The notes below the pieces were generated by a model that saw only the letters and a program-made list of their open reading frames with translations, ran no database searches and was not told where the DNA came from. This document shows, piece after piece, positions 1 through 64,000 of a stretch of 64,000 nt of DNA. Location: the NCBI GenBank assembly GCA_976226885.1, contig OZ320316.1, forward strand, positions 75,020,001 to 75,084,000, read 5' to 3'. Position numbers and translations under genes: made by a program. This DNA comes from Iphione sp. A-MEVVRFRX5 (lineage: Eukaryota). How positions within the stretch are numbered: position 1 is the first letter of the stretch; every line of letters begins with the position of its first letter.

Positions 1-376
1 AGACACCAAAGACTGACGTAAAAATATTAATACATGGAAATTCAGTCCAAAGGGCGGCTGAATACTTATCACTAATCACAGGGCCCGTGCAATCTATTTT
101 GGCCCTAGTGTGATTGTGTTCTCTCTTGTAATTATTTAAGATGATATGGGCGACTATTCAAACGTGACGGTGTCCTTACATTGATTTTGCAAACGATAGA
201 ACCCGGCTCAGAATCACAAGCTCTTATCGACCACCTAAAGAAAATATTTACAAATGTTGCATATGCATGAAGTGCATTTATAAAGGTGGGGGTGATCAGT
301 GTTTGAAGGTAAATAAAACCTCGGCAGCGTAACTGCTTTTGTAAGAATTGTATTGAACTTCGCAACAATAACACTC

Positions 377-397
377 CAGGGGATGGTTTCAGAATGC
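377..397 (+). repeat. Left TSD (CAG) and left terminal inverted repeat
   Basis: CAG at 377-379 followed by GGGATGGTTTCAGAATGC. The core pairs with the right end. Confidence 0.8.
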
Positions 398-618
398 GCA
401 AAAATAATGGGATTAGCACCTTTAACCCCGGAAATTGAGTTAACCCCGAAATGGATGTTTCAGAATGTTCAAATGTAGTTTGTATTAAAATTTAACCCCC
501 TACTCATGACTTGATACCAGTGCGTTGTTTCAGCATGACGTTTAACCCCTGAAAATATAATCTTACTATTTGAGTAGGATTAGTTTGTTTTGAAACTGTC
601 TGGCACGAATGACCTCGA

Positions 619-2806
619 ATGAAAATGGCTGCTGTTCGTTACCGTGCAAGACGAATAATGCGTCGCTTTGTTTATTATGACTGGTACCCACGACGTTTGA
701 CGGATCCGCATAATCCACTTGAAATTTTGAGTGAAGATGAAGTGAGAGAACGGTATCGTTTTTATCCTGACACGTTATATATACTTGCAAGGATCGTTTG
801 TCAGCCCTTGACACAGGACCGTCGGAGAGGGAGTCCATTTCCCCCTCTCATTCAAGTTCTCATCTTTGTACGCTATCTCGCCACAGGTAAGACCTTTAGT
901 TAATGTCCTGTAAAATGTATTCCCATGTGTAAAATGTATTCCCATGTGTAGACTACAACCGCTACAAGTATGAATTTTTTTTAATTTTTTTTTTTAAAGG
1001 TGTTCGTGTTCATTCATGCCCCCAAATTTGTTGAAAGGCTGTGTTCGTGCACATTCGTGTATAAAGAAAAAATTGACGGGCTCTGTTCGTGCTCATTCGT
1101 GTCTAAAGAAAAAATTGACGGGCTGTGTTCGTGGTCATTCATGTGTTGTCTAGTGAAATGGGGATGTATATGTCTGTGTGAGTGTAAGTGGTAACTGAGT
1201 TCGTTGGTGTGCCTTGCCCTATGGTAACAGCTATAGAGTCCATGAAAATTGTGTAAGAGTTTCATGGCCGAAGTTAGGATTCCATGTATATTATGTCCTT
1301 TTCCTTTTCTAGGTACTGAGCAGCTGACAATAGCTGACATATTTCGTGTTAGCAAGGCATCTGTATGCAGGACTGTGCACAAAGTGGCATATGTGGTGTA
1401 CAGTTTGATGTTCGAGGAGAGTATTTGCCTGCCAACAGCTGAAGAACGGCCGCGTATCATGGCAGGATTTCAGGCCATCGCTGGTATGCCACACATCATT
1501 GGGGCTGTGGATGGTACCCACGTGAGGATCATGCGTCCTCGCATGATCCCGGCACAGTTCGTGAACCGGCATCACCAGTATTCAATCAATGTACAGGTAT
1601 GAACTGTTACTAAATGCATAAATCAAGAACCCTTAATTACAGTAGGGTACATGAGTTATTGTACCATTAAAATTGAGTGGAAAAGGAAATACTCGTCGTT
1701 ACTCAAGTGTATGCTGACAAAGACAAAACAATGTGAAGACAATGTAGGGTGTAGTTAGAAATATTTTTATTGCCATCATCATGTCCAAACAGCAAGTCTT
1801 CAATAGAAAAACATCAATTTGGGCAGTAAAAACTGTAACTTTTTCCTTAAAAGTCTGTCCAGCTAGGACAAATCTACTTGCAAATCACTAGAATAGGCAC
1901 TGTGGCCTTGTACCCTAGAATACACTTGTTACTTTCCCTTTCATATGACTGTAGATGGTGTGCGACCATGAACAACGTGTGCGAAATATTGTAGCGGGAT
2001 GGCCTGGCTCCACACATGATTCTCGCATCTACAAAAACAGTGTTGTCTGCACGCGTTACCTACCTAACTGTTAGTACCCGACTAAATGTTATGTTATTAA
2101 AGTTCTACCATAATTTACTAGTACGATACAGTCTATGATTTCACCTCCAAAATTACCCAAATTCGAAGTACAGAATAAATTATCTGGGTGCCAAAATGAG
2201 TACATCTATATGTATTACAGGTAGTAAAATGTCTATCTGCTGTGCATTATGCTTCGACACATCTTAAAAATACTGTAGAGAGACTGGAATGTTCTTGCTC
2301 GGCTGATATCGAACATGGCTCATTATACATGTTGTTGATAATAATGTGAACAGTTGAAAACATTCTTGAACCGATGCAGTATATACAAACTGTTGTGTTC
2401 CATTGCAGTGCAAGGTCCTGGCCACATTCTAGGTGATTCAGGGTATGCCTGCACAGGACGGACACTGACCCCCTACCGAAATGCTGTAGGTGCTGCTCAG
2501 AATGCCTACCAAAATGCGCATACGACCACACGCACCATAATTGAGCACACCTTTGGTGTAATCAAAAGTCGGTTTGGTGCACTGGGAAAGCGGCTGCGAA
2601 CCTCGCCCGAGAGGAGTTCGTGCATCATCTCCTGTGCAGCAATACTTCACAACTTTGCACTGGACCATCGTGACGAGTTGATTGAGACAGTGCCACCCTA
2701 TGTCCCCCCTCCCGAGGAGCTTGAAGAGGCGGCACTGGAGGTCATTGAACAACCTGGGTCACAATATCGTGATCTGTATGCCCAGACCTACTTTGGCCGG
2801 CGCTGA
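619..2806 (+). CDS. PIF/Harbinger DDE transposase (HARBI1-like, DDE_Tnp_4 type), 4 exons, 354 aa, intact
   Basis: Exons 619-886, 1313-1596, 1955-2069 and 2409-2806, all GT-AG, join to 1065 nt in frame. Family motifs: RERYRF, QVLIFVRYLATG, IADIFRVSKASVCR (HTH), GAVDGTHV (D1), NRHHQYSINVQ, WPGSTHDSRI, LGDSGY (D2), TPYR, RTIIEHTFGVIKSRF (E), CAAILHNF. Confidence 0.93.
909..950 (+). repeat. 19-bp tandem duplication in transposase intron 1
   Basis: TGTAAAATGTATTCCCATG at 909-927 and 928-946, plus a partial TGTA. Confidence 0.85.
1003..1143 (+). repeat. ~42-bp tandem repeat (3-4 units) in transposase intron 1, each unit carrying a TTCGTG-N4-TTC(G/A)TG dyad
   Basis: Dyads start at 1003, 1044, 1086 and 1128. 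The spacer TAAAGAAAAAATTGACGGGCT recurs. Confidence 0.85.
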
Positions 2807-3083
2807 AGTGCACATGTTTGTTTGTTCAGGTACTCCGGGCCGAAGATCGACAAGTGTCCCTCCTGCGAGTGGGGTTGGGTGTTGGCCTCTACTGTGTTAA
2901 TGGGATATAGTTGAATTCTTGATTGGTAGAAGCTATAGAAAAGCATACTGGGTTGGTAAGGAGTTTAAAAAAAGCTAGAAGCTCATTTTAACTTCCTGAC
3001 CAACCCAGTGTTCTTGTCCATAGTTACTATCAGTCCTGAATTGAACTGCATCCCTTTAGCATGAGAGGCCAACACCCAACCTT

Positions 3084-6000
3084 CTATGGAAAACCCCACT
3101 CGAGTTGGGACACCCGTTGATGTTCTGCCTTGGAGTACCTGAAAGAAAAATGATAGAGGCACTAGCCTGCCTAGTACAGTTCCTGAGTGAGGCACTTGAA
3201 ATTATCGGTGCATGTACAACGAAAAGGGGCTTTGTGTGTACTTAGAAAATTCCTTGTAAATGTGGAAGGGTTCCTCTGGGTTGCTTGGTTGTCCATCCAT
3301 CGCTCTTGCCTGCGCTGCTGTACACTCAAGTTCGACTGTGCGTGCTGAGAGGTCCAACATGGCTTTTTGTTTATCCGCCAGGTCCATCTGTAAAGGGAAA
3401 ATGTTAAAAATATCAGCTACCCACTTTACATGCATGTTTGGATATACAAGGCAGTTCGTGGATGTTCGTGACATGGACCTATGTCAGAGGGGCACATGCA
3501 TAATTGACCGAATGCATATAGGCCCATCACTTGCTTCTGATTACCTCTCTGTTTAACCTAATCAAGCAGACATGAACCATTATTAACATGTGTCTGGACA
3601 GCATGTATGAGTAGACATCATGTTTAAGTAATTACTGATCTTGACACATACATTCTTGGATTGTCTACCCAGTATGCCTGCTCGCTGTCATGCTTGTATC
3701 TGTATATGTGTGGTTATGTATGTATGTACCTGTTTCTGCACCAACTGGCGTTGTTCCTTCCATAGTTCCTTTTCCTCTTTTACCGCAGCAAGTTTCTCAT
3801 TCAGGATCTTCACCTTCACCTTCCTCATTTCGGCCTCATCCTTCAAACACTTGTGTTGGGCTTTTGCATTGCCAACCTCCAACTTGAGCAGGGCATCCCT
3901 ATTCTTGTAAATACTCTGAGTGGGGGCTAAATCATAAGAAACAAAGCAAACAGATATTGAGATAAGGACATGAAAATAGTGCCATGACATTGGCGCTTTC
4001 CTAAATGCAGTTTGCTTCATGGTTCCTGGCCCAAACTAAATTGTTATTCTTACCTATGGCATGGATATGCAGGACCCTGTACTGAGCCTGACACTACAGT
4101 TTACAATTAGAGACTCAGCATGTACCCTTCCATTGCTGTTGGAGGTTTGACGATAACCTAGAAGTACTGCTTTATTACTGGTTGCTGTGCCCTGCTGGTT
4201 CCACCACTATATTAAATGTAATGTCTATTTACCCTTTCTGCCACGCCTACCACGTTGAGTGCTGGTGGCCTGTGTCACAAGTACCTCGGGATCTTCATCA
4301 TCTGACTCGGATTCATCCAGGTTGGCTACTGTAAAATAAAAAATAAACAAAGCTCTGTCAGTCAGCCACGGAAATTATATATCTGTCTCTTAGGTGACCC
4401 CCCCCCCTAGTATGGCTGTCACTTGACATTTCCGACATTGGCAAAATACAGAAGATGCTTTGCAATCAGGCTAGTTTTACACTAAGCTACCTTAAGAGCA
4501 GGTGAGGACCAAATACCTATCAAGAAATACTTTCATAAATGTCTCAGAGTACATGTATTCACTTGGAGTCAATCCTGTCCAAAAGCTAAGATACATTCCC
4601 ACTGGGCTGTACTTACCGAGTTCCTGTGTGCTAGGCAGATCAACAGGAGGGGTGGGTGGCAGTGAGTCAGATGACTCCACATCTTCTTCGGGTCTTGTGA
4701 TGGTTGCTGTTGGGGCACGTCTCTTCAGTTGGGTGTTTTTCTGGGATGCTGTGGTCCTCTGCTGTCGAGGCTTCTCTGCACGGCATGCTGACTCCTTCAA
4801 GTATGGTGGTCTGGGCACATCTGGAAAGAAGTTCCAATCAATGTTCATTTACAACATCTTCAGTATGGACTACATTAGTGTACAAGCATAAGCAGTGAAC
4901 CCCGTTACATACCAGTGCATTTTTCTAAGGTCACCAACCTTTCTTGGGGCTACTTTGTAGTAACAGAATGACATGAGCATAGTCAATGAGAAATAAATAC
5001 TAAAACAAATTAAAACATATACACATAAATATTGTTTCCCTCTACAAAGCACATAGTATCATTGTGCATGGTACAGATTTACTACTCACCACCAAAGCTG
5101 GAGCCGGCGCCAGGAAATCCCTCGCTGCACCCTGGTCTCATGTCCCTCATCAGCTGCACCTCAGCTTTCACTTTGGTTGTAACAGGACCCGCTCCTGTTT
5201 GAAGCTCTTGGTTTGTTACATCCCGCACTGGAGTAGACAGTACAATGTGGCGTTTGTGTAGAGTCACGCCGATCTTTGGGTTTTAGCCAACATGTCAAAG
5301 AATTGTGCCAAATCTTTGGCCCAAATAACAGTCTCGGTGTGGTCAAAGTGTCATTCATAGGGAAATATACCACAGTTACATTCAATTGCAGACCATAGAA
5401 CAGCATCATGTAGTTTATGTGAATGGTGGCCCCTGGGAAATCTCAAAATACAGTCTCTGATTACATGTCTTCGGGATTTGATGGGTATCAAACAGTGTGG
5501 GAAAGTAGTAGGTGGCCTGAGGACTAACAAGGTAGTACAGGTGCAGTGTCAGTTTGGTGTACTGAAATAACATCACGCATGAATCCCAGCCTGACTCCCA
5601 TTGGTAGCAAGCTAATCCTTTTCCACCGATTTCCAACTTTGTCTAGACACAAAAAGAACACTCTGGGCCCAGTCATATAGAACTCCTCCTCAATAGGTAC
5701 TGGGCGGCCCCTAGCTTGTTCGAGACGGTATCGAGCCACACTGTAGAGATGTCCCTGGCTAAGGTTGCAGGTATTAGCCTTCACTTGTGCGGCGTGCCAA
5801 CTTGAGAGCATTACCATGGGTCCAAGACGTAAGACAAAGGAATTATAGCAATCCTCCCATTCATGTAAGATATCATCAACAAATCCTTTGACTACAGGCC
5901 TAGCTAGCACAGTGACCCTGAAGTCCTCAAACTGTAGTTCGGGCACATCCCTTCCTGAAGTACGTGGAAGTAGATAGGTTGCACTTGTTCCATCATCTTC

Positions 6001-9000
6001 AAGAGATGCCTCCAGCATGTATGGGGAACAGCCACCCATAGAAGATGCCTCATCGTCTGCATCCATGTACGTGAAGCTGCGTGGACTACCATCAGGGAAG
6101 ATAGGACTGGCTAACCCAAAGTCAACTCGAATCGTGATATGGCCATCAACACTACCGGGAACATCTCCATGGTTGTGCCCTCGTCGTCGTTTCTTTGGGG
6201 GAGGTGAAAGTTCATGTATTGGTATCAGATCCCTGTATGCACGCTGCATTGCATCATTTGCCAGTACGTACATATTGTACATTGGCGACCCCAAAACACT
6301 ATCTGCGTTATCAGTACTTGTCTGGTGGTCTTCTACTCCCCCAACCTCTGTGCCACAGTCCTCCTTGGGCTGTGTGTCATCTGAAGGATGGTGTTCCTCC
6401 TCAGGTACTTCCATGTCATCACAGACATTAACCCGATTGAAATCATTTCCTAAGGCAGAGACTTCAACGTCATCTATTAATATTGTGTTGTCTGTTCCAC
6501 TCTCCTCTCTCTGTTGATCTATGTCCTCCTGGTGCACACTGTCACTACCACCATGCAAAATGTGTGCATCACTGACATACTGGCCAGGGGTCCCAGAGCC
6601 AACAGGCCCAGGAAGACATGAACTGCCATCGCCTGCTTGCAAGTCAATGCTGTCTTGCCTTCCATCACCATCCGCGAGCAGTGGACAGCCACTAACATCA
6701 CCATCAACAACAATCGATCCATGCTCCTCTATCACCATGTCATCAACAATGTCAGTGCTGACAACGGGCCCACAATTATCATGTCGAGGAAGGGTACTTC
6801 TGTCTGACTCGTGTATGTCCATCTTCTCAACACTAGTATTAGGAAGGGCAGCATCTTCTTCGGACATATCAGGCAGATGGCTGCGGTTACTGGGCATACA
6901 AGGCACACCACCACAGGAACTGAGAGTCTCGGTCTTCGGCTGCTGTTTACTTCTTGCAACATCCATTGATGACCCACTGGTCTGCACAGACGTAGTCGCA
7001 CCCTGTCTTGCGTGACATGAGGAAGTACACAGGCCACTCCGTGTGTAAATCACTATAGGCCGCACCTTTTGACAGACTAGACAGCGACATTTACATGTGC
7101 ACCGGGCTGCACGCTCAAGCCGCTGACGTCGCCGACACTCTCTCATGCGGGCTGCTTCCTTACAGTTGTAGTCAGGTTCATTTAATTTGCGCTGAACGCG
7201 GTAATTCCGCATGTATTCAGCTTTTTTCGCCCTGCGCAACTGCTCCGGGTCCTCTCTCAAAGCTGAAGGGACCACAAATTCAAAGGTGCATATCAATAGT
7301 AATTAATACAGGCCACGAACGTACACGAACATGTTTACGCTTGGATCGAACAGAGCGATAATAGGGGAAGTTGTCGAGTACAAGTAAACAGCGGTATGGA
7401 ATTACATAAAACTACGTACACAAAGAGAAATATATATATTTCCTAACATTATGGTGTCTTCTTAGACATACTAACCAGCCTCAGCCATCTGCGAAGAACA
7501 GTGACAACTCTTCAGTCCACGCTGAACGCAGCTTTCGGCCCTAAGGCGCTGGCCGAGAGCTTATACCCGTAACGGGCAAGGTGGTACATAATACACATGC
7601 GCATTATTGGTAAAAATTACAAACAAAATTTTGGGACCTGTCAAGGACACACATTAAAAAAATGAGGCACACATTTCCTAGTTCTTCATACTTATGTCAT
7701 TCTTCTTTTTGGCAATATTTTCGACATGGACAGCAGAGTGCCTACCGTGGCTGATGATGTCATGTCCTACACACAACTCTGACTACGAACAGACCCGAGG
7801 GGATATACGAAATGCACAAGCATTCCTTACCGGGATTGCCTCACACAGTTACATATTAGTATGAGCATACTAAAACTAAATACATCCAAAAAATTGTGCA
7901 AGTACACTTGGGGAATACCGACAGGTATTTTACAATCAAGCAGCATGGCATGTCACCATAAGCAAGGCAAAATATTAACAGGCTATGCATCTGTTAACAT
8001 AACTTTAATATAACTACTCGGTGGGGCACCAACAAAAAAAAGCTATGAGGGCCACACAGCAATGCATAGTAATGTCATCCAAGGTCTAGGATGTAGGACA
8101 CGTCCTCGCTTTTTCCCAACAACCGCACAGACAAAACATATTAGCAAGCACTTCTCAACCATAAATACAGTTATCAGTTTCAAACTGAAACAAAAATGTT
8201 TTACAACCTACAGGCTATAATGTACTTTCCACAAAATAATTCTCAAATACAACCAAGGTCAAACATCCTCAGGACAGATGCAAACAACTGTAACTCTCAA
8301 ATTACATAGCCACGTATTGCCAACAGAACCTAATACTTTTTTAAACGTAACATAACCAATCGCAATTTTTGTCTCGGCTGAAAAAACAAGTACTTAGTGT
8401 TATCTAACTACACCAACAAAAACACAAGTCCCTCCTCACTGCAGTCACTTTCCAAAGCTCGCTTTACACAGACCCGCTGGGCATACTATCATCACCATTG
8501 CCAGACTCGTCAGCCAACAACCCTGTACTATCAGCTTCACCAGTCCCTCCAATCTCAGGAGACCGTTCAGTCACGTTCGTGCTGTCTGCTGCCTCTCTCA
8601 CTACCTCGGAGACCATCTGGGAAACATCATGCACGTCAGCAGGTGTCCCTGTTCCTCGGTCTGCTCCAGCACTCGAACCTAACAATGTATGAACCGAGGT
8701 TGTTTTTTTTCAGGATAAAGAAATGTTTGGATAAGGGGTTAGTCTTGTCTACAAGGACACTTCATTATGACCTCTGTAGCACTACTAAAGTCCAGTTAGC
8801 AAATTCTTGCTATTTTCACCAAGTCAATATTTTTATTTCTGTAAGTGGGATACATGGGTGCATGCAGGACCCATATGAGGCACAAGGACATTTTCTAAAA
8901 TTCACCATCTTCTAACAAGGAAGGAACACCATTACCTAGGTGTGATACTCACTACTTGGGGTGACACTGCTCTGCCAGAAGGCATACCACCTTGCACGGT

Positions 9001-10387
9001 TAGCTGCATTATGCTCTGCTATTATCTGCCGAGCTATGGCCTGATGGTCATTCGTAGTGTGGCCACATGTCAGCCTGACGTTCAGGGGAGTCATCGGCAC
9101 TCCATGGAAGAGGTCCACCTCTTCCAAACTGTATGAAGATATGTCTCCCATCCCCCGCCGCTCTCTCCAGGCAATCTCACCGATGATAGAGGGCCTTTCG
9201 GGCACCAATTCCCGCATCCTCTCAGCCTCAGCAGTGGCGGCTGGTCAAAAATAAAGGGCTGGGCTATTGGGTCTGTATGTTTTCAGGGAAACCAAAGCGC
9301 CTTCACACATTTTCACTCCTAATGACAATATTACAACTTTCTGGTGGAACACATATACAGACACAGTAAACACATCTCAACCTAAATATTGGGCCAATTT
9401 CACTGGAAGTGCCCCTAACAGGAGGCTGACAGCTCCTAACATGAGGCAGACACAACAGACCAAGGATAAGCCACACTTCACTCAAGTGTATCCTGAAAAT
9501 GGAAGCCTTATTTCATTTCATTAGTCATCACTTACATTTTTGCTTTATGTTCTTGATCTTCTGCCTAAATGCCTTCTCTTTACGTGGTTCGTCTGCCTCC
9601 CTATGTCATAAACAATTGAAAATTAACAAATCATGTATATTTCAGGTAATTACATGGGCCAACCATTGCTAAGTGATTACACTTATTTTCATTATGTTAA
9701 TTTTGCTAGACAATTTCCGACACAGATACAAACACTTCTTGGGTGGCTGAACTCCCTCTCCACCTATGACTTTACAATAAATGGGTTCTTAATATAATAT
9801 TGACCTTTACATTATTATGGTATTCTCAATATAAACATTATCTACACAGCAGGATTTGGGATATGTTCAAACAGGGTAGTAACACTCCCTCTCACCAATA
9901 CGAATGGGTACGAACAACAAACCACCTTTTAACATGCACACACGAATAAACACGAAGTCAATCATATGGACACGAATGAGCACGAATGCATTTCTCCCAT
10001 GCACACACGAATGAACGCAAAAAATTACCACTGCCACGTGTATACAAGGTGCTTTCCACAGTAGGCCCCACAAGTGATAACAGTGTCTACGGGCATAGTT
10101 CATTCAAGGGGTACAATGTGGGCAAAGTCATACACAATCACAAATTATTTTCATAGACATACTTACTCATTAAATTTGGCCAAGCAGCGCTGCCACAGAG
10201 CTTTTCGTTTGGCCTTTCCGCCAGGCTTGTCAAGTGGTGTCGCATCGTCGAGCTCGTTCTCATTGAAGATCCTAACAGCCAAAAGGGCATCATGTTCGGA
10301 CCAGTTCGAATCCCTCTGGCGCTTAGTGCCTTTCTGAGTGGGAGGCACAACATCTTCAGACACGAATGCAGCAGCGGAATCATCCAT
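3084..10387 (-). CDS. Harbinger Myb/SANT-like (trihelix) DNA-binding partner protein, ~373 aa, 8 predicted exons
   Basis: Exons 10387-10167, 9600-9536, 5227-5090, 4820-4617, 4328-4233, 3926-3730, 3387-3242 and 3138-3084 join in frame (1122 nt) with GT-AG sites. The N-terminus KRQRDSNWSEHDALLAVRIF...KALWQRCLAKFNE...AFRQKIKNIKQKLRDVTNQELQTGAGP matches the Myb/SANT-like domain ending in a TGGGP-type motif. An acidic S/D/E-rich middle and a C-terminal coiled coil follow. The last exon is the least certain (alternative stop at 3202). Confidence 0.82.
5524..7488 (-). CDS. ORF3: uncharacterised ~583-aa putative nuclear protein nested in intron 2 of the Myb-like gene
   Basis: Uninterrupted 590-codon ORF (5524-7296) with a polypyrimidine acceptor GTCCCTTCAG| at 7263/7262 (phase 1). 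A candidate 13-nt first coding exon ATGGCTGAGGCTG|GTTAGT at 7488-7476 gives MAEAALREDPEQLRR... in frame (1752 nt). It contains an NLS-like PPPKKRRR at 6204-6181. Function unknown; the 5' exon is tentative. Confidence 0.72.
8487..8678 (-). CDS. Additional phase-1/phase-1 low-complexity coding exon (192 nt) inside Myb-like intron 2
   Basis: Acceptor CATTGTTAG| at 8679/8678 and donor |GTATGC at 8486. Encodes S/G/D/E/T-rich SSAGADRGTGTPADVHDVSQMVSEVVREAADST...GNGDD in the same frame phase. Confidence 0.45.
8953..9240 (-). CDS. Additional phase-1/phase-1 coding exon (288 nt) inside Myb-like intron 2
   Basis: Acceptor TTTATTTTTGACCAG| at 9241/9240 and donor |GTGAGT at 8952. Open in the frame of Myb exon 2: (S)ATAEAERMRELVPERPSIIGEIAWRERRGMGDISSYSLEEVDLFHG...RARWYAFWQSSVTPS. 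Confidence 0.55.
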
Positions 10388-10414
10388 TTTCCAAAAAATC
10401 GACGGGAGCCCAAA

Positions 10415-10489
10415 CACGAATGATCACGAACAGGCAGCAGAATAAAAAGGCGCGGCAATGACGTCAGCCACGAACCAGCACGAACCAAT
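10415..10489 (-). promoter_or_regulatory. Probable promoter/5' region of the Myb-like gene (CRE palindrome, CCAAT, two CACGAA dyads)
   Basis: Lies 28-102 bp upstream of the ATG at 10387. TGACGTCA at 10459-10466, CCAAT at 10485-10489, CACGAA-N4-CACGAA at 10415-10430 and 10469-10484. Confidence 0.5.
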
Positions 10490-10610
10490 GAAATGTTCGG
10501 ACACATCCGTTCCCTAGCAACGGCTAATATCGGTTTTAAGGAATGCACTTAGCATTTTAATACGGGTATTTATTTAATCATGGTACGCTAAGTCCGATAT
10601 TAACTTTTAG

Positions 10611-10631
10611 GCATTCTGAAACCGCCTTCAG
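10611..10631 (-). repeat. Right terminal inverted repeat and right TSD (CAG)
   Basis: GCATTCTGAAACCGCCTT (reverse complement AAGGCGGTTTCAGAATGC) followed by CAG at 10629-10631. Confidence 0.8.
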
Positions 10632-13600
10632 GTTATTTCCTTATGGCGCATTAGTTATGAGCAATGAGCTGCCTTTTGATCCATGGGAACATAGAACGCC
10701 CCCTGACGCCGGGACGGTAAATAGGTAAAGTTGCGATCCCGGTGCAAACTGAAACGGCACAGCGCCGGGCCATTTAACACTGAGCCACCGTACTCGGTGA
10801 GCGCAAGGAAATTAATACCTGGACGTGCGACCCCCTGGTGTCCGGGAGTTAGGTTTCTAAGGACGTAGTGGTGGTCTCTCTGGCTAGCCGAGCGGGAAGG
10901 CGCGTATGCCTCACCACCCCCATAACCGAGTGGCTGCCATTGTCAGCACCCACCACCGGAGGTTGTAACCCATCAAGTACCTTGCCGTTGCATTACTTCT
11001 GTCGTTAAAACGCCACATAAGAAGAATATATGTTCTACCCGATAAACGTAGAAATATGCGATGCATGGGTCTAAGAAAAATACATATATCCCGTCAGGAG
11101 CAGACGTTCTGAACATATGGCGTTGAGGCGTCACTATTAAAGGTGGCGCCCCTCAGTGCCTTTACCTATAAACACATTTTTATGGGAGAAAAAATGTGTT
11201 AGTATGAATGAAACCACTTTTGGCTGATGTCAGGCTTGTTTAACCATCCTGCACAATGATCTATATTGGCAGAGGGGGGGGGTGTACCGTACATCGCTTT
11301 AACATATCCTGTTTGGAAACGTTTGCGTGACAACAGGTACAAATATGCTCCCCTGTTCTTTTCCCTGCTGACATGACCGGCATACACCGAACCGAGCTTG
11401 TTGGGCCTGACTCCTGTGTCGGTCTGACATGGGGAAATCCACGGCCTGACATGGTCCAGCCTCCAGAGCAACATGCAAAGTCCGTGTCGATTCGGCGGAC
11501 AGCAACAGGGGCCCGTTAAATTACGGACGCCGATTGCGGCTTGGTCATCACGAACAGCAAGGGACGCACATCAGTGTCGATTATATAAGGTAATGGTGGA
11601 CGTCACACAATAGTACCATGGATCACGGCGCCTTCAAGCTGCAGGCAATACAAAAGGCGAACTGAAAAGGCAAATGACCGGGATCTCATTTTTTGCACTC
11701 TAATGGATGTCGTCGTGGCGTGTTACCTGGTAGGGACATTGCAAGGCAGCTTGTGGGAATATGTATACCTATACGTGCGCAATGTTGCTATTTTAGTGTC
11801 ACGAACTAAATTGTGGCACTCGGGTCTATCCCAAGCTGTCGTGTCTCCCATCAGACTTGTCAGGTTGTGGACGGATGCCCAAACCTGGAGACAGCGTCGC
11901 AAATGTGCATAGTCACGATTTGGATCTCGCAGGCCAACTGCGGGAGGTTGACCTCACGGGAACGGTGCACTGTATTTCCTTATTAGCTTATCCCTGGGTC
12001 TTTAGGGACGATGCAATGGAAGCCCCCTTCCCTTTCCCCTCCCCCTTCTTCTCCGATAGGGTGTGAAGGAGGTAAAGTTACTGGGAAATGTACCTTAGCG
12101 ATTCTTCAAGACAGCCTGTTTTAGGTATTAATTGCCACAGGTGTACAGGGCCATCTTCAGATAGATATAGAGTTTGGCAAGAAACCAACTAACAAAATAT
12201 GAGACAACAGTGCCATTGACACACGTCTGAAGTTCTGGTACGTACGATATCTTATTACTGATCCCATCAGCGATAACACTGAAAGCAACGTGTGGTGATA
12301 GTCGTGCCTTTTGTTATTTGTGCCGCAGGGAGTGTTAGCACTGATGCTTGTGTAATGTAAATGGAATGGGACCCATCCTTTCCGAGTTAACATGGCGTCG
12401 TATTGAGGTTTGACGCATTAATACGATCACCGCACATGCAGAACGGTATTCATGCGGTAATGAATGGGGGCGGATGGAAACAGGCGACTTGATCACATTT
12501 ACTGCTAGATTTTGGGCTGGCGTATATTCCATTGGCTTCAACATGGGCATCGTCAGATTCTCCCGGTCGTACAATGACACCAACGATCTATTCCGATCAG
12601 CCGTCACTTGCCCAGCTGTCCACACATCTGTCGAACTCCTAGCTTCTCTAGGCGGACTTGTTTTGCCATTCGCGATGCAGTGACAATCCGTCGGCCTAAA
12701 ACAGTGAAGAGCCATCCCATCATGAGCACTGCACCCTCAGCATCCCGGCAGGACATTCGAGTGCTTTCGAAAAGATAACGAGCGGCCCTCTCTTGTTCGG
12801 CTGCCGGCTCATCGGACTACTAAAAGAGAAGGTGATGCATATGCATCCAACACCAAAATGCTTCCCTGACCATGCAGATGTCGCTCACAGGGGAAGGCCT
12901 CCGATGAATGCTTCATCAGGCTTAATTGTTAAGTCCTTTCACTTCTTAACGCATCTCTCGAGACATGCTTAAAGAGAAAGAAACCATGTAAATGCTCGTG
13001 AACTATAGATTCTTTATTGAATTATCTTCACAGACACAGCGGCAACCAACCCAATGGTTATAGACTCTATGCATCGAACGAAATGTCGCCCTTGATAAAA
13101 ATCAGCCAGATTTATGCTATTCGTGACACGAATCGATTCGTGTGTAATCAGTTTGCTTTGTAGTTTATTTTTTGTAGTATAATAATTAAGACTTTGACTT
13201 TAATTAGAGGCCAGTTCTATACAGTCTATGACGCCGGTTGTTTGACCTTTATGGCTCTGATATATGATAATTATTGTTCAAATTGAAAGCTTTGATAATT
13301 GCAGTATTTTGTTTGCCCGCAAGGTGTAATAGACATAGTTTCTTCTTAATCATCTGTCTCCAAACTAAATCCATAACGTGAGAATAGTTATCTTCTGAAG
13401 ATTCAACATGCACGATTTTCTCTCAAAGAATCCCATTTTATCATTGAAGAGCTCCATAAAACGTGCACTGGTAGACTCCACATAGTATTCAATTAAGAAA
13501 ATCTAAAATTCAAATTAAGCCCATTTCTTTAAGTCTGGACCCATTACAGGCATTTCTCAGCACTTGAGTGTCAATATTTTCCTGGAAACAGCGTCCGTAC

Positions 13601-15088
13601 CAGCATTAATGGAACGTACGTTCCACGGCGACCTGGCTGATCCAATGCCAAGAACCATTTACCTGCTATTTCGTGTTTCATGTGCATCGATCGTTAAAGG
13701 GGCTTTTATAATGCACTCTCAGGAAGTTCCTTTAACGCTGACAGTCTGAGAAGTGGAGGATAAGGGAAGTCGAGTGGAAAACAAGGCTAGGAATATAGTA
13801 GAAATGTTATTAGAGTTGAAATGTTCACAAGTCATTTATCAGTTAAAAGAATACACCACACGGGGTATTGGATATGATTTTGAAGGCAGATACACTCTCT
13901 TGATTTCTATGTACGTGTAGAAGACTAACATAGATTTATTTCTACACGTATTACCATTTATTTTTATTAAAACATATAACTATTAATTGTGATTCGCACA
14001 TTAACATGTATAAAAACTATTAGACAAAAAGTGTATACATGTACACTTGTTTCTTGAACGTAGGCACTGGACCTTCAGGGGTCAACTGAAAGCAAGCTTG
14101 TATGCATCAGGGAAATTCGTGTATGCAAGCGGGAAAGCACTTGTAAAACAACAGGACTGTTTATAGCACCCAAAACTCGACTAGTACCAATCTCATGTAT
14201 CATCAACAGTTGCCACTGCCGTCGACATGAGTACAGAGAAATTGAAGTAATTTACGGAGCTGTGCTCGTCTGTTGCGGGACTGAACAACCGCAGCCCATC
14301 CACTTCAATTAGTAGGAACACAGGGGCAGGCACACATAGCCGCATAGCGGGAGTACAGAGAAGGCCAGCCAATGCTACTGGACCGATCATTTAACCATTC
14401 ATCACACATGGCATAATGGCATTGATGTAGCTACCCGTGACATAGATAATTTTCTTTGCTTCTCTTTTCCCTTCAACAACGAATATTATAGACTTTGTAT
14501 GCAGATCTAGAAGGTTGATCCTGCAAATGAATACATTGACTTGAATGAATAGTTTTTCCGTGGAGGAAATGTTCCTCTGGTTTAACTAGGTACATGTATT
14601 TCTTAAGTAAAGGTGAGTAACGCATTCAAAATGTCATCGAGGAATATGCATTTTTTAATGTCTACTTACTATAGAAAAGAATAAAGATTGCAATTTATAA
14701 TCACATCCGGTCGTTTTTTAACCCCATTGTCTTTGGAGCTGGGAAAAATTCTTTCCAAAGTACTGATGTCATCACACAATGGGCCACAGAAAATTGTTTA
14801 AATGACAAATACGAATGTATGGTAGGTGGTGCGGAATGGTTCCACATCAACCTTTATTCTGTTCGTTCGGTACCGAGACTTCTTGAATATGTAACGGCGA
14901 AAGTCGGTTGTCGGACCGTCAAATCGATATTCTTTGGCTAGACACCCGTCAGTACGAAAGCAAATGGATGATATGTTCATAGATTAAAAAACAGTCGTTT
15001 TCCAAAGGAGTTAATGAGTCTAACTAACGGACACTAGGATGGAGAGAACAATGCTAAAGGTATAGGGGAAAGGAGACAGCCTCTTGGA

Positions 15089-15272
15089 NNNNNNNNNNNN
15101 NNNNNNNNNNNNNNNNNNNNNNNNNNNNNNNNNNNNNNNNNNNNNNNNNNNNNNNNNNNNNNNNNNNNNNNNNNNNNNNNNNNNNNNNNNNNNNNNNNNN
15201 NNNNNNNNNNNNNNNNNNNNNNNNNNNNNNNNNNNNNNNNNNNNNNNNNNNNNNNNNNNNNNNNNNNNNNNN
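15089..15272. other. Assembly gap (184 N)
   Basis: Run of N characters. Confidence 1.
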
Positions 15273-18200
15273 GGTAAACGAAGAGGTTGCTCGTGCCTGT
15301 GATTTCCCGTTGTCTGCCTGTGGCAGGCACAAAGTGGGATGATGACAAATACAGCGGATCACGGCCGCCGGCTGTCTATTCACTGCACGCCGCGGCCGAA
15401 TAGCGGCGCTAAGATGTTTCATTAGGCTACTCTTCGGGCCGGAGTGAGGGACGGGTGGATAAAGCTCAATCGATTCAATCAAAATAAAACAGGGCGCGTG
15501 ATAAGACGGCTGATCCCATCACACGGGTTTGGGCCGAATGGGCGCGACATGGGACCGACGGAGATCTGAGGAATTCGACGGCCGCCACGGCCGCCTACCG
15601 CTGTCAAGGCAAGCACGCGGCCCACATGGACGCGTAAGCCAAGGCTCAGACAGAGCAGTTGGCGAGTTGGGAAGAGAACAGCTCTGACTGACTGGGGCAC
15701 CGCCCCTGGCATTTTCGACTTTGCGCGTCTTTCTGCTGACGCACGTGTGTCTATGTGTGTTGGGGGGAGGGAGAATTCAAGGCTGTGTACTTGCCGTGTA
15801 AGGAGCAGAATGCCGTTAGCACATGTAAGCTGCCTGGCAAATACGCACTGGGCTGGGACAACACATGAGGATAGTAAATCTCCGATCGGGGTGATTCTCA
15901 GAGGCGACCGGGAGGGATGGAGACCTTGTAGTTCGGACCAGACCAAGTCAGCTCATTCAATGAGCCCTACAGCGCAGGGCACTTTGAAGTATTTGCAAAG
16001 GGGCTCAATGCTCATCAAACGGTTAGGGTTGACCTGGGTCTGATTTACTATGAACATGTCTAAACTATGTACAGCGGGCAAATTCTTTTACGTGTGTCAT
16101 CTCCAGAGCGGCTACGTGGAGGAGGGGACGTCCGTCCAGTCAGACGGTGACGATCAAATCAATATTTCAGAGAAACCGTCAGGCCGCCCTGCAAGTGGAA
16201 AAAATGAGGACAAAATGCAGGAAGAAACCTAGGCTACTGCCTGGCAACAATTACCCCTTTCGGATGTCGTCAACGACATTCCGTTGTCAGGTCCTCGACT
16301 AAAAACGCTCCATACTCTTTGGTCCGTGCGTCGTCATGAATGCAAACTGCATTATAGCGCGGCATAGTAGATTGGTGTCACGTCGGCGAGCCGATGTGGA
16401 AACAGTTTTACCCCTACTTCACGAAAGGGAAGTCAATTATGTACTGCGTCCAATCACTGCCTATGCAGAAGTGGCTATTAAATCTAGAAACGATGGCGTC
16501 TCCACCTATTTTCTGTCCTTCTATTGAGACGCAATACGAGTGTGCTCCGTCGGGGACTAGGCACCTGTCGGCAAACGGTACTTTGCCGTTTGATGAATAT
16601 CAATCAAGAATACAGACCCTGAAACACGCCGAGTAATTTGCGTTGCCTCGGCCAAACATGCCGTAGGTGTACGCGCGAGCCACAGCCAACTCGCACTCTT
16701 TATTAACCTCTCAATACAGGTTGGCATTACGAATGCAGTGCTCCTTCATCATAGGACGCTAGCGCTTCATGAATTTAGACAATCGTACTCGCGAAAGCAA
16801 TTAGTGACTTGGTTCTCCTTGAAAACGTGATCGAGGACAACTATCTCTTCTTTATGGCATCAGCACTGAGCAAACACATCCCTCCATAATGCTAAACCCC
16901 CTACGAATCCTGCGTTTACTTAGGACTTTCGGCACGCATGAAGTCATATTCATGACTTGCTGGAAGGTTTTTGCTGCGTGCTTCTTTAAAGGTGAGAGCT
17001 CTCAAGTGCACTCCTTACAACCAATTCTTGCTCATCAATTTCTCTGTTTTAGTTTCTTTTCTGTGACAGACTGCAGCTGTGGTAAAAAAGTCCATGTTTG
17101 CTTGGCCTGCATAAATTTCAATAGTATTTCTTGTGCAAGTCCTGGAGTCATGTTTACACAGATATCCCGGACGGTCTGAAGGCCATATGAATTTTTATAT
17201 TTTCATTCTCAGGCAAGCTTTTTTTCAGATCTCTTTACAAATATCCCAAGAATATATCTGACATCCACTTTCGTTTCGAAAATGTTGATAAGGGGGGGGG
17301 GTGAAAACTATCAGCCATTTGACCCATGCTAGTGATCATACAAAAAGTGTTGACAGAGTCTTTTGATGTATCGCATTTCCCACATATCCATTTTTAATGC
17401 AAAAACAACAATTCACCATCACAAGGTATGAACGGAGTCTATATAATATTGCGGCTATTTCTTACCTGTTTTTAACAAGGTAATAATCTCGATGGTGCTC
17501 CCAGCAAATTCCTTTGCTGCTCATACTGTTCTGCCGAATATTTATCTCTCCTAAGCCATTCTGATGCCATCGTCCCTTCCATGCCTTCGGGAACTTGCAG
17601 CGCGACTCTGAAATATTTAAAGAAAGACATCTATGACTGCGACAGTCGCATAGATACGAAAAGTAACATCTGCTGTATAATATATCGAGACATCAAAGTA
17701 ACGATTCCCCTGCATGGCATTTCCTATACACATGTCTACATCTTGGGGATTACAGGAGCTCATACATTATTCATAATCTAGTTACCCATTACGACCCCAT
17801 AAAGTGTTTAGTGGTCATGGGAGATATTCATCAGGCATACTAAGGAGTCGCTCGGATTGTTCAGCATGTAGCTCGTAAAACAATCACGTTGGTATGTTTG
17901 CTCACGCTAAGAGTAGAGGCGGGTCTCCCCCTTCCGCTCACCGCAAGAACCGGTTGTAGAGGTCACACCACCGCGAGTTGCTCTAGCGAGGTGTGTAAGG
18001 ACACCGTGGTGACACCGATGTGGCCCCAATGGGTACCAAGGAGCTGCTCTGTCATTGTCCAGCCAACCGAACCCCCAAACACGCTAGGGTCAAGTGGCCG
18101 CGGCACCACCAATCGATATAAGGCCAGTGCGCTACGTACACCACACTGCCGCTGGCTACCCCAATATCCTACCGACTGCACCACCCTCCCACAGCTGACC

Positions 18201-21200
18201 ACTGTTCATCGGCTACACTATGGCTACGATCTGCAATTGATGACTTGGAGGAACTCTGGGCAGAATCGGTCAGTTGCCCTTGGGGCACTGCCGCCATTCT
18301 GCTCGTAGATCTAGCCCTCCTCGAGCGGAGAGTCTGTTATTTGTCGGCACGCCGCCATCGCCTGGTCAAACGCCCTGCGGTGGCACAAACCAGCCGGCTG
18401 CACGGGCTGACACCCTCCCACACAGCCACCGACACAAGCTTTGGATAATCGCGAGAAGGATTGATAGGCCGGCCACGGTCAATCGAATAAAAATCTCACC
18501 GGGCATTTCCGGAGATTTAGGCGGTCGGAGGAACCAGCCTGCTTCAATATGGTAAGCCCACACAATAGCTGTCGCCTCTAGAGTTAAGACCACGGTGCCG
18601 AACCCGCATCGCAACGACTACTCGACATATGGATGTGTATGGCTATACTGATGGGATAGAGCAACCCTGTTTGGCAGTATGTGACATATATACTTGCAAC
18701 GACTATTATAGTTGGTTGAGGGTCAAAGCCGTTCGAACCGTACTAATTCTGGAAGATTTAGAGGCTTTGCGTTAAAGCTCTTGATTAGGACCCCGAAGCC
18801 CCTGGCCGTCCTGGTGAATGCCAATGCCCTGGTCGTAATGAAAACACCCCACTAACCCCTGACAATGTATTCTGCGTGAAGCAGACAAATGAAGTATGGT
18901 GCGGGCCAGGGTTAAAATTCCAGTATGCAGACAACAGCGAGCCGTTTCAATGTGAGGAACAATAAAAGATGGTGAATATTTGCCCTCGTAACCCTGAACA
19001 AATACGATGAAACATTCCCACCGTCTGAGGTCATCCCATTAGGCTAGTGTGGAAGATCCGGAACGACACCTCCAACATGATTTACGCTGCGAACATGGCA
19101 AATCATTAACACAACCCACGTCCCAGTGAGAGCACTTCCAATGGCACCCGATCATTTGCTGCCATTGTCTGCAATCTACGAGAGTCTTCTACTTCAATCG
19201 CCCAATTGACCGGAGCTGAGGTGCCGGGCAGGGATGATCTAATTAGGAAATTGATCCTGGATAATTAGACAAATATTCTAAGCAAGAGCGGTCTGTTGTG
19301 AAATGGGATTAGGCCAAGAACGGCAGGAAGTCTGATGCCGAGGACCTCATTTCACAAACGGAGGGTATGATCTCAACGGTCCGTTTCCTTTCAGTGTTGG
19401 TTTGAACGAAGCATATACTTGTACTATGTATGTGTTTGGATTTGATGTACACTGAACATGAAACTAAAGAAGCTTGAGATAATGTTGTCTTAGACGATTT
19501 CTCATTATACGTAGGTCGGATTGTATGATAAACAGTAATGCACACTGCACGACCTTTTCCACACGTAGACTCTCAGTATCTGCAAATCTTTACTTCATAC
19601 ACCTAACATTACCTTTGATAGCATATCTTCATAGCACAAGCGTGGTCGTTGGTGCACACACTTGGAGGTCATAGTAAATTGGCAGCCATTTGCATATACA
19701 GTTCGTTGCATAATAAATTACTGTTTTCCTCGATGTCTTCCATGCGGGCATCATACACAGTACTTTGGAAATACATGTAGGCCTATAATATGATAATAGC
19801 TGCAACCTAATGTCTTTCAGTGGGATATGCTTATCAGATTGGTAACGCCCGACACACAACATTTGCTTATATGGGGCTTTAGCATGTAGGAAGAAAGACT
19901 CAGTCACAAAAGCGGTTTGTTTCCTCCAACAGTGCTGGTCAAAGTATATGATTGACGCATCTTTATCCATTGAATGCGCCTAGTTCAGAACACGGCGGTG
20001 TGAGAAGAATTGAATCCATATTTCTTGCTCTGCTTTAGCGTCGGTGCACCGCCCCATTGCCTGATCAGCACAACGATATGCCATGCAGTATGTTAAAAGG
20101 TACCCCGGTTTGTATTTAGGCTCATACAAATGAGTTATTTCATTCTGGGCTTTGTGTATTCAAATTGAATAGCAGCATACATCAAGCGGCAAGATATGCC
20201 AGCACACAAATTATTACATCTTTTGTTTACTTAACAATGTATCATATAGACCCATACATGCTAGTGTTCCGGTGGGTGCTCTTCATAACCCTAGGACAGA
20301 CGTGGTACAAAATATCATGACGGTAAAAAATATTCTGATTTATTAAACGCTGCTCCCATTCAGCTGGTAGACAACCATTGTTGTAATTATCTTTTACCAA
20401 AAGATGGGTATACTTAAGTATCTCTAATTAAAAAACAACAGGGCAGATGAATGCACCGAAACCAATTTTGTCAATTTTGAATTTCAGTATACATGTTGTG
20501 AATAAAGATACATGTACATGAACACAGTGTGCTTATATATAGCCACCAAGGTTTTAACTTCCAAAGCGTCGATGCCCCCCCCCCCTCTTAATGGGATCTA
20601 TCAAATGCCCTGATGCCTATTTACTGGTAACTTCCATATAAAACGTAATTATCGAAGGGAGCACCCAGTTTGATATGGCTATAATACCTCTGTATCATAA
20701 ACAGTCTTATTTAATTTCGTGGTCATTTGGTGATTCCGATGACAATTCAGGGGAAAGCTAATAAGCGGAGCTCATGGCGCACCGAACGGCCGAGCGCCCA
20801 TCCGGCCCAACCGTTCACTGCAAGCGCGCATTTCCAACCATCTGCTGACTCACAATACATATATTTGCATCCATATACACCTCGCCGCGTCGTGTCCTCC
20901 CGCCGCTTCACGCCGTCGGTCGGACGGCGTCGGTCCCCCATCGATTACCACGCTGGGCTCAGCGTGGGATTATGAGATAAAGCGATAATCCATCTCAGGC
21001 GGAACAAAACAAAGTTGGAAAACATGTCTCAGGGGCCTTAATACAGAAGACCATCGTCCGCATTATGTCGGATTAAAGCGGAATTCAATGCATCGCACAG
21101 TGTGCTATATTTCCTCATGGGATTTACCTCCTCGATGGAAGTTACTTATCAAATTTCAGTGAGTGCTATATACATTTAATTTGGTGGACAGGGTTTATCA

Positions 21201-24200
21201 AACGCAGGTGGCTGAAGTGGTTTAACTTTAATTTGAAAATGCCCTATAAACAGACGAATCATTGGTAATTGATAGTTCCTCATTAAATATTATTCCATAT
21301 ATGTGCCCATTTAAAACGTTAAATTGAAACGCGCCGGTAATGCCAAGAAAAATTCCATTTAACGTCAGGCAATCAAAAAACATCCCAATGGGGTCCCTGG
21401 TGACTACTGTCCGTGGCTAATTCAAACCACCTGCCGCTTTTCTTCAACGGCTACATTCGACTAGCTGGTTTTTATGTCGATAGCTCTCGAATTTAATACA
21501 TGACCTTCAATAAAGGCAACAAGTTTACTCAGATTGCTGAAAAAGGTTTGCTGACTGAGGTGGGGGAGCTTTCGTGGTTCCATCAAGAAGGACATCCACC
21601 TAGACTTGTGACCTGTTTAGCGATGTCTGTTCCAGTGAGCACGCGTGAGCATTAGCAGATCGAACTTGGGATGTGTTTTATCATGTAGGCAACACTCACC
21701 GAGGTAGACAATGCCTCCTGATTACTGAGATAGACGGTGGAGCAGCAGACGCTTGCGGGCGTTCCTACCTCCCACGCTGCCTCTCATTCTCCTCTCACTC
21801 TCATTGACTGCAGGCTGGCCTGGGCGAGAACACGTTTCATTAAATTAAACATGCTCGGGGCCTTGCAAGAAAACTTGCCAGCGACAGGGCGGGACAACTT
21901 GGCCAACGCCCTTCGCTGATTCAATTTGGATCACTTCTTCTTGTTCAAGGCAGCGGCTACGTGCCATGCCTGCATCCTATGAGCTCTTCCAGTCGTAGAA
22001 GCAGGTCGAAGCAGTTGGATAAAGTGCTGCACAGGATTCAAATACATGTGTCCATGTATATAATGTGTGCCAAGTCAATCGTTATCAATTGGCATGAGTA
22101 TGAAGTCTCGTCTTGTTTTAGGGAAATTTAATGAGATAACCGAACCGAGAAAATGCATTTCTCATTAAATCTTTCTTTTCTGCCAATACGCAGGGCGAAA
22201 AATCGTGTCGCTCAATTTAACATATCGAATAGAAAGGCAATTAAGCTACCGCATCACCGTGCCCTTATCCGACATGCTAGCGTTGTAGAGTAAGTGCGTT
22301 TCATGTCAGGCATGTGGGCGTGTGAGCGTCACATTTCGTGACGGTGCCATTAGCGTTGATGTTCGCGCCATTTTGGCACTGGGGGCTTCCCCCCTGTGAA
22401 CCCTGGGGGTTGAAACTCCTCATGCATAACCTGCATCGCTCATGATACCACTCGTCACACTTCACTCGCTCCCGTAAAAAAAAAGGTTTTACCCTGACGG
22501 GGGCGTCCCGGGAAAATTTGAACGTTTTAAATGGAACAAGAAACAAAGGGCATTTTAGGCAGCTCTGTGGAGCAAGACGTTATCGTTGCCAGCCGTCTGT
22601 CCGCTTCACTGTGTTACGATGCACGCCACCATCCTATTCAGAGGGGTGACATATGGGGCTTGCGGCCGCCCTCTAGATTCCTATCTCCACTGGCACACGT
22701 TATTCAGTTATCATCATATCACACATCTGCATGTTTTTATAATACATCAACGAGACCTTACAGATCTCTGGCTCTATCGAACGACATGGCGCTGTATCCG
22801 TGGCTCAGGGAAAAGCTACGTGTAACTACCATCTTGAATGCGCGGTCACAGTGTCATCTACATAACCATCAACGACGAACAATTTCCGCCATATCAAGTC
22901 TGATAGATGAGTCACACTCAGCTTTGTATATCCTAAATCCTATTCTTCACATATTGCTTCACTCAATGTCATTGGCATTGATTTTCTATTAGGGGATGTG
23001 ATAATACGTGATTAGATTTTAGCGTTGTCTACTCTACTCGCTAAGAGAACACGTGCCTGGGGGTAAGGGTTCGTGTGGAATGCTTCCAAGAAGAAAACCA
23101 ACATTCAGTAAAAACATGTCATTCGCTCAAAACAAAGTTGGTACAATGTCGGTGGATGGAATCAGGCTACAGAACAAAGCAATGTGACATTAGCTGAAGG
23201 CGAGATTAGTACATTGCGTTTCACATGTAACCCAAACAAGCGCGTACTCCCTAGAAAGTTCAGTTTCCATCAAACATGATCAGGTCCTGAATACATAATG
23301 AGATAACACCTGTAGACGTACAAATAGACCGCAGCATTTTATCAACTTACTAGTGCTTGTCAGTTGGAAGGAGAATTCTAATTGAATAAATCGACATGTG
23401 GCATACACGGTCTGTCTTTGCCGACGTACCATTTTTGTGAGGGCAATATGCTAATCAATGCATTCCACTGAAGAAATATTTCTTCTGAACGGCATACTAC
23501 TGAGTTGACCGAAGAGGTACAGCTCTGTTGTTCAGGAAGACAGGAAGAGCTGGTAAGACAGGTGTTGATAGGTTTAGTCACGTGCATTGGGTCGCTTCGT
23601 GCACCTGGCGCCTTTCGGGCTGTTTGGACCTAATGAGCCAGGTCTAATTAGCCGTAAATACCAATCATTTGGGAATCGAGCAGCGTACGTCCTGGGATAT
23701 TTTCCAACAGTATGCGAGACGAACCGTGAAGATCTCAACAAAAACATTTGAAAATCTTCCCGTCTGGCATCCTAATCCGCCGCAACTCGAGCAGCCAAAG
23801 AGCCATGCATCTTCCTGAGGGAACAAAAGCGTGGTGTGTGGCTGGAAGAGGCAACGTTGGACGGGAGTTACATTGACGTGTGGCCAAAAGCTAGGGAGTT
23901 CGAACCGGCGCACAGACAAAGGCGGAGGTGCTGCGTGCCCGCCAACCGGCACATACAGCCAGCCGGGTAGTCACGTGACCTTGTGGCCAGGCCGGATTAA
24001 CTCATCACGCGCCACGAGCAGCTCGTGAAAAAGTCCAGGCGGCCGCTGTAATTAAACCAAACTGTGCGGTCGGTGGCAGTTTGGAGGCCCCGACCTTGCC
24101 AGGCGCCTCGGGCATTGTTTACGGCTTATTCCTTGTCCAAGCCAGGATACACCTCCGTCAATCCAGACAACATTCCCTTTTTGCGCTTCAAGGCCGGCGG

Positions 24201-27200
24201 GTCATATTGCCATTTCTTTATACTACTTGTTTTGCGCAAACTGAACGAGCCATTCATATCGTGTCAGTGGCGGCTACAACGAATCCAGTTTCAGACGACC
24301 GCTTTGCCTGTTTGTTTGTCGTTTTATTTAATCAAAGTCTCCTGCATCACATAGACATGTGAAACAACGATGCTTAACTTTAAGATTCTACCGGCAAATG
24401 TCAGATAAGGCACTGGTACATACAAGATCTATGCGTTTTGCTCGGAAGTGCGATACTTTACTATGATTGAAGACATTGGTATAAGAAAATGAGGCTTTAG
24501 CGGATAAGGAGGCTAAACACATGCCCTTTGAAAATAGATGGATGTACACACATATATATATATACGGATAGGTGGATTCATTGCGGAGAAAAACCAGTTT
24601 CTTGTTTGTTAAACTTCTTCGTGGCATCTCTTGACTCGCTATACCATAGATTAAGTGAATTGTTGTGAGTCACCACTCGTCGTGAAGTACCTTGATTTAC
24701 GCAAATCAGTTTATCTGCTGGCGGCAAAACTAATTTGTCGAGTCAACCTGACTGGAGTGGGCCCTCCAGCGCGAGGTCAGTAACACCCAATGGAAGCACA
24801 AATTGCTCTTCGATTTCTTCTTCGCAAAAGGTAGGCCTGTGAATTGTAGCCCATGCGAAGAAGCCTTTACCTTTAAGAAAAGTGGGTGAGATGAAAGGCC
24901 TTCTCTTCACCAACAAATGGACACTTATCGACGTAGGAGGGAAGCGACCCTTCGTGACAGGCAATGAAATAAATAGCGAGGCAGAAATCGTTGAGTTTAA
25001 AGGCGACGCAGCTTTTTAAAAAACTTGCTACCTTAGATGTGCTTTCACCGTTGCCTTTCCCGCAAAGCATAATTACAGTTTAGGGGTAGCATACGTAATG
25101 ACATGCAAGATGGCAAGGGATAGATGCACCTGTATGTTCGTCGAATAATGTATTGCCTACCTCGTAATTATCCCTTTGATCAAACTGTCTATTTTGGTAG
25201 CTGGCAATGTTAATCGTGGAAGGTGCCTGAAAGGGAGCCGCTGTCCGGGGGTGTGCCGGAGAGCGGTGGGCCATTCTGCACCAACAATAGGCTGGCCCGA
25301 GGCTGTTTCGACGCCGATCCTCCGCTTCGATTTATGCTCGCCACATGCGGCATAGCTTAGTGGCCGAGGTTGAGTAGCCTGTCACTCGGGGTGACGTCGC
25401 CTTGGATATGCTTTAAGGCGATCTGTGGACTACAGACACCAGAAAGATCTTTATCTATCCGCGCCACACTCTCCTCCTACCTTATAAGAAATCGGTTGAA
25501 AAGAGGGGGGAAAAGGTTATCTTGAGAGGCGGAAATACCTTTTTTTAAAAAAAAAGTATATGTCACATACATTACCTGTAAATGGAGATGTTTCAACAGT
25601 AAATTAATTTTTCTATGCTTTCAATCACGGTGTTCGACTATATATTAACATATAAACATCAAAGATCGCCAAAGTGTCTTTTTGTAATAGAAATATTGAA
25701 TGACATTAACGTAATGCAGACAACGGCACAGATATTTAGGAAAATAACTGATCTGAATTGCATGAGGTTATCCTGGGGAGGTCGTGTCAGTCCAGCAAAT
25801 TACCTTAAACTGAAGGGTCGCATCAAAGCAAGTCTTCTGGAAGACCTGCTTTCCGAAAAGTATTCCTTTCCTTTATTAAGCATGCATTGGGCCATAATGG
25901 GGAGTATTAATGTGACCCATATTATAATAAAGACTGAAACTTACATTTTTCTGGTACGAGGCAGCCTTGTAAGTAGGTTACTAGTGATGCACAGCGCAAA
26001 ACAAACTGGTATGACCCCGGAGGGACAACCTACGCAGACCAAAACAGTTTCTACTCCACAACAGTGTCAGTACCTCTCATCCATCGGACTGAGATCGATA
26101 CATCGGCAAAGTCCCAAGTGTATAATAGGGAGCAAGATCATTTATACTGCCAAGAACGAAACGTTGTCAAATCAACAGTATACGATCAATGTAATTGTAT
26201 TTTATACTTTTTCTTTCAACTGATCAAATCTGCACTGTGGCAGCATCGATTCCTATTTGGATCGGGCGGGAAATGACTGCACTGTTTTCAAAAGACAGAT
26301 GCATAATAAACAGTTCTTCATCGTTTTCTGAAGTAAAAATGTCATTCGTTTCCTGACACGTCGGGATAGCACAATTACTGTGTTATAATGGACGCAGAGG
26401 CACAACCTAGAGATAACTCATTCACCTGATATTCTGATTAGGATAAGCGTTGCTCCTAAGATACAAAGGCGCTATGCATGATGGAATGTGATGCTTCGGA
26501 TAAGCCGTTATAAGAAATGCTGCTTATCTTTCCGCATAATAACATTTGCAAAAGATTCCTGATCCGATTTTTTCCCATCTCACTTGATTAGAATGCCAAC
26601 AAGCAGGCGAGCGTTAGATACAAGCAGCGTATAGATACTAGTGGCTGCTAGTGTAAAGCGTGCAAAAAAGCCAGTGGCAATACAGTTATAACATTGTATC
26701 AAAAGAGACTGACCCGAGAGTCGGTTTGCTACGTTCCCTTCTGTGTTAAGTCCCCATTGAGACTTCGTGAATTCAAGGTGCATCGCCTGGGGCTTCCCAT
26801 TCATATCTAAGGAAAGATTCAGAAGTCGAGTCGAACATCTACACGATGGGTAGTTGTCTGAAGAATAGCATATAGAAGTGGTAAGATACCGTCCCCATCA
26901 CTGCTGTTGTCGCACGTGGCATTCTTGTGTACAGTAATTTAAGGAGATAACCTCTTCTTCATCTGTGCTAAATAACTAATTCTTGCTCATCAAAGCATGG
27001 AAAACTTATAGATTTGGCCTAGATTAAAGTTGCATGCTTTCCATAATGACCCTGTGGGTTACAATAACAGCCTACACGTACTCGGAGGCGTTATGACAAC
27101 GGTGCGTTGGGATCGATGAGAATCTGTCGGAACGCGAGTCGGGCTTTGTAGCTAGCTGCATCGGCGTGAATGTCAAAAAGGGGCCAGTTCCGCTTGCGTG

Positions 27201-30200
27201 ACTTCTAGACGTCTTGATCAATACAGTGATGATATTCCTCGCTATATTAAGTAGAGCATGTACAAGGCATAGTCACATTGATTGGCCTGTGCATTCTGGG
27301 ACATTTATTGATCCTTCCAGAAACCTCTGCGGCGGATCCGCAACTTATCTACCTTGGACAGGATGTTCTACTTCCCGCGAACTATGGTTCAATAGTCTTA
27401 CAAGTGGAAAATTTATACGCGCGTTCAACCATTAAGATCCTGATGACAGTATCATTTTGTGGCCACGGGAAAGGGTATTGTCCCCATGCCATTCTTTTTT
27501 AGAGAAAAAGCCCGAGGTTATGATTCTCAGGTATAAAATAATATTTCACTTTTATAATAAATGTAAATTATGATCGATGTTAATCAGTCTTGAGGCTTTG
27601 CTTGGGCAAGGCAGTGATGGATTGATTGATTTTTATGTGTCCTTGCGCGTTCGGGCGTGAACAGCTCCCCCTGGGGCACAGCCTGCCGGACACCCCCTAG
27701 TATTCGACCATGCCCTTCTGTTGTAACTGGTAATTGGTCGCGCGCTGAATGTGGAGTGCCAATTGTGCGCTTCCACTCTTCCAGCGTCTCATTATAGTTC
27801 GCAGTGGGGGACTCTCTGTCTGCCTAGGTTTGGATACTCGTCCAGACACAATGGGCTGCTGGATGCCGACTAATCTACCCTGTGTAGACGTTGTTTTACG
27901 CCCGGTACCCTCCCCAGATAGCTACTCGGAACGCTCACCGTATAAACTGATACATCTCAGACCTAGAGATTCAATTTACCACCCACCATCGGTTCCTTTT
28001 ACTTCGGTCGTTGTGCTGGTACAAATACAATATACATATGTTTTCACGGAACACCTGTCTGACGAAAAATAATTCCTGGCTTAAACAAACGATTTTTATT
28101 AACCGGCAGGTGTGAACATCACTCGTATTATCATAAAACATAGCTTGGAGCTGAAGGTGTTTTCAGGTAACACGGGGTCATGTTGATACATGACTGTCAG
28201 TAGTTGTACATAGCATCGCCAAAGGCCACGCATTTCTTAGCTTAACCTGACTGACAGATGCCACATGCGACCTTGAGGCAGGTTGGCTTTTGCCATGTAA
28301 GAAACAGGTTAAGACTGCTTTTGTCCCAACACACTATAGGAGAGGCAGTACCACGGACAGACCAAATTCACATCTAGCCTCTTGAAGGACAGAGTAAAGT
28401 GGCTCTTTTCACACTCCGTTCAAATGATTTTCTCTCAAATAATTCCAGTGGAGTCCTGCTGTGGAGACTCGACCTATACATGTATATTGATGGGAATGTA
28501 AAGGTTTTCTCCAATAGCTGTCTTGGGCTCTTTTATTAAAGGACTCTCGTTGTTCCCAGTGGACGGTTAATTACCCAGTAGGTGGGATGCTCTGAGCCAG
28601 GGTTTCATGCCAGGACAGCAAAGTACCGACTGAGCTTCTTTTCAGACAAAACAGGCGATTTTTAAGTCCATGTCTAGCGTCCCATGGTTATTAGCCGCGT
28701 CGGCCTACAAGGTATGGGGTCAGTTAAAGCTGCTTGTAATCCTAGCATTGTCTGCGGAGCAAGCACTGTAGGGTGCTTACCAATGTGCCGAATGACAGGC
28801 AAGGAGGCATTGCCAAACAGGCGCCCAGCAATCTAGCACCCGCATCTCTGCATGGCTCGCTGATGGATACTCGACTTGAAATTAATATGGCTGGGCGACT
28901 ATGTAATCACGTAAACTTGTGTGCTGGCATGTAGGGTAAAGGGCACGGAGGGTCGTGTTGACTGGGCTCTCGACGACTACAAATGAGGAAGGCAAGAATC
29001 ATTTCTCCTATCTTTTTGCATTGGCCTCTCATTTCTGGCCGCCCTTAGCAAATAGCAAGCCTCAGATGGCCTGGCCCGCTGAGCCATCATGTGTACTTAC
29101 CTAGTCATTTGATCTGTCCCCTGAAGCGGTCCAAGGCACTGGGTCCTCTGTATAACGGGCCGGCGTGTTCACAGACTGGTACGTACCAAAGAGGTCCGGT
29201 TCTTGTGAACCTAGCATGTGCGCCGCTTATTTGAACACAAATCGGTCTGCATTGGTGGCTGATATGAGAGCCAACAGTGGTGATAGATGGAGTGTTTCCC
29301 CAGCCGAAGGTGATCATTGTGTTTGTCCCATTGTCATTATGGCCATCGAGATTGTCAGTATTATTGACTAACATCTTTTTTTTTTTCAGACAAAAACGTA
29401 CTTCCAGTCCACTTGTGAAGTATGCTCAGTGCATAATTAGAACGCATTAATTTATCGTTATGAATCCGATTGTCCCTTTGCAAAATATAACCCAAAACTG
29501 GACTAGAATTTATCGACAGATGGTCCAAGGATAAAGCCACAACCGAAAACTTGACAACGAATCTGGCCGCTATCAAGCACTGCCTAGATCTTCAAAGCTC
29601 GCTTACCCGCTGGCCCTACCACATATGTCAAGTATATAGAAAGGAGATATGCGCCCCATTCACCACTAGTTGTGTGCAAACCGTCGGTCGTTGTCGTCCC
29701 CAAAGTAGGAGGAAGGCCGCCAGTGAAAAGCTCTGGTCTGGGTCCTACTCTCTGACTGATCTACAGTTACCGTCTCTGCACACAAACAGGCGGGTGCGTG
29801 TCAATATCTCCGCCCGTCTATGTTATTGATCATAATAACCGGCCGTTTATGGCCAACTTTTCTTCCCTTTGTGTTGGCCGCAACGTCCGGTCTGATCGAA
29901 TTAAACGTACATTTAGTCGTTTGTAGCCTGACCGACGCACAGGTGGTGAATCCCAGGACACTACATTAGTGTGGTTCCCCGACTGCCCATTAAACTTTCG
30001 TCTCCCAGACATGCCACCCACTCACCATCGCGACCAAAACATTGACAAATGGCAGCCATCCAGACGTCTATTAAATAATTGGCATCGGTGTGTTAGTGTA
30101 TCCCTTCGGCCGCGCATTAATCGAGTGATTTTCACCAGAGGTGTCATTTACCTCTCACTTTAAAACCCTTTCGGGGGACAGCACACAGACAGAGCCCGCA

Positions 30201-33200
30201 CCAATGGTTGAGATGGGAGGGTGGAGAGTAGTGGGATGTGAGTGAAAGTGGGTGCCCCGAGAACGCCGCGGTTGCGTCAGGTTGTCGCCACGGCTGGCGC
30301 CCCAGAGGCCCTCTGGTGCCAGTGTGCTCATAGGGCGGTAGGACTTGGGTGATGACAATCGGCAATCAACGTGCGTGAAGGCAATGTTGGGCTGATTGCG
30401 GCTGTTCGGGCCAAGGGGTGGCCAGCTCATTATCGGCTGCGCCGCAAGTGTGTCGACCGTCATTTAATGCGAAGCTCCTCCCTGAATGCCTAACTAACTT
30501 GCTGTACAAGGCTTTCTACTGGGTTACTTGGCCCTTTCATGAGGCCAACACCATCAGAGCCGTCGTTATTTAAAAGCTCCTGTCAGTACAGACAAAAGAC
30601 TATCCTCAAGGCATTCATCCCCAATCTAACATCTCCGATCACATTTAAATGAACCTACATCCAGGATAGGGACTTTAGATGTACACTAGTCCGTGCAACA
30701 GATGGGGAGGAGACAAACATAAAGGCTCAGTTAATAATGCAATTCACCAACGGGCGGTGGCCGGCCCACAAGGGAGCGCGGGGAGTTGTCGCCCCGGAGC
30801 CTTATGCGCACCAGCTAGACAGGACATTGTTGTAATACATTGTGGTTCGGACAGTAGGTGTGAGTGAGCCTTTGTGGAACGTCAAGTAAAGTATTAAATT
30901 TCCTGGGGAGAGCCGGGTCAACTGTCGCTTCAGTGGTTGTGCCCGCATCAGCAGAGCATTCATGTTGACCGCATGCTGACATCACCTTTTGGCTCAGGAC
31001 AGAGGTACAGCGGACAAGGAAGTAGAAGAAATGTGGACATATACATGTAGTGGTTACATGACTTTTCATGGATGTTATTCCGTTGCCACCCTGTATATAT
31101 TCATTTTCTCAGTACATAGGCTGTTGAGGCATATTCACTTTGAAACAATGCTTTGCATACTTTTTTGGTGAAAGTATTGGGTACATTTAATTGCATATCT
31201 CATAATATAATAATTATCTAATTAAAGAACCAATCATTAAATTATTCCTCCTATCCAGTAAGAAATGAACAATCACTAAACATTAAAATTCTCGTGTATT
31301 TTACTTGCTACATACAAGATACAAGACGTTTACACGGAGACCCTCTATGGTATTATGTTTGTAATTAAATTACATACATGAATGCACAATGATACCGCAT
31401 CAAATGTGGTGTATGGAAATAAAATCAACAGCTGTCATCTTGGTTTGTGCACTGCTATACCCGCATTTCTACTATAAGCCTCATTCACTGTGATGCAAGA
31501 GTTAGATGCTGCCTTACACAACGAGGGGTAATACTGCCCTTGCCGTGTTAATCTGCAGTGTAAGATTTGCGTAAGCCGGTCGACACTATGGGATGCAGTG
31601 GTGGTCACAGGTCTTCCGTTACCCCTGCAGGGCAATATATTACTTTCTATTTCCGTGGCATAATTATCGCGCTTGATCAATACTACGTAAACTGAACCTA
31701 AATTACCTTCAGTTCCGACTTGATCAGTAAAGCTCTTGTTACAATAGGTTGCTGAGGACGATCGATCTTTCCTGCTAACAAAGTGTATGTATGCGTTCGT
31801 ATTATTTTTGGCCTTCAAATGATAATGAAGTCGCCCGTCCTAAATAGGGCGGAGTATTGATTTTTATGTAGCAACTGTAACACAGTCAACAATACTTGCT
31901 TCAATATGTCTGGTGTTTTCTACGCACGGGTGTCCATAGAAATTAAAAGCAATAGGGTCCAAATTTCCCACTGTCCGAACATGTTTTGCTCTCCGGACAT
32001 CGCGAAAGTATTGACACGTAACACACATTCAAAATGGGCGTTACTTCTTAGCATAATATTCGAGCATGTTCCCAATTGTAACAAAAGCAGGTTTAAGCTT
32101 TGTCAACACACTATGTAGCCAGTGCTAGTTCTGTTTGATGGTATTGTCTCCAATGAGATCTGCTTCTGAACAAAATCGAGGATGAACCACGACGGGTGGT
32201 CTTGAAGCCACCTGGCTTTGTCGCTGAGTGTCGTCTACCCCCTGGCTAGGTTTCTAAGATAGGATAGCTTGACCATATGTGCAGGTCCAGTCTTAACGTA
32301 CTAGCTGAGGGACTTCAGGTTCTTCCATTATCAACACCATGGTGGCAACACTACCCACTCTCATGACATAAGAGAATTTCATTATCTACATTCGAGAACA
32401 AGGGTTGTTCTACCGCACCTACTGGATGTGCCTCTATGGGTATTAAAGCGAGCCACAGAAATAAATATCGTGTGCTCTACAATATGATGTGACTAGATGA
32501 TAAGGTAAATGAATGCCATTAATCGGACAAAGGCTCTCTTGTATAAATATTACAGTGAACCACTCGGCTCCCTTTTGGTTGGCAACTCCGTTATACAGGC
32601 CGCACCATCACGTCACTTGTGTACAAGCTGGGGCCGGCGGCCTACATTCTGATGTTATATGTATCAACCATAGCTGCATATACATGTACATGTGTGTATT
32701 ACCCAGACCAAAGCGATCCAGCGCAAATATATACAGCAATTGGGAAGGGGCTTAAAAATGATATAGTTACCCACGGACTTGTCTCTCCCTTCTATCGCCC
32801 ATGTTTTCGGCTGTGCATTTTACAAAGACACTATTGAGGGAGTAATACATTTAATGTTTTATTCATGGTAGATGAAATAACGACAACAGGCATGGCAATT
32901 CGGCCAGGGTGGCAACATAATAGCAGAATTCAATTACCAGCGTTTCACAGTGAGTGGCATATGCCAAGTCTGAACTTGTGTTAATGGGGTTATAACAGTC
33001 GCTGTGTCTCCTTCGCCATAAAATCCCTTGCACAGGCTTTACCCACTTGGCGTGACAGAAAAGGCTTGGCTTTATTGTCTGCGCTGATCACAAGGTGTAA
33101 CTGTGTTTGGTTAAAAATACCCAGCACCTGCCATACATTTTAGATGAGGTCCTTTCATCTCCTCACTATCGCAAAACGAAGACGTCGCGTCAGGGTGGTG

Positions 33201-33564
33201 TGAATCTTTGATAGGTGTCTAACTGATGTGACTGCCAGTTTGTCCCTCATTGTATGGCATGGTACGGTGGTAAAACTTGCCGCGCAACTGGTTCAGGTTC
33301 ATGGGCCACTGGCCTCTGGTCTACAAGAAGCGACAAGACTTGTTTATGACAGATTGGAATGCAATAAAGAGAATTATGGTACGTTGGAGACTGTTGGTCA
33401 GCACTTTTGTCTCGTTTACATGTTCTCCTGCATAGAAGGTGGCGACATTCAATGCAAAAGACCTACATGGCACACAGCGAAATATGATATGTCGGCTGAT
33501 GTCAGGCGTGGTTAGCGATTGTTAAGCGACGAAATGGTATTGAGGCACTCTGACACCCATGTGT

Positions 33565-33584
33565 ACACACACACACACACACAC
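33565..33584 (+). repeat. (AC)10 microsatellite
   Basis: Direct reading. Confidence 0.95.
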
Positions 33585-36500
33585 GAAATGTCAGTGGATA
33601 CAATCCGCCAGCATGGATCCTCACTGATACCCCTTGACAGATCACTACCACTGACCTGCCCTTCATTTGGCAAACATGAAAAAGGAAACTCGATCAAGGT
33701 TCTAAGCCTGACTGCACCTTAATCTCATCGGCCTGCTTGACGTCTAGCAGCAAGAGGAGCATCATCCTATCAGTACATATTAATTGGCAATAGCAGGTTG
33801 CTGTGTGAACCAACCTGATGTTGCCAATTGTGCTGGGGTAGCATGCGTAACTTCTGGCGAGTCAAGCCGTTGGTGCGTGCCACTTTCATAGCTGTCCATT
33901 TATGGCAGCTTAAAAAAACCCTGTGGTTGAAACTGCTTGTAACACTTGTGTAGCGGCAACTGCAATATGCTATCCCTTAATTAGGAGAGACGAAAGCCAC
34001 CATACCTCTTCTTACTCGACATTTTCGTATGGGAAAGGAAAAAAAAACAACCGGGAATGAAGTATAGATATACAGGTTGCCTCCAGCATTGTATCAAGAC
34101 TGGCAGTGCCGGAAAGCTATTGGCAGCTGGTGCAATATTATTCGGTGTTGGACCTCAGTCAAGCGCGCCAGGGGAGATGTTTCTGGCTCGGCGTGGGACG
34201 CCCCACCTGGCGGCCGTTGGTGATATTTCTCCGTGTTTGTCTCGCTCCAATAGAAGATGACACCAGCATAGCGGCGTGAGCCGACTAAGCGACGACCAGA
34301 CTGGTTCTCCCAGCCACCACCCGGCCACCTTTCTCGGTGCAGTCCGATCCGTCCTCGCCGCCCTCGACCTAATGCATCCCGGCAAAGGCAGACCCCGGTT
34401 GCCCTGTGTTCGGCGTACAAACAGACCATCCCATGCACGTCCCACTGCAACACGACTCCTTAATCTTTCCCTGGACAGATATCAATCACACGCGGATTAC
34501 AGCGCCTGATTCGGATTACACCGGATCATATGTAGGATTATTTCCTACTCACACTGCCTTAGTCATCCAAACCACTCTCACACCTCCCGCTGTACGTGTC
34601 AACTTTGAAAACCTAACTTTTCTATTTGTACGGACCGAACTCGGTGTTGGGTCCCAATCCATATGCGCATGTTGATGTATAACCTCGCCGAGGTTAACCT
34701 CTTAACCTGAGATGAGTGTGGCGTATCGTGTTCTCAGTTATTTACTCAATCTTTTCACGAATGTGAAAACGCCACAAAGGGTACAGGACTTCTACCTCTG
34801 CGTGGGTGTTTAATACTATAGCGAGGCTTTTAACCTGCTTGGTACTATTACACATAACCGAGCGATTTGTCTGTGTTGATCGAGACAAACGCCTCTCATT
34901 TTACCAAGATACCTGTACAGTAAACGTTTTAAATCACTCGATCAGCATTTAACTGGCAATTTATCGGGGCGACCCTGTACCGCGGGCATTTTGAGAACGG
35001 GGAAAAACTTACCGGCTTGAGCGATGGTGAATAACAGCATTAAAACTGTCCACGCCTGAAGAAATATGGCACTAACATCCATCTTGGGTTGCTAGTAAAA
35101 TCCACGGGTCCAAGTGTCAAGATGTATACAGCTTTATATTATGTATTTCGTTGCTTCAAAGTGCAGCTCCGGGCCCACACACTTAGACATTCCTTCATGG
35201 ACAAGGTGACAGTTTGAGTTCTGTACCCACCACTGCAATACCGTTTACCTCCGCTTTACAATAACAGCCTTACATGTTGATGGTCATAAACACTTGGGTC
35301 ATTACTGGGCAAGCGTGACCAGTCGTGCTTCTCATACCCCTCCGCTACCAGCTACGATTGACACGGTTGACAGGTCGAAGGAGTATAGATTTTACGGCAG
35401 ACACAACTTATTCAAGAAAACATTGAGGCCTCTTATGCTGAGGTATCTCCTTTTGTCCGCTTCATGTTCCAGTTTTGGAATGAAAACGTTGTTCTACTCC
35501 ATGATTCACTGCCCTATTTCAGCAGAAGGCCAAAGACAATAAGTTTCAGGTCTGATTGTCTGAAAGATCAATCATGACCCTGTAAAATGAAGAGGGTCCG
35601 ACCTGGCTACATCTTGCAGCGCCAGGAACCAATGCTGTTCACGTGGGCACCGGCTGTCAGCAGGACGAATTCTTCCTATATGCGTGGATGGGACTTGGTT
35701 AGTCCGTCCATATAAGCTTAAACTGGGACGTGCTCTCCCGCCGCTGCTGTGGCTGCTACTGGCGCGCCGCGTGGCGCTGGTGTTGTTTTAGGTGTCCCAG
35801 TCATGACTTGGTTGGCAGGGCTAGCGCCCCCCTGGCGTTGGCTGTTGCAGTAAAGCGTCCCGGGCCTCACGGCTCCCGTGCTCAGTCATCCACGCGCGGC
35901 CGAGCCGGACCAGCCACTGGCCTTGGTGCTCCGTGCGCGGGCTCCCCCAGGCTGGACTGCCGTCAATAGGTCGGCCCGTCACACACAACTCGTTACACGC
36001 CGGTGAACGCGAGCTAGAGTGTGGAACTGCTTGTCAGCGTTGTGCCTGACTCAGACCGCCGGGATGCTTGGCGCCTGTAGTAGTTCCTAGCGACAACTAA
36101 AGTCGTGTCAGCCCCCATCATGTGCGTGCAGTGTGTTCCAATCGGTTGTCGGTCTGTCCATAGTTCGTGTCAGCTGTGGTGGAGCCAAGTAGATGTTTTC
36201 TACTGCTGGCGCTGCTGGTGCTGATACTGCTGCTGCTGCCGCTACTATTGCTACTGGCATTGGCGGCGGCGCGGCAGGCGATTGCGGCTTGAGGCTGTAG
36301 CTGCGCTGGAGGGCCGTTGGGACGTCACTGACGGAGTCTGAACCGTCCGCACGTGCTCCCCTCCCACAGACCTCAGATGTCGGCCGACTCCGGAAGGTTA
36401 ACTGCCAGCTGGCTGGCCCATGACATCGTACAATAACAAGTACAATGTACATTTAACGGAACCGTTTTCTATCGTGTCATTCAAAGGCTACTTGCCAGAG

Positions 36501-39500
36501 ATGTGGCTGGGCCCCTCCCCCTTCAGGGGGTGTGCACCTTCGTGTAGACTAGACTGCAACTGTCTTGATGGTTTACTCGAGCGATTCAAAACTGTATAAA
36601 AACTAACGAACTTGCTCCAAGGGCTGACCAACTTGCAGACCACTCTATAATTTCAACATTGTTCGAATGTAAAGTGCGACCTTTATCTAGCCAAATCGGA
36701 GGATGTTTGTGTGGGTGGGCACACCCCCGCTACACTTCCATTCACGGGTGTCCCCTACTTGGCACGAGTGGGCGATTTGCCCCACACTTGCATTCAAAAC
36801 TCTAAAATAGACCTCCTCTCGAGTCCGCTTGAAGAGGCGCCTTCGATGTATTGTCAGTCCCTGTCGGCGGCTAGGCCCGGTCGTATCCGCCGGTGCCAAC
36901 GATCGCCAATCTCTCCGCAACAGCCGTTCTGGATTTGGTCCGGAATTAAGCTGGAATCGCCATCTCCTTCATTTCCCCAGACTGTCGTAGGTTGGCTCCC
37001 CAGAGAGTGCCTGTGGAAGGCCGACCCGGGCGATTACCGGCGATAGGCCACCTCCGCGCTTATTTGGCCGCGTCGGCTCGCCCAGTCTTGGGCCGCGGGA
37101 ATAAGCGACAGTGACGATAACGTGGTGGCTGCTGAATTTTATTGGAACATTTGATTTCTTTGCACGGGTCCCCTTGGGGTAAGAATATCTAGGATGGGAG
37201 ATAGGTCGCCTAGGTGGCAGTATCCAGGTCTGGTAATTGCCCCCGCATATGGTGTCTCTGTGGAGGCCCCTGGCGTCCAGCATTCCCGTCTCAAGATGCC
37301 GACCCCCTAGAAATGCACGGAAGTTGGCAGCGAATCTCATGTCGTGTTGCTCAAGGCAGCAGGTACAGGAACACGTTTTCTTGGTTTGACTAAAGGTGAA
37401 CCCTGTTATTGACATACCATCTAGTGAAGATTTGAACTTCTTTTTTTGAACTTGATTTAAGCGATCTGATGCATATACACGCCATTCCTCGAGTACATGC
37501 CTTCACGTGTGCACGAGAGGTCGGGAACAGGAAAATGGCAAGAAGCAGTACCTCACGAAAACCTTTTTTTAATTCCAGAAGTTGCACACTATGTCTATTA
37601 CAGATTTTGACACGTTTCCCTGTACAGATATAAACAGTTTTACACACATGTACATGTAGACATACGCTTTTTGTACCCTTGCTGGTATGAAAGGATGCAT
37701 GCTGGTCAGAAACCAATGCTGAGTAATTCTCAATTGCCATTGCGACATACACTGTACATGTACACAAAAAAGCCCGTGCAATGAATCATCCGATGATAAT
37801 AATTATGAGATAAAAGAAGGGAGGAGCGAATCCCATTGACCTTACCATGGAAGGACTAAACATCAATTACCTATGAGGAGCATAGACAAATCAGCCCGAT
37901 AACAAGTAAAGAGCTCGTTTGATGAAACTGACTTGTGAGTAAAGGGCATAAATGATACACAGAACAAATAAGACAAGGACAAAAGAGGCAAGCAGGACGC
38001 TATAAACGCATGCGAATTAGGCGCTATCCAATTCGTTTATTACTACATGTACCAGTATCCTTGATATCATTTCACAATTTTATTTCATACGCGAGCATGC
38101 CCCATCCGATTACTGGATAAATGCATCACGTCTTGACATAATTGGAGACAACATGTCCGAATGTATATTCTTTGCAGCTATCAGTGCAAATAAAGTTATA
38201 AAAATGAACAAGAGGAAAGATACCATATAAATGTACATGTACTTGTATACTGTGCGTCTAATTAACAATACATGTACATACAAATGTATATGTAAACTGT
38301 TTATACTGAATGCAATGAATGTGCACACAAATTAAAAGTTGCAGTAAGGTATAGGAACGCAGAAGAGCATATTTTGCCCTTTATTTTTAACTGTTTGGAG
38401 GGTATCATCCCCTGACTTTAATCGATCCTGTAAGGTTGTAGGCCTACTTCTTGAAAGTAAATTGAAGGAAAAAAACAACGCCACTAGAAATTATCACCAG
38501 TCAAACCGGTCCACTTGCTATACTCATGAAATAATGGGCCAAATACTTGGCGCTACAGTACAGACATCTTGGTGTAAAGCCGGATGCAAGGCACATCGCG
38601 TCTAATCGAGAAAAGGAGGTAATCCAAGTAGCACCCACCAAGAGGGAGGATCATCCAGTGGGACGGTGAGGCCGCCCGCTCGCGGGGTCTGATGATCCAG
38701 CCGAGAGAAGGGCTTGCCTGCCCCAACGCACGAGGGCCTCTGGTGGCGACTGTCTGAGTCGACCACAGCTGCTGGCAGAGCCACGCGGCGCCCCGCACGG
38801 CAAGCATAATTATACCGATAGTCCACGGCTGGTGAGTTCTCAATAAAGACACCATCGATCAGCGCGTACAGCCGGCGCCAGGCGCTGGGGATCCACACGA
38901 AACTGCACGGATTTTTCCAGCTACAGGAAGTCCCAACAACGGCAGTCATTAATTTAGATAAGTACCTGTCCGGGTGACATGTCAGCGGTGGACAGTGTTT
39001 AATATCCGGCACCTAGGACCCACTAACCGAGCCAACCTCCAATCGGAAGGGGACCGGGCAGTATTCTTGACATTGCTGTAGCAATTATGAGACGCAAAAG
39101 TCAAACACTTCTATGATATGCATGTATGTACTCTTAGCAGTATTTGCTTGCGAAGGATGAGTTCAAATAAAAATGGGTTCAAATAAATAGACAAACATCC
39201 CTCTCTAGAGAGACTTCCTGGAAAGCGTGGACAAAATCATGTGCGTACGGACTGTAATTTAGATTATCAAAATCACAATTACTATAAAAAACAAAAATGA
39301 ATGAAAATCCCTAGATAATCAAAAGATAATACACGTACTACTAAATATCAATGTTTGTGTCCTGATTTTGATACTTATATATATATGCAAAATATAGAAG
39401 AATCCACCGTAACAAATACACTACACATTCGTATGTATATATACACGTTCAAGTGTATACGTGTATTTGCTTGGATTTTTGCATGTTATGTTTACTTGTT

Positions 39501-42500
39501 TGTTTAGTACAAGGCCAACTTCCGAAAGTGTGGTTTAAAAATAGAGACGGAAAATCCAAAGATATTTGTCTAGGAATTAGTCTCAAATACAACAGTTTCA
39601 TCTAGTTGATCTAGACTACAGTTGGATACATGTATTTTTGTCAGGTTGAAGACGCGGCACCTTGCAAAATTGTTAGCAAAGGGAAGACCAACATCATTAA
39701 AAATACATCCATTTAGGTGGGTGATGATTAAGTTGCCATTTTTGGCGGATCTTCCTCACATAGAAAGGTGGATGCACAAGTCGAATTCGTGCCAGCCAAC
39801 AGAGTGCCCATCCATACGGGACCATAGCCCAGCAGATTGCCCCACATGGGCATGAAACAGGTCCGGTCGGCCCTAGGTGGGGGTGGGGTCGTGATTCATG
39901 GGTCCACTTCACGTGGTCGGCTCGCCTGGAGGGCGCCTGCGGGGTGCGTTAGTACGGCTCTACCTGGCGAGGCCTTTGTTCACAGCATCATCGCCACCTT
40001 GATTAATGGTAAACACCACAATGGAAGCCAATTTGTCGTCGGCGGCGATATTGTGCAGCGCCTAGCCGGCCCTAGTGTGTGTAGGAGGTGGCTATATAGA
40101 TGACCCCTACCGATGGCACTAGGGCTGAAATGGACCAGATAAGTCTGGCTTTTATTGGACACGACTGCGTCGCGTGCTGAATCTTTAGCATTGTTGTAAT
40201 TTGTCTGGAATTGGGCAATCAGACCAACAGGCCGAATGCTGCGTTGCTGCCTGAAAAATAGATGATTGCGTATCCTCGCGGCTTGATGACATGGCAAGGC
40301 GGATAGAGCCGCGTAATATGTCAGCTGACACGATGACGAATCGTCTGTCACCCGGCGCAAAAACCACACCGAGAGGGACGTCATTAGATAAGATCAAAAC
40401 ACTGAATCCATATTAGACCGCCTGCCGTGGTAACTGCTGCTTTTGTTGGATAGAGCATCAGTGGAATTCGGCTACAGTCCCCGCTAGTATCGCAAGCCGC
40501 TGCTTGAGATTTATGGTACAGACCAACATTCCCCCAGATCTTCGATCCGAAGCTTGCTCTTCAATAAATATTTCAAAGTTGCTCTCCGTCCTAATGTACA
40601 GTCTCGAGGTACCGTGCGCTAGCAGGGCATGCAATATGCAGCGATCATTTACCAATGAGCACCGGCCGTGCTGCCTGAAGAGAGTTTGAGATCGAGGCCC
40701 TCGCTAGCCAGGCGTCCCCTCATGAAGTAAGTGTGTACGTGTGTGCATGTTCGTGTAGTGGCAGGTGTATAAATGTTCGTGATGGTGGTTGTGGTGTTGG
40801 TGCGTGGTACCGAGCCATGCATCAGACCCACTGACAGCCTGCTGCCGATTCACCATTTGTTAACATGCCACTTATGGCAAGGAGTCGGCCCACTCAATTA
40901 GCCTATCAGTTCTCCTTCACTTGGCGGGACGTTCTTGCATGCCGAAAGCCACGCCCGGTCCGATGTTCTATGCTCTGGCCCCACACTGAGACCTCATGTC
41001 GGTTCCACTCACCGCGAGCACGCCGTTCCGCCAGCTTGTCCTGCTGGCTAACAAGCAAGAGCATGCAGCCATTCAAAAAGCTCCAATCTCTTCCTGTTTT
41101 GTACGTGACAAGAAGGGAGGACGCCACCCTCCCCGCGTGCGGACGATCGGTCAATACGTATAAAGTCGGCTTCCACCAAATGTTCCATTCATTACAAATT
41201 TCTGGATGCACCCAGAGTAGGCTTGCCGTCTTTCATCCTAGGTCCCCGGTGAATTTCATGCTACGTTTCAAAGTGATGAAATCCTGTAGCCATGGAGACG
41301 TTATCATCATGATGAGGACAGTAAAAAGCCATTCTTTGAGGGACTATACACAAGGGGGTAATTTGTCAGAGTTTACATGTCGGTCCATCTAAAAATGAAA
41401 CTAACACAGAATACATTACGATGGCCTAACAAACATTAACAATGCCATGCTTCGTTTAATTTGCACCGATATGTATGCCTAATACACTATGGACTAATAA
41501 ATTGATAAATAAGTAAATATGAGACAGAATGATGGATACCACTCGGGGGGCCGACATTCGAGGTCGAAGCTTTCATGCGGCCTGCGCTCAAGACAACACT
41601 CCTATTAGTCGCTATTGTTGCACGATGAACATACTTTAGTGTCAAAAGCATGTTCTGTGCTTTTCTGTCCCGTCGCTGGCCGCGGACGTTCGCACGATTA
41701 GACAGCTTGAGTGCTGTTTTCAGCAGACACTGGAAGGAGACAATGCAACACGGACAGACCGTCAGTGATGCATGATTGACTGCTATCAAGGGCCATGGCC
41801 TAATGACAAAGCACAGAAAGGCCGTTTAGACTTGCACTGATCCGTGGTTGGCCGCCCGTAACCAGGCCTGGGTAAAATGGCTTCTTTTTATACTACTACC
41901 GTTCACAGCCAGACGCCGTTGCTGATAGGGTGTGGTATCCTCATTAGTTCCTGAATTATAACCTGTGATATAATTACATCGTCTTAGCCATTATGATTTC
42001 AAGAGATCTTCAATGTTATTTAATCCTTATAATCTTTTCGAAAGGTTTCGGTGGACCCAAGAGATAGCCTAACCTAACAGGAAATTACGTTCATGAGCAG
42101 CTACAGCATTAACACTCTATACACGAGTAGTCTAAACCTAGCTAGAGGTGGCTCTAAACCACGAGAATATCAAAACTCTGGAATACTGCACAGCTTAACG
42201 ATAGCCTGTCAGTATCTGGTCGTGACACTACACGTTAGCGACACCTCAACGATGCGGAAGCTTATGTAACGGGACTGTTGCTTATTAAGGGACTAATCCT
42301 GCTACCTCTTGGCCAAGCCGGGCGTAGGGATGTTGCCACTGCAATTAATTACTGGCGCATCGATTCATTGAAGGCTGATAGCTGACTAAGCGCCCGTGTC
42401 TATTTGCTCGTAAAACCCTTTTTATGTGGTCGACCAACGATTTTTGTTCAGTGGGACTACTTTAAGAGAATTATTCTTACGATTTCATGCCTACTGGACG

Positions 42501-44491
42501 GGTTCCTTGCCCGCTATCCCTTTGTTGCTACCTTCAGCACCATCTTAGATAATGTGATTACCAATTGTGCAATAGCAAGTGCGGTGTCTAATCTTTCCAG
42601 CTCACAATTGGATGAGAGAAATTGAGCAGGTATTTGTATTCAGAATACAAACCACGTCCGGTTTAGGATTCAGAGCAAACAGGGAGGTGACCTAACACCG
42701 GAGACAAGTTAATACTTTTATGCCCTCTGTTACTCCATGTGCGGATTCATCCTAATTTGGACACATTCTAATTAAGTTTCGTCTCTAAACGAAATGCAAA
42801 TATTGAGAACCTAAAATTTCATTAATATTCAGATTAAATATTCCTGATCCCGAAGGGCTTTTAAGTATTTTTTCGACAAATACATTTTAATTAGATTAGA
42901 TTACCTGCTAGGGCTATGCATAACGCAGAAAGAGATATGACTCATTGGCTGCTGGTTTTCTGTCAGACTGATCTATTCTACCCCCTGGAATTGAAAAAAG
43001 TGCCAGATGAATGACACGTCTTGATAAGAATCAGTGTGTCGGGTGCGTAACTTGAATAATTCTTCAAAATCGTTCATGAAATGAAATTGAGCAGCATTCT
43101 TCTCCGCAAACTGGAGCCAGGGATAACACGACGAATGGTCTATTACACTTTTATACTACAATCTCCACTTTAACTTCAGGGCTGCAGGCTTCGGCTGTGC
43201 AGGATTGGCTTATGATTATAAGTACGATCCGTGCTTGAAAATTGAATCACGGAACACGGTTTCTTTTTTTCACAGAGGAACGGCTGAAATGTCCAAAGGA
43301 AAGAACATTAACTAATATGGAAGAAATGGACTTGCCCTGTATGCATGCAGCTGTTGTAAAGTACTATATATAACTCTACTTCTCTCAGAGTGTTTAGAAA
43401 ATATGAATGTCTTCATTCGTTGCGGAAACACGTGAAACATTCATAAACTTCACGTACTCTATTCTTTGGAAAAGCAGAACCAAACACTGAAGTGTGCTAA
43501 ATAAGTAAGCAACCGTATTTCCATTTCGCCACCTCACCCGGATTTTGGCGGGAGGCGGTCATCTCCTCCCCACGCCTCGTCTGGTAGCATGCTTGGGGCT
43601 ATTTGCTGGTGTGGAGGCGGATGGACAGCGACGATTGGATGTCACACCCCGGGCCCGGCCCCCGACCGCCAGTCACCCCATCGACGATGCCGGTCATGGC
43701 CGCTGATCACAGGCGCCGGCGCCAAATTACCGACGCTTTGTGCCGCTACCTGTTGTCTGGGATAATTGCCAAACAGCCGGAGGGACTTGGAGATGGGGAT
43801 TAGGTGACCCTCACTATTCAGTTCCCCAGCCACGAAGGGCCCTCACTAGTTAGACGGATGGCAGTCCATTCTGTTCCGCACAACCGAAGCTCTTTCAGGT
43901 CCATCCTTCCTCACCCCTCGCTCTTTCTTTATGCGGTTGCCCTGTCTTAGTGAGACAGACGAGACGAAGGAATGGGCCGGCTACATGATTGGCTATGCGC
44001 TCAGCTATGTGTAAGCGAGAGTGAGGCCAAGTAGGGCCACCCAACGCTCGGGACGTGTATTTGCCCCTCTCACACCACTGCATCCCTATATTACTTCAAC
44101 AGACTTCGGTGATCCCGGCTTACCGGCAATCGTAACCGGATGGGTTCCTTTAAACTTTCATCGCTCTTGTATGACAAACCGGCGTGTTTAATTCCCTAAT
44201 GGATTATTTCGTATGCACCGAACACAGACAAGCCTCCCCATTTGATACATCTACGGCCGAAGTCTATGAGCGGGCGTTTCCCATTCAACTCGGCCCAGAC
44301 TCTTTGAAAACGACCATTTTGGCCCAGGGTCGGTCTCTGTTGGGACGAAACCAGTGGCTTCAATGGTCTCATCGCCACCTGTGGTCTGCATTTTTCTATT
44401 ATTCATCGGGCCGCATTTTTATCATTTGATACTGCGGCTGGCGTACTCAGCGCCCTCTCTCACCACTTGCCTTTACTAAGGTATACTGGCG

Positions 44492-44495
<4 letters not shown>

Positions 44496-44535
<40 letters not shown>
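44496..44535 (+). repeat. (GA)20 microsatellite
   Basis: Direct reading. Confidence 0.97.
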
Positions 44536-44537
<2 letters not shown>

Positions 44538-47500
44538 AGGTTACGTGTCCTAACAATGAGCATATCATCCCTGAATTAGCGGAGGTGACGGGTAGATGCC
44601 CTAGACAGCAAGGCAGCTGGTAAATGTTGCCCAAACTAGCATTGAACTGAAAGTAGTCGCCGAAATCAGAGAGCTTAGATATCCGCCTTCAACATGAATG
44701 TGGTATTATGCTTCCTCGCGGGGAGCCTTAAGCAACAATCGTATCTCGTACTTCAGGGTTATCCCGGCGAGATGGAATTGGATGTTCACCTGTGAGGACA
44801 AACCGACCACACAAAGGAGACGTATAGGATCGACTTATGTGGGTACACATTATACGCCATGGGGGTTAAAAGGGGTTTGGGAGACAGCGGTTTAGTCTGG
44901 ATTAGCATGCTAATTTTGGAACGTCTATTTCAATAGGAAGATCAAGACATTATTAGAAATACATGCAACATTATTGTGTATATACAGTTGGAATACCAAA
45001 GGATTTGTCATATCTACATCGTATATTATGGGCTGAATAGCAGAGGCGCAGACCGAGGGTGAAACACATAAATTTGCTTGAAGGTCTCTACAGACATTGT
45101 CAGTCCTATACATATATCTTTCATAGACGTCCCTCCTAGCAGATATGGTTACATTTTCTACCCTGCGAATCGTATCGGATACCATTAATTTTTAATCCAT
45201 TTCAAGCAATGGCGATACTTATTGTATGATCTAAATAACGTTGTAATCCTGCTCGAGTAAGTTATCAAGAAGGAATTGTTACAAAATGCATTTGTAAGGA
45301 GCACAAGAGCAACATCATATGTTTGTACAATTGTAGAGTGGCATAAGATACACTATACATGTCTTTTTAAGAAACAGTTTATTTTTCTGTATGTCCTCTT
45401 CTCAATCACTGATCTTAAATACATTGTTCACTTTTCAACTAATGCTAACCAGATAATCCGACTTCTTTATTCCTGTCATTAGGTCTTCTATTGTTATGAT
45501 GGGAATCTGTCTGTTGCAAAAGTCTAACTATTCTCTTATCATTCTGTTCTTGTCCTCCCTTTTCTATACCTGCGCCCATTTATGCCGCCCCTTATCGAAG
45601 CAGGCCGTCGCCCTGGAGGCACCCTGGAGGTGCCTTATCCTACCCCGAGGGACGGTCGTATCGACGCCTGCCTCCGTGGAGGGACCCTTCAGTAGAACCT
45701 CCTTATCCTCATCAATCAATAAAGCACGTCGGAGCCCTTCATGGGCGACGACCGCTTCTTTGAACTGGTGAATTTCTCACCTCGCCGTATTGACGGGCCT
45801 GTATCTGAGGGCTGGTCCACCGCTTGGGGACTGCCTCACAGTCGATAGAATCAAGCCGTACAAGGAAGGTATCTACATATATTTTCCACTTTTATCCGCT
45901 CCTTTTCTGCCCCATAAATACCCACCACTAAGCCGCCACTGTCGAACATAGCGAAGAGGCTGATGCGCTCCAGCACCATTATCCGGAGTAGAGCGTCCAA
46001 CTGACGCGACCGTCCAACGGACCTTAGAATTTTGGTTTACAAATGACATGGCCAAAGTGGCCTTAATTGCAGACTGGTGACTTCTAGCCCCAACCCTTTA
46101 CAAGTTTCATGAGGCCTGAGGAGGGAGAGTGGCTGGTTCGGCCATGTTAGTCTCACATTATGGGATTGCGGCAGGGTGCTTTGCCGTGGGTCAGACTTGC
46201 TCGGTACCTCGTCGATGACCCCAGGGCTCATTGTCGCCTGCATACATGCAAAGATGGCCCATGTCACGGCATCTTAAAGTTCAGCTTGCGACGAGGTTAA
46301 GCCCTAACGAAAGTCGTGCAGGCAAGCCTGTACCTTACACTGTTCTTATCGGTATGTTATAACCCTTCCTGCTATTTTCTGGCCGGTAAAATGATGCTAT
46401 GGCTTACGTACATGACCTTTTACGGTGCTTTTATAACTGCACAGGGCGTTTCCTATGAAAGGAAGAGTTTAAACAAGCTGAAGAATGTGTCAGAACTAGC
46501 ACTGAATGAAAATCTGCCAGAATTCCTGATCTAATTAGTGTGTGATGTGTAAATATTTTAGAGGATTAAATTCCATAAGGTTGACAGAAAATCATGCGAC
46601 TTCCTCCTATTTTGTTTAGCTGTATCTCGTGTATAGTAGACAGACACCAGCCATTTTCATCTCGTCCACTATTTTATGCGCACGTTCCTCCTACAGACAT
46701 GGCCCTGTTGATCGGTAGTGCCGGTGAAGGGTCAGCTCAGCCTATGAGAAGGGCGCTAAAGGCCTTTGTTACCCTCGGGTTCTCAGCTATTAGAACGCCA
46801 CGTCCCTACAGGCGAGCGCTAGGGTAAACTGATCCAGCTCCGGCCGGCATCGTCGTCCCATACTTTCCCTCTTCTCCTGCCTGTCCCCCCCTTTTACTTT
46901 CCTTAGAGTCCTTTCCTTGGCCGTACCGGGGGCACCATTGATTCAGGGTACCCGGCTTCGGGCTAGCCTCGCCTTTTAACCCTGGCGTTTACCGAGACCT
47001 GCCAGGGAAGGCCACACAAGGGCCACAACGACCGGCCACTGCAGTTTTCTCTGCAAATGTCCATCAGTCGTGACGCCTATACAAAAAGGCCGTCATTCAA
47101 AGCACTGTCCCCTCATCATGGAGTCTAATGCGTCAAAAACAAGCTCACATTATGGTTGTCCCAAGCTGATGTAGATGACGCAAAAAAATGCGACCTGCAC
47201 TTGAAGTTTACTAAGCAAAACATCAAGGTGTAGAGGACGTGCTATATATACTGATCTTTTTAAATCAGACCCTTGAAGTGTCGGCCTTTGGAGCTATAAA
47301 CGTAGACAAACGATGCTGTCTAGAGTCAAGTCAGCGAGCACTAATGTGATAGGTAGGTCCATTGTTGCTGGCCTCCTCGCCATTCCCTTATAACTGTGTA
47401 CCACTCATTTTCAAGCAGCGCGATGTCCCTTTTTAGCATAAGTGCCCACCACACAGCTATGACCCATTTCACGGTCAGTCACCAGCACACTTCAACGCGT

Positions 47501-47706
47501 AAATTATTCACACAGAACACTATGTTGTTTGCATAGACAGTGTATCTTCGGGAACATTACTGGGGAAATTGCGTTGTTCGACAGAAGAAAGCAATCATGC
47601 GACGGCTGTAATGGGAAAGAGAAATGTACACTAGCTTAAGAACGTATTGATTGGTTTGTATCCTAACACGTTCGTGATTTGTTGAGGAAGGGGTGCATCA
47701 CGCGAA

Positions 47707-47725
47707 GGGCCGCTAGGTGGCAGCA
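47707..47725 (+). promoter_or_regulatory. Candidate CTCF-binding site
   Basis: GGGCCGCTAGGTGGCAGCA matches the core consensus CCRSYAGRKGGCRS. Confidence 0.4.
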
Positions 47726-48596
47726 GATAGTCGGCCCGCAGGTCGGTCACTCGGCGCCCGTTGCCGGCCCCCTCCAGCCTCCTCTTGCTCCCGTCGGCGG
47801 CCTCCTCGCAGCAGCTACTCCAGCTACTCGATACACTTCTGTCACGTTCTGTCAACTTTGCGATTTCTTCGCTAATTCATTTGTCTCGCTCCGTTGCCCA
47901 GGGACGGAGGCGTTGCGACAGAAAGAGGGAAAAAGGGCTGGAAAAGATGGAATGCCGTTCCTGCTGCAGGGGTGCGAGAGGCGGAGGAGTCGGCGTGCGG
48001 TTGGGCGGGCGGGTTAGGCACAGTCACATTCCACGGTCATGCTTCCCTGCCCACCATCGATATAATTCCATGGCGTTGAGAGATGATTAAAAACGGGCCG
48101 TCGTACAATTGATTCTTCTCCTAGAAATTATCTGGCCATGTGTCGGCCGGGCCCCGTGAACCTTTACACAGGTGGCACACCGATTTTACTAGAAGGACGA
48201 GGTTCAAGTAACGCCCGATACACTTATTGATTGGTGCCATCATCTCTTCAGAGCTTGCTTCGCGTTATTAAATGTAGTGGCAGCATCAAGGCGCCAAATT
48301 CTGGTCTGATAGAAGCAACAGTGAAGACCTGAACGATGAATCCAAACAGGAATCGCACTAAAGAGGGTAAACCCACGCAATTCACGGAGAGGCCCCGAGT
48401 AATTTTCGGTAGTTTATAAATACTACTTATGACTAATAGCCTCTTTCACCTTTTATCGGATCTTAGTCAGCTCTATGAATATTGATGATGCTCATCTGGG
48501 GAGTCTCTCCCCTGTCAAACAATGGGTCTTTAAGTTGTATTTGTCTGAAGGTGACAGCGTCTTATAACGAGAGATACCATAGTACATGTACATGTA

Positions 48597-49922
48597 GGGG
48601 AAGGGTGGGTAATTTGGACCCCCTAAGAAAAACATGGTCTAAAGTGAAAATGTGTAAGCCACTGTACAAAAACTTTGCTTATTTTGAAGCAATAGGGGCT
48701 GCAGCATATTTTAACAAACTGGGGGAATTTTAGTTACATTAGTCTTTGAGTAAAATGCAATCGAAACTTTTTTATGATTGGAACAGTTTACCGAACAAGG
48801 AGGGTAAATTGGACCAGGTGTCATAGTCTGAACAGTCAGGTGTAAAATGAATCTAGGTCCTAGAATTGTAAGTCCCATGAACAACAGCATGGCTTTGAAA
48901 GGTTTTGGTCACTATTAGTTGTAATGCCAATTGATTTTTTAAATTCTACCATCAAAATATGTACAACAGAATGGGACCTGCATTCGTGGGGTATTAGATT
49001 CCTTTCATACCTGTTGCTGCAACTTTATAAACTTTATGTACATGTATATTTAAAATGTTTCACTAAACATTTTAAAAACTAGAAAAATTCATTGGACAAG
49101 ATTACCTCTCAAGCTTAAAAAGCTCCTTGCACTAGTGACAGGAGCTTTGTTGATGACCTTCTCGAATACCCGGACAAATTACCACACATCTATACCAATT
49201 ATCTTGTCATTAAAAGTCCAAAATATGTTAAAACCAAAAGTAAATAAATAAAAACCAATAAATGTTTGTCTATTTATCTTTTTAAATGATGCCTTTCATT
49301 TCAATAAAAAAAATACAGTAGAAAAGGGTACATCATGGAGTTCCATAAATTTGCACTACATTTACTGTCTTAGTTCAAAATAGATTGTCTTCATATGATA
49401 GCTCAATGTTAAGACCAAATACAGATACCACAAGGTTTCTCCAAAGCCTGCTTAACAGATAAAAGAAATGGTAATGGTTGTGCAGGTAGATTGGACTGAG
49501 TCAGGTAGTTTGACCAGTGGTCCAATTTACCCTCCCTATAGTGGTCCAATTTACCTACACACCAATCCCCAGGAAAAATGGTTTCTACTCATTTTTGTGT
49601 AGATGACAGAGACTAAACTTGATGTTAGTATTGCTTCTGAGTGAGACAATATTGATATAAATTTATGATAGGGGTCTATGTACTTTCTGCTCTCAACTAC
49701 ATTGCCAAATATAATTGGTAAAATTAGATCAGTGAGACATAAAACGAATAATGTGTCTCAGCTTGGCACATGTTCTTTTGAAGTCACCATTTTTTAGTTC
49801 TGAGACATTGTGTAGTTATATCACTTGTTGTTGGATGGTGCTCATATTCCTTCCTTGCCTGAAAATCAGGGATCTTGATGTGGTCCAATTTAACCACTGG
49901 TCCAAATTACCCACCTTTCCCC
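48597..49922. mobile_element. Non-autonomous DNA transposon/MITE (1326 bp), TA TSD, probably Tc1/mariner-pogo group
   Basis: 24-bp TIRs GGGGAAGGGTGGGTAATTTGGACC (48597-48620) and GGTCCAAATTACCCACCTTTCCCC (49899-49922) differ at one position. TA flanks both ends (48595-96, 49923-24). AT-rich interior with no transposase ORF. Confidence 0.85.
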
Positions 49923-52900
49923 TACATTGTCCTTTCACTTTGCCGTTGGATCTAGAAGGATATAGATGCTGGTCTTGATGAGATGCACTTACTTCCATTC
50001 ACATGTTATTGTATTTTCACCATGCATAAGCATGTAACGAAACCTTAGGCATTTTTTTTCTCTGGTAAAATTGATAGCTGAAGAAACAATACAACGTCCT
50101 GCTTTTACCGATGTAGGAAACAGTACATGTATTAGCTTTCTAAATACACGTTCACTGAGCTTATTCACTATAAAATCCCATGCCAAATATTTCCATGTAA
50201 GAATCGAGCGGAAATAGTAGCGTTACCATGCCAACTGATCCGGGGACTGACTTACGTAGAAAAACTTAATTATTAAGTCATTTTTTCATCACCGAAAGGG
50301 CGCTTTATACATATGGCGTTTTTCCCAGTTGACAGATGATGGGGATGATATAGATGATTGGTATGATACAGAGACGGTTATGGATAGTGTTCCCGCATGG
50401 GTCTGCTATATCCACTGGAGGCGGTCCGCTATCTGTCTACCGCTATCCGGAGTGGGTCCCGACTAATTGTAGTGTGATTCATCCGGATCCCGTGGCTATG
50501 TACGGCGTCACGTCGAGCCAGCGGCCCCCGCATCCGGCGCAGATCCAGATCCCGTGGCGATGCATGGCGATGGCGACTTGACTCTGCTCGGATGATTGGC
50601 CGCCGGCCGTCGAGCACTGCCATCCCTTATCGTGGCCTACGGAGCACGTAAGATGCAGCCATTTACATAACATAATTGGGGTGAAGCTGAGGGTGTCACT
50701 CGCGGGCGATTTGATTAAGAACCGTCACGGGTATCTGTTGGAGCGTCGACAGAATGACGCCTGTCGTACAACCGGCACCGTAGGTCAGGCGCCTTATTTC
50801 GTAGACTGGCCGATGAGCATGTTGCACTACTAGGGTAAACATACATGTGTACAACCCCTACCAAAACAGCGGCTCATGAGGTGGAATAGGTCTGGTTTAA
50901 AATATACGGAAGTGTGTCGTCCCCCTTCCCTCCCTCGTTTTCCTGGCGAGATTCTTTATGAAGCATTCTTATGAGAAACCGCTCCGTTTTGAGCCTCAAA
51001 ACTACCGAGGGATTTTTAGAAGCCGCAGTGGTCGGCGACCGCGGATAAAGGTACTTAGCCTCGCAAGTGATGTCACGTCCCCAGCGCTACCACGCAAAGT
51101 CACGCGTAGATCAGCGTCAGAACGGCCCTCTTGATCCATGGGCCCAAAGTTCATCCATCATGAGCCCGTGACGGGCCTCCATCATCACCGGCCGACGAAA
51201 ATCGCCCCCGAGAAGGACCATTTAATGCCACTGATAGACACACGCGACCGTTGTCAGTGATCGGTCCACCAGCAAACAATTTCTCACACTCCAACGTGGT
51301 TTCTTAATCGCTACCTTAACCCCAACATAACTGCCTCCTCCATGGGACAACCATGCGCTCAAGTACATGCCCGCCAGTGGAGGGAAGTGCGTCTGCGGCT
51401 AAAACACACCAAATATTGGCAATCTGCAAATGAAAACCGACATGGAGATAAGATCCACAAAGACGCGGAAATTGGAAAGTCTGTTTCTCAGAAATTCATA
51501 GACGGTACGTTCGTCTGGTGCGGTAGATAACATTACGAGGGAAGCAGTCGGGCACAGACTGAATGCCGCTCACGGACGCGAAGAGGGGCCGTGGCTGGTG
51601 AGGCCGCAACGCCTTTCTGTTGCCTATCCGGCCATGTCTTGTGCGCCTCTCTACTCGAAATTTGGAGTGGCATTCCATTAGTCTCCACAGTGAGCAGATT
51701 CAAAAGTCAGCTAGGACTCTTGATCCATGAACCTGGAGGGTTTTCATGTGATTAAAGCAATCGCTTGCCATCATATCCCTCCCTCAAATAATGGGCAATC
51801 TACAGGCTGTATTATATTTGAAACGCTTAATTTCCATGTGACTAGACGCTTTATCGCAGTCTAACTTATTGTAAGATCTTTACTGAGAGGCGTCATTGAA
51901 AGTTGAAATACTAGTCGTGGTCTTATTTTTATGTCGACAGTCGAACAAGAAAAACATTGGATATTGATAGTGATGCATATAAAACGGTTCCAGAACCTAC
52001 CCTATATTCTTCCACGAAAAAAGGAATTTAAGGCAGAAATAGAATTTAAGAAAGCAATCCAGGCTACAAACAGACCGATGACTCACAGACTGTAAGAGAT
52101 GAAGGCATGCACTAATGCATCGTCTAAACGGTAATGGCCTCAGCGAAGGTAGTGTTTTGACTGTGTTTATTCAACACAAATGGACATGGCCAGGACTTCG
52201 GGGAACAACCTGCGTGCCTTGCGCAGTGCGCAATGCTTTTCTGCTATCTGCATGGATTCGCCAATCTGCCGAACACAGCTGGTATAATGACGACCTTGGC
52301 AGCCACAATCAACGTCCACGCGAACGGCCCGGCGTGTTGGCGGGAAAACGCAAGGCCCACTGTCCTTGTCGGGATATCCAGGTGAATTCTACCTGGGGAT
52401 GAGAACAAATTGCTTTCGAGGTAAATAGCCCCGGGTCTGGATGTTCTCATGCCATGGTGCTGTGGCTCACCAAAGCCTTTCAGCCCCTAGGCCTATTGAT
52501 CCCATCAATGTGCTTTTATTCACCGTAACCCTAGCTGATAATAATGCTCCCATTTATGCGGAACTATACGACTATTACACAGCTTGAAGCCATGTTGACA
52601 ATATTGTCGTCACTGCTCATTATTACTGGGGACTTTGTGAGCATGAGAGGAGGACATGTATATGTAGACACCGACGGCGGCTAACCGATTCAAATCCATA
52701 ATGTAAGTCCCACTCCCACAGTTCCGAGTTGAATTCATTCTACGTTGCACCACCTGCTTCCTGATGTATGTACCTTTGCAACATGGGAGATGGGTCGGAC
52801 AAGGTCAAAGAGATTGGGTAAAATGACATGACCCTATGAGAGGTACCTAGCGAGGCAGCTGCCTATCCGATTATTCACGCGTCTGCGGCTGAACGAAAGC

Positions 52901-55427
52901 CAGCACCCCTGTACCAGCCTGGCAGATAGAGGGCCCAGCTCACCGAGGTCGCTGCGCTTTTGTGGATGTCATCGCATGTTTTTACAACTGCGATCAGGAT
53001 GCGTCATTGCCACAAATAAGCTACTCTTCCTTAGACAGGTGCCTGAAGTTGGTGGCGTATAAAAAGTAGCACCATTATTGGATTATGCCAGGGCTTTACT
53101 GAAGCAGTTTGGCCAACAGTCTATCTGTTATCGCACGCAGAAATGTCTTTTGCCAGGACAACACGGGTTTGGAAAGAAAATTGCCCGACCAACCCACACT
53201 ACGGTCTTTAACCTACTATAACCTTTGAACACCAGCCAAGCAGTTCTCACCTACCTGGTGAAGGGTCGATTATGGCAATCCGAGCCTAAACTATTAGGAG
53301 GAGGATGGACAAAGAGCCACATGGTCAATGACCCGTAGCTGCGCGATAATGAATAGCTTCAGCTGCCATGCCGCCCAAACCAGCGGGCTAATTCAAAATA
53401 AAGACCAGTTGCCGCCAATTTTCTTGTCAGTTATTTGTTTCTCGTGGGTAATAGTGCAGGCTGTATTCTCGTTCACCCTGGTATTATGGCCCTATAGATA
53501 GATCCAAGAGTCACACGTTCTCCTTGAAAGACACGCCCCCGACGGTACTTCTATTCTAAACGTTAAACGTCTTGGTAGTTTGAGAGACATCTTGTCTCTG
53601 TGTGACATTTGACATATACATCACTAGGTTTGGATTAGTGATTGATATAGTGAATACCACACGTACTTTAAATTCTCCATTGTGTATTTGAATTTAAAGA
53701 AAAGACACGGCGGGCAGCAGTCCCCATGTAATGCACTTGCTTTTTTAATTCCTATTTGTACACTGCAGTATTTTCTATCTCAAAGACCACAGTGTATACA
53801 AATGAGTTTGATAATACATTTCAGCAATGATTCCTTTTCGAAAGTAAAATGAATGCCGATTTAAATGGGACGCTCCTTGCTAGGCCAGCCTCCTATATGA
53901 GCAGAGGAAGGAACAGGAAGGCATACGATGCAACCGTTGTCCAACTCACAGGCTCATTACCCGATGGCATGCCACCAACCAATCATCAAAATAAAGCACA
54001 TTTTGTGCAATCGATAGAACTCACTTCCAGGATTAAATACCATGAATGTAGCGCCGTCGTTACAGTACCGGAATTCAGTAGATTATTTCAGCAAGGGCAA
54101 GAGGTCTTTTACATATGGTGATACTTTCGAATGACACTCGAGCCGCACATATATGTTTATTGCGCCAACATATGTATGGGACATCCACTAGTTGCTGGCT
54201 GTTCTCGATCGTACAAAGCATAGCCGGACGAGATATTCCAACAGCACGAAAAGGGAAATCACTTTCCATCGATCTTCGAAAGTGTCACGTTTGCTCCAGT
54301 TCCTATGGCCATATACAGATGTGGATTGTCCCATCGAACCAATATTCGGCAGTCATGCCGAAAGCATTGTCATGAACGGCTCCGCGCCAGGGTCATAGTA
54401 CTTCGCCTATCAAACTAATCCTCCCAATTCGATTTGCTGTTAAAAGGTTTTCTCCTGTTTCGTATCACGTGACATCCCTTGGAATAATTATGAATCACAT
54501 TGTTTGCTTTTAATTTAAATATCGGTGGTTAATAATTTGTCTTTTTTTGTGAGCTAATAACTTATTACATTGCCGAGGTGGCTTTTTTTATTGGCATTGC
54601 AAAATACACTGCTGCCACTTCCTGTTACAGTTTACATAACCTAATTCCCATTGTGAGTCTTTCGGCTGGAAGCCAGCTAGTGTTGCAGTGGCGCTCCAAA
54701 ATGCTAAGTGTAATTTTGATAATTATCCTGTGAAGACGACCATACGACGATCGACGCGGACGTTGCTCGCGCTCACCAGATGGATCATTCCGGAATGGAT
54801 CAATAAACGGTAGGGACTGCGCGCTGGTGGAAGTATCATTAACCTGTCAAGGCCTTGATCTGATAATTCCTACTTCATGCTCCTAACCCACTAGTTCTTT
54901 ACCAACTGAAAAGCAGCAGTCTGCGAATACGGTCTCTCACTTGAAAAAAAAACACTTCCTCTGTAATTTTCGAACTACCGAGACCATGCTATCACTGTAA
55001 ACGTATAAAAAAAAGATCTAGATGGCCGCGCTCGGAAAAACACATTCCCCGAGTTGAGCGGAAAAGTAATGTAATTCAACTGTCTAGTGACATGTAATTT
55101 TTAACGGAGAATAACAATTTTGTTTGAAAGTACAGACTTTGATATCACGATGAAATCTATTCAAGGCCGATTGCAGGGGTCAACTTCTTTCATAGTCTCA
55201 CTATACTGTTTCGAGAGCAGAAATTTCTAACTCTATCACCATACTCTTACACACGTATACATATGAACAACATCTACATAACGTCTCCAATATAAATGTA
55301 TATTTACAAACATATCCAAAGGTACAAGTATGTAAACACAACACTTGCCGTACTACCCTATTTATTGTACAACACCTTTCACTTGCCAGGAAGACGTGAA
55401 AATAGGATTTAAATATTAGTTAGGAAC

Positions 55428-55429
<2 letters not shown>

Positions 55430-55477
<48 letters not shown>
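55430..55477 (+). repeat. (AG)24 microsatellite
   Basis: Direct reading. Confidence 0.97.
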
Positions 55478-55480
<3 letters not shown>

Positions 55481-58400
55481 TGGCAGGGGTGGTTTAAAAA
55501 GAAAGCCGCAATTGTTCCCGCCTAGGAAGACGATATACAGACTAAAGACTACTGCCTTGTGATTGCCCAACATGAGGGCCTTACACAATGGTCATAGGCC
55601 GATGGGTGATTTAATTTATGCCTGTCCGGCCCCGTTTTACGCGTGGTTAAACCCCAAGAAGGTAGCCCGGCACAGGTCGAGACGGTTGGGTGACCACGCC
55701 CTCATCCCCACCCAGCTGACAAAAGTTGTAAGTCCGTGGTCATGGAAGGTTACGTCCTTGGGTACCAGAGGCAGCAGCTGCCGACGCCAGGCGCCATACA
55801 TCTATCTTCTAATCATTCAATAAGGACATTGCGCAATAATCAGCTCATCCGGCTACCATCTGCTCTGTGGAGCTTTGATGTTCAGTTCCCTCCTCCACTC
55901 TCACCTTCAACGAGGAAATTATTGTTGAGTGGCAGTGGTCATGGCATCCTCTCCGTCGGTGGCATGTTGAGGATGCTCCAGCCGCAGGAGTTTGCTGATC
56001 TCTCTAGGGAATATTTGTGACGCGCGACCGACAGTCGGGGATTGCGACGCCTCCTTTCACGCTAGACTAGTTCTATTAACATATGCTAGGCGATCTGAAA
56101 AAATAGACCCCGCCTTCAAAGAGGCTTGGATACTTCGTTTTAATTATGTAAAAGGTTTAAGTTGGTTCGCTTTGATCGTACACGTGAGACGCACGAACGC
56201 GTGTCACCTTCTGGCCTAACGTCCAGAAAAAGGTATCCCCTAAATGTTGAATTGAGGAGTAGTTACACCCTTTTACATTCAAAAGCATACGTACATCCAC
56301 AAATCCTTACATGGGTAACCTAATACTTGGGTAATAGCATGCGCTGATGACGCAAAAGTTATCATACGCAGATCAAACGTTGCCAAAAGTCACTATATTA
56401 TGTATGTACATAAGGATTATTGCATTTGCAGATGGAGATATTTCAGTGTAATATGTCTAATAATTGAAACTTTGGGCAACCATATAGAATAGATACGGCC
56501 TTGGTTTAATATCATAATGATATTCATGATGTATCCCTTGGCTCTCAGATATCTTCGGATGTTCGCCTGAAAACAGAAAGAAGATCTCGTGGACAGATGG
56601 GAGTGGCAAAGTGATTATGCGATTATTGTATGCATTTAAATATTTACTGATAATTAAACTACGCTCCTATGAACAAAATGCAAGTAAAAAAACTCTAGTT
56701 CCATTTCAGATAAAAAGAATTAATTCAAGTGATTAGCATTTGCATTCATTACATTACCAGGGAGACAACTAGCAATTGATGCAGAGACCTATGCTGCCTC
56801 CAGGTGATTACCGCTAGAGAAAGCTTTTCCTTGTTGGAGGCAATCTAGTGCTGTTCATACAGCAGTGGATTTCATAGAGCGCATAGTAACAATGTTTGAT
56901 CTCAGCAAGAACAAAAGGAAAACAAATATTGACAATGGTTAAACGCGGAGCCTTACCCAACTTGGCAGCCAAGCCGCAGAGGAAAGTAAAACGGCATGAG
57001 CGGAGACAAGGGCAGGCCAGCCTTGTTTAGTATTCATGACTGCCACTCACAATGTTTGCTGCCGATTGCAAGCGTCTGCAAATGACCGATTAAGAGACAT
57101 GCCTGCAGATATGAAGCGCAGTATTGTCCACTCCAGCCATAAAAATATAAAAGTGCCTCAGGAAGAACAAGTGATTTAGTTTTACATTCCGATTCGTACA
57201 ACACGAAAATCACTTTCATTTACGAGTTATAACATAGAGCGTCCCCATTTGTGGTGCATTGGGACAGCAAGTGCTTACAAAGAGGCGAAATTCAAGGAAC
57301 TAAGCGGGGTGACCTGCGCTCTTCAAGGTTAGGGACCTCCCTACACGACCATGCACTCCCCGTTCCGGATTCCCAATGGCTTCTTGGCACAACCACCAAG
57401 GAGGCATTTCCTTGTCGCTTGTGGCCTAAACTCTGACTCCATTGTGGCGCAATTCAGCCACTGTCTCTAGGGAATTGACCCCGACGAGTAGGATGTCCGT
57501 TCTCACACACAGAGAACCCTAACGAGGACTGGGTAATTGGCCGGTCATTAGGCGGTGGGAGTCGCGGGACGTTGTAGAGAGGGCGTGCAAATTAAGGTGT
57601 CACGGGGGACTAAGATAGCTCAAGGGTGCTTTTGATCAATCTATTTTTGGGTGGTCAGCTGGTGGAGTGAGGCATGCAGCATCGGGTGAATGCTAAGATA
57701 ATTGCTTCTTTTTTACTGGTTGACAGGAGGCTATGGAAACCTAGAAATTGTCGTTTGTAGGCATGAATATCGGCCGGTTACTCCTATTTAGTCTAGTTTT
57801 CTCGGGCCATGATTGGCTTCATCTAGGTCACATTGTTTTATTTACGATCATTACAAGAGTACAGCGCGTGCACGATATTTTTTCCTCAAATAGTTCTCTT
57901 TACATTAAACACAATATACATAGGTCATAATTTGCAGACCTTTTGGGGGAAAGTCCCACACTAAGTTACAGCCAAGTTACAGCAAAAAAACGGTATACAT
58001 GTGCATGTAGCTGCACGACAAAACCATCAATGTACTAAAAAGTCGGTTTCCCACGTCCATCCGTCTGATACTTTATGAGGGCATTCACATGTACATGCTC
58101 TTTGATAAGGCCACAAACAAATTAGGTATTTCCGCTTAACCCCCCCGCCTACCTAGCATAACCTCACCCTACCTAAAAAGTTTTTGCCCCAAAGAGTTCC
58201 CAATGCTGAATTTCATTAGACTAGGTGATTAGGGATGGCATCGAGTGCTGGGTATGGGAATGTAAGTCCTGAAAGCCTTGTGCTGGGACGAACAAACCTG
58301 TTTTGGGGGAAGCCTAAGGGAGGGTGTCTCAGAGCGGATGGCTGGAGTGAAATTGACCTTTAGTAGATCAGGTTGACATAATAGATCAATTTATCTGATT

Positions 58401-61400
58401 ATCAACTTCTCTGTTTACAAACTGCACCATCCATCTACAACGACACAGATACACAATCTTAGGTCTAATAAAACATAATACGCCCTTTCAGTATAAGATT
58501 TTATATATTACACTGCAGTATTCTTATATGATGATATGACAATGTTTTCTTACATGTGATATAAAAACGTGAGTGGAGCGGACGAGTATGAATATACATA
58601 TTATGTGTACATTTGGTCATTTGGGTATCCATAGGATACCTTCATTAAGACAACTTGATTGTAGATAGGGCAGTACCATCTAGCCTGTACTCCCTGAATC
58701 ACTAACATTAGTGTACTTGGAGGTTCTCCCGCCTATATTTTTTATCACTACTTGAAAAAACTTCACAGTACCCAATTCTCTTGTATCTCGTGGTAGTTCA
58801 TCCCACATAACTTTCATGCCGAGATCCACCTGGATTCTTATAATCTTGATCACAATCTGTCTCTGACACCTTCAAAGACAGAGAGGACCGGCAAGACCAT
58901 GATGATGACTCGGAAGAGACAAACTATTGGAGTCTTATTATCCTTCAGTGGTTTGATTTTATCGGCTTCATTTTCAACTCCATTATCGTCACTTGGAGAT
59001 TACATTGTCGCTGTTGTGGAAGAGTTGACTAGATTACACTGCTGAACTGGAACATCCCTACCTGTCCATGTTGTCCAGTCTGATCACCACAGCACAAGAA
59101 GTTCATGTGTCTCCAGCTGGCTTTGTTGCAGTGTTGCTGTATGCACCATGCAAGAAGCCGTCCATTCTTCTGTCTATGTTGCATTATCTCCCTCTACGCA
59201 CAACTTACAATGTACATGTAGTTTAACAAATTCCATTCAGATGTTCAATATAACTGGTTATGTTGGTGGAGCTCTGGTTCTGTAAGAGGCATATTTGTTC
59301 TATATCCACAGAATTGTCAGAAAGGAATACATGTACATGTACATGTAAACGCGGAATATCGTATCTTCTTGCGTTTGAGTTAAAATGTCAATTTTCTCCC
59401 TCGCAAAACCGGGCTTCCACGTACCTTTGCTAGCTTCAGATTTTCGAAAACACTTGGATGTTTGCAATAGTATCCTTAAGACACTGAATACGACCCTCAA
59501 ATCCAACGAATCTAGTTATTATGACCTATAATGCACTGTTTCAAGAGGGCACGCTGGGTGACCGAAGATTACTTCGTTTATATTGGCATAGATCCGATTT
59601 GTATCTTCACCCGATGGTCGAAAATGAAATGTTGAGTGTTTGTGGACAATTACTTGAGGCTGAAGGTTTGAGAATAGATTGTTAATATCCCATCAAGGAC
59701 CCTTTTGTTTGTGTTATTACACACGGATTATAGCAACTGTAAAAGCCAGTAACACCTTTAATCTGTTATACGTCAGGTTTAATCCACAGGATATACTCAA
59801 GTAACAATATATTAGGCCAAATAATCTCTCTTAACCCTTACTTGACTCTGCAAGGCTGGATTATGCCTCGGACAGGCAGTCACAGATCGTGCTGTTGTAT
59901 TGATAATACCTTAGTCATCCCAACAGGTGTGACAAAGTTGTGGTATATTCATATCTGAAAATTTAGCGAGATGGGAACTGTTATACTACAGACGTTTGCC
60001 AATATACATTCTATGAGAAAATATATCGAGATTCTGTAGGACATGAGGTATGTGGGGCTGTAAATAGTATTATGAAGACTATATCTAAAAAAAACTGTTT
60101 TCTTGCATTAGATGTATCACCGGATGTATCCCTGCTGGTTCCGACCCTACATGTTGGTATTGGTTGAATACGATGAAAGGCATCTTAAACCCTTGGAGCT
60201 AATACATGTATTTAATTATAGTGTACACTGTATATGAAAGTGTAAGGTTCGGCTAAAAGGAATACGGCTGGTATTGCTCAACAATTAAACAAAATTTGCT
60301 GATGGGATGTTGGTCTTCATTCAAGGAGAAAATTCCAACAGCCTAAGACCTCATTCACATTTCAATAGTTTCTTTTTAACCGTGTTATTTTATTTAAAAC
60401 AAATTATTTATGCTTCAGCTGAAGAAAATCCCTGTCCTTTATCTTGGTAATTCACAAAGGGAAATAATCTTGCAGTAATTGATACTGGCTTGGAAACTTA
60501 ATTAAAGTCGCTTACAAGATTATGTTGACGAGTCGCCTTTCATATCGATGATACATGGCCGCGCCTACACGTATAGAGATACTAATTGTATTGCACCTAT
60601 ATCCGGAAGTTACTTTAATGGTATGGTATTACGGACTCTTATCGCTCTATAAAACTACGTGTAATATATAGAAATCAAATGATGCTATTTATTCAGTTTG
60701 TCCGCGACGAAATGGGACTTCTCGATTCGGTAGCCTGCAAAGGTTAAACGATGTTAGCTGTAATCGGATTACCCTAGCGACCACCGATCGGCTGCCTAAT
60801 ATATTGAATGATACTCGTGTCTGTACCGGTGTGATAATTTCGGTATCGACCGTCCTGAAGCATTCTTCGCGGCGTCACTCGCCCTGATCAGGTCTAATGC
60901 GAAGTCTGGCAGCATTGTGTAGACAGCTCCCTCCACCGCCAGCGTTGGCACTCGAGCGTGTACCGATGATCCCACAGTGTGCGCCGCCGAGTCCCCGGCT
61001 CCTTATTTGTAGCGCTCAGCGCCTCAAATCCCGGGCTAGGACGCGGAGTCGCGCGAGCGGAAAAGACAATTGTCAATGCGCACGCCGAACGTGTCACAGT
61101 GCGGTGCCCATGCGCATGCTGATCAATCACACTCGCCTGCTTCCCGCGACAATGGCGTCAACGTTGCACTGCAAGAAAATTATCAGGTACATGTATACTA
61201 ATTACAACGCTTGGCTCTTTCTCCAACCATCGTTGTCGACGACAGAGATGATGCTCATTCAGTTGGCGTAGTTGTGTTGTTTACGCTTGCTGTTGAGAGC
61301 TGAGTGCCATCTATTTGCACGCGTATGTCCATATGAAAATTACGGGGACCCCTCTGGTTCTATGCTCACTCTCCGGAAGTTTGGGGGAGTGGTGAATTGC

Positions 61401-61609
61401 TGGGTCACCAGTGACAGCAGTGCATATGGGCCGCAGCTTCATTCATGACAGTGCGGAAGGCACTTTCGGACAATTTGCTAGGCTGGTGGTTGTTATACTT
61501 CCTTTCTATATGCCGATTATTGATGTACACACATGAGTTCATGTTGATGCTAGTTAAGCAAATGTCGCTGCCGCTGCCTGAAAGGGTCGTTATCTCGGTG
61601 GAGGCGACC

Positions 61610-61898
61610 CCCAGTCCCTGCACTCTTGCAACAATGATGTACGCACGCTCGTTCTGAAAATCAAGAAGAAAGGGGTGTCTTTTCCTGACATTGTATGTCC
61701 TTGATTCTTGAAAAAAGGGTTGGTTTTTTCAGTTCTTAGACTTTTCACAAAGAAAGGGGTCTTTTTCCCTTAGTCTGTAGTATTTTTCAGGAAGAAAGGG
61801 GTATTTTTTTCCAGCTAAATATCAGTGAATAAGGGGTAGTTTGGATACTCTAGAACGAGCGTATGTCCTACCTTTAAAACTACAGTGCGGGGACCGGG
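61610..61898. mobile_element. Small MITE (289 bp) with 8-bp TSD, superfamily unassigned
   Basis: Ends CCCAGTCCCTGCACT (61610-61624) and AGTGCGGGGACCGGG (61884-61898) are inverted at 13/15. A perfect inner 11-bp inverted repeat ACGCTCGTTCT (61645-55) / AGAACGAGCGT (61852-62) is present. AGGCGACC flanks both sides (61602-09, 61899-906). The interior repeats AAGAAAGGGGT. Confidence 0.75.
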
Positions 61899-62649
61899 AG
61901 GCGACCTCTCCTGCCGTCCAGCCAATTTCTATATGAGCCATCGCCCAACTTCGGAGTCGGCTTGTCTCATGAATATTTCATTTCAATGAAGCGCTTATAA
62001 CATGAATGCGTTATTATATCTGATCGCAGCACGACACAGATCGACCTTCGATGCCAGCGTGTCACCATTCACTGCCAAAGGTCGTGGCTGTCGTCTTCTG
62101 TGAGGCAGAGGGGCATGCCCAATTCTAGTCTCACAACCACCCCCTCCCCTCCTCCCAAACGTTGACTTAATGCCTATTACGTTCCCCGGGCACACACCGT
62201 CCTGACGCAGGATGCTATCTCCAGTAGGAATGACACATCCATCTTAGTTTGTGGCGAGGACGATGCTTATCATGTTCCATCTTAAAGCATTGGTAACCCA
62301 AGAGGTGGGGCGGGTCATTCCTCAATGCTTCAATTCACATAATCATAGAATGTATGAGCCTGGCTGTGATTTTCAGTTTCTTTAAATTCAGGTTACTTGA
62401 CACATATTACAATGCCGTTCAAAGAAACCAACGTAACGCCCCCTTAAAATTGTTGGATTTACCTTTAGATAAATCAACGAACAGTCCGACTGCCATCAAA
62501 TTCAACGTCTCTCCATTACAAAATATTTTTCAACCCAAAAGGCAGCTCGCCTCCATATACAGCAGACAAACGTTAGACGCAAGACGAGACTACGAGTGTG
62601 GATGTTATGCTTTCCCTCTCGGTTTAAGCAATCAAGGAATGCTGATAAC

Positions 62650-63720
62650 ATAGGTATCTCAAATACTTCAAAGAAAAGGTAAAGAACTTGATTCTCTTGG
62701 AGGAGAAGTTCAAAGCCCGTTGCTACATTTATGTAATAAACCAAGCGACCATTGGATATCCCTGAACACACCTGTGTTAAACAGGGAGGAGAAGTCAGCA
62801 GATGTCTGAAACAAAATGATGAGTGGGTTGATAATGCAAGAGTCCCTTTAGTGGTAAATGAATTCTTCGTCACTCAAGCTGAAAGGTTAAACATTGTAAT
62901 ACCCAATGAACAGATGAAGGATCTCAGATGGGATATCAAACCTGTGACTCATGAGGCATTGTACAAAGTTGTATCTAGTATCAAACCAAACAAGCCAAGT
63001 GGGGTGAATTGCATTCCAACTACTGTATTTGAGGATGCCCTACTATTGGCTACTACGCCAATACATGCAATTATAAATGAGTTGCTAATGTCAGGGACCT
63101 TTCCTGCAGACTGGAAAATACCTTACACCACACCCTTGTTTGAGATGGGCCAAAAATCGGAAAAGAGCAACTACAGACCTGCGGCAACTCTCCCTCTAAT
63201 TGGTAAATTGTTTTAAAAAATGGTCCATCGAGGGTTGAATATTTGGAATCTATAGTATTTATCTGCTGCCAACAACATGCTTTCCCCAAACAGAGGGGAC
63301 GACCACAGCAGTATCTGTTTTCCTTCCAGATGTATATTCTGCTATCATTGAAAGAAAGTACTTTGCCAGTGTATGTTTCGATACGTCAAAAGCATTTGAT
63401 GTTATGAATTATGAGTTTATTGTTTACTTTTTGCAAGAAGCTAGTGTGTGTGTTGGGGGAGGGGTTTAACGTTGAAGTGGGTGAGTGGGTATTTAGAAAT
63501 CAGGCATCAATTCATTAGATGTAAGGGATGTTCATCACATGTCTTCCTGGTGAAGCATTGGGTACCCCAGGGAAGCCTCATGGCCCCTTTATGTCTTCTG
63601 TCATTATAAACTCCCTGCCTAGTTCTCAGCTTGTCACGAAGTCTGTTTTGTGTGCAGATGACCTCACAATTTATTTTAGGGCTCTGGCTCTAAGACTTAA
63701 GTTGCAAAAAGGAATTTAGG
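62650..63720 (+). pseudogene. Decayed non-LTR retrotransposon (CR1/L2-group-like) reverse-transcriptase fragment
   Basis: ORF 62752-63216 encodes KPNKPSGVNCIP...GTFPADWK...PLFEMGQKSEKSNYRPAATLPLIGKLF, then a stop. Frame-broken downstream motifs: QHAFPKQRG/TTTA (~63270-63310), FDTSKAFD (63377-63400), GTPGKPHGPF...IINSLP, and CADD at 63651-63662 in place of YADD. Confidence 0.88.
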
Positions 63721-64000
63721 TCTGGTGTCCTTACTTGCGTTGGTGTCCATGCATTTCGGATCCATTTTTGGTCTGTTGGAGTTAATTTTTTTATGGATAA
63801 ATTGATTTTAGTGAAGGGTGATCTTTAGTTATGCATGCATGAGGCTGTGTTTGCTCTTTATGGAATATGTCCATCAATTTAATGCAAACGCAAGGTAACA
63901 CATGAGTAGGAGAGAAGATATATCTTTGGATTCAGGCTCATTTCCTCGTTTTTACTCACTTTCACCATCATTTTCACACAAGTTCATCCTCTTTTGGACT

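Follow-up and report, generated by a model that had tools for sequence, protein, structure and literature searches.

Harbinger elements are textbook two-protein DNA transposons. Sinzelle and colleagues reportedly found in 2008 that Harbinger3_DR transposes with two proteins only, a transposase and a Myb-like protein. The few known exceptions carry, to our knowledge, recognisable chromatin enzymes (SET, TET/JBP).

Within the PHIS (PIF/Harbinger-ISL2EU-Spy) superfamily, the NuwaI group has two ORFs and a mean length of ~4.5 kb; its defining features are a CWG target duplication and an inverted repeat that begins with GGG (Han et al., 2015, PMC4482050). In the HarbingerS elements of oomycetes, the extra gene is a SET histone methyltransferase, as far as PMC12730594 cites this work (Kojima and Jurka, 2014). 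TET/JBP-carrying PHISTA Harbinger elements of fungi encode three proteins, one of unknown nature; they have a TA duplication and a TET/JBP dioxygenase and are without a Myb/SANT protein (PMC12730594). VANDAL elements, which are of the MuDR type, encode VANC anti-silencing proteins (Hosaka et al., 2017, to the extent cited in PMC12730594).

The element described here lies in the genome of Iphione sp. A-MEVVRFRX5 (contig OZ320316.1). The window, which is the whole stretch of DNA analysed, comprises 64,000 nucleotides (positions 75,020,001 to 75,084,000 of the forward strand), and all coordinates below refer to it. Like NuwaI, the element has a 3-bp CWG duplication, inverted ends of the GGG type, a transposase of the DDE_Tnp_4 type and an animal host, and the head of its second gene is putatively Myb/SANT-like; unlike NuwaI, its clade is 10.25 kb long with a conserved third gene and extra phase-1 exons. 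It shares with Harbinger3_DR the transposase, a putative Myb-like partner and short repeated motifs near the ends, likely partner binding sites, whereas Harbinger3_DR is without a third conserved protein. As in HarbingerS, a Harbinger lineage holds an extra gene that may act on chromatin, but no SET or other Pfam domain was found in this third protein. PHISTA elements are likewise three-protein members of the Harbinger superfamily; the present element, in contrast, combines a CWG duplication with a putative Myb-like partner, and Pfam gave no match to a dioxygenase. VANC serves as a working analogy, since both systems combine an element-specific, fast-evolving extra protein with short motifs repeated in the same element, although superfamily and host kingdom differ and the likeness is one of layout, with sequence similarity not expected. 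We consider it quite probable that this is a NuwaI-type element with recent activity and that a 1.74-kb exon in it provides most of the coding sequence of a genuine third gene, with two coding exons and a product of 583 aa, whose role would be that of an element-specific regulator.

Structure and Placement of the Element

The ends of the element, at window positions 380 and 10628, were set by comparison with eight other copies. The long exon lies between them, as the sequence-only reading had claimed.

380 to 10628, no strand: complete PIF/Harbinger (NuwaI-type) element, family A, 10,249 bp; homology with eight other copies begins and ends here
377 to 379, no strand: left target-site duplication CAG, repeated at 10629-10631
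10629 to 10631, no strand: right target-site duplication CAG, matching the left CAG
380 to 403, plus strand: left terminal inverted repeat, starting with GGG; 19/24 positions complementary to 10605-10628
10605 to 10628, minus strand: right terminal inverted repeat, pairing with 380-403
625 to 2806, plus strand: transposase gene of several exons, ATG at 625, stop at 2806; DDE_Tnp_4 and HTH_Tnp_4 matches

Target duplications are CAG/CAG in the window copy, CTG or CAG at seven other ends, and CAG in a diverged sister family, family B. The left inverted repeat starts with GGGA or GGGG in family A, and the family-B end starts with GGGCC; the right end of family A starts with AAGG. In Pfam, DDE_Tnp_4 (PF13359) matches the transposase exon at 2354-2806 (E=1.8e-16), and HTH_Tnp_4 matches 1249-1602 weakly. 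A DDE_Tnp_4 or IS5-like transposase, inverted ends and a 3-bp duplication, which mark PIF/Harbinger (PHIS) elements, are all present. Because a CWG duplication is combined with a GGG start of the inverted repeat and a DDE_Tnp_4 transposase, the element is, on its sequence features, a CWG-target 'NuwaI'-type member of the PIF/Harbinger superfamily. Its coding capacity exceeds the two ORFs of NuwaI by the third conserved gene, which is a departure from that group in content, not in transposase type.

A Third Gene with Its Own Start

On the minus strand, a 590-codon open frame (5527-7296, with a TAG stop at 5524-5526) is the longest ORF of the first 16 kb. It accommodates the stop-free 1.74-kb exon that had been read from the sequence at 5524-7262.

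7561 to 7584, minus strand: candidate core promoter of the third gene; motif CCACC..TGCCCGTT, common to family B, then a TATAA-like box
7476 to 7488, minus strand: coding part of exon 1, 13 nt (Met-Ala-Glu-Ala plus one base), ATG at 7488
7263 to 7475, minus strand: intron 1, 213 nt; the family B intron has a similar size and the same phase
7313 to 7330, minus strand: dyad GTTCGTG-N3-GTTCGTGG inside intron 1, exact match
5524 to 7262, minus strand: exon 2, 1,739 nt including the TAG stop, inside the open frame 5527-7296

The mini-exon is followed by a GTTAGT donor in phase 1. The acceptor consists of a polypyrimidine tract and an AG at 7264-7263, exon 2 starts at 7262, also in phase 1, and the two exons joined encode 583 aa. 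Mini-exon and donor recur in 28/28 family-A loci, where they are identical, in L031 of a decayed family, A', and in L029 and L032 of family B; the surrounding DNA is barely alignable across families, leaving the mini-exon as an island of identity. Because the AG upstream of its ATG is not conserved and 13 nt would shift the frame, it reads as a first exon and not as a cassette exon. Family B keeps the start exon, the donor and the phase-1 acceptor, and the third gene is therefore genuine, with two coding exons, a start of its own and a product of 583 aa. The proper acceptor, the ATG mini-exon at 7488-7476 and the 583-aa product proposed beforehand are thus upheld by splice signals and by conservation in families A, A' and B. 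A TATAA-like box stands ~75 nt upstream of the ATG, and the gene presumably has its own promoter. There is no canonical AATAAA or ATTAAA between its stop and the next conserved exon, and no annotated gene with this product is on record.

That the frame arose by chance in non-coding intron DNA has next to no probability. A frame with no database match and low-confidence structure models might suggest such an origin, but 590 stop-free codons have a chance expectation of ~5e-13 and family B holds an independent frame of 558 codons; block-wise protein conservation, with synonymous sites saturated, also contradicts it in the comparison of A with B.

Intron 1 was said to hold its own copy of the element's dyad, and the match there is exact. 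With ≤2 mismatches allowed, the window contains six dyads, every one of them within the element, where 0.02 would be expected. The intron-1 dyad matches those near the other two element genes, and in family A each of the three genes has such dyads in its 5′ region or first intron. Because the motif was not recovered in family B, a shared regulatory site would be limited to family A.

Copies, Families and Linkage to the Transposase

The element is young, multi-copy and currently or very recently active. Family A has at least 24 full-length copies of the third gene at 94-100% identity (22/24 open), and 8/20 extracted loci (L001-L020, the window's copy included) are identical to the window over all 1,773 nt. 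A third-gene homologue lies 3-5 kb from the matching transposase in 24/24 family-A and 4/4 family-B transposase matches, and the gene was always found next to the matching transposase, a point that had been put forward as a check. No such neighbour accompanies any of the >100 listed transposases at ≤55% identity in this genome. Partner exon 1, partner exon 3 and the third gene follow in identical order in L029, L031 and L032; L030 has an opposite-strand transposase and a coiled-coil exon in the corresponding place.

The third protein of family B is ~30% identical to that of family A overall, 61% in the head and ~35% in the tail. Non-coding DNA of the two families is no longer alignable, and the third-gene frame, its start exon and its domains are kept. 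These comparisons make it very improbable that the gene is a passenger, captured from the host as a gene or fragment or brought in as a nested foreign element, and useless to the transposon. Harbinger and other DNA transposons are known to acquire host sequence, which lends the idea some plausibility. However, none of the 48 + 70 genomic matches lies outside this Harbinger clade (the contexts examined were all Harbinger), which also answers the concern that homologues might be found mainly outside such elements. The retention of frame, start exon and domains between families with unalignable non-coding DNA speaks against a passenger as well, and the gene is flanked by neither inverted nor direct repeats of its own.

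The expectation of selective constraint held in part. Third-gene dN/dS is 0.41-0.69 in comparisons with L027 and A'; two pairs gave 1.41 (A vs L028) and 0.86 (a family-B pair), as expected for decaying copies. Among young copies there are 15 nt differences, 10 of them amino-acid changing, too few to test selection. Judged from these alignments, the predicted third gene is real, belongs to the element and has been passed down, start exon and splice phase included, in two or more sister families of this genome that diverged deeply. It appears limited to that Harbinger clade, with no detectable relative elsewhere.

The Predicted Third Protein

The charge layout of the protein runs from a basic head through an acidic middle and a basic cluster to a C-terminal domain.

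7105 to 7248, minus strand: basic head, two helices, pI 10.3 (aa 17-64 of the ORF), from AlphaFold and comparison with family B
7012 to 7101, minus strand: Cys7-His cluster, C-x-C-x-C-x-C-x2-C ... C-x3-C-H (aa 66-95), ligands shared by families A and B
6211 to 7005, minus strand: acidic low-complexity middle, aa 98-362, 53 D/E, pI 4.1
6178 to 6204, minus strand: basic cluster PPPKKRRRG, aa 365-373, candidate nuclear localisation signal, aligned with RPKRKR of family B
5572 to 6087, minus strand: C-terminal domain (aa 404-575), conserved, ~35% identical to that of family B

Only the basic head is modelled by AlphaFold with a pLDDT of ~70-78. Over aa 17-100, families A and B agree in 51/83 residues; pN is 0.26 in this comparison and pS, which is saturated, 0.92. 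All eight candidate ligands of the Cys7-His cluster are invariant between the families, and the cluster is possibly a zinc-binding module. The acidic middle is weakly conserved, has many indels and no confident AlphaFold structure, yet it is open in both families. The C-terminal domain (pLDDT 32.6) retains the invariant blocks DDEASS, EWED and WKRISL-PMGV. The SV40-like signal PPPKKRRRG pointed out earlier is present and kept as a basic cluster in family B; on the strength of this conserved cluster, the protein is probably nuclear.

Pfam returned no families for the 590-aa ORF at E≤1 and none for its parts at E≤5, in agreement with the earlier statement that SET, zinc-finger-array and RT motifs are absent. 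No relatives were found in Pfam, PDB, three large protein searches or ESM Atlas, and the genome-level search for eukaryotic relatives covered this one genome; the protein thus deserves its description as uncharacterised, and no match to a described Harbinger third ORF (SET, TET/JBP) emerged. A bZIP factor, prompted by KEAARMR...RRR, was considered and rejected, with no Pfam match at E≤5 on aa 1-99 and a Cys cluster, not a zipper, after the basic helices.

The Partner Gene and the Downstream Exons

The third gene lies on the same strand as the partner gene, between the 5′ exons of the latter and a group of conserved phase-1 exons.

10167 to 10387, minus strand: Myb/SANT-like partner exon 1, ATG at 10387; hundreds of distant homologues in the genome
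9536 to 9600, minus strand: partner exon 2 with a phase-1 donor, encoding helix 3 of the putative Myb-like domain; splice sites conserved in family B
8953 to 9240, minus strand: partner exon 3, flanked by phase-1 junctions; 36% identical to its family-B counterpart
8464 to 8678, minus strand: possible partner exon 4, TAA stop at 8464-8466; conserved in A' only
5090 to 5227, minus strand: phase-1 cassette exon, 297 nt downstream of the third-gene stop
4617 to 4820, minus strand: downstream exon, phase 1 at both ends; exon start conserved in family B
4233 to 4328, minus strand: downstream exon, acidic then basic; fused with the next exon in family B
3688 to 3926, minus strand: coiled-coil exon of the downstream group, with an in-frame stop at 3688 and a possible donor at 3730/3729; 42-47% identity to family B

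Several of the relatives of partner exon 1, if not many, are located within a few kb of other Harbinger transposases. Judged by eye, the W...W...basic-helix pattern of this exon agrees with a Myb/SANT-like head, and single partner exons gave no Pfam match. The junction between exon 4233-4328 and the next is confirmed by one uninterrupted exon in family B. Exon 5090-5227 is the most conserved coding piece of the element (36/45 residues identical between families A and B), and every locus at which it was found has the third gene as well. The third gene would be nested in an intron of the Myb-like gene. The same-strand placement first described for it stands; the size (4.3 kb) and number (second) given for that intron are uncertain. 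Exon 5090-5227 cuts the putative intron to ~3.7 kb.

This arrangement admits two further readings. In the first, the long exon is mainly an alternative 3′-terminal exon of the partner gene, giving an isoform in which the Myb head is fused to it. Partner exons 2 and 3 have phase-1 donors and the acceptor at 7262 is phase 1, so the junctions would be in frame; all internal exons on that strand are phase 1, and the only canonical poly(A) sites between the units are at 8837 and 8009. In three families, however, the acceptor is preceded at 213 nt by the 13-nt ATG exon, whose donor is conserved; this exon and the promoter-like motif upstream, common to family B, make the fusion distinctly unlikely as the main use of the long exon. 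A fusion isoform and a separate third gene could coexist.

In the second reading, one internal promoter may give two products. The promoter and ATG exon of the third gene would drive either the 583-aa protein, through the long exon, or the highly conserved downstream exon set (5227-3688), which could be spliced to the gene's own start exon; the Myb-like gene would possibly be self-contained, ending at the stop at 8464, and the intron around the long exon would belong to the third gene's transcription unit, not to the Myb-like gene. The mini-exon donor and the acceptor at 5227 are both phase 1. Third-gene loci were the only ones to yield exon 5090-5227 and the coiled-coil exon, whereas hundreds of relatives of partner exon 1 occur in other Harbinger families. 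Partner exon 4, moreover, closes with a stop codon and is followed by an ATTAAA at 8009. We regard this reading as rather unlikely, however, as partner exon 4 is not detectably conserved in family B and exons that are short or encode coiled coils may be missed in distant families.

Possible Role and Significance

Under the preferred reading of a separate third gene, its product would enter the nucleus via the conserved basic cluster and may bind DNA or chromatin through the basic helical head and the Cys7-His cluster, with the acidic region and C-terminal domain acting on the element itself. Its most likely role would be that of an element-specific transcriptional or anti-silencing regulator, for which the GTTCGTG dyads that each of the three family-A genes has in its 5′ region or first intron are candidate targets; a cofactor of the transposase/Myb-like complex would be a less likely role. 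The retention of a fast-evolving orphan across long-split families argues that the protein serves the transposon. A bolder and, in our view, doubtful proposal is that this animal NuwaI/Harbinger clade evolved its own sequence-specific nuclear regulator, in which a basic, zinc-binding head would read the GTTCGTG dyads and the acidic region would activate the element or shield it from silencing, an animal counterpart of VANC by analogy.

For annotators, the locus is a warning that genuine genes without any database match can be concealed in the 10-kb 'Harbinger' copies of marine invertebrates. The near-identical copies make the third gene easy to clone and test. If its product is truly a regulator or anti-silencing factor, this would be a rare animal DNA transposon that encodes its own defence against host control.

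The host element and its class

Compared with eight further copies from this genome, the window is homologous from position 380 to position 10628, giving an element of 10,249 bp. An imperfect 24-nt inverted repeat stands at either end, beginning with GGG on the left, and the target-site flanks read CAG on both sides of the window copy and CTG or CAG at other copies. The transposase is a multi-exon gene on the (+) strand, the last exon of which matches DDE_Tnp_4 (E=1.8e-16). A CWG duplication and repeats starting with GGG are the defining marks of NuwaI, a group in the PIF/Harbinger (PHIS) superfamily; NuwaI elements are described as having two ORFs, measuring ~4.5 kb and occupying mainly animal hosts (PMC4482050). 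By transposase, duplication and ends, the element belongs to this group. It departs from the two-ORF content and ~4.5 kb of NuwaI in its third gene and in its length.

A long near-perfect palindrome lies at window 2818-3150, right after the transposase stop and between the convergent genes:
2895-2976 and 2980-3061, 82-nt arms
2873-2890 and 3064-3081, exact 18-nt flanking pair
2818-2836 and 3132-3150, further pair

About 207 bp present in all other examined copies is missing at 3224/3225, between the 3' ends of the transposase and the Myb/SANT-like partner gene; this deletion is private to the window copy. A run of N (a gap or masked stretch) occupies window ~15100-15300.

Structure of the third gene and its neighbours

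The third gene is an open frame of 590 aa at 5524..7296 (-), by far the longest one in the window's initial 16 kb. The sequence-only reading had proposed this frame, a splice acceptor, an ATG mini-exon and a 583-aa product, and strand reading confirms them all. The relevant features, together with the same-strand neighbours, are as follows.

10387 (-), start of the partner gene
10167-10387 (-), partner exon 1
9536-9600 (-), partner exon 2
8953-9240 (-), partner exon 3, phase 1 at both ends
8464 (-), stop of a possible partner exon 4
about 75 nt upstream of the ATG mini-exon (-), TATAA-like box, seen in strand reading
7488-7476 (-), 13-nt mini-exon from the ATG, followed directly by GTTAGT and 213 nt upstream of the acceptor
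7264-7263 (-), AG acceptor of the long exon, preceded by a pyrimidine-rich tract
5090-5227, 4617-4820, 4233-4328 and 3688/3730-3926 (-), four downstream phase-1 exons, past the third gene

When 7476 is joined to 7262, the reading continues in phase 1 and yields the 583-aa product. The mini-exon and its GT donor form an island of identity in family A (the young family that includes the window copy), its decayed relative A' and the diverged sister family B, and the phase-1 acceptor is also kept. An AG precedes the ATG in family A and is missing from A' and B. Because this AG is unconserved and 13 nt would break the frame between phase-1 exons, the mini-exon is best read as the first coding exon, which argues for a start of the third gene's own. 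A donor that could carry the reading frame past the ORF's stop and on to the exon at 5227 was considered and rejected: T|GTTAGT lies over the stop in A, and B has no GT there.

Partner exons 1 and 2 together look like a Myb/SANT-like head. Distant relatives of exon 1 number in the hundreds across the genome, and several lie within a few kilobases of other Harbinger transposases. Pfam recognised no domain in the neighbouring partner-gene exons taken singly.

The earlier interpretation nested the third gene within an intron of the partner gene, in which case splicing may link the downstream exons to the 5' exons of the partner gene; it may instead link them to the third gene's ATG exon. Exon 5090-5227 (-), of 45 codons and phase 1, lies 297 nt past the third gene's stop, and no canonical poly(A) signal was found between that stop and 5227. 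Its counterpart in the family B locus L030 is at 8177-8311, and its identity between A and B is 80%, above that of the transposase exon (59-65%). Every locus at which this exon or the coiled-coil exon was detected also contains the third gene. On one strand, family B carries partner exon 1, exon 3, the third gene and then the coiled-coil exon, the same order as in A, with the transposase on the opposite strand from the third gene, as in A. The last two downstream exons are one uninterrupted exon in family B, which confirms the splice junction between 4233-4328 and 3688-3926.

Copy number and linkage to the transposase

In the 1.18-Gb genome, the ORF is present full-length at least 24 times, at 94-100% identity, and 22 of these copies are free of stops. 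Among 20 loci cut out (window copy included), 8 are identical to the window over all 1,773 nt and the others differ by 1-3 nt; family A has therefore moved very recently. Third-gene matches adjoin matching transposases: all transposase matches at 96-99% (24/24) have an ORF copy ~3.2-4.7 kb away, and those at 62-65%, which belong to family B, adjoin ORF homologues in 4 of 4 cases. Among the matches listed, no transposase at 55% identity or below coincides with any ORF match. Flanks were read at 33 loci, a set apart from the families at C4:54.47 Mb, C10:60.09 Mb and C10:61.69 Mb of this genome. The third gene is probably real and a part of the element.

Two loci have unusual structures. L023 (G000:C26:29700175-29710174) is a natural internal-deletion derivative that lacks window 1061-4033, with the transposase and the coiled-coil exon; both its ends are intact, and it retains the third gene as well as the 5' exons of the partner gene. 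At G000:C15:50181046-50199697, two full same-orientation copies stand ~10.4 kb apart, head to tail or nearly so.

Protein layout and conservation

The predicted protein has five recognisable parts:
residues 17-64, a pair of basic helices with pI 10.3 and the sole part with moderate AlphaFold confidence
residues 66-95, Cys cluster of 7 Cys and 1 His whose arrangement is fixed
residues 98-362, acidic low-complexity region with 53 D/E, pI 4.1
residues 365-373, basic cluster, its basic character kept in family B
residues 404-575, conserved domain with mixed helix/strand predictions

Family A' (L031, L033) shares ~83% DNA identity with A and is decayed, with stops. In family B, L029 is intact, L030 and L032 carry stops, and non-coding DNA does not align; the third gene is an open frame of 558 codons. 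Between A and B, 51/83 residues of the basic head are identical and the Cys/His residues of the cluster are invariant (8/8). Identity is ~35% in the C-terminal domain, and there is little in the acidic middle. The Cys7-His cluster is a probable zinc module.

Synonymous sites between A and B are saturated (pS 0.77-0.92), and pN in the head is 0.26. Pairwise dN/dS among copies, which the earlier reading proposed as a check, gives a mixed answer: 0.41 and 0.56-0.69 against the locus L027 and A', 1.41 against the locus L028 and 0.86 within family B. Such a mixture is expected when neutral decay in dead copies makes up a large share of the divergence. The earlier interpretation stands in part: the third gene is element-borne and kept by selection in one Harbinger clade.

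A more distant, compact-looking relative occurs at G000:C4:54474208-54478214. Partner exon 1 (55%) comes first there, and a stretch of ~100 aa then matches the C-terminal domain of the third gene. Just 7 nt separate that stretch from the conserved 45-codon exon (68%), after which comes the coiled-coil exon (47%). This relative may be a shorter ancestral form or else a deleted copy.

Searches ran on the continuous 590-codon frame, which contains 578 of the 583 residues of the joined product, or on single exons. Pfam found no domain in the whole ORF, its head, its tail or the family B version, and exact-product look-ups returned nothing on record. Word-indexed protein searches with the whole protein, residues 400-590 or the family alignment A1 gave no match. 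An ESM Atlas feature search with the whole protein and its C-terminal part gave no usable match, and a PDB profile search nothing at E<=10; the A+B alignment, scanned against metagenomes, turned up no relative. Exhaustive phmmer against 1.84 billion representatives returned a single match, P0001, a repeat protein in which one 57-aa stretch matched five times at 26% identity; it was dismissed as chance. AlphaFold2 with shallow alignments gave a mean pLDDT of 29.6 for the whole protein and 32.6 for the C-terminal domain, too low for structural matches to carry meaning.

Shared dyads

With up to 2 mismatches allowed, the window contains six instances of the dyad GTTCGTG-N3-(G/A)TTCGTG (0.02 expected), all of them within the element. 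The sites, with related single units, are:
1043-1102 (+), two dyads within this span, in the transposase's first intron
3454-3471 (+), one dyad between the 3' ends of the convergent genes
7313-7330 (-), one exact dyad in the third gene's intron
9941-10021 (-), single motif units in the partner gene's first intron
10414-10485 (-), two dyads within this span, just upstream of the partner gene's ATG

The exact site at 7313-7330 bears out the earlier claim of a dyad in the third gene's first intron. Apart from the 3454 site, the dyads lie in first introns or 5' regions, and at each of the three genes they are oriented in its sense direction. Neither the dyad nor any shared 7-mer was found in the regulatory regions of family B, so the dyad link is shown for family A alone.

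A CRE-like palindrome, TGACGTCA, lies 60-80 nt upstream of the partner ATG at window 10459-10466 and at 4778-4785 of L029. Chance alone would place one site of this kind in each window, so only its conserved position is notable.

Proposed role

Judging by its layout, in which basic helices and a probable zinc module are joined by a long acidic region, a candidate nuclear-import signal and a conserved tail, and by the dyads that the genes share, the third-gene protein would be a nuclear DNA- or chromatin-binding factor. It would act on the element's own expression or silencing or, less likely, on the transposition complex. As judged from its sequence features, a transcription or anti-silencing regulator is a tentative assignment, and a transposition cofactor would be a rather less probable one.

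As for extra genes known from the Harbinger superfamily, HarbingerS elements carry SET, and fungal PHISTA elements carry TET/JBP plus an unnamed third protein (PMC12730594). The SET of HarbingerS does not match the third gene, in line with the earlier view that this is not the SET-carrying type, nor does the TET/JBP set of PHISTA.
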